IMG/VR virus record: IMGVR_UViG_3300016486_001479
Direction: 5' to 3' (one strand)
Length of the DNA: 36,099 nucleotides
From: an uncultured virus (IMG/VR IMGVR_UViG_3300016486_001479)
Lineage: Duplodnaviria > Heunggongvirae > Uroviricota > Caudoviricetes
In this document: positions 1 through 36,099 of the stretch, piece by piece
Layout of the letters: every line of letters begins with the position of its first letter
Numbering within the stretch: the first letter of the stretch is position 1
Position numbers and translations under genes: made by a program
Notes under the pieces: generated by a model
Told to the model about the DNA's origin: nothing
The model's database searches: none
The model's input: only the letters and a program-made list of their open reading frames with translations

Positions 1-48
1 ACACAGGGCAATACAATCACTAAAGTAAGAGTGAAAGTAGCTCAATAG
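1..48 (+). CDS. 3' end of an upstream gene (partial)
   Basis: Frame 1 is open from base 1 (TQGNTITKVRVKVAQ) to TAG at 46-48; too short to assign. Confidence 0.4.
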   Translation, partial: TQGNTITKVRVKVAQ

Positions 49-181
49 CATAAAGAGTTTACACTTATAACTATAATGGCACTAATAAAATATCAGCGTG
101 AAGTATGCGCTTTTGTTTTCGTAACAAACGCTGGAAGATAAGGAAAACGACAAAAAAATACAACACGACAAACTATAAAAA

Positions 182-2578
182 ATGGCAACAATTTTCGTAT
201 CACCTGGAGTTTACACAAGAGAACAAGACTTTACAGCATTTGCTTCTAGAATTGGTCTGACCAGACTTGGAATTGTTGGCAAGACTCCAAAGGGTCCCGC
301 AGGCGAAGCGATTCGTGTTAATGGCGGAGATGAATTCCTTTTGAGATATGGTGCAACGGATTTTAAATATCCTTCCACCTATGTTGCCAATGCATTCTTA
401 AGCCAGTCCAATGACCTTACCGTGACAAGAGTTCTCGGTGAAGGTGGGTTCACAAATGGTCCAGCTTGGATTATTACAGCTGATTTCAGTAATGGCACTT
501 CTGGGAGTAAATCAGGAACAACGCTAGCGGTTTTGCGTTCAAAGAAGTCAAACGCTGGCGTAGCATTTTATGACACGCAAACAGACATTATAATAGGTAA
601 CACTACCTCTGGTTCAACGTCGGCTTCATTTACTCTTTCTGCGACAACTGGGCCACTTACAGCTCTAACAAACTCAAGTATTACTGTATCTTTAGATGAG
701 ACTAAAAATGACTACATCGCTAAACTTCTTGGAAAATCTCCTGAGGTTGCAGTTGGTGCTTATGATTTTTATGTTGAATCTATCTATCCTCACTTTATTA
801 GAGAGGCAAAGGCTAGAGCAGAAATATATGGAATCCACCCAGAGCTTATTTATAACTCAACTTCTGCGTGGACAGATTACGCAAGCGACTACACTCACGC
901 TGTAACTCCTTGGATTGTATCTGAGGTAATTGGTGGAGATGTTCATAATTTATTTAAGGTTCACACTATCTCAGATGGTAACTCGTCAAACAGAGAAGTT
1001 AAAGTTTCAGTTGCTAACCTCGACACAACAAATAGTTTGTTTGACCTAATTATTAGGAAATACGAAGACAGTGATGCTAATAGCTTTAGTGTGTTGGAAC
1101 GGTTCTCAAGGCTATCTATGAATCCTGCTTCAAGTAGGTATTGTGGGAAAATAGTTGGAACGCAGGACGGAAATTACCCATCTAGGTCTATGTTTATCAA
1201 ATTAGAACTTGCAGAGAGCTATCCAGGCGATGCTCTTCCAGCAGGGTTTAAGGGGTACTCGTTGAGAAGTATGGCTTCTGGCTCAACTACAGTTGCACCA
1301 AATATATACTTCAAAACCAGTTATCTTTCTGATGACACAGTTTCTAAAACATATATGGGTGTATCTGAATTAGGATACACATCTATTACAGCTTCTCAGG
1401 TTTCTGTAAAAAATGCTGCTCAAAACGTTGAACATGATATTTTTCAATACCCAGGAGGAACAGCAACAAGCAAAACTACTACTCTTGGATTCCACATGGA
1501 GAGCACAGCTCCTGCTGCGCTTTATTCTTCTGGAGACAAAGCAGCGCTTTCAGCATACACAAAGACAAACTCAACAGTTGTTGACAGAGCTAAATTGAAA
1601 TTTACAGTTCTTCCTTATGGTGGTTTTGATGGATTTAACAAGTACTTAACTTTTGATTCAAGTTCATTGTACTCTGAATTCACAGATGCTTATACAAGCA
1701 ATGTGTCCGCATTTAAAACAGCAATTGACACGATGGAGTCGTCAGAAGCTGTTGATATCAACTTGATTACCACACCAGGAATTGATTATTCTAATAACGA
1801 AACACTTGTTAAGTATGCGCTTAACCTTGTTGAAGATAGAGTTGATTTGCTCTACGTTATTGACGCACCAAGACTTACTGTAGACACAGTGAAAGGAGAC
1901 CCTGAAACCGCTGTTTCTAACTTAGAATCAACTGGAATTGATAGCTCATATGCAGCTACATACTGGCCTTGGATTCAAGTTGAAGACATCAACACTGGAC
2001 GTTACGTATACATGTCTCCGACATACGCTGTAGTACGTGCAATGGCCTTTACTGATAACAAATATCAATCATGGTTTGCACCAGCAGGTCAGATTAGGGG
2101 TGTTATGCCAGGAAACGTTATCAGAGCAGACGTTAAGCTTACAAAGTCTCAGCGTGATACTCTATATGCAGGTAGAATCAACCCAATCGCGACATTTACT
2201 CAGAGTGGAGTTCAAATTCAAGGCCAGAAAACATTGCAAGTTAGAGAGTCTGCACTTGACAGAATCAATGTAAGAAGGCTGATGTTGAGAGTTCAGAGGC
2301 TTGTAGCAGCTGCATCACTTACACTGTTGTTTGAACAAAACGACCAGACAGTAAGAGACCAGTTCTTAGCGAAAGTTGAGCCGATTTTGCTTCAAATACA
2401 AAATCAAAGAGGTATCTCAGCTTTTAAAGTCACAATGGATGATTCTAACAATACGTCAGACACAGTCGATAGAAACATGTTAATTGGTAAGATTCAAATC
2501 AAGCCAACAAGAGCGGTAGAGTTCATAGACTTAATATTCCAAGTCCTTCCGACTGGGGCCCGATTTGAGGATTTTTGA
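182..2578 (+). CDS. Tail sheath protein (T4 gp18-like)
   Basis: N-terminal FVSPGVYTREQD and GKTPKGP. C-terminal YAATYWPW, WFAPAG, RINPI, SALDRINVRRL, FEQND and IKPTRAVEFI are typical sheath motifs. Confidence 0.97.
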   Translation: MATIFVSPGVYTREQDFTAFASRIGLTRLGIVGKTPKGPAGEAIRVNGGDEFLLRYGATDFKYPSTYVANAFLSQSNDLTVTRVLGEGGFTNGPAWIITADFSNGTSGSKSGTTLAVLRSKKSNAGVAFYDTQTDIIIGNTTSGSTSASFTLSATTGPLTALTNSSITVSLDETKNDYIAKLLGKSPEVAVGAYDFYVESIYPHFIREAKARAEIYGIHPELIYNSTSAWTDYASDYTHAVTPWIVSEVIGGDVHNLFKVHTISDGNSSNREVKVSVANLDTTNSLFDLIIRKYEDSDANSFSVLERFSRLSMNPASSRYCGKIVGTQDGNYPSRSMFIKLELAESYPGDALPAGFKGYSLRSMASGSTTVAPNIYFKTSYLSDDTVSKTYMGVSELGYTSITASQVSVKNAAQNVEHDIFQYPGGTATSKTTTLGFHMESTAPAALYSSGDKAALSAYTKTNSTVVDRAKLKFTVLPYGGFDGFNKYLTFDSSSLYSEFTDAYTSNVSAFKTAIDTMESSEAVDINLITTPGIDYSNNETLVKYALNLVEDRVDLLYVIDAPRLTVDTVKGDPETAVSNLESTGIDSSYAATYWPWIQVEDINTGRYVYMSPTYAVVRAMAFTDNKYQSWFAPAGQIRGVMPGNVIRADVKLTKSQRDTLYAGRINPIATFTQSGVQIQGQKTLQVRESALDRINVRRLMLRVQRLVAAASLTLLFEQNDQTVRDQFLAKVEPILLQIQNQRGISAFKVTMDDSNNTSDTVDRNMLIGKIQIKPTRAVEFIDLIFQVLPTGARFEDF

Positions 2579-2620
2579 TAACTAACTTGTAATAATCCAC
2601 TTAAGATTACATAATATACA

Positions 2621-2651
2621 GGGGCTTGCCATCACGGTGAGCCCTTTTTTT
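2621..2651 (+). terminator. Rho-independent terminator after the sheath gene
   Basis: GGGCTTGCC-atcac-GGTGAGCCC stem (two G-U pairs) followed by T7. Confidence 0.85.
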
Positions 2652-2668
2652 GTGCGTGCAGCTTTTCC

Positions 2669-3217
2669 CTAATCTGTGTTGAGATTTTTTTCCGCTATAT
2701 TTGCATATATCTTTTCGAACTGAGCCAGTCTACTCATTGGGGTAAAAAGAGTTTTGTACCAACGAAGTGAAAACTGGTATGGTGAGTCTTTCAAAATCCT
2801 CTCAAATTTTTCCTGAGTAACTTTGGTCGGCAAGATATCTTGTATCTCCTCCGAAGTCAGCGTGGTGTTGACTTCAATCTCTCTATAGGTGATGTCTTCA
2901 GTCAGATTGTCCACAAACACAAATGTTTTCATAAAAGGAGCTAGGTGGAGAAAATTAAGAATGTGATGGACTTCATCTGCAAGCCTATCTTTGGGGTACG
3001 ACTTTGCTTCTCCAAAAGGTATTTTGAAACTATCTTCCATTCTTTTTTTCGCGAGCTCTAATGCTTCGCCTTTATATCCATGCTCAGACAGTATGGAGGC
3101 GATTGTGGATATTGTAACATCTTTCGGTATCCTCTTGCGATTTGACGCAAGAGAGTCGAATACGCCAGGTACAATGGAGGCGATTGATTTAACGGTTTCT
3201 CTAGATATTGGATACAT
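2669..3217 (-). CDS. Hypothetical protein (182 aa)
   Basis: Long ORF filling the space between the terminator and a divergent promoter; no motif recognised. Confidence 0.75.
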   Translation of the reverse strand: MYPISRETVKSIASIVPGVFDSLASNRKRIPKDVTISTIASILSEHGYKGEALELAKKRMEDSFKIPFGEAKSYPKDRLADEVHHILNFLHLAPFMKTFVFVDNLTEDITYREIEVNTTLTSEEIQDILPTKVTQEKFERILKDSPYQFSLRWYKTLFTPMSRLAQFEKIYANIAEKNLNTD

Positions 3218-3223
3218 GCTTTA

Positions 3224-3281
3224 ATATACGGGGAAAACAAATAAGAGTTACATGAAACCAAACTCTCAATCTTGCGTATAT
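3224..3281. promoter_or_regulatory. Putative back-to-back promoter pair (TG-N20-CGTATAT on both strands)
   Basis: ATATACG (3224-3230) and CGTATAT (3275-3281) are inverted copies centred on palindromic CATG (3251-3254). Each lies 6-8 nt before a divergent ATG. Confidence 0.5.
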
Positions 3282-3289
3282 ATGGTAAC

Positions 3290-3871
3290 ATGAAAATTAT
3301 TAGCAAGTATAAAGACTATTATGATTATCTTGTAGACCATTACGGGATAGATGAAAAAGTCACAATCGACCGAACCAAAGGCTTTGTGCCTTTTGTTTCA
3401 AACCCAACGCGAGAAGGCGAATTCAGCGTGGCTCAAGTAGCTGTGTGCGGAATGCTTCACTCAGGGCTTATTGACCATAAAGGTGTAATTCACTGGGGAG
3501 ACAGTGCTATTCCTTTCGGAAAAATGCGTTCAAAAAGTTGGCTGGATGATGGGTTGAAAATGCTTTATTTTGATGCTGGTTTAAAACGGAAAGACCGAAT
3601 TGACCCCAAACCAGCTCCAACTGACCTTAACGCGAGAGAAAATTGTGCTGTTGTTTGGGTTACGGGCTATAGTAGTCAAGATACTAAGAATTGGCCAAAA
3701 CTTGAGGTTGTGAATTTCGCTGGTTATATTCCTGCAGAAGAGATGTTTCAAGAAATTTATAGTTGGATGAGTGCTCGCAACGAACCCGACACCACCGACA
3801 CACGAGATGATGCCACAAAATTATTGAACGCAGGGTTCGATAAAAAGAAATCTTTTAGACACAGAAAATGA
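3290..3871 (+). CDS. Hypothetical phage protein
   Basis: ATG at 3290 (MKIISKYKDYYDY...) is preferred over TTG at 3272; ATGA overlap with the next gene. Confidence 0.8.
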   Translation: MKIISKYKDYYDYLVDHYGIDEKVTIDRTKGFVPFVSNPTREGEFSVAQVAVCGMLHSGLIDHKGVIHWGDSAIPFGKMRSKSWLDDGLKMLYFDAGLKRKDRIDPKPAPTDLNARENCAVVWVTGYSSQDTKNWPKLEVVNFAGYIPAEEMFQEIYSWMSARNEPDTTDTRDDATKLLNAGFDKKKSFRHRK

Positions 3872-4761
3872 GAAAAGCATATAGTGAAGTCACAGTGATT
3901 GGCGAAGATAGTAAAATACAAGGCTTATGCCTTGGATATGACCATTGCTCCGAACATGAATGGGGAATAAAGGGCATTCGAAGAAAACTAGAGCAAAACG
4001 ACAGGGTTTATAATAAAACCCTGGGTATTGTCACTAAAAGTGTTTTAGGGGCAGAAACCAGGATGGTTCACAACTACGAAAACATTGTGTTGGGTAAGTT
4101 TGATTATTGGCATCGAAAAGGGACTCAAATAAGTCACGAGAAAAAAAATGGATACAAAAAGAAAATTGCTTTTTTTCTCGAAACAAAAGGCATATCGATT
4201 TATGCTGATGACCAAGAAAGTGCTTTAAGGGAAGGGCGATGTAATATGCTTTCTTATTATGAACTAGAAAGAGAAGAGCCACCAGAAGGGTTTCTTTGGT
4301 CTGAGTGGGATGAAAACAATCTCAGAGCAGTGTTTACCAATGAAGATATTTTTGACGCCCTAAAGGATGTGATTAAATCAAAAAATTTACTTGTAGGATT
4401 AGGAGGTAGTTTAAACCCATTTGCAGGAGCGGGATTATATATCTTGGATTTTAGAGCTTATTCAGAAGATGATGTTAAGGAAATGGCTCAAGCAGACCTG
4501 AACCACATCAACATGTTAGAATATGCGCGACTCACAATGATTGAAAAGCGTTTGAAGAAAGCTGGTAAGAGTTGGTTTGCTTTATCTCCAAAAAAACTGA
4601 ATAAGGAGGATATGGAAAAACATAAAACCAAATTCAGCGTCATTTTTTGGCTGAATCCAACTGAACAAAGAATTGTTAATTATGGCTGGTTTACTGTTGA
4701 GGAGTTGAGGATGTGGATAAAAGGAAAAGGGCCTATAGTCAAGCAGGATGAAGTGGCATAG
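3868..4761 (+). CDS. Hypothetical phage protein (297 aa)
   Basis: Translationally coupled ORF with conserved-looking blocks DHCSEHEWG and FWLNP...YGWFT. Confidence 0.8.
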   Translation: MRKAYSEVTVIGEDSKIQGLCLGYDHCSEHEWGIKGIRRKLEQNDRVYNKTLGIVTKSVLGAETRMVHNYENIVLGKFDYWHRKGTQISHEKKNGYKKKIAFFLETKGISIYADDQESALREGRCNMLSYYELEREEPPEGFLWSEWDENNLRAVFTNEDIFDALKDVIKSKNLLVGLGGSLNPFAGAGLYILDFRAYSEDDVKEMAQADLNHINMLEYARLTMIEKRLKKAGKSWFALSPKKLNKEDMEKHKTKFSVIFWLNPTEQRIVNYGWFTVEELRMWIKGKGPIVKQDEVA

Positions 4762-5077
4762 AAAAATAGATTTAGAAACCCTAAGGAATTCAGTTTTTGT
4801 CGTGTCTATAAATATTTTGGCATATAATACATTGCTTGATAAAGGTGGAGATAATGTAGAAAATCTTATACTAAATTCTCAAAAAACTCTTTCGGAAGGG
4901 CTAGGAATTGACAGCAATGAATATCTTCCAAGTATTCGTCTCAGCTTTTTTGAAGAGGACCGAAAAAAAACTCAAATAAGTTTTGGGTTTTATAAAAAAG
5001 TTGACGGGCTTAGGAGTGTGGCGACTCATTTTATATTCAACTCAGATTATATTAAGACGTATCTTAATTTGGAATGA
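4748..5077 (+). CDS. Hypothetical protein (109 aa)
   Basis: Overlaps the previous stop and converges on the 5064 gene. Confidence 0.6.
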   Translation: MKWHRKIDLETLRNSVFVVSINILAYNTLLDKGGDNVENLILNSQKTLSEGLGIDSNEYLPSIRLSFFEEDRKKTQISFGFYKKVDGLRSVATHFIFNSDYIKTYLNLE

Positions 5078-5423
5078 TGTCTGGCGGTATTTCGATGTTG
5101 ATGTATCCTTGCTGAGGAATGGATAATCTATTTCCACCGTTGTAATAAAGCTGAAATTCTCCTCTGTATTTACCAGCTTCGTTTGTATCCACAGCCGCCC
5201 AATTGTATTGGATTGTTCCGCCTGATATAGATTGTAGCGAGCCAGCGGCTCCAGCTACTTTGTAATTCCCATGTCTATCCACCATTGAAAATGTAACAGC
5301 GGTAGCCCCAGTCATGTTGAATGGTATCCTAGTCGTGAGATTGGAGTAATCAAACACACAAATTCGCAACACTGGCAGAGTATCGTTTTGCTTGATGATG
5401 AAATCTCTTTGACTTAAAGGCAT
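5064..5423 (-). CDS. BppU-like (baseplate upper protein N-terminal) beta-sandwich virion protein
   Basis: F-x-IKQNDT-x-P, GTIQYNW...DT..AG.Y.GEF..YY..G.RLSIP pattern typical of BppU-family domains. Confidence 0.7.
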   Translation of the reverse strand: MPLSQRDFIIKQNDTLPVLRICVFDYSNLTTRIPFNMTGATAVTFSMVDRHGNYKVAGAAGSLQSISGGTIQYNWAAVDTNEAGKYRGEFQLYYNGGNRLSIPQQGYINIEIPPDIIPN

Positions 5424-5824
5424 TATGACGTTGTGAATTGGTTACTAACTACTGTAAAATCTAGTGGTTTGTTGTTAAGCATTTCTACTTCTATTTCTCG
5501 TCCCACTGTCGGAGACATCTTAAACTTGAATCGGGTATACTGTAACTTTACTGGGGAATCAGCAGTGTACTTAACTCTCCAATAAATCTCGTAATTATCA
5601 TCTGTGTTATAGAGAATCTCGTCGAGGTCTGCGAAATAGAATCCTACTTCTTGATTTGTTATTGTTGCTCCTGATTCCACAAGGGAATCACCAGTCGATG
5701 CGTTGTATACATCAGCAGTAAGAGATGCTGGGTTTATAACTGTATATGACTCGATGTTTGTACCCCCACTGTTTGAAAACGTGAGTACTCTGAATCGTCG
5801 GTATATCTTTATAACTCCAGCCAT
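5423..5824 (-). CDS. Putative virion protein, beta-rich
   Basis: 1-nt TAATG overlap with the BppU-like gene; downstream of the tube gene; S/T/G-rich with alternating hydrophobic strands. Confidence 0.65.
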   Translation of the reverse strand: MAGVIKIYRRFRVLTFSNSGGTNIESYTVINPASLTADVYNASTGDSLVESGATITNQEVGFYFADLDEILYNTDDNYEIYWRVKYTADSPVKLQYTRFKFKMSPTVGREIEVEMLNNKPLDFTVVSNQFTTS

Positions 5825-5831
5825 AATATAT

Positions 5832-5865
5832 CACACAAAAACCCTACTGTGAGGGTTTTTGTGTG
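5832..5865 (-). terminator. Hairpin/terminator after the tail tube gene
   Basis: Perfect 14-bp inverted repeat CACACAAAAACCCT-actgtg-AGGGTTTTTGTGTG. Confidence 0.7.
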
Positions 5866-5881
5866 TTTTGTTGTGAATTTC

Positions 5882-6212
5882 TTAATTACTGAGAATACAC
5901 CTGTCTGGTTGGAGGGTCAGGGTAGGCATAATCAAATCATCAGAACTATAATCGTAATCTCCAAAGCTTGCGTCTACTATTTGGCATCCGATAAGGGTCC
6001 ATTTTTGAATTTCAACTCCAGGTCCGTCTACCCCTTTCAGTACAAGGTTCTTTTTGTATCCAACTNNNNNNNNNNNNNNNNNNNNGTGAAGGCGCTTTCG
6101 TAGTTTGAACCATATACGAATCGATAGCAAGCTCCGTTGGGAACTCTAGCACAAATCGATTTTTTAATTTTGGTTCCTGCTCGATAGGAACAGGTCGAAA
6201 CATATCTGCCAT
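5882..6212 (-). CDS. Tail tube protein (T4 gp19-like), interrupted by a 20-N gap
   Basis: N part EPKLKNRFVLEFP...VQT..APS and C part YKKNLVL...GPGVEIQKWTLIG...ASFGDYDYS...TLTLQPDRCIL. The two track ORFs (6012-6212, 5882-6130) are halves of one gene. Confidence 0.88.
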
Positions 6213-6237
6213 TATTGTAGCTTTTATTGTTATTTCC

Positions 6238-6246
6238 TATAAATAG
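6238..6246 (-). promoter_or_regulatory. Putative late promoter CTATTTATA for the tail tube gene
   Basis: Recurrent TATTTAT motif 25 nt upstream of the tube ATG. Confidence 0.55.
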
Positions 6247-6408
6247 CTGGCAGAAAAAAGTTTTGTAGCGGCTTGAGATATTAGTTTACCTATTTATTAA
6301 AAAGAGTACTTAAGAGTGTGTTTATAATACATTTTTAGATTAATCTAAATAGGTATTTACCATTATCATTTTTAAGCTTATATAAGCAAGGTTTTAATAG
6401 TTACACAA

Positions 6409-7332
6409 ATGGAACGTAAAATAAAAAGAGCTCTTTGTCTTTCTGGTGGAGGTTCAAAAGGAGCTTGGGCAGGAGGTGTGATTCAATATCTTACTGAGGA
6501 CTTAAAGCTCGACTACGACCTTTACGTCGGAACATCCACTGGAAGCTTGTTAGCTCCGCTTACTTCTATTCGTGAAATAAGCACTTTAAAAGAAGGTTAC
6601 ACCAGCGTAAGCGCTGATGACATATTCTCTTATAATCCATTTAGAAAAGACGGAAGTCCCAGTTATCTTAAAATGGCTTATAGAATAGCTACTTTAAAAA
6701 CAACTTTAGGCGAGAGCGAGGGTTTATTAGAACTTATTAAAAAGTTTTTCAAAGAAAAACACTATGACAAACTCACTAGTGAGGGAAAGGAAGTAATTGC
6801 TGCAGTCGCAAATATTACTGATGAAAAAATTGAATACATGTCATCAAAAGATTGGGGATATGAAATGTTTTGCAAGTGGTTGTGGGCATCCGCCAATACC
6901 CCTCCTTTTATGACTCTTTTTGAACATCAAGGGAAGGAATATGTTGATGGTGCAATTTTGCAACACATCCCTATACAAGCTGCTATTGATGCGGGAGCCA
7001 CTGAAATAGATGTTATTGTATTACGTCCTGAAAAATTTGGTGCAACAGCTAAAAACAAGACAAAAAATGTCATTCATCTCTCAAATAAACTAATTCGAAT
7101 GATGCAACGTAAAATATCACAAACGAATGTTGAAATGGCTCAATTAGAAGCTAATAAGAGAGATGTTAAAATAAACATTATATACACGCCTTATCGACTA
7201 ACTGAAAATTCGCTCGTTTTTGACAAAGAACAAATGTTAAAATGGTGGGAAGAAGGTTATGAATTCGCAAAGGAGGGGAATATGAGACAGTATAAACTTT
7301 CTAAACGGAATGTAATACGTGAGATAGAATAA
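6409..7332 (+). CDS. Patatin-like phospholipase
   Basis: LSGGGSKG oxyanion loop, GTSTG nucleophile elbow, SANTPPF and YVDGA catalytic Asp. Confidence 0.93.
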   Translation: MERKIKRALCLSGGGSKGAWAGGVIQYLTEDLKLDYDLYVGTSTGSLLAPLTSIREISTLKEGYTSVSADDIFSYNPFRKDGSPSYLKMAYRIATLKTTLGESEGLLELIKKFFKEKHYDKLTSEGKEVIAAVANITDEKIEYMSSKDWGYEMFCKWLWASANTPPFMTLFEHQGKEYVDGAILQHIPIQAAIDAGATEIDVIVLRPEKFGATAKNKTKNVIHLSNKLIRMMQRKISQTNVEMAQLEANKRDVKINIIYTPYRLTENSLVFDKEQMLKWWEEGYEFAKEGNMRQYKLSKRNVIREIE

Positions 7333-7337
7333 CTCGC

Positions 7338-7346
7338 CTATTTATA
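7338..7346 (+). promoter_or_regulatory. Putative late promoter CTATTTATA
   Basis: 15 nt upstream of ATG 7362. Confidence 0.55.
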
Positions 7347-7361
7347 AAAAAAGCTCTTAAA

Positions 7362-7670
7362 ATGGCATATAGAACAGGAGACACTATCTATCAAAACATT
7401 GTTTCAACCGATTCCAGTAATAATGTGGAGTCTGGGGCAACTTTCGTTAACAAGCTTTATCGAAATGGCTCTTTATATGCTGGCGCCACTCTTAATTTTG
7501 CCATATCTGATGCTCCAAGAGGAGTTTATACAGCAAGTTTTTCAGCTTCAACCATTGGAGAATATCAAATATATTTTAATAACATCACAACAAACACAAT
7601 TTACATGTCTGGTATATTCAGCTTTAAATCTTCTGAAAATATATCGACAAGCATCTATATAGGTTCCTAA
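7362..7670 (+). CDS. Putative Ig-like virion protein (102 aa)
   Basis: Beta-strand pattern with GVYTASF...GEYQI; shares VESGAT with the 5423-5824 protein. Confidence 0.65.
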   Translation: MAYRTGDTIYQNIVSTDSSNNVESGATFVNKLYRNGSLYAGATLNFAISDAPRGVYTASFSASTIGEYQIYFNNITTNTIYMSGIFSFKSSENISTSIYIGS

Positions 7671-7730
7671 TAGCTGAAAGTAAGGCAAAAATGACTAATT
7701 CTAAGCTATTTAGTGTTGATACAACCCTTT

Positions 7731-9488
7731 ATGGAACAAACTAAGATATTAGACAAGGAAGCTGAATTAATGGAGTGTTCGATGGACCCTATTTACTTTA
7801 TTAACAGTTTTTGTTATGCCTATGATGTACTAAAAGACCAGCAAGCCAACATTAAGTGTTTTGATTATCAAGAGAGAGTTCTGGATTCATACATGGACCA
7901 CAAATGGAATGTGATTTTAAAGTCACGTCAAACTGGTTTATCAGTAATTACCGCATGTTATGTTGCCTGGAGAATGATATTTGGTCTGGATGAGACAATC
8001 GTAATTATCGCCAACAACCAAGACGGCGCAGTTAGATTTCTAAAACACGTCAAGAATGTTTTTATCAATCTTCCTGATTTTATTTATAGTAAAAACCGCG
8101 ATGAAGTTTCTATGGCTACGATGAAAATCGAGCACGCCAATGGGAATATTGCAATCGCTAAGGCAGCTGGTAAAAACGCAGGTCGTGGAGACGCTCCTAC
8201 TCTCTTAATATTAGATGAGTGGGCGTTTGTTAAAGACGACGATGATATCTGGACAGCCGCAGCCCCTTCTTTATCGCAAACAGAAGGAGACTGTATTGTT
8301 ATTTCAACACCAAACGGAACAGGTAATCTATATCACAAGTTCTGGGTCGACGCCGCACGCGGAGATGGTGCCTTCAACCCAATTAAGGTTCACTGGACCG
8401 AAAACCCAAAATCAGCTATTGATTTAGAGTATAGAGAAGACTCAAAAGGTATTTTAAAACCTTGGAGCCCTTGGTATGAAAAGCGATGTAAAGAAGTTCA
8501 GTATGATGGAGTTAAAATAGCACAGGAGCTTGACTTATCATTTGAAGGTTCCAAGTTGTTAGCGTTGGACCCAGATTTAATTGCCAGACAACGACAGCGA
8601 ATTGAGACTGAAAACATCAGGCCCGTCGTGTATTTTGATGTGACAGCAGAAAGTCATAATCTAGTTGGGACTGTCCAGCCTTGTCATATTTTCGAAGCAC
8701 CAAAACTACAGGCTAAATATATTGTGGCTTGCGACGTTGCTTATAGAGGAGATGATTATTCAACTATTCAAGTTTTAGATGTAGACACTCTTAATCAAGT
8801 AGCGGAATACCAGGGTAAATGTGACCCAGATGTGTTCGCTCGTTACATTGAGAAAATTGCAATGTACTACAATACGGCGTTTGTGGTTGTCGAGGCCAAC
8901 AATCACGGCCTCGTAACATGTTTTGAACTGAGAAATCAACTTAAATATCCAAGACTTTATGAATCAAAATCTATCAAAGAAATCCATGTTCGATGGATTG
9001 ATTATAAAGTAAATCCAGGCGATGGGATTCCAGGGTTTCAGACGACAGCACAATCTAGACCAGGATTAGTAAACGCTATGCGTGAAGCATTTAGAGAAAC
9101 CACAGCCACTGTGAACTCAATTCGGTTAATTGGCGAGATGGAAACGTTTGTTAGAAATCTCAAAAAGAACGGAAAAGAGGAAGCTGAGAAAGGATATCAC
9201 GATGACTTAGTTATGGCTTATGGTATTGCCCTTTATATTAGACAGACAGAGTATTATAATGTGGTTAATGCTAAGAATATGTACAAATCTATGCTTGAAG
9301 CCATGACTTTCAACGCTAGTTCTTCCGAAGGGGCAGAAGAAACTCCAGACGAGAAAACACAAAGGTTGCGGGATAAAAAAGATTTTGATGAAAATTTTAT
9401 CCCTCCAGGAGCAGGAGGATTATGGTTAGGAAGCGACGATGAAGCTGATGAAGACGACCCAAACGACCTTTCATGGCTGGTTGGGTGA
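7731..9488 (+). CDS. terL: Terminase large subunit (T4 gp17-like)
   Basis: DPIYFI, Q motif (FDYQ), Walker A KSRQTGLS, Walker B LLILDE, ISTPNG coupling motif, and nuclease motifs DVA...DYS, VEANN and GYHDDLVMA. ATG at 7731 is preferred to GTG at 7713. Confidence 0.97.
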   Translation: MEQTKILDKEAELMECSMDPIYFINSFCYAYDVLKDQQANIKCFDYQERVLDSYMDHKWNVILKSRQTGLSVITACYVAWRMIFGLDETIVIIANNQDGAVRFLKHVKNVFINLPDFIYSKNRDEVSMATMKIEHANGNIAIAKAAGKNAGRGDAPTLLILDEWAFVKDDDDIWTAAAPSLSQTEGDCIVISTPNGTGNLYHKFWVDAARGDGAFNPIKVHWTENPKSAIDLEYREDSKGILKPWSPWYEKRCKEVQYDGVKIAQELDLSFEGSKLLALDPDLIARQRQRIETENIRPVVYFDVTAESHNLVGTVQPCHIFEAPKLQAKYIVACDVAYRGDDYSTIQVLDVDTLNQVAEYQGKCDPDVFARYIEKIAMYYNTAFVVVEANNHGLVTCFELRNQLKYPRLYESKSIKEIHVRWIDYKVNPGDGIPGFQTTAQSRPGLVNAMREAFRETTATVNSIRLIGEMETFVRNLKKNGKEEAEKGYHDDLVMAYGIALYIRQTEYYNVVNAKNMYKSMLEAMTFNASSSEGAEETPDEKTQRLRDKKDFDENFIPPGAGGLWLGSDDEADEDDPNDLSWLVG

Positions 9489-9517
9489 TGCAAAGAGGCA
9501 TGAAATAAAAAATAAAA

Positions 9518-12500
9518 ATGGCACAAGAAAGCAATAATAGTATATTTCAAAGAGTCTATGACGCTGTTAACAATAACAAGCGACGCACTCCTCCTATGGA
9601 CGCACAAGGGCAACCGCCTGGAATATCCACTCCCTCGCAAGGTCTTTTTGGTTCATTAGAGGATTTTCAACAGCAGTACCTTGATTGGCAAGTAAATAAA
9701 ATCAGTCATGACCTATACACCAGAACTATTTATTATGACACAGACCGTGTCAATTCTTATCATGATTATCGTGCAATGGACCAGTCTCCAGAGGTGTCTG
9801 CCGCATTAGATATAATTCGAGACGAATGTCTCACAAGAAACGAGCGTGGAAACATTTTAGAGGTTTATAGCTCCAATGATAGAATCAAATCTAAGTTAGA
9901 TGATTTATTCCATAACAGAATGAATATCGATTACAATTTGAGTTTATGGATTAGAGACCTTATTAAGTATGGAGATTATTTCGTTCACTTACATGTCCAT
10001 AAAGACGAAGGTATTTATGACTTCATGACTCTTCCTCAAGAAGAAATTCACCGTGAAGAAGGATTCGATGGAACAGCAAGTTCTGTACGTTTCCGCTGGG
10101 AAACAACGCAAGATTACTTTGAATCGTGGCAGGTTGCCCATTTCAGGCTTATTGAGGATACTAGAAAACTTCCTTACGGACGGTGCTTGAAGCACGACAC
10201 TTATATAGAGACAAGTACAGGGTATAAGTTTATAAAAGATATAGAGAAAGGAGATTTAGTTTTTTCATTTAACTCTGACACACAAAAAAAAGAAGTCACA
10301 AAAGTCTTAGATACAATTTGTTCTGGTGAAAAAGAAATTATAAAGATTAGAACAAAGAATAATGAAATAGAAACCTCTGAGGAGCACAGTTTTATGGTGT
10401 ACGAGGATGGTGGGTTCGTATACAAACAAGTTGACGATTTAAGATTAGGAAATCTGCTTGTTATAGATTCTGGAGAAAACCCTTCAGGGGTAGATATTTT
10501 TTTAAATAAAGAACTAAAAGAAGAGAGAAACTTCAACGGATATAAAAACAACATTGATTTAATCCCTGATGTTGTTGATGTTGATTTTGCAAGGCTATGG
10601 GGTTTTTTACTAGGAGATGGATGGGTTTTTAACGATTCTGTTTTTTTTGCACGAGGTATTGACGAATCTTTAAATAAAAAATACGCTTCACTTTTGAAGA
10701 AGTTTTCAGGAAAAGACACTATAAACCTTAAAAACGCAAATTTAGAGGGTAGTTTAGAATTTTCTCAAACAGTATGTAACTCAAAGTTGCTTTCTTATAT
10801 TCTCGAAAATAACGGGTTTAAAGGAAATGTTTATATTAAAAGATTGCCTAGTTGGATTTTTGAGGCGTCATTAGAAATAAGAGAAGCTTTAATAGAAGGC
10901 ATTATAGACGCTGATGGTTCTGTAAATATTGACGAGTGGAACTGTAAAAGATACACAATAGAATTAGCAAATGAAATTTTAGTAAAAGACTTAAAAACGC
11001 TATTACAATCAATAGGTAGAAAGACTGGCAAAATCTGTTCAAGAGATAGAAGTTCTGTTGTTTTTTGGGGAAAAGAATACAAAAGAAAGAAAAGTTTCTA
11101 CTTCTACTTTTATGACTCTAAAATTAAACAAGCAGCAAAACATGAGTTATCAAATAGGATTAATAGTGGTTTCATCTTATCTCCAATCATCTCTATTGAG
11201 AACTCTGAAAAAGCAGAGCAGGTTTATGATATCCACGTAGAGCATGAACACCATAATTTCTATGCGAATGGGATAGTCGTTCACAACTCTATCTTAGACC
11301 CTGCTAGAAAACTTTGGAAGCAACTACAGCTCGCTGAGGACTCAATGTTGGTCTATAGAATCACAAGAGCTCCAGAGCGTAGAATATTCTACATTGAGGT
11401 AGGCAACTTGGAGGATGCTGATGTTAAGCAATACATGCAGCGTATCCAAAAGCAAGTTAAAAAACAGCCTATTGTGAATCAGAACGACGGCAATATGAGT
11501 TATCGTTATGACCCAATGAATATCTCGGAAGATTATTTTATTCCAGTTCGTGGTGACAAGAGCACAAAAATTGACACACTTCCTGGAGCTTGTTTGGCTC
11601 TAGATACTAAAATCAACCTTCTTGATGGTCGAAGCCTTGAGCTTCAGAAATCATTAAAGAGCGTGATGAAGGAAAACAGCTTTGGACTTACAGTATAAAT
11701 CCAGAAACTGGAGTAATAGTTCCAGGAAAAATTACATGGGCTGGAGTTACTCGTAAAGACGCTAAAGTAATGAAATTGACTTTTGACAACGGAGAGTCTG
11801 TTATTGTTACACCTGACCACAAGTTCCCTACTCGTTTTAAAGGTATACAAGAAGCACAAAATCTTGAAGAAGGAGATTCTATGTGGAGTTTTGAGAAGAG
11901 GTTTCAGAAGATTTTCAAAAACAAACCTAAAGCTAAAACATATGAACAAGTGTGGGACCACCAAAGCAAATCCTGGGAGTATACACATCGTATGGTTCAT
12001 AATTACATGTATGAGCGCAATTTGCACAAGGAACATGTTTATCAAAAAAATGTGGAAAACAAAAACGTGATTCATCATTATGATTTTGACCGATACAATA
12101 ATTCTCCAGAGAATTTAAAATTAATGAATTTCCATGACCATGTTATGCTTCATCAATCTATGTATGCTTCTTATAAAAAAGAGCGTAAAGAAGGTAGAAA
12201 TAAGTATTGGGATAATATCTCTGAGAAAGAATTAGAATCTAAAAGAGTAGTAGCACGAATCAACTTAGAAAAAGCAACAGAACGAATTCAAGAGCTACTG
12301 CAAGATGAAGATTTTAAAGCTGATTTTGAAAAGAAACGAATAGCTGGATATCGTAAAGCAAGAAAAACATCTTCTTCTCGTCTAAAATCATCTANNNNNN
12401 NNNNNNNNNNNNNNNNNNNNNNNNNNNNNNNNNNNNNNNNNNNNNNNNNNNNNNNNNNNNNNNNNNNNNNNNNNNNNNNNNNNNNNNNNNNNNNNNNNNN

Positions 12501-14319
12501 NNNNNNNNNNNNNNNNNNNNNNNNNNNNNNNNNNNNNNNNNNNNNNNNNNNNNNNNNNNNNNNNNNNNNNNNNNNNNNNNNNNNNNNNNNNNNNNNNNNN
12601 NNNNNNNNNNNNNNNNNNNNNNNNNNNNNNNNNNNNNNNNNNNNNNNNNNNNNNNNNNNNNNNNNNNNNNNNNNNNNNNNNNNNNNNNNNNNNNNNNNNN
12701 NNNNNNNNNNNNNNNNNNNNNNNNNNNNNNNNNNNNNNNNNNNNNNNNNNNNNNNNNNNNNNNNNNNNNNNNNNNNNNNNNNNNNNNNNNNNNNNNNNNN
12801 NNNNNNNNNNNNNNNNNNNNNNNNNNNNNNNNNNNNNNNNNNNNNNNNNNNNNNNNNNNNNNNNNNNNNNNNNNNNNNNNNNNNNNNNNNNNNNNNNNNN
12901 NNNNNNNNNNNNNNNNNNNNNNNNNNNNNNNNNNNNNNNNNNNNNNNNNNNNNNNNNNNNNNNNNNNNNNNNNNNNNNNNNNNNNNNNNNNNNNNNNNNN
13001 NNNNNNNNNNNNNNNNNNNNNNNNNNNNNNNNNNNNNNNNNNNNNNNNNNNNNNNNNNNNNNNNNNNNNNNNNNNNNNNNNNNNNNNNNNNNNNNNNNNN
13101 NNNNNNNNNNNNNNNNNNNNNNNNNNNNNNNNNNNNNNNNNNNNNNNNNNNNNNNNNNNNNNNNNNNNNNNNNNNNNNNNNNNNNNNNNNNNNNNNNNNN
13201 NNNNNNNNNNNNNNNNNNNNNNNNNNNNNNNNNNNNNNNNNNNNNNNNNNNNNNNNNNNNNNNNNNNNNNNNNNNNNNNNNNNNNNNNNNNNNNNNNNNN
13301 NNNNNNNNNNNNNNNNNNNNNNNNNNNNNNNNNNNNNNNNNNNNNNNNNNNNNNNNNNNNNNNNNNNNNNTCACTTAGCGTTTCTTGGGCATGAAGACGA
13401 GATTAATGATTTTGATTTAAAACTCACAAACCCTTCTACTCAACAAGAGCTGTTGAAGCTAGAGACGATGAAATCTCGACTTGAAGTATTTACATTGTTT
13501 GTGTCACAAGATATCTACTCACCTGCTTCTTACACTTGGGGTATGAAATACATTCTTGGATTTTCTGAAAAGGATATCAAGAAAATGCTTCGTCAGAAAA
13601 AAGTTGAAAGGAAACTGTTTACGGAGATTGAATTTGCTCCGCAGACATACAAAAAGATTGGATTGTTCAAAGATTTGGATGATAAATTTGAAATCCCAGG
13701 AGCAGCAGAAGCACTCCAAAACGCTGAGAACGAAGATTTAATGGGAGATGACGGCGGCGGCGGCGGCGGAGGCTTTGGCGGAGGAGGAGACTCGCTGGCT
13801 GGAGACCCATCTGGAGACCTTGATATGGGAGGTGGAGATGAAGTTGGAGGCGATGCAGGAGGAGCGCCTCCAGTAAGTGATAGCGAGCCTATATCAGAAA
13901 CTAAAAGAGAACGCATTTGGGAAGGTCACAACAAGCGTGTTGATAGTGCAATTGATGACTTGCTTAAAGAGCTTGAGGAAACCGATGAAGAAGTATTTAC
14001 GGAAGAAAGCGAGGAAGAAAAGAAAGACAGAGAAAAAAACGTTTTGTTTAAATCAAACGAAGAATTTATCAGTCAGACTGATAAAATGATTAGTGAGATA
14101 AAGGGAAATTTAAAAGAATCTGAGAAAAATATTGAAAATTACATTATACCAAAAGGAGTAATAAAAGAAAGAGTTCAAGGAAACCCTCTTGTCTCTACCA
14201 GTAATGATTTAGCAAGAAAAGCTAGAGATATAATGGATGAGATTGACCAAATAATATCTGAAACTGGGCAAAATTCTGATATGGAAATAATTGAAGAAGA
14301 CTATGACGAGGAAGAGTAA
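9518..14319 (+). CDS. Portal protein (T4 gp20-like) with two inteins; one frameshift and one gap
   Basis: PEVSAALDIIRDE, KYGDYF, AHFRL..., PYGR|SILDPARK, EDSMLVYRITRAPERRIFYIEVG, EDYFIPVRG and IDTLPGA. After the gap, HLAFLG...FDLKLTNPS is followed by an acidic tail. Confidence 0.93.
10184..11287 (+). mobile_element. Portal intein 1 (368 aa) with LAGLIDADG endonuclease
   Basis: Starts CLKHDTYI, block B TSEEH, LAGLIDADG helices WGFLLGDG and EGIIDADG, ends NFYANGIVVHN with +1 Ser. Removal restores PYGR-SIL. Confidence 0.96.
11591..12394 (+). mobile_element. Portal intein 2 with HNH endonuclease (3' end in gap)
   Basis: Starts CLALDTKINLLDG. After a -1 shift at about 11644 it reads SEIIKE...WTYSINPETG...VTPDHKF (block B), then HNH motif HRMV...VIHH.DFD..NN..ENL...H...H. 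Confidence 0.9.
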
Positions 14320-14557
14320 GTTTGATGAACACTCAAATGTTAATGACACGTACAGTGTAAAGCGTAAACTAGCGAAGATTATAGAGGAACTAGAGGACCT
14401 TTATTCTACTGATGTAACTAAATTTTACAGCTACCGAAAAACGAAATCGGCGGGAACGAGAAGTCGTTCCCGCCTTCGGCGTATACATGCTGCTTTAAAA
14501 GATTTATCTAGAGACATTCTGAAGCAACGACAAGACTACGACTCAGATTACGAATAA
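14303..14557 (+). CDS. Histone H1-like (Hc1 family) small basic protein
   Basis: DVTKFY...KSAGTRSRSRL......LKDLSRDI matches the D..KFY...K.AGTR.RK.L..L.. pattern I recall for Bacteroidota/Chlamydia Hc1-family proteins. Confidence 0.7.
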   Translation: MTRKSKFDEHSNVNDTYSVKRKLAKIIEELEDLYSTDVTKFYSYRKTKSAGTRSRSRLRRIHAALKDLSRDILKQRQDYDSDYE

Positions 14558-14735
14558 CTTGTCAATCAACGTCGGTATGATTATGTTGATGAATGACAAC
14601 ACGAGCTCCAAACTGGGATTACAACGGCTATCCAACAATAAATTTAAGTAGTCTCACGACAGGCTAAACAGCTGTTAATTAGTATAATTAACCCTTCAAT
14701 CCTCATAGATTCAATGAATTAGTTTTAAACTAAAG

Positions 14736-14767
14736 TTGGATTATAACTTAAAATTGAATTATATTTG
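14736..14767 (+). promoter_or_regulatory. Bacteroidota primary-sigma-type promoter upstream of dnaE
   Basis: TTG (14736-38), 21-nt spacer, TATATTTG (14760-67); matches the -33 TTG / -7 TAnnTTTG consensus. Confidence 0.65.
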
Positions 14768-14793
14768 CTTCGGCAACACACTAATTCAACAAC

Positions 14794-16983
14794 ATGTATA
14801 TAGTCTTCGATACAGAGACTACTGGCAGGCCAAAACGGTTTAACGCACCTTGGACAGATGCAGATAACTGGCCTCGACTAGTACAGTTAGCCTGGGTTGA
14901 ATATGCACAAGACGGCAGCGAAATATCCAGGCACGACCTTATAATTAAACCTGAAGGATACAACATTCCTCACGAAGTCGTTCAAATACACGGCATATCA
15001 AACGAAAAGGCGCACGCAGAAGGAATTTCTATGCTTGATGCCTTAAATCAGTTTAAAATTGCTCTAGAGCGTAACTATTACCTCATAGCACATAATATCA
15101 ATTTTGACCTTGGAATTATGGGGTGTGAATTTCATCGAGCATCGATGAGTCACAATCTAGCTTCAATATTTCCCGTTGACACGATGAAGCTTACAATTGA
15201 CTTTTGTAAATTAAGGGGTCGTCGGGGTTATAAATTTCCAAAACTTATTGAGCTCCATAATAAGCTTTTTGGGAAAGATTTTTTAGGTGCTCACAACGCA
15301 TTTTTCGATGTGCAAGCAACCGCTAAATGTTTTTTTGAACTTCAACGGCTTGGCATTTTCGGATTTAAAGAACTTCCTTCCGATTCCTCTAATGGGTTTT
15401 CTTCTGAGAGTGTTGCCCACGTATCGGTATCCCCAGAAGAGGAAGCTAAGCCGTTAGTTCATTTCTCTTGTCACACTCACTATAGCTTGCTTCGTGGCTC
15501 AGGTAGTATTGATAATTATCTTAAGCGTGCTAAAGAACTAGGGCACACATCTCTCGCTGTTATTGATGTCGAAACCATGTCAGGCAGTCTAGAGTTGTCA
15601 CAGAAAGCTGAAAAATACGGAATCAAGCCAATATTTGGAATTGAAATCTATCTCAACGATACTGTTGGCTCCGAAGAGTCAGAAAAAGGTGGATACCCAA
15701 TAAAAATCATTGTTAAAAACCAAGTGGGTTTTGTAAACCTTAATAAGCTGATATTTAAATCTCATTCAGAAGGTTTTGATGGGATGTATTCTCGTATTCA
15801 CACTGATTGGTTAATTGAGAACAAAGAAGGTTTGATTGTTACCACTGGAAACTACCAAGGATATCTCGCAAGTTTGTTTTTTAAAGGACAAAAGACGGCA
15901 GCTTCTAAATATTGGGAACGATTACAAAAAGCATTTGGCCCAGATTATATCGCAGAAATTAAGTTTTCAGAGATTGGTGAGCAAAAGCGATTTAACAACT
16001 TTGTTTTAAAAATGGCATCCGCCACGAAGGCAATGGTGATTTTAGATAATGATGTTCATTATGTTAAGCAAAAAGAAGCGTCTTTGCAAGACACTGTTTC
16101 CGCTATAAAACAACAAATAGGGATGGATAAGTGTCGTTTAGAGGAACGAAGAAATCTGTATTATTTGTCGAGAAAAGACTACTATGTTCTGAATTCAAAA
16201 TTTGGATACAATTACCCGCACAACATTCTACAGATATTCATGGATAACACTTTGAAGCTGGCTGAGCGTTGCAATTTTGAATTTGAAGTAGGGGTTGAAA
16301 AATACCCTCGTTACGAACCAACGAAAGACATTATAGATTGGGCAGGAGCAGAGGACACGGAAACCATTATCACAAAGATGGCTTTTGCGAAACTCAAGCA
16401 AAAGCTCGGACGTAAGTTTACCAAAGGAAAATTACAACAAACACAAGAGGTTGTAGATGAGTACACAAATAGACTCCATTACGAGTTAAAAGTAATTAAG
16501 GACAAGAAGATGCTTGACTACTTCCTTGTAAACTGGGAAATTATTCGAGATTATAAGAAAAGAGGTTTTGAAATTGGAAGTGGAAGAGGCTCTGCAGCTG
16601 GTTCTTTATTAGCATGGTGTCTTGACATCACTAAGATTGACCCTATTCAATTCGGGCTGTATTTTGAGCGTTTTTTGAATCCAGCACGTAATTGCGTTAC
16701 TGAAGATGGGCTGGTGTTGATGAAAGATGGCTCACTGAAACCTATCGGAGATATTGTTCCTGGGGACCCAGTTGAAACAGAATCAGGCAACGGCGTTTTG
16801 GTTCAAGTGCATAAGCGAGATATCACACCAGCTGATGAGGTGTTTGAGATTGAAACTGAAGATTCCATCATTGTAAAATTGACGGGGAATCACATTGTAC
16901 CTGTGATGCGCAAAGGAGAGCGTGTTGATATTCGCGTGGATGAGTTATTAGAGACAGATAAAATGTTAATACGAAAATTATGA
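14794..16983 (+). CDS. dnaE: DNA polymerase III alpha fragment 1: DEDDh exonuclease + PHP + start of palm + intein N-half
   Basis: FDTETTG, AHNINFD and HNAFFD (DnaQ); HTHYSLL and NDVHY (PHP); GRGSAAGSL...ITKIDP...FERFLNP; then an intein N-half. Confidence 0.95.
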   Translation: MYIVFDTETTGRPKRFNAPWTDADNWPRLVQLAWVEYAQDGSEISRHDLIIKPEGYNIPHEVVQIHGISNEKAHAEGISMLDALNQFKIALERNYYLIAHNINFDLGIMGCEFHRASMSHNLASIFPVDTMKLTIDFCKLRGRRGYKFPKLIELHNKLFGKDFLGAHNAFFDVQATAKCFFELQRLGIFGFKELPSDSSNGFSSESVAHVSVSPEEEAKPLVHFSCHTHYSLLRGSGSIDNYLKRAKELGHTSLAVIDVETMSGSLELSQKAEKYGIKPIFGIEIYLNDTVGSEESEKGGYPIKIIVKNQVGFVNLNKLIFKSHSEGFDGMYSRIHTDWLIENKEGLIVTTGNYQGYLASLFFKGQKTAASKYWERLQKAFGPDYIAEIKFSEIGEQKRFNNFVLKMASATKAMVILDNDVHYVKQKEASLQDTVSAIKQQIGMDKCRLEERRNLYYLSRKDYYVLNSKFGYNYPHNILQIFMDNTLKLAERCNFEFEVGVEKYPRYEPTKDIIDWAGAEDTETIITKMAFAKLKQKLGRKFTKGKLQQTQEVVDEYTNRLHYELKVIKDKKMLDYFLVNWEIIRDYKKRGFEIGSGRGSAAGSLLAWCLDITKIDPIQFGLYFERFLNPARNCVTEDGLVLMKDGSLKPIGDIVPGDPVETESGNGVLVQVHKRDITPADEVFEIETEDSIIVKLTGNHIVPVMRKGERVDIRVDELLETDKMLIRKL
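16693..16980 (+). mobile_element. Intein N-half 1 (96 aa), apparently split
   Basis: CVTEDGLVLM..G..KPI.DI.PGD.V, block B LTGNH, then a stop (TGA) with ATGA overlap to the next ORF. Confidence 0.85.
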
Positions 16984-17221
16984 TAGTACAAGGAAGTAGA
17001 GATATTAATTTTAAAGGTATGTGTCAAGAAGGTTCTAAACTTATAATTCCAGCTTGGCAAAAACCAACAGAATGGGATAAGCAGGTGAGAATATTCTTAG
17101 ACCACATTATAATGTCAATGTCTTCCAATAAAGGCTCTCATGATATTGGAAGAATTAACGCGAGAGATACCCACAAAATACCCTCTAATGAGAAGGGGTG
17201 GTTTGACAATATTGATGAAAG
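16980..17221 (+). CDS. Intervening ORF in the first dnaE break, DUF262 (GmrS/ParB-like)-like N-terminus; runs into gap
   Basis: LIIPAWQKPTEWDKQVRIFLDHII...HDIGRI resembles the DUF262 IP.YQR.Y.W...v..L.d.i...h.lG.i block; it is neither intein-C nor DnaE sequence. Confidence 0.45.
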
Positions 17222-17772
17222 NNNNNNNNNNNNNNNNNNNNNNNNNNNNNNNNNNNNNNNNNNNNNNNNNNNNNNNNNNNNNNNNNNNNNNNNNNNNNNN
17301 NNNNNNNNNNNNNNNNNNNNNNNNNNNNNNNNNNNNNNNNNNNNNNNNNNNNNNNNNNNNNNNNNNNNNNNNNNNNNNNNNNNNNNNNNNNNNNNNNNNN
17401 NNNNNNNNNNNNNNNNNNNNNNNNNNNNNNNNNNNNNNNNNNNNNNNNNNNNNNNNNNNNNNNNNNNNNNNNNNNNNNNNNNNNNNNNNNNNNNNNNNNN
17501 NNNNNNNNNNNNNNNNNNNNNNNNNNNNNNNNNNNNNNNNNNNNNNNNNNNNNNNNNNNNNNNNNNNNNNNNNNNNNNNNNNNNNNNNNNNNNNNNNNNN
17601 NNNNNNNNNNNNNNNNNNNNNNNNNNNNNNNNNNNNNNNNNNNNNNNNNNNNNNNNNNNNNNNNNNNNNNNNNNNNNNNNNNNNNNNNNNNNNNNNNNNN
17701 NNNNNNNNNNNNNNNNNNNNNNNNNNNNNNNNNNNNNNNNNNNNNNNNNNNNNNNNNNNNNNNNNNNNNNNN

Positions 17773-19133
17773 CTAAATGGAATGAAAGAGGATGTTTGAA
17801 GGACGTTGTTCGTGCACACCGTGGGCCAGAAGCAACAGGAACTGAATCGGATGTAGCTCAAATCACTAAAGAGATGCCGAAGTTCGACAAAGTCGAATAC
17901 AACTTGGCTTGGTGGTTAGAAAACCATGCTCAGTCAGATGATTGCAGTCCACTCGTACAAAGATGGCTTACTGATTCATCCAACAAAGTAATTATAGAAC
18001 AAACACTGGCTCTTCAGGGTCAAGTGAGAGGTTTTGGTAAACACGCCGCTGGAGTTGTTATTACTCCTGGGCCTTCTTGGGACTACCTCCCAACAAATAT
18101 GATTGTCTCTAATAAATCAATTGTATCAGCATATCAAGAGGGGGACCGCTCTGGAAAAGACTTGAGTTATCTTGGGATATTGAAGCTTGACCGTTTGAAA
18201 GTGTCAACAATTAATATCATCATGGATTGTATCAAGATGGTTAAGGATGGTGAAAAGATTGATTTGTTCGATACAATAATGAATATTGATGAGCAGTTTG
18301 ATGACCAAAACCTTTACAAGGAGTTAATGCTTGGTCAGAACCACGGTATATTCCAATTTGAATCGCCAGGCATGAACGCTTTGATTCGAGGACTCAACGT
18401 TGAGAACTTTGAAGAAATGGCTGCTTGTAATGCTCTTTATCGACCAGGCCCAATGGGAATTGGAGCCCACCGTCAATACGTTGATAACAAGAGGTTCCCA
18501 GGACAGATTGAATTTCCATCTGATTTGATAAAGCCAATATTAGAAAAAACTAACGGTGTACTGGTGTTTCAGGAGCAAATTCAATTTATCGCAAAAGAGA
18601 TAGCGGGAATGGATTTAGGAGAGGGTGATAACTTGCGTCGTGCACTTGATAAAGCTGCGAAGCTTATAAAAAAAACAAACCAAGGAGAAGAACTCACTCA
18701 GGACGAAAAGGAAAGTAAGAACTATAAAGCTTACGAAGAGTATTGGAGTAAGTTTGTATCTGGAGCAGAGGAAAATGGTGTTCCGAAAGAAGAGGTTGAT
18801 AAAATCCTTTTATACCTTTCTGATTATCTAGGGTATTCGTTTAACAAATGTTTATCTGAAAACTGTGAAGTCACAGAAAAGGAAAAGGGAAAAATATCTC
18901 TTTTAAAAACTAGGCCAGGAGATATGATTTTAGGTTATAATCCAGACACGAAAAAAAATGAATGGGTTCCAGTGAAAGCTCGTCATAACAACGGTAAAAA
19001 GAAAGTTTATCGAATTAAGACAAGTAGTGGGAAAATTTTAGAATGCACTTTGGACCATAAAATAATGACTGAACAAGGTATGTTACCTCTGAAAGATATT
19101 ATTGAACAAAAGCTTTCTGTAAAAATAAACTAG
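17773..19133 (+). CDS. dnaE: DNA polymerase III alpha fragment 2 (start in gap) + intein N-half
   Basis: LKDVVR, GKHAAGVVI, GILKLD, GIFQFES.GM, ALYRPGPM, T.GVLVFQEQ, D.LRRA and GYSFNK, then an intein N-half. Confidence 0.95.
18849..19130 (+). mobile_element. Split intein N-half 2 (94 aa)
   Basis: CLSENCEV...GD.ILGY, block B CTLDH, followed by two in-frame stops (TAG TTT TAA). Confidence 0.95.
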
Positions 19134-19166
19134 TTTTAACAAATCTCAGTCTATATACTATATATT

Positions 19167-20156
19167 ATGAAAGTAAAAATCGATTTCAAAAAGGATATAG
19201 TGAATGGCGAAGATATTGATATGAAAAAATGGAGGGCAAAGTTGTCATTAGTTTTAATTAGACAAAACAACAACTACTACAATTCTGAGATATCAAATTA
19301 TTATCACAAAAGTGTTTATGGGAAGAGTTTGGTAGATTTGCTTCCAGAATCCATTACAACTCCTTTGTGTCCGATTACAGGAGATAAGCCTAGTTACAAA
19401 CTTCAAGGCTCTATTGTTTTCGGTAAATTTTCGAATAATTGTACTACAACAGAAACTGCTAAGTACGTGGCGGAAAATAATAAAGAATATAAACTTCACG
19501 TCGAAAGAATGAAGGAAGAACGCAAAGGAAAAGGAAACCCTATGTACGGTATAAAAGCTTGGAACAAAGGAAAAACTAAAGATAATAATGAAGTCATGAA
19601 AAAGCTTTCTGAGCGCAGAAAAGGCGTTGAATTCAGCAATGAAACACTTGAGCGCATGTCAGAGAGTGCTAAAAAAAGAGAAATACATGGTCATACTGGA
19701 TTTAAACATTCAGAAGAAACTAAACAGCGCCTTAGAGATATAACGATAGCTAGATACAAAAGTGGTGTCTATTCTCATGGTCAATCAAAACCTCATCTTG
19801 AGGTAAAGAGAATGCTAAGTGAACGATTTGGAAAAGATACTTATTCTGAATCAAATCACGCTAAAGAATTCAAAGGTACATGGGAAGAAGAGTTTTCTTG
19901 TTATGGTTATTCTTTTGACTTTAGAATAGGAAGCATTTTAATAGAAGTACAGGGAGATTTTTTTCATAGTAATCAAAATACAAGACATAGCGGGTGTACT
20001 CATGATGTTCAAATAAAGAACAAGAAAAGAGATATAAAAAAAAGGCATGCAGTTGAAAGTGACGGGAGTTTTCAGCTTATAGAATTGTGGGAGAATGATA
20101 TAATTAATAACGAGTCAATTATAAAAAACAAAATAAAATGTTTGAATCTATTATAG
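19167..20156 (+). CDS. Free-standing homing endonuclease: NUMOD3-type repeats + Vsr/DUF559-like (EDxHD) nuclease
   Basis: GKGNPMYG, AWNKG and GFKHSEETKQRL DNA-binding motifs. C-terminal FDF...IEVQGDFFH...RD..K...LWENDI. Lies between split intein halves. Confidence 0.88.
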   Translation: MKVKIDFKKDIVNGEDIDMKKWRAKLSLVLIRQNNNYYNSEISNYYHKSVYGKSLVDLLPESITTPLCPITGDKPSYKLQGSIVFGKFSNNCTTTETAKYVAENNKEYKLHVERMKEERKGKGNPMYGIKAWNKGKTKDNNEVMKKLSERRKGVEFSNETLERMSESAKKREIHGHTGFKHSEETKQRLRDITIARYKSGVYSHGQSKPHLEVKRMLSERFGKDTYSESNHAKEFKGTWEEEFSCYGYSFDFRIGSILIEVQGDFFHSNQNTRHSGCTHDVQIKNKKRDIKKRHAVESDGSFQLIELWENDIINNESIIKNKIKCLNLL

Positions 20157-20248
20157 AAGTTGAAGAAATAGGAGTGGTAGATACTTACGATTTAGAAATC
20201 GATAATGAACATCACAACTTCTATGCAAATGATATCTGTGTTTCAAAT
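20138..20248 (+). mobile_element. Split intein C-half 2 (37 aa)
   Basis: MFESIIEVEEIGVVDTYDLEIDNEHHNFYANDICVSN with +1 Ser; joining restores FNK-SHS. Confidence 0.96.
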
Positions 20249-21229
20249 AGTCACTCGGTTTCATACGCATACATCGCTATGCAAACTTTATACTTAAAGC
20301 ATTACTACCCAGTATACTTTTATACAGCGCTATTGAACGAGCAAAAGTCTTCAAACGCTGGAAAGGAGAAAGAAAAACAATGGCTGACTCAGACAATCAC
20401 CGCTGCAATATCTAGAGGAATCACTATAAAACCTCCGACTAGATTCTCAATATGGAGATGGTCGATGACTGGCCCCAACGAAATCACAATGGGTTTCTCT
20501 AGCATGACTGGGATGGGAGATATTGCTTATAAAGAGTTGAAAGATAATTTAGCAATAAAAGGGAAGAAATTTAGCGAAATATCTATGGCTGCTTTTTTTG
20601 ATATACCCTTCACTAAATTCAACAAGACTTCTTTTCGTTCTTGTTTACAAGCGGGAATGTTTGATGACTGGAGCACTTCTAGAGAATATTTAATGTTTCT
20701 AAGAGATAAAAACAGGAAGAAAAAACCTAAAGACGCTTCGCAGTTTGCAATGTTCGACATGGATGATATCGAGTACACTCATAGAATAGACCATTTAAAA
20801 TACGCAGCAACTTCCGATATTGAAAAGCAAGATGAATTTATGGGAGTATGTGGTTTTGATATGGAAGAAATTAATCGAGTTTCAATTATTCACACCCGAA
20901 TGGGGGAAATGAGTGACAAGTCGAAAGAAGCTATTCTTCCACTACCACATTATGCTGAAGAAGGTTTTTACTGGTTTATTATCAATGATATCTTATTTAA
21001 GAAAACTAAAAAAGGAAAAGACTTTATCTCTATACATGGAAGCGATGGTATTGACACTGTAAAGTTCAATATATTTTCTCCAATTAGTGAAAAACTTCTT
21101 CCTCAGCTACAGAAACAAGCTGTATACGTAGGCAAATTCAAACGAAACGAAAAAGGATTTTTAAACTTTAACGGAAGAGTTAAATTAACAACAGTAATGC
21201 ATGCATATGAAGAAACATTATTGGTTTGA
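20138..21229 (+). CDS. dnaE: Intein C-half + DNA polymerase III alpha fragment 3
   Basis: After a 37-aa IntC the extein begins SHSVSYAYIAMQTLYLKHYYP..FY.ALL; HhH-like GFSSMTGMG, AGMFD, QFAMF and a C-terminal OB-fold-like region. Confidence 0.95.
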   Translation: MFESIIEVEEIGVVDTYDLEIDNEHHNFYANDICVSNSHSVSYAYIAMQTLYLKHYYPVYFYTALLNEQKSSNAGKEKEKQWLTQTITAAISRGITIKPPTRFSIWRWSMTGPNEITMGFSSMTGMGDIAYKELKDNLAIKGKKFSEISMAAFFDIPFTKFNKTSFRSCLQAGMFDDWSTSREYLMFLRDKNRKKKPKDASQFAMFDMDDIEYTHRIDHLKYAATSDIEKQDEFMGVCGFDMEEINRVSIIHTRMGEMSDKSKEAILPLPHYAEEGFYWFIINDILFKKTKKGKDFISIHGSDGIDTVKFNIFSPISEKLLPQLQKQAVYVGKFKRNEKGFLNFNGRVKLTTVMHAYEETLLV

Positions 21230-21563
21230 CAAACACCTCTTGAATAACTTGGAGGAATCAAAAGAATCAGGCGGTATAATCGCATCAATAGGGACAACTC
21301 GGCGAATGCGAGCCAATGGCACGTTATTGTACAAAAACAGCATGATGCAAGACGGATGGGATTATTTTCCTCTTCGACTTGAAATCGACGGACAACCAAC
21401 ATTTAGATACGTTTGTGAAAATGATTTTCATAAGCTTTGTCGAGAATATAAGATGTACGATTTAGGAGCTATGATGAGGGTGTTAAATGTTTTACAACAG
21501 ACCATCGTCGTGTGCCCACATATAAAACAACAAGAGGACAACTCTCAATTTTACGACAATTAG
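21201..21563 (+). CDS. Hypothetical protein
   Basis: ORF overlapping the dnaE 3' end; no motif recognised. Confidence 0.65.
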   Translation: MHMKKHYWFDKHLLNNLEESKESGGIIASIGTTRRMRANGTLLYKNSMMQDGWDYFPLRLEIDGQPTFRYVCENDFHKLCREYKMYDLGAMMRVLNVLQQTIVVCPHIKQQEDNSQFYDN

Positions 21564-21642
21564 GAAAACGAGATATTATATCAAGACAAATGAAGGCGTT
21601 ATAGGTCATTTCCATTACAGGAATGCTTTAGACGCTCTGGCT

Positions 21643-22365
21643 TTGTATTACCTAATTCGAGGGCGATTCAAAAAATCCCCTGTAATTTATAATTTTTCCT
21701 GGAGGTCTGCTTCGGAAAAGCTTGGTATATCCGTTTCAATCCTTAGGAGATGTGTTCCAACGATGATTAAATGGGGTCTTGCTAAATTTCACCACGGCAA
21801 CCTCCAAATGGTCTCTCATAACAAAGTAGAAAAGCCAATTAACGGGCTCATAGTTAAACATCGATGCACGATAGATACACAAGGTAGAAATATCACCACT
21901 GTGTCTGAAATGAAGAAGCTGCTGCTTCTAAAATTAGTTGAGTACAAAGCAAGACAGATACATCACGTCCACTCTAGCCTTAAGAACGAGATTAGCAACC
22001 GCTTCAATGAAGTGAATAAAGAAAATCGTACTGAAATTAAGGGAGAATTTGTGAGCATGTCTGTAACGCTTATTTCCAATGAATTAGAAATTAGCAGAAC
22101 CCAATCTCAAACGCTAATACAATGGTGGGAGAAGATGAATTACATTGAAAGAATAAAAGGCCGAAAAAGAGCTGCACACATAATTGAGGGCACTTCTGTA
22201 AAGACTGTAATAGTACCTAAAAAAGCTAGGAAAGTTGTGGGAGAAATAATGAAAGAGAAATTCGGATACGGATACTGGTGGAAAAACTTATTCATTACCG
22301 TTGAGCCAAACTTTTTAGCATTCCTCTCATTTCCACTCAAAGCAAAGAGCGGCCCTGGTTGCTAA
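21643..22365 (+). CDS. Basic DNA-binding protein with two winged-HTH-like segments (start uncertain)
   Basis: SWRSASEKLGISVSILRRCVPTMIKWGL and MSVTLISNELEISRTQSQTLIQWWEKMNYI; the frame is open from 21526. Confidence 0.6.
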   Translation: MYYLIRGRFKKSPVIYNFSWRSASEKLGISVSILRRCVPTMIKWGLAKFHHGNLQMVSHNKVEKPINGLIVKHRCTIDTQGRNITTVSEMKKLLLLKLVEYKARQIHHVHSSLKNEISNRFNEVNKENRTEIKGEFVSMSVTLISNELEISRTQSQTLIQWWEKMNYIERIKGRKRAAHIIEGTSVKTVIVPKKARKVVGEIMKEKFGYGYWWKNLFITVEPNFLAFLSFPLKAKSGPGC

Positions 22366-22415
22366 GAATCATACGCTATTCAACACACTGTGGTTTTAGT
22401 CAAAGACGACAAATA

Positions 22416-22847
22416 TTAAGTGATAGAACCCCAGTCAAAAAGCGCTAATACTGATATAATAAAGGTTATTATTATACCGACAGCAACTCCAATCCCTACT
22501 ATGTAGCTTTTGTAGTCTTCAAGTTTAGAAATTCTTTCAATGAGGCTGTCTGTTGAATTTTTAACTTCAACTACATTTTCGTTAATTTCTTTAATCAGAG
22601 TCTTTATTCTTTCATCTACACGGGCTTGAAATTTGTAAGAGGATTTTTCTATCTCATTTTTAATTGACGTTACTCCTGATTTTAGCTCAACAATTTCTTT
22701 CTCTAGTCCTTTAAGTTTTGTTATCTCTAAATTACTATCTTGAATGCCTTCACGAAGTTTTTCAGAGCTTTCATTTAAACGTTCTAATTCACGAATGATG
22801 TGCTTTGACCATTCGTTCCATCCATTTTTTTCTTGGTTATCCGACAT
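22416..22847 (-). CDS. Coiled-coil protein with a single C-terminal transmembrane helix
   Basis: About 100 aa of heptad pattern followed by YIVGIGVAVGIIITFIISVLALF. ATG at 22847 (alternative GTG at 22853). Confidence 0.8.
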   Translation of the reverse strand: MSDNQEKNGWNEWSKHIIRELERLNESSEKLREGIQDSNLEITKLKGLEKEIVELKSGVTSIKNEIEKSSYKFQARVDERIKTLIKEINENVVEVKNSTDSLIERISKLEDYKSYIVGIGVAVGIIITFIISVLALFDWGSIT

Positions 22848-24063
22848 CTTCACTGTTATGTTTATCGTTATTTAACTCTTGGATTACCTTGCTAGACAAA
22901 ACAATATAGCTCACTTCTCCCTCTTCATTCAATATTGGACTTACTATGCTGCTTGCTAGCTTATAACCTTTTGTTTTATGCTTCCCTCTGTACTTTACAA
23001 TAAGTGTTTTTTTTGTATTCAAAACACTTAACATTTTTTTCATTGTTTTTTCTTCATCTTCTGGATGAATCAATTCTGATAAACTTTGTTTTACATGCTC
23101 TTCAGGAGCATATCCAGTATATTCTAAACAAGAGGGAGATATGTAAACCAAAGACGGAGGGCCATCGTTTATTTTATACACTTTCACAAGTTCACGAGTG
23201 TTATGAAGAATTTTCTCATATATTTCCCTGTTTATAAAAGCTTCTTTTTCAGATTTTATAACTTCTGTAATCACCTTAGTGCTAGTCCTTATTTCAGTAA
23301 TTTCTCCATTTTCAAGTATCGGCTTCGAACAAGACTCTACCCACACATAATACCCTTTTTTATGTCGAAGTCGAAACCTTGCAATTTGAAAATCTTTATT
23401 TTTCATCAAAGGTTTGTGTGATTCTTTTTTTATTCTTTCAACATCTTCAGGCAACACAAAATCATAAGCATTTTTTTCAACCATGTCACTTTGACTGTAT
23501 CCAAAAAGCTTTTCGTAAGAAGGAGAAACGTATATATAATTTCCTTTGGTGTCATGCAAGCAAATAGCTTCGTGACTACTTTCAGTTAAAACTTTGTAAA
23601 TTTTATCTTGTTTACTAATTTTTATAGCTTGTTGAATTTCTGTTGTTATGTTCGCACAAACGCTGTAATTAATCCCATTATTATCAGGAATTGAAGAATT
23701 CCATTTTAACCAAACGCTATGACCATCCTTATGGAGATATTCATTCACAAATCCTTCAATAACACTCTCAATACCTTTTTTTAGCTTAGTCAAAACAGCT
23801 TTAGTTTTATCAACACTGTTCGGAGAAATAAAAGACAATATAGGAGATGATAGCAATTCCTCTTCAGAGTATCCTAACCACTTGCAAAAAACAGAATTAA
23901 CTTTAATAAACATTTCATCTTCAACATTTGCTATACACATTCCAGCTGAAGAGTTTTCAAAAAAACCTCTAAACATTTTTTCTGAATCAAGAATATCTTT
24001 GTCGCGTCGATTAAGTTTTTCCGTGAGTGATTTAAGAAGTTCTATGTTAATATTGCTCTCCAT
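22837..24063 (-). CDS. Stand-alone triple PAS-domain protein
   Basis: Three PAS/PAC repeats: VN..FC.WLGYSEEEL...HKDG..VW; YVSPS...FGY....V.PED...RHKKG..VW; YISPS...TGY..EE...IHPED. Ends about 12 aa after the third repeat. Confidence 0.92.
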   Translation of the reverse strand: MESNINIELLKSLTEKLNRRDKDILDSEKMFRGFFENSSAGMCIANVEDEMFIKVNSVFCKWLGYSEEELLSSPILSFISPNSVDKTKAVLTKLKKGIESVIEGFVNEYLHKDGHSVWLKWNSSIPDNNGINYSVCANITTEIQQAIKISKQDKIYKVLTESSHEAICLHDTKGNYIYVSPSYEKLFGYSQSDMVEKNAYDFVLPEDVERIKKESHKPLMKNKDFQIARFRLRHKKGYYVWVESCSKPILENGEITEIRTSTKVITEVIKSEKEAFINREIYEKILHNTRELVKVYKINDGPPSLVYISPSCLEYTGYAPEEHVKQSLSELIHPEDEEKTMKKMLSVLNTKKTLIVKYRGKHKTKGYKLASSIVSPILNEEGEVSYIVLSSKVIQELNNDKHNSEDVG

Positions 24064-24091
24064 AAACGGCAAACTATTTTTTAATTTAAAG

Positions 24092-24141
24092 GTTTATCAT
24101 AAATAGGCAAACGAAACCATTTTGCCCTATTTATGATAAAC
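24092..24141. promoter_or_regulatory. 20-bp inverted repeat carrying divergent CTATTTATGATAAAC motifs
   Basis: GTTTATCATAAATAGGCAAA-9 nt-TTTGCCCTATTTATGATAAAC (one bulged C), between divergent genes. Confidence 0.7.
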
Positions 24142-24149
24142 ACAGAACG

Positions 24150-25225
24150 ATGAGCATGCAGAAGAAAGCCGCGTGGTTAAAGAAGCAGATGTATAAAGAC
24201 TTGTATAAAGACCAGCATGAGATAAACAAGAAAAAATATATGGAAGGGCAAGCTGCGGCAATGACCAAAAAGATGACCGCCCCAGAAAAGAAATTTGAAA
24301 AGATGATGAAGAAGATAGGGTGTGAATTGCGAACCTCAAAGAATTCTTAACGNNNNNNNNNNNNNNNNNNNNNNNNNNNNNNNNNNNNNNNNNNNNNNNN
24401 NNNNNNNNNNNNNNNNNNNNNNNNNNNNNNNNNNNNNNNNNNNNNNNNNNNNNNNNNNNNNNNNNNNNNNNNNNNNNNNNNNNNNNNNNNNNNNNNNNNN
24501 NNNNNNNNNNNNNNNNNNNNNNNNNNNNNNNNNNNNNNNNNNNNNNNNNNNNNNNNNNNNNNNNNNNNNNNNNNNNNNNNNNNNNNNNNNNNNNNNNNNN
24601 NNNNNNNNNNNNNNNNNNNNNNNNNNNNNNNNNNNNNNNNNNNNNNNNNNNNNNNNNNNNNNNNNNNNNNNNNNNNNNNNNNNNNNNNNNNNNNNNNNNN
24701 NNNNNNNNNNNNNNNNNNNNNNNNNNNNNNNNNNNNNNNNNNNNNNNNNNNNNNNNNNNNNNNNNNNNNNNNNNNNNNNNNNNNNNNNNNNNNNNNNNNN
24801 NNNNNNNNNNNNNNNNNNNNNNNNNNNNNNNNNNNNNNNNNNNNNNNNNNNNNNNNNNNNNNNNNNNNNNNNNNNNNNNNNNNNNNNNNNNNNNNNNNNN
24901 NNNNNNNNNNNNNNNNNNNNNNNNNNNNNNNNNNNNNNNNNNNNNNNNNNNNNNNNNNNNNNNNNNNNNNNNNNNNNNNNNNNNNNNNNNNNNNNNNNNN
25001 NNNNNNNNNNNNNNNNNNNNNNNNNNNNNNNNNNNNNNNNNNNNNNNNNNNNNNNNNNNNNNNNNNNNNNNNNNNNNNNNNNNNNNNNNNNNNNNNNNNN
25101 NNNNNNNNNNNNNNNNNNNNNNNNNNNNNNNNNNNNNNNNNCTGGAAAGAGTATGGGAAAAAGACATCAATGAAAATTACAGTTCTGTGTGTGAGCATTT
25201 TGAACAATACAATAAAGAACAATAA
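24150..25225 (+). CDS. Vsr/DUF559-like endonuclease spanning a gap (probable +1 sequencing error at 24318-20)
   Basis: A.AM.KKMT.PEKKF, then in the +1 frame EPQRILN. After the gap, LERVWEKDI...* with TAATG overlap. Could be two genes. Confidence 0.6.
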
Positions 25226-25647
25226 TGAACAACGAGTCATACATACGAAGCGAAATTCGCAAATACTTATTGGAGTATTCTAATATTGGGGCAGATAATG
25301 GCGAGGAGCTAGAATATTCTCCAGAATCAATTGAGGATTTAATTGCTGTGGCTCAGCAGCGAAAAAAAGACCAAGAAAAAAGTCTCAACAGCTTAAAGAA
25401 GCAGCAGGGTATTCAAGTGCATCCAGATAAGTCAATCAACACAATGATGAAAAAAACTGATAAAACAAAAATGGATGGCATTGAAGACGAAATTGAGTCA
25501 ACTGATGACCAGGAAGAAGAACTTGGCAGAGTTCTTGCCACAATGGGGAAGATGAATCAGCAAAATAAAGACTATAAAGACAGGGTCAACCAGATGTCAC
25601 AAACATCTTCTCAAGTAGATTTGGATTCAAGTATAACCAATACTTAA
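25225..25647 (+). CDS. Hypothetical helical, charged protein
   Basis: 140-aa ORF coupled to the previous stop. Confidence 0.7.
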   Translation: MNNESYIRSEIRKYLLEYSNIGADNGEELEYSPESIEDLIAVAQQRKKDQEKSLNSLKKQQGIQVHPDKSINTMMKKTDKTKMDGIEDEIESTDDQEEELGRVLATMGKMNQQNKDYKDRVNQMSQTSSQVDLDSSITNT

Positions 25648-25679
25648 AAAACCTTTATTTTATTTTTTTTAGAACTCCA

Positions 25680-25687
25680 TATTTATA
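25680..25687 (+). promoter_or_regulatory. Putative late promoter TATTTATA
   Basis: 22 nt upstream of ATG 25710. Confidence 0.55.
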
Positions 25688-25709
25688 GCTGAACATAAAT
25701 ATTCAATTA

Positions 25710-26765
25710 ATGAGTGAGAAAATAGAAATTGGCAAAAGAAAAGACAACCCTGTCAAGACCGATGATACATTTGAAAATCTCTCTGAAAGAAATGTTGACC
25801 CAGGAGAGGTTAGAGCTATAATTCAAGCTTTAAAAGACCAAGGAACAGAAGACAAAGACATTCCTACTTTGTTAACCAAAATGGGAATCCCTAAAGACCA
25901 AGCTGAAAAGTATCTAATGATTTCAAAAGCGGAGTCAGCAGATAAGAAACAAGAGGAAGAGGCGGAAAAAGCACAGGTCGCAACTAGAAACAACATTCGA
26001 GCAGAAGACGTTGGGGATTTCTTCCAGGCACCAACCGAAGAAATTGACCTCCCGTCTCGTGGATACTTTTACAAAGGAGGAAAATCTACCGTCACAATAA
26101 AGCATCTTACAGCAACAGAAGATGACATCCTTTATGATATAGGTTTGATTCGAGCTAACGAACAATTAGATGCGCTCCTCGATGCATCTGTCATAGATAA
26201 AGACATCAGACCAATAGACATGCTAACGGGCGACCGCAATTATGTTTTGATTCAACTTAGAAGAACTGGACTTGGCGACGATTATGAGCCAGGCCCAAGA
26301 GCATGTGGCAGCTGCGGCAAGGCACATGCTCCAATAGTGGATTTATCAAAGTTAAAAGCAAACGAAGTAAAACATAAGCCAGATGATATGGGAGAGTTTT
26401 CACTTCAAATGAAGCAACTTAAAGTCCCAATCAAGTTTAGACTGTTGACAGGAGCAGATGAATCCATAATCAACAAGTATGCACAGCAGGATTTTAAAAA
26501 AGGTAGATTTAAGATTTCAAAATCACTTACCCACAAATATCTTCTTCACATCATGGAAGTAAATGGGAAGCGCGACAAGGTGTATATCAAAAGCTATGTG
26601 GAGGCTATGCCAATGCAAGACTCTAAGTATTTCCGAGATGAACTCAAGAAAATTGAGCCAGGACTAAATATGGATTATGATTTCGAATGCCCAAGTTGTG
26701 GAACAGTAGAAACCAAGCCAATCCCAATTACTCTTAAACTATTTTATCCAGACGCAGAATTCTAA
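25710..26765 (+). CDS. Baseplate hub assembly protein (T4 gp26-like), with N-terminal extension
   Basis: DLPSRGYFY, LTA..DDIL, GDRN..LI.LR...G.DY, CxxC, FRLLTG.DE, MP..DS...R, PG....FECPSCG. Confidence 0.8.
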   Translation: MSEKIEIGKRKDNPVKTDDTFENLSERNVDPGEVRAIIQALKDQGTEDKDIPTLLTKMGIPKDQAEKYLMISKAESADKKQEEEAEKAQVATRNNIRAEDVGDFFQAPTEEIDLPSRGYFYKGGKSTVTIKHLTATEDDILYDIGLIRANEQLDALLDASVIDKDIRPIDMLTGDRNYVLIQLRRTGLGDDYEPGPRACGSCGKAHAPIVDLSKLKANEVKHKPDDMGEFSLQMKQLKVPIKFRLLTGADESIINKYAQQDFKKGRFKISKSLTHKYLLHIMEVNGKRDKVYIKSYVEAMPMQDSKYFRDELKKIEPGLNMDYDFECPSCGTVETKPIPITLKLFYPDAEF

Positions 26766-26767
26766 CG

Positions 26768-27655
26768 ATGGAAAATTATCGACCATACTCTATGGTGAAT
26801 GTTCCATCGCAAGGATTATATTACCCAGAAAATAAATCATTCTTTTACGTCAGATACCTTTCGTATGAAGAAGAGTACATTCTTACAGACCAAACCATCA
26901 TGGAAAATGGAGATGGTCTTAGAAAAGTTCTTGAAGCGGTAATAATAGATGATTTTGATATAAACAAACTTGTCCCTGGAGATGTGCAAGCCATTTCTAT
27001 GTTTTTAAGGTCCACAGCTTTTGGAGATAAGCTTGACCTTAATATTCGTTGCCCTAAATGTAAAAAAGAACAAGAGGCAAATGCTTACATCTCTCAATTT
27101 AAAATGAAAGAGGTTGAGCAATTTCCAGATAAAGGTCAGATTTTCAATTTAGAGCTCCCCGTTTCTAAAAAGAATGTAAAGCTTCGAGTTCCAACATACG
27201 TCGAAGAGGTAGAGGCTGAGCGCGAAGGAAAAATAGGGTTTACTAATAAGCTCGGACGAATTATAGTGGAGATTGGAGGCCTCAAAGACCCTCGTGAAAT
27301 AAAAGGAGTGGTTCCCAACATGCCTATAAAGGATTCTAGGTTTCTAAAAGACTTTTTAGAGAAAAACACACCAGGCGTAAAAACAGAAGTGGACCATGAG
27401 TGTGAAAGTTGTCATCACGAGTTTAAACAAAAATTTTCTACAGACCATAATTTCCTTAAATTACCAAACAGTTATCGTCAAGGAATGATGGAGCAAATAT
27501 TCAATATTTCCTACCATTCCCAGGGCGGGGTTTCTTGGTCAGAGGCAGTAAAAATGCCGACAGTTGAGCGTATGTGGCTGATGAATAGATTGAAAAAGGC
27601 AATTGATGACAGAAATTCACAAGAAAGAAAGGCTGCAAGCAAAAGCAATCGCTAG
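26768..27655 (+). CDS. Second gp26-like protein fused to a gp51-like/tail-chaperone C-terminal domain
   Basis: VPSQGLYY, GD..AI..FLRSTAFG, two CxxC motifs and MPIKDSRFL, then YR....EQIF...YH..GG.SW.....MP..ER.W. Confidence 0.75.
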   Translation: MENYRPYSMVNVPSQGLYYPENKSFFYVRYLSYEEEYILTDQTIMENGDGLRKVLEAVIIDDFDINKLVPGDVQAISMFLRSTAFGDKLDLNIRCPKCKKEQEANAYISQFKMKEVEQFPDKGQIFNLELPVSKKNVKLRVPTYVEEVEAEREGKIGFTNKLGRIIVEIGGLKDPREIKGVVPNMPIKDSRFLKDFLEKNTPGVKTEVDHECESCHHEFKQKFSTDHNFLKLPNSYRQGMMEQIFNISYHSQGGVSWSEAVKMPTVERMWLMNRLKKAIDDRNSQERKAASKSNR

Positions 27656-27696
27656 AGCTAGTTTTATTCGTACAATTCGTTGGTTTCAATTCAAAA

Positions 27697-27757
27697 CTAT
27701 TTATGATAAACTTATAAAATCTTTGTATTGTAACAAAATACAGATTCTGCCGTATAT
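27697..27757 (+). promoter_or_regulatory. Tandem putative promoters: CTATTTATGATAAAC and TTG-N20-CGTATAT
   Basis: Third exact copy of the 15-mer at 27697-27711; TTG at 27728-30 and CGTATAT at 27751-57, upstream of ATG 27781. Confidence 0.5.
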
Positions 27758-27780
27758 TGTTAATAAGACAAACATAAATT

Positions 27781-28773
27781 ATGGGATTCATTCAACGTAT
27801 ATTAGAGAAGGTTTTAAGCGATACAGAAGCTCCAGTAGTTGAACCAATCAATACCAATGCGGTTGTTCAAGGAGACTCTATAACAATAGGTGATAATCAA
27901 ACTAAAACTGTTCGTTTTGTAAATGGGGCGGACTTAAAAGGTTTTGTAGCGCATGACTTTGATAACGGTTCATTAGCTTTTCTAAAGAACGGAAAATACT
28001 CCGCACATAGAATGACTATTGCGCCTATTGAGCATGGTTCTTCCGAATATAAAGTTAAAATGTTTAATGGTGTGTGGGAGCAAGGAAATCTTGTTTGTGA
28101 TAATTTTGTCGACACAATCAAAGGAGGAACTGTTGAGGGAGTGATTAATAATTCTTCTATATTTGACAAAATCAGTCCTGGAGCATCTGTTTCAGGGACT
28201 CTAGGAACTCCTAGCATGTTTTCATTGAAAGATGAAATAGCATTCACTGAAGGGACATATGAGGCCAAGAACATAAAGTCATTCCCTGCGTCAAGAGTTG
28301 CTCAAATGCTCAATCGTCAAATGAATCTCTCTACATTTGGGATTCCAGTATCTGGAGTTAAGAAAGTAGACAATAGGTCTTCTAACTTAATAGTGTCAAT
28401 GTTTAGCTTGAATTCAGGGCAGTATGTAACATTTAAAGACACCGAAGAAAGAGTGTTTTCTTTTCGAGTTCTACAGTCTTATAAAAGCTCTGGGAAATCA
28501 ATTGCTCTAAAAGAATTAACGCACGATGGGAATGAGGTTAAGTTGACTTGGAATCATTTTAGAGTAAGCACGATTTCAGATTATAACCCCATAGACTTCG
28601 AAGCTCGCTCTAGCATCCGAATAGGAGCGGAGATGAGAATCCCAAAACTGTTTCAGGATAACATTATGAATGATATCCAAGAGATTGTTATATCAAACGA
28701 TAAGCCTGAGTTGCCAACTTTAAAAGCTGTAGACAAAGAGTCAGGATTTGTTCCACAAAAAATCAAATTTTAA
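27781..28773 (+). CDS. Hypothetical protein (330 aa)
   Basis: Long, beta-rich ORF; no family recognised. Confidence 0.75.
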   Translation: MGFIQRILEKVLSDTEAPVVEPINTNAVVQGDSITIGDNQTKTVRFVNGADLKGFVAHDFDNGSLAFLKNGKYSAHRMTIAPIEHGSSEYKVKMFNGVWEQGNLVCDNFVDTIKGGTVEGVINNSSIFDKISPGASVSGTLGTPSMFSLKDEIAFTEGTYEAKNIKSFPASRVAQMLNRQMNLSTFGIPVSGVKKVDNRSSNLIVSMFSLNSGQYVTFKDTEERVFSFRVLQSYKSSGKSIALKELTHDGNEVKLTWNHFRVSTISDYNPIDFEARSSIRIGAEMRIPKLFQDNIMNDIQEIVISNDKPELPTLKAVDKESGFVPQKIKF

Positions 28774-28774
28774 T

Positions 28775-28961
28775 ATGATGCCTTTAAGCTGGAGAATAGA
28801 AAAGTTTATTTACGCACTGTGGCATGCCGCCGTAGTCGGGATTTGGCTGTTTTGGATGGGCCCTGTTGAGCATTACAAACTNNNNNNNNNNNNNNNNNNN
28901 NTAGATTAGGAGCATGGGGCAGAGCGATGGTTTAAAGTTCTTGATGAATCAAAAAGATTAA
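28775..28961 (+). CDS. Possible small membrane protein interrupted by a 20-N gap
   Basis: MMPLSWRIEKFIYALWHAAVVGIWLFWMGPVEHYK begins 1 nt after the previous stop; the 3' end is a guess. Confidence 0.4.
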
Positions 28962-28963
28962 AC

Positions 28964-29170
28964 ATGAGTCGACTAACGATAGACTGTATTAAAAAAGAAT
29001 GTGCTGATAATGAGCTAGCTTTTCGCCGTGGTAAATTTAAAAACGGCAACAAATACAGAGTTAGTATTTTGATGAATACTCAAAAGCTTGTGTGGCCCTG
29101 CAGAACACTTAAACAGTGCAAGGAAGCTATTATACAAGCTATGTTTTTAAAAGAAATAGAATTCGCTTAG
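28964..29170 (+). CDS. Hypothetical protein (68 aa)
   Basis: Short ORF followed by a terminator. Confidence 0.55.
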   Translation: MSRLTIDCIKKECADNELAFRRGKFKNGNKYRVSILMNTQKLVWPCRTLKQCKEAIIQAMFLKEIEFA

Positions 29171-29191
29171 TGAAAATGTTTACGTGAAAAG

Positions 29192-29223
29192 AAAAAAGGC
29201 TACCCTCCAAGGTGGCTTTTTTT
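29192..29223 (+). terminator. Rho-independent (possibly bidirectional) terminator
   Basis: A6-GGCTACC-ctccaa-GGTGGC-T7. Confidence 0.75.
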
Positions 29224-29233
29224 CTTTATTGGT

Positions 29234-29241
29234 TATTTATA
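29234..29241 (+). promoter_or_regulatory. Putative late promoter TATTTATA for the tape measure gene
   Basis: 15 nt upstream of ATG 29257, directly after the terminator. Confidence 0.55.
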
Positions 29242-29256
29242 GCAAAGAGCTACAGA

Positions 29257-32200
29257 ATGGCCGACAACACGGGAGAAGTATTTAACGAAGATAGTTTCAA
29301 AAAGTATGAAGAGTTTCAGCGAAAGCAGAAACAGGACTCTAACGCTTTATTGAATGTATGGAAGTCGATTACAAGTGAGGTGTTCGGTGTTTCTGGGGCT
29401 GCTTTTTTTGGCGAAATAGAGCGCTCTGCTGAAACGATGGAGACACTTGCAAAGGAGTCTAACAAACTAAAAGGCAACCTAGAAGACGCTAAACTAGCTC
29501 TAGGCAGGGATATTACGGCTCAATTGCAAGGCAGTCTAAAAGTCATATCTGATAACTCAGCTAGTCTTTTATATGACGCTGGTGCGCTTGGTGAAAAGTT
29601 TGAAGATGTTAACCTAACTAAGCTTNNNNNNNNNNNNNNNNNNNNNNNNNNNNNNNNNNNNNNNNNNNNNNNNNNNNNNNNNNNNNNNNNNNNNNNNNNN
29701 NNNNNNNNNNNNNNNNNNNNNNNNNNNNNNNNNNNNNNNNNNNNNNNNNNNNNNNNNNNNNNNNNNNNNNNNNNNNNNNNNNNNNNNNNNNNNNNNNNNN
29801 NNNNNNNNNNNNNNNNNNNNNNNNNNNNNNNNNNNNNNNNNNNNNNNNNNNNNNNNNNNNNNNTGAGTAATGGGCACGAAAACTTAATCAACGTTCAACT
29901 TGAGTACAATGAAGCACTTTTAGAGGCAAACAAGACCAGCGAGAAAGGGCTAGACATAATGGGTGGACTCAATGAGATGTCTGAGAATTTCAGAAACTCA
30001 ATGATTAAAGGGTTGTTTGAGTGGGACAAAGTCTCAAATGGCATCCAGAGAGATTCTGGTATACTGCTTTCTGAAATGGATTCAGTAGCCAATGCTGATT
30101 TCACATCAGGTATGGCTGAGTTTGGAATGTCTTTAGCAGATGCAGGCCAAATGGTTGGAGAAATCGGGGAGGAGCTTCAAACCACTAGCATGGCCACTAA
30201 GGACATGGCGCTTTCTTGGGGAGCAATCTCTATGGCTACAGGAGTAGCTACAAAGGAAGTAGCCGAGCTGGGAGCTAACCTAATCAAAATGGGTTATAGC
30301 ACAGAAGGGGTAAAAGAATATTTTGAAGAAGCAAACAGCGAAGCTAGGATGCTTGGGGTTAATTCAAAAAACGTGCTTCAGTCTATTAATAAGAATCTCA
30401 CAAAAATGAAGTCTTTTGGCTTTACTGACGGAGAAGAGTCTCTTGCAAAAATGGCTGCAAGAGCTGAACAATTAAGAATTAGTGTTGATAGCATTTTTAA
30501 TGTTGCAGAAAAAGCAAGAACAATAGAGGGAGCGATGCAAATGGCGGCTGACTTACAACTTGCTGCTGGCTCATTTTCAAATTTAAACCCGATGGACTTG
30601 TTGGCTGCGTCGCGTAAAGGGCCAAAAGAGTTGCAAAAAATTATTGCAACAATGGGCGCGGACATTGGAAGAGTGAATAACGATGGTAAATTCAGTCTTG
30701 ACCCAATTGATGGAGACAGGCTAAGGATAGCAGCTCAGGCTGTTGGTTTAGAATATGAAGAAATGTTTTCTATAATCGAAAGAAACGCTCTTGATATGGA
30801 GAAGCTTAAAATGTTTAACGGTGGATTAGACTTTACTGAAATGGCTAAAGGCTTAGATATGGACCCAGAAGCGTTAAGAAGCTCTTTTGCCGACATGATG
30901 GAATCAGACGGTAAAGGAGGGTTTAAATTAACAACTGATGGTCAAGCATTTTTGGATAAGAACGATATCAATAGCTTAGCTAATGTAAACTCTACAAATT
31001 TAGCAGCGGCTTTCCAGCAAAAGAAAGAAGACCAAAAAAACATTGACGCCCAAGCAGCTTCTAATATGTCTTTCAGACAGTCAATGGACGCTTTTATTGC
31101 AAGCCTGACAAACACTATAACCGTGTTTCAACCAATGCTGGAATGGATGACTCAAGCTATTAGCTGGTTTAGCTCTTTAGGTGGCACTTTTACAAAGTCA
31201 ATTACAGCAGCTCTTGTGGTAGCAGTGCCGTTGATTGGCTTAATCATAGGAAGAGGTATAAGTATTGCGTTTGCTGGCAAGATGTCAAAAAGCGCTGGCT
31301 CAGGTATAACAGCGCTAGCTAAAAGTCTTGGCGCACTTTCAAAAGTTAAATTAGTATACCAGGCGTAGCGAGGTTTGCTCTTGCTGTAGTCTTAATTGGC
31401 GGCGCTGTTGTTGGTTTTTCAGCAGCAATGGCTCAATGGGGCGGGGAGGCATCTGCAGACCAAATGGCTACATCTGCTGTATCTCTTTTGATACTGGCGG
31501 GAGGTGTAGCTGCGATGGCTGCAATTGGTGCAAAGACTAACATGAAAGGAGTTGTTAAAGGTTCTTTGGCGATGTTTATAATCGGCGCAGCTATGGTACC
31601 GTTTGCATTTGCTCTACAAATGATGAGTGATGTGAAATGGCCCGCTGTGATAGCATCTCTTGTTTTTATGGCTGCATCAATAGGGATGGTATTTGCCATA
31701 GGAGCTCTATTAGCAGGTCCTCAAGCAATCCTTTTAGCAATAGGGATAGGGGTGATTCTCGCTATTGGCGGAATGATGGTTCTTATGGCTGTGTCTTTAA
31801 TGATAGCTGCGGTAGCATTTGAGCGATTAGCAAATGTAAATTGGGATGGCATCTCAGCAATGGGCGGTGCATTATTGAGTGCAGCCCCAGGAATAGCTGC
31901 GTTTGGTCTTGCTTCTTTAGTTTTTGCTAACCCATTAGTGTTATTAGGTATGATGGCAATGGCAGGTAGTATATTAATGATGGGCCATGCGCTGGACCCG
32001 TTGGCTACAAATCTAGAAAGAGCAGCCGAAGCAATGAGTAAGTTTGCAGATTCTATGAAGGAATTAAAAGCCACTTTGGGCCAAATTGACACAAAGAAGC
32101 TTGAGGAAATGCAGAAAATAGCAGATGCAATGTCGACATCGTCTAGCGCAAACTCTTTAAACGCTTTAGCTGCAGCACTTAGTAGTGCTGTGTCTGGAGG

Positions 32201-32315
32201 CTCTGGAGGAGCTAGTGGAGATGTTAGAAAAATCGAAATTAAACTCATTGGAGAAAATGGTAGAGAAATTAAACACAAAATCCTTAAAGACACTGCTACT
32301 CAAAGTGGTCGATGA
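29257..32315 (+). CDS. Tape measure protein (about 1,000 aa; gap plus -1 frameshift near 31350)
   Basis: Helical and A/G/M-rich, with G.E.LAKMAA.A..LR and IEGAM.MAA.LQ blocks and a hydrophobic C-terminal half; downstream of the hub/chaperone genes. ORFs 29212 and 31428 join by adding one A. Confidence 0.85.
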
Positions 32316-32329
32316 TTTTTTCTCCCAGT

Positions 32330-32337
32330 TATTTATG
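32330..32337 (+). promoter_or_regulatory. Putative late promoter TATTTATG
   Basis: 19 nt upstream of ATG 32357. Confidence 0.55.
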
Positions 32338-32356
32338 GGAAAGATATTAGCAAGGC

Positions 32357-35300
32357 ATGTACAACACACTTTGGGACCCAAACGACGATAAGGAAAGATT
32401 ATTCGAGAAATTCACTAAGTACTATGGTGAGTTTTCAGACGATGTTCGCGAGGATATGCAGTCAAGAAATGTGCAGATACCAACGTCTGTATATGACGTT
32501 TTGTATCCAGAGGCGAGAGAAAATCTTCTTTCTAAAAACGTACCAAAAAACACAGATATCATTGAAGATACTGAGGTTTATCGTCAAGCAGCTTTAGCTA
32601 AAATTGTTCCAGCTATCTCCGATATTAAAGAGTTGTCTGAAACATATCGAGCAGCTCAGCTTACAAGGAACATTATTAGCGAGACCTCTGTTTTAGAGAT
32701 ATCTAAAAAATATCGACTTGAACAACTCGCTAAAAATGAAACAATTAGCACAGAACCTCATTTAAAAAAATCAAAAGACTTTAGAGAGCAAATGCTGTCT
32801 AAAAATGTTCCGTTGGAATCAGACTTAGAAGCAGACACAGCATCGCTTCGAGATGACCAACTTGCTAAGAATGTGTCGAACACATCAGATGTAATCGAGG
32901 ATACTCAAGACTTTAGAGATGGACAGCTATCAAAAAATGTTTCGTCAGAATCAGACCTAGAAACGGACTCAGTTCCCTTCCGAGAAGACGGCTTATCGAA
33001 CAATGTTCCGTCAGAATCAGACCTTGAAGCAGACACAGCATCGCTTCGAGATGACCAACTCGCTAAGAATGTTCCGTCAGAATCAGACCTTGAAGCAGAC
33101 ACAGCATCGCTTCGAGATGACCAACTCGCTAAGAATGTTCCGTCAGAATCAGACTTGGAAACGGACTCAGTTCCCTTCCGAGAAGACGGCTTATCAAACA
33201 ATGTTCCGTCAGAATCAGACTTGGAAACGGACTCAGCTCCCTTCCGAGAAGACGGCTTATCAAACAATGTTCCGTCAGAATCAGACCTTGAAGCAGACAC
33301 AGCATCACTTCGAGATGACCAACTCGCTAAGAATGTTCCGTCAGAATCAGACTTGGAAATGGACTCAATTCCCTTCCGACAAGACGGCTTATCGAACAAT
33401 GTTCCGTCAGAATCAGACTTGGAAACGGACTCAATTCCTTTCCGACAAGACGGCTTATCGAACAATGTTCCATCAGAATCAGACCTGGAAACGGACTCAA
33501 TTCCCTTCCGAGAAGATGATTTATCGAACAATGTTCCGTCGGAATCAGACTTGGAAACGGACTCAATTCCCTTCCGACAAGACGGCTTATCGAACAATGT
33601 TCCATCAGAATCAGACCTGGAAACGGACTCAATTCCCTTCCGAGAAGATGATTTATCGAACAATGTTCCGTCGGAATCAGACCTGGAAACGGACTCAGTT
33701 CCTTTCCGAGAAGATGATTTATCGAACAATGTTCCGTCGGAATCAGACCTGGAAACGGACTCAGTTCCTTTCCGAGAAGATGACTTATCGAACAATGTTC
33801 CGTCGGAATCAGACCTAGAAACGGACTCAGTTCCTTTCCGAGAAGATGACTTATCGAACAATGTTCCGTCGGAATCAGACTTGGAAACGGACTCAGTTCC
33901 TTTCCGAGAAGATGACTTATCGAACAATGTTCCGTCGGAATCAGACCTGGAAACGGACTCAGTTCCTTTCCGAGAAGATGACTTATCGAACAATGTTCCG
34001 TCGGAATCAGACTTGGAAACGGACTCAGTTCCTTTCCGAGAAGATGACTTATCGAACAATGTTCCGTCGGAATCAGACTTGGAAACGGACTCAGTTCCTT
34101 TCCGAGAAGATGACTTATCGAACAATGTTCCGTCGGAATCAGACCTGGAAACGGACTCAAGCCCATACAGAGAAGCTTTATTGGCGTTTAACGTTGGCGC
34201 TGTAAGTGATATATTAGGGGACTCTGACCCTTATCGACTAGAGCAGATGTCTAGCAATGTTTCTTCGATTTCTAACATTTTATCAGACTCAGAGCAAGCC
34301 CGAAAGGAGCAGTTATCAAAAAACTTACAAGGAGGCCTTTTTGGCGTCAATGTAGAAGGCTTTGGCACTCAGGCATTCATTGGGGTGTCTCGAAATTTTG
34401 CTTTCGGTGCACTTGTCCGCACGGCCTTATTGGCTCGTAATGACTATAGGCCAGGGATGTTTGGTTCAGAAGGGACGCAATACAGAGATAGAGAGACAGA
34501 TAAAGATAAAATAGAAGAGAGTTTATTTGTGAGTGATGATGGAGTTTCTACCACAAGAAGCAAAATCCAGGATATGCACTTGCGTAATGGACAAAATTCA
34601 ATAGGTTACAGAGCTTGGCTACAAGCTGGCAACCCTGCTGGTTCAATGCTTGATTTAGACGGGAGCTCTGTTAATGTTGCTGCGAAGTTTAAAAGTAGCA
34701 CAATAAATAACATTGGAGATGAACCGCAGGCAGATGATTTACTAGCTAAGTCATATGCTGGAAACCCTCTAGGTGATAGAGGCGACGGGGAAGAAGAGTT
34801 TGCTTCTGGACCAAGGTCTATTAAAAAAGTAATCGACAGGATTGCAAACGACTCAACTGTACGATATGCTCAAAATTATAAAATTGGTCAAAGAGAATTT
34901 ATAACAGGAGTAAGGCCCAACGGCGCCCCTAAAATAAGAAAGCAGAGATATTCAGTCTCAAACTTGTATGCTCCAGCCGAAGCAGGGGAACTAATGTTTG
35001 GCATCACAAATTATGCCATCGAAAATGAAGCAGGGCAAGAAACCCAGCTTCGAACTATGTACTTCCCTCCTTATATTCAGTCTTTCCAAGAAAATGAAGG
35101 GGCAAACTGGAATGAAACAAACATGCTTGGCCGCCCAGAAGCTATTTACACATATAACAATGCTCGTAGAAGCGGTTCAATCAACTTTTTTGTGTTGACA
35201 GACTTTGCTCAAGAAGTAGAATTAGGGCTTACTGATACACCAAGTGTTTCTGAGTTATTGCAAAGTCTGCAAAACGGAGGAGGAGACCCAGTGATGGGAA

Positions 35301-36099
35301 CATTAAAGTATGATTTCGAAAAAGAAGGAATATTCACAGATTTGTCGGACGATAGGGAAAAAATTAAAGGAGTTGACCAAGATGTTGCTGCACAAGCTGC
35401 GTTAGAGAAATTGATATCAAAAGACAATCAGTCTATAGCTGATATAGAAGCTAGTTATGACACTCCAGAAGCTAGTGTGGCTTCGGCATTATTCAATGGG
35501 AATTTGATGATGCAAATCGATAGGGAAACTAAAATAAATCCAATTCGAGAAAGAATAGAGTCGAACAAACTTATTCTCATAAAAATTTCTAAATCAATTG
35601 AAGAAAAGCGTGTAACAGCTGGGAAAGACGCAGAAGGAAATATTGTTGAGAAAACAAGATTTTCTGAGAATTATAAAGACGGAGGAAATATCTATAACCC
35701 ATCTAACCTTCTTAATTATACACAGTCTCCAAATGCAGACAGTGAGATAACTAGTATTAGAAATGTTGAATCTGTTTTAGATGATATGAAAAAAAATCTA
35801 GGTTTCCAGCCAGCGTTTTTTTCTGGGGATAAAGCTGACTTTAGACGTAGAATGAGCTTTTTAAGCAAGCTAACTCGTCCACGTGAAAATAATGGGCAAA
35901 ATAAGAAAGTTGGATTTTCATTCACCACACCACCTGTTGCGCACTTGCGACTTGGAGATTGGCTAGACCATGACTGCATTGTGAACTCAGTCAGCAAGGA
36001 TTATTCCGACACAGTCTGGTGCCTACAACGAGGTAAAGTCCAGCCGCTATGGGCTTTGGTCACAATGGCTTTTACCATAATAGGGCCTTATGGTACCTA
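32357..36099 (+). CDS. Large baseplate/tail-tube-initiator-like protein with a 22-aa repeat array (partial, >=1,247 aa; absent from the ORF track)
   Basis: Manual translation is open from MYNTLWDPND to the window end. C-terminal MYFPPY...WNETNMLGRPEAIYTYNNARRSGSINF...PPVAHLRLGDW...QPLWALVTMAF resembles tube-fold gp48/gp54/CIS initiator proteins that follow tape measures. Confidence 0.85.
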   Translation, partial: MYNTLWDPNDDKERLFEKFTKYYGEFSDDVREDMQSRNVQIPTSVYDVLYPEARENLLSKNVPKNTDIIEDTEVYRQAALAKIVPAISDIKELSETYRAAQLTRNIISETSVLEISKKYRLEQLAKNETISTEPHLKKSKDFREQMLSKNVPLESDLEADTASLRDDQLAKNVSNTSDVIEDTQDFRDGQLSKNVSSESDLETDSVPFREDGLSNNVPSESDLEADTASLRDDQLAKNVPSESDLEADTASLRDDQLAKNVPSESDLETDSVPFREDGLSNNVPSESDLETDSAPFREDGLSNNVPSESDLEADTASLRDDQLAKNVPSESDLEMDSIPFRQDGLSNNVPSESDLETDSIPFRQDGLSNNVPSESDLETDSIPFREDDLSNNVPSESDLETDSIPFRQDGLSNNVPSESDLETDSIPFREDDLSNNVPSESDLETDSVPFREDDLSNNVPSESDLETDSVPFREDDLSNNVPSESDLETDSVPFREDDLSNNVPSESDLETDSVPFREDDLSNNVPSESDLETDSVPFREDDLSNNVPSESDLETDSVPFREDDLSNNVPSESDLETDSVPFREDDLSNNVPSESDLETDSSPYREALLAFNVGAVSDILGDSDPYRLEQMSSNVSSISNILSDSEQARKEQLSKNLQGGLFGVNVEGFGTQAFIGVSRNFAFGALVRTALLARNDYRPGMFGSEGTQYRDRETDKDKIEESLFVSDDGVSTTRSKIQDMHLRNGQNSIGYRAWLQAGNPAGSMLDLDGSSVNVAAKFKSSTINNIGDEPQADDLLAKSYAGNPLGDRGDGEEEFASGPRSIKKVIDRIANDSTVRYAQNYKIGQREFITGVRPNGAPKIRKQRYSVSNLYAPAEAGELMFGITNYAIENEAGQETQLRTMYFPPYIQSFQENEGANWNETNMLGRPEAIYTYNNARRSGSINFFVLTDFAQEVELGLTDTPSVSELLQSLQNGGGDPVMGTLKYDFEKEGIFTDLSDDREKIKGVDQDVAAQAALEKLISKDNQSIADIEASYDTPEASVASALFNGNLMMQIDRETKINPIRERIESNKLILIKISKSIEEKRVTAGKDAEGNIVEKTRFSENYKDGGNIYNPSNLLNYTQSPNADSEITSIRNVESVLDDMKKNLGFQPAFFSGDKADFRRRMSFLSKLTRPRENNGQNKKVGFSFTTPPVAHLRLGDWLDHDCIVNSVSKDYSDTVWCLQRGKVQPLWALVTMAFTIIGPYGT
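32804..34189 (+). repeat. 66-bp in-frame tandem repeat (21 periods; degenerate units extend about 32468-34324)
   Basis: AATGT recurs every 66 nt from 32804 to 34124; units read NVPSESDLETDSVPFREDDLSN or NVPSESDLEADTASLRDDQLAK. Confidence 0.97.

Follow-up and report, generated by a model that had tools for sequence, protein, structure and literature searches.

The window analyzed here, a stretch of 36,099 nucleotides from an uncultured member of the Caudoviricetes (IMG/VR record IMGVR_UViG_3300016486_001479), carries a dnaE gene that consists of three ORFs, all on the plus strand (Table 1). The piece 2 extein holds the catalytic aspartate motifs, the thumb and the fingers up to GYSFNK, and is followed by IntN2. 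An earlier note on this DNA, made from the letters alone, had read the ends of the pieces correctly. Piece 1 closes with ...FERFLNPARN/CVTEDG...IRKL before TGA-TAG (a slash marks the border between extein and intein), the frame that emerges from the scaffold gap ends ...GYSFNK/CLSENC...VKIN before TAG-TTT-TAA, and piece 3 opens with an IntC that leads through VSN/SHS into the extein.

Table 1. Features of the dnaE locus, in window coordinates or, where so marked, in those of L003, a contig that spans the scaffold gap.
Feature	Position	Strand	Remarks
dnaE piece 1, 729 aa	14794..16983	+	Pfam RNase_T, PHP, DNA_pol3_alpha, Hint
Piece 1 extein, 633 aa	14794-16692	+	DEDD exonuclease, PHP, first part of palm
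IntN1 (site b), 96 aa	16693..16980	+	Cys1, block-B TGNH, net charge -8
ORF-A, visible part	16980..17221	+	110-aa orphan in full, L003 4344-4676
Scaffold gap	17222..17772	+	L003 4586-5995: end of ORF-A, ORF-B, start of piece 2
ORF-B, 354-aa putative Vsr-like endonuclease	inside gap, L003 4673-5737	+	
IntC1, 51 aa	inside gap, L003 5734-5886	+	ends IIHN, then catalytic SPPDLDID
dnaE piece 2, visible part	17773..19133	+	540 aa in full; 395-aa extein
IntN2 (site c), 94 aa	18849..19130	+	Cys1, block-B TLDH, charge +7, TIGR01445 above cut-off
ORF-C, 329-aa putative free-standing NUMOD3/Vsr-like endonuclease	19167..20156	+	NUMOD3 weak
dnaE piece 3, 363 aa	20138..21229	+	TIGR01443 above cut-off; PRK05673 37-339
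IntC2, 37 aa	20138-20248	+	ends VSN, net charge -10; then 326-aa extein from SHS

The run of N at 17222-17772 is a scaffold estimate and not a true length. Four IMG/VR contigs whose flanks are both 99.9-100% identical to the window bridge it, with 1410 bp in L001, L003 and L004 and 399 bp in L002; a fifth record, G001, 99.99% identical to L003, has the long form. The first IntC and the catalytic motif, which the earlier note had placed in the gap, are both present in these records, in a separate ORF led by the IntC. The ORF that begins at 16980 stops within the gap after 110 aa, as predicted. The expected new ATG is that of the 540-aa ORF, and its IntC ends in the foreseen N (IIHN) but is 51 aa long rather than 30-45. 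The nucleophile predicted before the active site is a Ser two residues ahead of the motif, which reads SPPDLDIDF, with PDLD in place of the anticipated PDID; the first split does lie beside the catalytic motif, two residues before P-D-x-D. One non-DnaE ORF had been expected in each break, which is correct for break 2 (329 aa), but break 1 contains two, of 110 aa and 354 aa. The layout of dnaE in three pieces with two split inteins is confirmed.

The exteins have the composition of a family C polymerase and are collinear with bacterial DnaE through PHP, palm (including three catalytic Asp motifs), fingers, HhH and C-terminal region. Residues 6-396 of E. coli DnaE align with residues 221-632 of piece 1 and residues 399-758 with the piece 2 extein, and the piece 3 extein begins at 759. 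The PDLD and KLD motifs are both located in piece 2. The PRK05673 profile extends over all three pieces, and PRK09532 and PRK07373 over pieces 2 and 3. With the inteins removed, FERF and PDxD are 16 residues apart, as in 65/65 one-ORF alleles with the motif, and the FNK/SHS junction fits the empty-site comparison, in which SH directly follows GYSFNx in 61/64. As aligned, both junctions coincide exactly with the sequence of uninterrupted relatives. Searches for PolB found none in 5/5 records, 4/4 near-complete relatives among them, and a search for a second intact dnaE found none, the nearest record (G001) being only 64% complete. The three-piece DnaE is likely to be a replicative polymerase, but the near-complete relatives also encode a PolA-family ORF (4/4).

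Both intein pairs contain the class 1 residues, C..TGNH in IntN1 with YDL..HN/S in IntC1, and C..TLDH in IntN2 with YDL..SN/S in IntC2. C1, T64 and H67 of IntN1 are invariant in 14/14 aligned homologues, the block-B TxxH is found in 14/14 IntN-b and 44/45 IntN-c halves, and the terminal HN in 63/63 IntC-b halves, where Cys1 and the terminal Asn belonged to the pattern that selected the intein halves counted. The terminal SN occurs in 56/57 IntC-c halves. The homologues that retain the splicing residues share only 51-74% identity within each half. An IntC of the IntC2 type opens 57/67 homologues of piece 3.

A four-chain structure prediction with IntC1 as the partner scored 0.78, compared to 0.00 for the best of three controls. 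The confident contacts of IntC1 are with IntN1 only, at least 95% of contacts are shared between runs, and the partner pLDDT is at least 77. The same mark is passed by 116/157 solved complexes and 2/215 mismatched pairs, counts that hold roughly here, and the pass may stem from likeness to solved inteins. IntC2 was included in the model to occupy IntN2, so that the cross pair was never alone. The prediction supports an association of IntN1 with IntC1. Association could also be the sole function of the halves, as docking domains of a multi-chain polymerase whose chains assemble non-covalently or are spliced at one junction only. Intein-less fractured NrdA and gp43 do function as two chains, as the available sections of Dassa et al. 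describe (PMC2677866), but every splicing residue is present here and retained across homologues, and an unspliced intein of ~150 residues would lie two residues away from the first catalytic Asp, which renders such a complex improbable. Most likely, the intein halves stitch the three products into one enzyme.

At both breaks, a free-standing putative endonuclease ORF lies between the intein halves; break 1 also contains the orphan ORF-A, the start of which overlaps the piece 1 stop via ATGA. ORF-A has no match in Pfam, NCBIfam or PHROG, no usable match in the Atlas, and no homologue in the other loci. The IntC start codon sits in the tail of the endonuclease gene, with an overlap of 4 nt (ATGA) at break 1 and 19 nt at break 2. 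The S-x-x-E, D, E, H and next D of ORF-B are nearly invariant in 11 homologues, and E230, D271, E282, H289 and D315 are candidates for the EDxHD residues, assigned by eye and not by superposition. The best PDB match of the ORF-B model is Vsr (1cw0, E 8e-4), with I-Bth0305I at rank 5. ORF-C has D251, E260, H267 and D289, with a His in 3/3 aligned sequences (also by eye) in place of the ORF-B Glu that begins EDxHD. Ranks 1-4 of its low-confidence model (pLDDT 59) are taken by 1cw0, 1vsr and 3r3p at E 6e-3 to 2e-2, all above E 0.001 (Vsr 1cw0 at 6e-3, I-Bth0305I 3r3p at 1e-2). Sequence searches of both C-termini against the PDB gave nothing significant. ORF-B and ORF-C are both treated here as putative Vsr-like (EDxHD-type) endonucleases. 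The T4-type late promoter TATAAATA is absent before both genes. A TATTTA(T)-type motif occurs in 13/16 distinct upstream regions, as counted with a loose pattern and without a background control. Most relatives have hairpins of -8 to -17 kcal/mol before the genes, compared to weak ones here (-8.1 and -5.2 kcal/mol). Scans for sigma-70 promoters (36 vs 24 +/- 5 in shuffles) and terminators (7 vs 4 +/- 2) gave nothing interpretable.

Among relatives, dnaE occurs whole or in two, three or four pieces, with L028 as the four-piece case. Middle pieces of the form IntC-DnaE-IntN make up 30/120 top homologues, scattered over the tree, in a census whose query was the middle piece and in which split forms are enriched. 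Three or more DnaE ORFs are seen in full at only 5/97 loci, 3 of which are this phage, in a census that leaves out L102-L164 (29-36% identity). Split states differ between near-identical exteins: L063 is empty and P0080 split (100%), L064 and L065 differ at 99.7%, and the whole gene of L086 is 96.4% identical in its exteins to four-piece L028. The 33 two-split rows among 155 require 31 changes on the tree, equal to the median for shuffled labels. The IntN-c tree, with 9 split/cis changes against a shuffled minimum of 11, is too short (92 aa) to carry weight. Ordinary recombination between co-infecting phages could also produce this patchiness. Relatives in culture are distant, with tblastn identities of ~25-32% and none close among the best 40 of 1275, and the 80 bacterial-genome loci kept are 30-35% identical, except for one 2.8-kb contig at 51%.

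Each endonuclease keeps to its own intein family. All 22 site-b split loci among the 97 carry ORF-B or an ORF-B remnant, and the site-c splits with a visible gap carry ORF-C or a remnant. The endonuclease genes decay: those within the breaks of L094, L028 and L093 are frameshifted or eroded, and a 1011-bp deletion allele that lacks most of ORF-B segregates in this phage's own population. The 3' tail of a lost or truncated endonuclease is retained just before IntC in 7/8 gaps examined, as Dassa's model predicts. Such erosion, together with a PolA-family ORF in 4/4 near-complete relatives (4/5 records searched), would suit a dnaE that is itself a decaying casualty of selfish elements, with replication left to the host polymerase or to a PolA-family enzyme of the phage. 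However, only the endonuclease ORFs show decay. The dnaE pieces of this phage, L031 and L028 have open frames and intact motifs, and complete middle pieces turn up repeatedly among homologues, so that we hold the casualty reading to be even less probable than docking alone. The PolA-family enzyme and host DnaE could nevertheless cover for a poorly assembled three-piece DnaE.

Joining at the level of RNA or translation, by a group I intron, frameshifting, bypassing or read-through, would turn the split inteins into ordinary cis inteins. Cis forms of the site-c intein do exist (16/61 distinct sequences), and the ATGA overlaps of break 1 are all -1 frame steps, but joining across it would take three successive -1 shifts within 1.4 kb. 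Furthermore, an Rfam search of 4 loci at E<=0.1 returned zero matches, spacers of 33 nt or overlaps leave no room for an intron core, reading TGA as W (genetic code 4) or TAG as Q (code 15) opens neither break, and relatives with inserts of anywhere between 64 bp and about 3 kb keep the IntC start; this route is very improbable. An assembly artefact, to which the N gap inside the locus and a genuine one-base assembly error in the window's portal gene, 5 kb upstream, lend some color, is refuted to the limit of the contig data and barely credible: the extra A at 16973-77 that would fuse the frames is absent in 4/4 aligned contigs, 4/4 sequencing runs list no indel there and 3 bridge the position, 5/5 records that span the gap region share the layout (some of these records and runs may be the source of the window's own DNA), and L031, with a middle extein only 56% identical, is arranged identically.

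We consider it very probable that two site-specific cassettes of split intein and endonuclease have homed into one dnaE, and that two trans-splicing steps build the enzyme. This salt-lake jumbo myophage would express DnaE from one strand as three separate precursors; no RNA dataset is among those listed as containing the sequence. IntN1 at the end of piece 1 would pair with IntC1 at the start of piece 2, and IntN2 with IntC2 at the start of piece 3, and two canonical trans-splicing reactions (acyl shift at Cys1, attack by Ser+1, Asn cyclization) would yield the 1354-aa enzyme that replication presumably needs at full length. Each break may be viewed as a composite selfish cassette of IntN-stop, free-standing Vsr-like endonuclease gene and IntC, whose endonuclease would cut the empty allele of its own site, such that the two intein halves, split beforehand, would home together. 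Cassettes at sites a, b and c would arrive independently and, by coincidence, create three- and four-piece genes; the gene would be fractured repeatedly among relatives, into as many as four pieces, because every break brings along an endonuclease gene of its own.

The intein pairs of this phage have opposite charge polarity. Charge is negative in 14/14 IntN-b halves and positive in the first 20 aa of 61/63 IntC-b halves; it is positive in 42/45 IntN-c and negative in 55/57 IntC-c halves. The idea that the charge reversal evolved to safeguard the three-piece gene was rejected as a full explanation, because singly split and cis alleles show the same polarity (14/14 cis site-c inteins have a negative C part), the two ends of IntC-a/34 aa/IntN-b pieces (15/52 matches) are oppositely charged on one chain, and the NrdA split intein of this phage (IntN -15, IntC +2) is polarized like the site-b intein. 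Because same-charge split-intein pairs also coexist, charge cannot be the full specificity code.

An IntC-X-IntN layout is used in the laboratory to cyclize proteins. The middle chain has this layout and must avoid reacting with itself. If our reading is correct, ordered ligation from three or four chains would make multi-step trans-splicing viable in nature. We lean slightly towards a broader view, that split inteins are not leftovers of a single fracture event but are mobile in the split state, each cassette homing to its own site and fracturing the gene on arrival, and that a polymerase can thereby consist of three or four chains, one of them a 164-aa precursor that gives only 34 residues beside the active site. 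On this view, an infected cell would run three split inteins (two DnaE, one NrdA) that avoid cross-splicing, two with the same charge polarity, and they would be a naturally selected orthogonal set with specificity rules that go beyond charge. The clade offers dozens of natural alleles, with three intein families coexisting in one protein, on which the determinants of split-intein specificity could be tested and from which orthogonal pairs for multi-fragment assembly could be drawn. Empty, cis, split-with-endonuclease and split-with-remnant alleles all occur, which makes the gene-breaking steps proposed by Dassa directly testable.

Single breaks by split inteins are already known from the fractured genes of Dassa et al. 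2009 (PMC2677866), in which a split intein accompanies a free-standing Vsr-like or GIY-YIG endonuclease. The natural trans-splicing cases in the literature searched, which mostly excludes subscription journals, join two chains, and no paper on a natural twice-split protein was found in it. As far as the available sections of PMC2677866 describe them, fractured genes share with this locus the order of N-part-IntN, stop, same-strand endonuclease and IntC-C-part, an endonuclease 3' end that runs into the start of IntC, a source in phages, host proteins that include DnaE, and alleles that have lost the endonuclease. Their halves measure 88-105 aa (IntN) and 33-54 aa (IntC), compared to 96/94 and 51/37 here (PMC2677866). 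In contrast to the genes of those sections, which are broken in two, dnaE is broken twice here and three times in L028, the middle chain is fully seen as IntC-extein-IntN, break 1 contains a passenger ORF, and neither endonuclease gene is preceded by the late promoter (PMC2677866). With two splits and three pieces, the locus is thus a variant of the fractured-gene arrangement and not a plain member.

Cyanobacterial DnaE is split before CFNK, and Trichodesmium dnaE has several inteins of which one is split and the rest are contiguous, giving one trans-splicing event. Like Ssp and Npu DnaE, the protein described here would be trans-spliced near the FNKSH motif of the fingers, to judge from the available text of PMC2677866 and PMC4760082. 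The cyanobacterial genes, as that text presents them, have one split, unlinked halves, no endonuclease and Cys+1 (PMC2677866), whereas site c lies after FNK with Ser+1, a basic IntN2 and an acidic IntC2, and a second split is located at the active site. I-Bth0305I, the EDxHD prototype, resides in a group I intron of recA and cuts the empty allele, according to the accessible part of PMC3239194. It resembles the putative ORF-B and ORF-C products in its C-terminal Vsr-like fold, a long N-terminal region with NUMOD-like content and a gene at the insertion site of a conserved gene (PMC3239194), but ORF-B and ORF-C lie between split-intein halves, and ORF-C is without the aligned first Glu. MIJ3 PolB also has an endonuclease ORF between the halves of a split intein; the portion of PMC6892783 available describes one trans-splicing event, compared to two predicted here. 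The closest parallel to several non-cross-reacting split inteins that join chains in order is the engineered set gp41-1, gp41-8, NrdJ-1 and IMPDH-1, which, in the sections of PMC11766414 available, derives from different genes and genomes combined in the laboratory, whereas the set predicted here is natural and operates in one protein and one infected cell.

The visible ends of the three dnaE pieces match their description in the earlier note, and the intervening run of Ns (window 17222–17772) is covered by other contigs. A scan with the middle extein identified four IMG/VR contigs of 100% protein identity. All four agree with the sequence on either side of the Ns and fill the interval, three with 1410 bp and L002 with 399 bp; thus, the 551 Ns represent a scaffold estimate. 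The ORFs were placed on L003, one of the contigs nearly identical to the window, and their order is the same in G001, the nearest virus record, as in this long form. A misjoined scaffold, or an extra A (16973–77) that would leave only one split, can be dismissed as far as contigs can show: all four contigs have the same bases around the piece 1 stop, no indels are listed for contigs from four sequencing runs, three of which bridge the stop, and run X3 (possibly the window's own source) carries the entire 7.6 kb on a single contig. Neither genetic code 4 nor 15 opens either dnaE break, and an Rfam search of four loci gave no match. The three-piece feature is real.

Positions of the split genes and their inserts (slashes mark predicted splice junctions)
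Feature	Location	Product
Piece 1	L003 2158–4347	729 aa
ORF-A	L003 4344–4676	110 aa
ORF-B	L003 4673–5737	354 aa
Piece 2	L003 5734–7356	540 aa
ORF-C	L003 7390–8379	329 aa
Piece 3	L003 8361–9452	363 aa
nrdA split	L228 (G001:C1:77500–83500), minus strand	738-aa piece ending TAS/C-IntN; 422-aa ORF; 216-aa piece starting IntC-HN/T

The short form of break 1 results from a 1011-bp deletion (L003 4610–5620; L002 5355–5737), in which the end of ORF-A is lost and ORF-B is cut back to its last 38 codons. The deletion joint was found in two of four runs, both of which also contain contigs from inside the deleted part. Both alleles therefore exist in the population, and their coexistence probably explains the assembly gap.

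The three exteins, of 633, 395 and 326 aa, correspond in alignment to residues 6–396, 399–758 and 759 onward of E. coli DnaE; a DEDD exonuclease domain precedes the aligned region. The first break (site b) lies two residues ahead of the PDLD motif; the second (site c) falls within the fingers, separating FNK from SH. Judging from DnaE structure, the active site is presumably whole in no single piece. The distance from FERF to PDxD is 16 residues in all 65 one-ORF relatives with the motif, and the spliced product would equal it here; at site c, 61 of 64 one-ORF relatives have SH directly after GYSFNx, and the other three begin an intein at this point. No second dnaE was found in G001 (64% complete), and PolB is absent from all five records searched. 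A PolA-family frame of 542–559 aa is present in all four near-complete relatives.

The two inteins are distinct. Pair b consists of the 96-aa IntN1 and the 51-aa IntC1, whose blocks F and G are separated by an insert, and pair c of IntN2 (94 aa) and IntC2 (37 aa). IntN1 and IntN2 share 21 of 94 residues, and the mean identity between families b and c is 23% for N halves and 28% for C halves, compared to 51–74% within families. The block-B TxxH motif is present in 14/14 IntN-b and 44/45 IntN-c sequences, Cys1 and the terminal Asn having been part of the patterns by which these intein halves were selected. An IntC begins 57 of 67 piece 3 homologues and ends in SN in 56 of these. In a four-chain structure prediction containing IntN1, IntN2, IntC2 and IntC1 as the partner, the partner scored 0.78 and the best control 0.00. 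IntC1 made confident contacts with IntN1 only, with at least 95% contact agreement between runs and a partner pLDDT of at least 77. When IntN1 was replaced, the IntC1 score fell to 0.00, a value of limited bearing on cross-pairing, since IntC2 could fill IntN2 in that prediction. Of 157 solved complexes, 116 attain the mark used, as do 2 of 215 mismatched pairs; these figures apply only approximately to the present prediction, and a resemblance to inteins of solved structure may account for the pass. The exact junction spacing relative to one-ORF relatives and the separate ORFs in spanning contigs uphold the earlier reading of three pieces joined by two split inteins, and two trans-splicing steps very probably build DnaE.

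Such an arrangement is open to mispairing: piece 2 would be cyclised if its own IntC and IntN reacted, and a reaction of IntN1 with IntC2 would skip piece 2. The net charges (IntN1 −8, IntC1 +2, IntN2 +7, IntC2 −10) oppose both, and this polarity is kept across both intein families. A third site, a (RG/SAAG), lies 34 residues ahead of site b, and its intein halves carry charges of the same sign as those of b (IntN negative in 4/4, IntC positive in 43/44). Sites a and b are combined in L028 and L094, two relatives' loci, in a 164–166-aa IntC/34 aa/IntN piece; pieces of the IntC-a/34 aa/IntN-b type make up 15 of 52 matches of one homologue search. The nrdA gene of G001 contains the third split intein of this phage, also with the polarity of b, and the C-terminus of the ORF between its halves looks Vsr-like by eye, without Pfam support. 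Since same-polarity pairs (a with b, b with NrdA) coexist, opposite charge is no requirement, and features other than charge must separate them. The C part is already acidic in 14/14 cis alleles at site c, so charge came with each intein family. Charge nevertheless probably helps to keep pairs b and c apart.

Two of the inserts encode putative Vsr-like endonucleases. ORF-B has 10 aligned homologues (34–40% identity) and a conserved E...D...E-x-x-G-D-Y-W-H...D C-terminal domain; the top structural match of its model (pLDDT 75) is Vsr (E 8e-4), and I-Bth0305I ranks fifth. ORF-C is 47–51% identical to two homologues, and in its low-confidence model Vsr and I-Bth0305I take ranks 1–4, all above E 0.001. 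I-Bth0305I has been shown to cleave its own host gene only in the uninterrupted allele (PMC3239194). ORF-A is an orphan, family and homologue searches giving no usable match. Other phages carry different passengers at the break-1 spot, such as a 603-aa GmrSD-type restriction endonuclease ORF between IntN-b and the Vsr-like gene (L009 3937–5748); cargo genes are apparently tolerated there. The sequence TATTTATA occurs in hairpins 5′ of endonuclease genes in L011, L027, L031, L040, L042, L049 and L054, and also at window 7339 and 25680, ahead of ORFs at 7362 and 25710 (baseplate); it is a possible phage promoter motif, seen without a background frequency for comparison.

The search of relatives proposed in the earlier note found at least three pieces, fully seen, in three distinct phages: the window's, L031 and L028. 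The middle extein of L031 is 56% identical to the window's, and both its endonucleases are intact; L028 (3128–10012) encodes a four-piece dnaE split at a, b and c. In L028 and L094 (219–719), all three endonuclease genes are 3′ remnants only, unrelated small ORFs lie in the gaps, and a 164-aa precursor contributes just 34 residues. The contigs of L031 and L028 (G010 and G009) are intein-rich: the former has 7 intein N-terminal matches in 35 kb and the latter 8 in 95 kb, with three of them falling in one frame (1973 and 1788 aa, respectively). Among 97 loci (L005–L101), which are not independent, dnaE is seen as one ORF in 66, two in 26, three in 4 and four in 1. Three of the two-ORF loci (L006, L064, L094) show only part of a doubly split gene, and two others (L084 and L090, 7301–7303), the same contig in two collections, have an in-frame TAG, from sequencing error or recoding, in an otherwise whole dnaE. 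The site-b intein is split in all 22 loci carrying it, each with ORF-B or its remnant, and no cis form was seen among them. The best 120 of 2174 piece 2 homologues, from a search biased toward middle-piece forms, include 22 IntC-b...IntN-c and 8 IntC-a...IntN-c middle pieces.

Once sequences were collapsed at 97% identity, 155 rows could be classified, of which 33 are two-split. On a FastTree tree this state needs 31 changes, equal to the shuffled median, and allele pairs with 96–100% identical exteins differ in split state. Where the endonuclease is lost or shortened, its 3′ tail is kept ahead of IntC in 7 of 8 gaps examined; this kept tail, together with the patchy split states, fits repeated gain of an already split cassette by homing, with endonuclease decay afterwards. 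Plain recombination between phages could also yield such patchy states.

The window comes from a large myophage genome; dnaE is flanked by genes for the tail sheath, a T4-like terminase, the portal and the baseplate. G001 (141 kb, estimated 64% complete) has 97% of the window's sampled words in common, the four near-complete relatives measure 291–519 kb, and all 24 listed sequencing runs matching the stretch are labelled salt-lake metagenome. These runs are presumed to be of DNA, and for 18 of them a mark identifies the run as a possible source. A multi-PAS-domain protein (window 22837–24072, minus strand) and a patatin-like phospholipase (6409–7332, plus strand) are encoded among structural and replication genes. 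A short stand-alone DUF559/Vsr-like ORF, running from ~24090 into a gap at 24353 (L007 13427–13942), lies a few kb 3′ of dnaE, as in many relatives, some with whole dnaE. The apparent break at 11698/11770 in the portal gene (9518–14319) is an artefact of an extra G near 11648, a base absent in 4/4 related contigs; in three of these and in G001 the portal is a single frame of 1490 aa that includes two cis inteins, one LAGLIDADG-like and the other HNH-like.

Passages from six works (PMC6892783, PMC4760082, PMC7886860, PMC7824862, PMC11766414, bioRxiv 2025.01.02.630785) describe single splits, cis inteins, intron-fragmented genes, intein-less split DnaE and engineered orthogonal sets, and no natural twice-split protein; our literature search, incomplete in coverage, found none either. 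One passage of Dassa et al. (PMC2677866) may glimpse a middle piece without describing it as such. Each dnaE break behaves like the fractured gene of these authors, agreeing with it in most tests. The doubled break, its recurrence and the four-piece forms go beyond it.

Follow-up and report, generated by a model that had tools for sequence, protein, structure and literature searches.

Fractured genes and strand charges in split inteins

In fractured genes, a split intein interrupts the host gene and a free-standing homing endonuclease gene lies between the intein halves (Dassa et al. 2009, PMC2677866). The portions of that report available to us describe three fractured dnaE loci with differing insertion points, and they put on record as early as 2009 that the paired strands carry complementary charges and that both polarities occur in natural split inteins. 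The gp41-1 split intein (6QAZ; Beyer et al., 10.1101/546465) is described as having a basic IntN strand and an acidic IntC. According to the accessible text of the same work, swapping the strand charges of Npu DnaE is by itself insufficient for orthogonality; it also cites an engineered, charge-swapped Npu DnaE that permitted one-pot ligation of three pieces and cross-reacted less in tandem. According to PMC7090010, split inteins from distant phylogenetic branches were for the most part orthogonal to one another in a 24 x 24 matrix.

A phage dnaE gene in three pieces

The window, by which we mean the whole 36,099-nucleotide stretch of viral DNA analyzed, carries phage genes for a tail sheath, TerL, and a T4-like portal. 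Judged from its sequence, the locus studied here is the replicative polymerase gene of a myovirus-like phage, a dnaE that encodes Pol III alpha with an exonuclease at the N terminus, cut in three by two split inteins. Its parts are as follows.

14794 to 16692, + strand: dnaE piece 1, extein part; exonuclease (RNase_T-type), PHP domain, and start of the Pol III alpha core; C-terminal end ...FERFLNPARN
16693 to 16983, + strand: IntN-1; 96 aa plus stop, Cys1, block B TGNHIV; net charge -8, pairing strand -6
16980 to 17221, + strand: ORF after IntN-1; its ATG overlaps the IntN-1 stop, and 80 aa are readable
17222 to 17772, no strand: N run; expected to contain the remaining endonuclease ORF, then IntC-1 and some 38 residues of extein, among them the catalytic PD(I/L)DIDF motif
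17775 to 18848, + strand: dnaE piece 2, visible extein part; remaining Pol III alpha core and finger domain; C-terminal end ...GYSFNK
18849 to 19133, + strand: IntN-2; 94 aa plus stop, Cys1, block B TLDHKI; net charge +7, pairing strand +5
19167 to 20156, + strand: site-2 free-standing endonuclease ORF; 329 aa, beginning 33 nt past the IntN-2 stop, its end sharing 19 nt with the start of piece 3
20138 to 20248, + strand: IntC-2; 37 aa, ending in ...CVSN followed by Ser+1; net charge -10, pairing strand -4
20249 to 21229, + strand: dnaE piece 3, extein part; N-terminal start SHSVSYAY...

Piece 1 matches the Pfam families RNase_T (8.5e-13), PHP (2.8e-30), and DNA_pol3_alpha (6.8e-30, profile positions 15-99), and piece 2 takes up DNA_pol3_alpha at profile positions 138-259 and adds DNA_pol3_finger (3.7e-40). 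Intein-free dnaE alleles are present in L010, L014, and nine further loci; in blastp against the contiguous gene of L010, pieces 1, 2, and 3 align to reference residues 1-651, 680-1040, and 1036-1361. With both inteins removed, the gene is colinear with this reference and has its junctions at about residues 641/642 and 1037/1038. Excision of intein 2 restores GYSFNK|SHS, where the bar marks the junction. The N run is expected to cover about 38 extein residues, the gap between the end of piece 1 near residue 641 and the first readable residue of piece 2, which aligns to reference residue 680. Several public viral contigs carry pieces 1 and 3 with 100% identity. Used as a single-sequence query, piece 3 returned near-identical contigs only, and more distant relatives required an alignment; its database homologues number 66, many of them with Pfam PF14579.

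The earlier note on this DNA had taken both elements to be split inteins within one gene, and the readable residues bear this out: a single dnaE, a Cys1 and a T-x-x-H motif, a terminal Asn with Ser at +1, and a colinear extein. At the N-terminal junction of intein 1 (FLNPARN|CVTEDG), Cys1 directly follows the N-extein; intein 2 begins at GYSFNK|CLSENC and ends at CVSN|SHS. The window's own IntC-1 falls within the N run, and the C-terminal HN|S of this half is kept in all 9 distinct relatives. IntN-1 is 43-64% identical to the IntN-1 of seven relatives, and its PDB sequence matches are weak (TFIIB intein, 6.6e-4; hedgehog Hint, 3e-3). The best PDB matches of IntN-2 are chains of the Npu DnaE split intein (E values of 1.4e-7 to 8e-7), and those of IntC-2 are the C-terminal parts of inteins (9hth, 1.8e-4; DnaB; DnaX; gp41-1, 0.01). 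Pfam scores for Hint (21.6 bits, with IntN-1) and Intein_splicing (19.9 bits) lie under the curated cut-offs, the queries being half domains.

Site 2 has the same order and strand of IntN, endonuclease ORF, and IntC as the fractured genes in the consulted part of PMC2677866, and its 33-nt spacer before the endonuclease ORF lies inside the 27 to 51 nt given there. The hairpin reported in the 5' UTR of those genes has no counterpart before the site-2 ORF, where no structure was stronger than in shuffled sequence (z 0.14). The singly split locus L008 has an ORF in the corresponding position, and the two share 44% identity along the whole length of the site-2 ORF. The site-2 ORF matches the PHROG family "HNH endonuclease" (1.7e-7) and, weakly and under the cut-off, Pfam NUMOD3. 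It was also compared with the Vsr-like homing endonucleases of PMC2677866, whose Vsr-type nuclease motifs are C-terminal: its C-terminal 129 aa gave no Pfam match, and a PDB sequence search with the ORF gave none either. A further weak match (E 0.001) is to the site-1 endonucleases of relatives, which themselves match DUF559 and MTES_1575 below the cut-off.

Site 1 differs in that its middle ORF is readable for the first 80 aa only and in that it has no spacer, because the ORF start overlaps the IntN-1 stop. The readable part is probably the N terminus of a free-standing site-1 endonuclease: searches of Pfam and PHROG with the 80 aa returned no match, and a short stretch (9 of 21 residues identical, E 1e-4) matches the ORF that follows IntN-1 in L011. 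A nominal 717-aa reading frame at 16980-19133 is an artifact that runs through the N run. N-run lengths are unreliable here; near-identical public contigs with the same 100% identical flanks have 1,410 nt against 551 N and 637 nt against 976 N. We had considered a truncated site-1 endonuclease and withdrew this reading because the lengths of the N runs are not the true ones.

Opposite strand charges of the two inteins

Charge was counted as D/E and K/R, with His left out, and the values given in the earlier note were reproduced in every case: 20 D/E and 12 K/R in IntN-1 (16693-16980, 96 aa), 12 and 19 in IntN-2 (18849-19130, 94 aa), and 10 and 0 in IntC-2 (20138-20248, 37 aa). Intein 2 is thus the inverse of the cyanobacterial DnaE intein in polarity, as had been claimed. 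Among same-length windows drawn from the 22 long ORF products of the window, 16% are as acidic as IntN-1, which is therefore not unusual, and the values of IntN-2 and IntC-2 fall in the top 4.8% and top 1.9%, respectively. Since ordinary ORF products reach similar values, a single net charge is weak evidence. The charge is concentrated on the strands known to pair with each other from solved split-intein structures (IntN-1, -6; IntN-2, +5; IntC-2, -4).

The earlier note predicted a basic IntC-1. In relatives the pairing strand of IntC-1 is basic in all nine distinct cases (+2 to +5), and the net charge of the whole half is positive in seven of them; the window's copy lies inside the N run. Because the IntC-1 strand is basic in relatives, and because the other strands carry -6 (N1), -4 (C2), and +5 (N2), both wrong pairings, N1 with C2 and N2 with C1, would join like charges, so that part of the proposed charge logic holds.

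Charge polarity among relatives

The polarity of each intein recurs in relatives with other arrangements of the gene. IntN-1 is net negative in eight of eight cases, and five of the nine relatives with an IntC-1 are without any site-2 intein. Within the close clade around intein 2, all 7 IntN halves are positive and all 7 IntC halves negative. The earlier note had held that an equally acidic IntC in singly split or contiguous relatives would refute its proposal and point to an inherited rather than a selected trait, and such halves were found in both. Singly split relatives have IntN/IntC net charges of +14/-10 (L008), +8/-6 (L028), +6/-5 (L029), and +8/-9 (L030). Contiguous mini-inteins at site 2, divided into the first 94 and last 39 aa by a cut chosen by length and not by structure, carry -10 (L012), -8 (L024), and -8 (L026) in the last 39 aa and strand charges of +4/-4, +5/-5, and 0/-2. 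Within the set, the contiguous intein of L012 is most closely related to the window's intein 2, with 60% identity in the N part and 81% in the C part. The IntC head is readable in 58 of the 66 database homologues of piece 3; its net charge is -5 or below in 48 of the 58 and positive in none.

These data indicate that strand polarity is a lineage trait, one that can flip within a family (the window's clade versus L033 and L034), and that it is older than splitting, because contiguous relatives already have it. The N parts of contiguous relatives are less basic (-1, +6, and +1) than those of split ones (+2 to +14), so that the charges may plausibly have been tuned to some extent once splitting had occurred. 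Distant site-2 inteins with a classical or neutral pattern occur in L031, L033, and L034, none of them alongside intein 1.

The counts leave out L036-L095, which match only the intein head of about 38 aa and probably belong to other host genes, and L110-L175, at 34% identity or less. Strand values were anchored on block B and motifs; L009 and L023 are without such a value, and the 7-aa value of the mis-anchored L029 IntC was left out. Inteins are mobile, and a host gene that is singly split now may once have been doubly split.

Neighboring split inteins of the same polarity

The dnaE gene of L027 is in four pieces with three split inteins, and that of L011 has at least two split inteins. In both loci an additional intein, x, and intein 1 are acidic-N/basic-C and are separated by an extein of 34 residues (charges in L027 and L011: Nx, -18 and -19; Cx, +3; N1, -10 and -14). 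Inteins x and 1 are 32% identical in IntN and 44% in IntC and are thus more alike than the window's two inteins. Judged on sequence, this is a counterexample to a charge code, and co-resident natural split inteins would need no opposite polarity. That the four-piece L027 gene would be functional is inferred from its intact motifs only.

Origin of the mirror-image arrangement

In the reading that we consider probable, the mirror-image charges are a by-product of which two elements invaded dnaE, each bringing an inherited polarity, and did not evolve to keep the pairs apart. Two independent mobile elements, each consisting of a split intein whose halves flank a free-standing endonuclease ORF, would have cut the gene into three co-oriented pieces whose polypeptides would be produced separately. 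IntN-1 would pair with IntC-1 and IntN-2 with IntC-2, aided by oppositely charged beta-strands, and two trans-splicing reactions would rebuild FLNPxRx|SxPD(I/L)DIDF and GYSFNK|SHS. Intein 1 would be acidic in IntN and basic in the strand of IntC, intein 2 the other way round, each keeping its polarity whether or not the other occupies the gene. With polarity inherited per intein lineage, the arrangement would follow from the invading pair. Orthogonality is expected anyway because IntN-1 and IntN-2 are only 22% identical; like-charge repulsion in wrong pairings is a possible bonus on top of this overall divergence. The anatomy of the gene, the charges, and their spread among relatives are read directly from sequence; from these we infer the trans-splicing activity of both inteins, that they are in fact orthogonal, and the charge of the IntC-1 belonging to this phage.

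An unlikely variant accepts that polarities are fixed by lineage and adds that a gene already split by one intein more readily takes in a second split intein of opposite polarity, which would enrich such combinations. The three loci split at both site 1 and site 2 (the window, L023, and L027) all combine opposite polarities, and the classical or neutral site-2 inteins never accompany intein 1, as such sorting would predict. Against it, site x and site 1 share polarity in both loci that have them, and the distant site-2 inteins lie in dnaE genes that share only some 25% identity with the reference and in which no intein 1 was seen, so the pattern is confounded by phylogeny; the combinations are also far too few for a test.

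We think it improbable that the inverted polarity of pair 2 evolved, or was kept, because the gene is doubly split, as a code against skipping or cyclization of the middle piece. This was the earlier note's central proposal, and it draws on the like charges in wrong pairs (N1 -6 with C2 -4; N2 +5 with C1 at +2 to +5 in relatives), on the opposite polarities in 3/3 doubly split loci, and on the suppression of cross-reactivity by whole-fragment charge swapping, as cited in 10.1101/546465. With polarities fixed by family, however, the 3/3 combinations are uninformative, though not contrary to the idea. The same polarity in four singly split and three contiguous relatives and in 48/58 database homologues, the contiguous closest relative, the adjoining same-polarity inteins of L027 and L011, and the Npu DnaE strand swap that gave no orthogonality in the accessible text of 10.1101/546465 all argue against selection for such a code. 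The adaptive account being unsupported, the charge observation itself is less surprising.

That the pieces are decaying remnants of a polymerase that is never reassembled, with functionally meaningless charges, is scarcely credible: the site-1 endonuclease ORF runs into the N run, where its integrity is not assessable, but every readable splicing residue is intact, extein motifs are conserved, pieces 1 and 3 recur unchanged in public contigs, and the architecture recurs in the diverged phages L023 and L027.

Implications for orthogonal protein ligation

What limits the one-pot ligation of three or more protein fragments is the supply of orthogonal split inteins. A phage that must rebuild its polymerase from three or four pieces would need inteins that do not interfere, which makes these inteins good toolbox candidates. 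If strand charges separate the pairs, swap mutants would gain cross-splicing, exon skipping, or middle-piece cyclization. The window would then supply a ready-made, evolution-tested orthogonal pair and L027 a natural four-fragment ligation set. We would suggest only tentatively, with more doubt than confidence, that the mirror-image strand charges measurably help to keep the window's pairs apart and that phage dnaE genes hold natural sets of two (the window, L023) or three (L027) split inteins that have to act next to each other on a single protein within the same cell.

Comparison with known split inteins

The solved structure most similar to IntN-2 is the cyanobacterial Npu/Ssp DnaE intein (E 1.4e-7, residues 1-90), whose host protein is likewise DnaE. 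The Npu DnaE intein has Ser rather than His as its penultimate residue, as does IntC-2 with its ending ...VSN, and the cyanobacterial DnaE junction would lie a few residues from the window's insertion point, with Cys at +1 versus Ser in the window. The charges, however, are reversed: where the Npu strand GEQEVFEYCLED aligns opposite the window's GKKKVYRIKTSS, the window has Lys/Arg at positions at which Npu has Glu, and intein 2 (+7/-10) does not show the cyanobacterial DnaE pattern, in which IntN is acidic and IntC basic. The halves of intein 2 are also adjacent, with the endonuclease ORF between them, whereas the cyanobacterial DnaE halves lie at distant loci.

The gp41-1 intein shares the polarity of intein 2, and IntC-2 aligns to its C-terminal part; it differs in its host gene, a helicase, and in its low similarity to IntN-2 (E 0.31 against 6qaz). 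Engineered charge-swapped Npu DnaE, as far as it is described in the citing text, is a designed variant of one intein, whereas the two inteins of the window are natural and unrelated, and each inherited its polarity independently.

At the level of titles and abstracts, the literature searched held no report of a natural gene cut in three or four by split inteins and none of a natural gene with two or more split inteins, which does not prove their absence. Relative to PMC2677866, in the portions available, both polarities have been known since 2009; the loci described there are fractured in two, the window's gene in three, and the L027 gene in four, and this three- and four-piece fracture of a single gene goes beyond the two-piece loci.

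Organization of dnaE and its inteins

The stretch carries genes for tail sheath, TerL, and a T4-like portal and therefore belongs to a tailed phage. Around one of its six runs of N (17222-17772), the coding sequence of a Pol III alpha (DnaE) polymerase is divided among plus-strand ORFs:

14794-16983, +, dnaE piece 1: RNase_T exonuclease, PHP domain, and first part of the polymerase core; C-terminal 96-aa Hint-like tail beginning with Cys (IntN-1)
visible from 17775, +, dnaE piece 2: remaining core and finger domain; C-terminal 94-aa tail beginning with Cys (IntN-2)
19167-20156, +, ORF of 329 aa between pieces 2 and 3
20138-21229, +, dnaE piece 3: N-terminal 37 aa ending ...CVSN (IntC-2), followed directly by SHS

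Once the tails are removed, blastp of the three pieces restores colinearity with the contiguous, intein-free DnaE of reference locus L010 (1,364 aa). Piece 1 ends near L010 residue 641 (FLNPARN, versus FMNPTRQ continuing into SMPDIDVDV in the reference), the visible part of piece 2 covers residues 680 to 1037 and ends GYSFNK, and the piece 3 extein begins at residue 1038 (SHS). Splicing residues are present, namely, Cys1, block B (TGNHIV in IntN-1, TLDHKI in IntN-2), and terminal Asn with Ser+1. The IntN halves share 22% identity and are therefore from two unrelated inteins. The best solved-structure matches of IntN-2 are split-intein chains of Npu DnaE (E = 1.4e-7), those of IntN-1 are weak (TFIIB intein and hedgehog), and IntC-2 aligns with the C-terminal portions of several inteins, gp41-1 among them. 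The 329-aa ORF, labeled HNH endonuclease in PHROGs, shares 44% identity with its positional counterpart in L008, a relative split at site 2 only.

Two of the N runs differ in length from the corresponding stretch of near-identical public contigs (551 nt of N versus 1,410 nt between flanks of 100% identity; for the second run, 976 versus 637 nt), and ORF lengths and frames across N runs are therefore meaningless.

Two further inteins lie in the T4-like portal gene (9518-14319, +). One is contiguous, with a LAGLIDADG domain, and spans about residues 223 to 590 of a 726-aa ORF, ending HNFYANGIVVHN before S. The other begins CLALDTKINLLDG, roughly 35 aa upstream of the stop at 11698, and resumes in a different frame in an ORF from 11770 that carries block B TPDHKF and an HNH domain and runs into N; either a frameshift or an atypical split intein whose IntN is very short could account for it.

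Distribution of inteins among dnaE relatives

A first search returned 15 loci, six of them 100% identical over piece 1 and nine diverged, and later searches added more. Loci were classed by tblastn against L010 and by reading ORF ends.

Intein arrangement in dnaE relatives (site x is a third site, upstream of site 1)
No intein: L010, L014, L100-L104, L106-L109
Split at site 1 only: L009/L013 (L006 partial), L098/L183, L180/L192, L181/L187, L186
Split at site 2 only: L008/L025, L028, L029, L030; more distant L031/L032, L033, L034
Contiguous mini-intein at site 2 only: L024
Site 1 split, site 2 contiguous: L026, L012
Split at sites 1 and 2, like the window: L023
Split at x, 1, and 2 (four pieces): L027
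Split at x and 1, where the locus ends: L011

L012 carries a further contiguous intein at site x (GxARG, then C...HN, then SGGGS). The exteins of L009/L013 are 94 to 99% identical to those of L010, and the presence of intein 1 in L009/L013 but not in L010 is a typical homing polymorphism. In L009 (10181-12040) and L013, an extra 620-aa ORF also separates IntN-1 from the site-1 endonuclease ORF. At site 2 of L031 (7662-9983; also L032), the IntN half continues in frame into an HNH-type endonuclease domain (274 aa following Cys1), whereas IntC has an ORF of its own; the break in this intein thus comes after the endonuclease domain. L012, L024, and L026 together with the window, L008, and L023 form a natural series for the study of intein splitting.

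Charge polarity of the two split inteins

The D/E and K/R counts of the earlier note were exact (IntN-1, 20/12; IntN-2, 12/19; IntC-2, 10/0). Against same-length segments of the window's own ORF products, the net charge of IntN-1 (-8) is ordinary, with 16% equally acidic, while IntN-2 (+7) falls in the top 4.8% and IntC-2, with -10 in its 37 residues, in the top 1.9%. Because these values range from ordinary to the top few percent, their meaning rests on conservation and position rather than on the raw numbers. On the two beta-strands that pair in solved split inteins, IntN-1 carries -6 (-3 to -7 in all six relatives measured, a set outside which L009 falls because the search pattern did not capture its strand), IntN-2 +5 (close clade, +1 to +7), and IntC-2 -4 (close clade, -2 to -6). 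In the alignment of IntN-2 with Npu DnaE, GKKKVYRIKTSS of the window lies opposite Npu GEQEVFEYCLED, which makes intein 2 a naturally charge-reversed relative of the cyanobacterial type.

IntC-1 lies inside the 17222-17772 N run, and its predicted basic character was supported through relatives. In near-identical public contigs there is a homologue of the IntC-1 and adjoining extein of the relatives (61% identity to residues 1-200 of the L009 counterpart), with HN followed across the junction by S-x-PD(I/L)DIDF. Among nine distinct diverged relatives, whose IntN-1 is 43 to 64% identical to the window's, IntC-1 net charges are +3, -2, +6, +3, +4, +4, +2, -1, and +2, thus positive in seven; the first 20 residues (+3 to +6) and the 12 residues upstream of the V-Y-D-L motif (+2 to +5) are positive in all nine. 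By this comparison, the phage's own IntC-1 very probably has a basic strand, and its net charge is likely positive.

With these strand charges, like charges would meet in both wrong pairings, IntN-1 with IntC-2 and IntN-2 with IntC-1. The repulsion argument of the earlier note is sound as physics; as a mechanism, like-charge repulsion is plausible and unproven.

Origin of the opposite polarity

The opposite polarity had also been read as a possible selected orthogonality code, a reading to be refuted if IntC proved just as acidic in relatives that are contiguous or split only once. Such acidity is found in both. IntN/IntC net charges are +14/-10 (L008), +8/-9 (L030), +8/-6 (L028), and +6/-5 (L029) in singly split loci, versus +7/-10 (window), +11/-11 (L023), and +2/-10 (L027) in doubly or triply split ones. 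In three contiguous site-2 mini-inteins, the final 39 aa carry -10, -8, and -8 (strands N/C, +4/-4, +5/-5, and 0/-2); the contiguous intein of L012 is the nearest relative of window intein 2 in the set (N part 60%, C part 81% identity). Database homologues of piece 3, taken irrespective of gene context, numbered 66, six without an IntC head and two truncated; among the 58 assessed, IntC net charge is -5 or lower in 48, -1 to -3 in 8, 0 in 2, and positive in none. Distant site-2 inteins show another or a neutral pattern (L033, -7/+2, strands -4/+5; L034, +4/+1, strands -2/+5; L031, -9/-2), and polarity was therefore flipped within the intein-2 family, deep in its history. Intein-1 polarity is kept in five lineages without any site-2 intein. 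As an evolutionary claim, selection for opposite polarity is not supported by these comparisons.

L027 and L011 supply a same-polarity counterexample. Both encode a tiny middle polypeptide made of IntC-x, 34 extein residues, and IntN-1:

L011:11146-11652 and L027:6694-7188, middle polypeptide, 164-169 aa, extein SGGGSLL...FLNPxRN

Inteins x and 1 are both acidic-N/basic-C (IntN-x, -18 and -19; IntC-x, +3; IntN-1, -10 and -14), with strand charges of -7 and -8 versus +5 and +6, and are more alike (IntN 32%, IntC 44% identity) than the window's two inteins. Were polarity the code, this middle piece should cyclize and the outer pieces should skip it; the arrangement is retained, with intact splicing residues, in two diverged phages.

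As a natural middle fragment for tandem trans-splicing, this polypeptide is very small. In L027 (4157-11041), dnaE is in four pieces with three split inteins (x, 1, and 2); the gaps between pieces, about 430 to 700 nt, hold no ORF of at least 100 aa except one of 147 aa, and the endonuclease genes seem to have been lost or to have decayed.

Comparison with known split inteins

Complementary strand charges, in both polarities, were described among natural split inteins in 2009 (PMC2677866), and intein 2 of the window has the polarity described for gp41-1 (10.1101/546465; PMC2677866). The gp41-1 structure paper showed that Npu DnaE still spliced with its wild-type partner after its strand charges had been swapped, and that a split NpuDnaB pair could be made orthogonal by engineered charges (10.1101/546465). 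When split inteins from distant phylogenetic branches were tested in a 24 x 24 matrix, 15 were mutually orthogonal (PMC7090010). Our literature search turned up no natural gene reported to carry more than one split intein; the DnaE-1 locus of Dassa et al. 2009, in which an additional intein C-part lies in frame, may offer a glimpse of a natural multiply split gene (PMC2677866). The layout of the window is the "fractured gene" of that paper, which already lists three fractured dnaE loci (PMC2677866); the possibly new element is the architecture, in which natural dnaE genes are cut into three or four pieces and their two or three split inteins must coexist.
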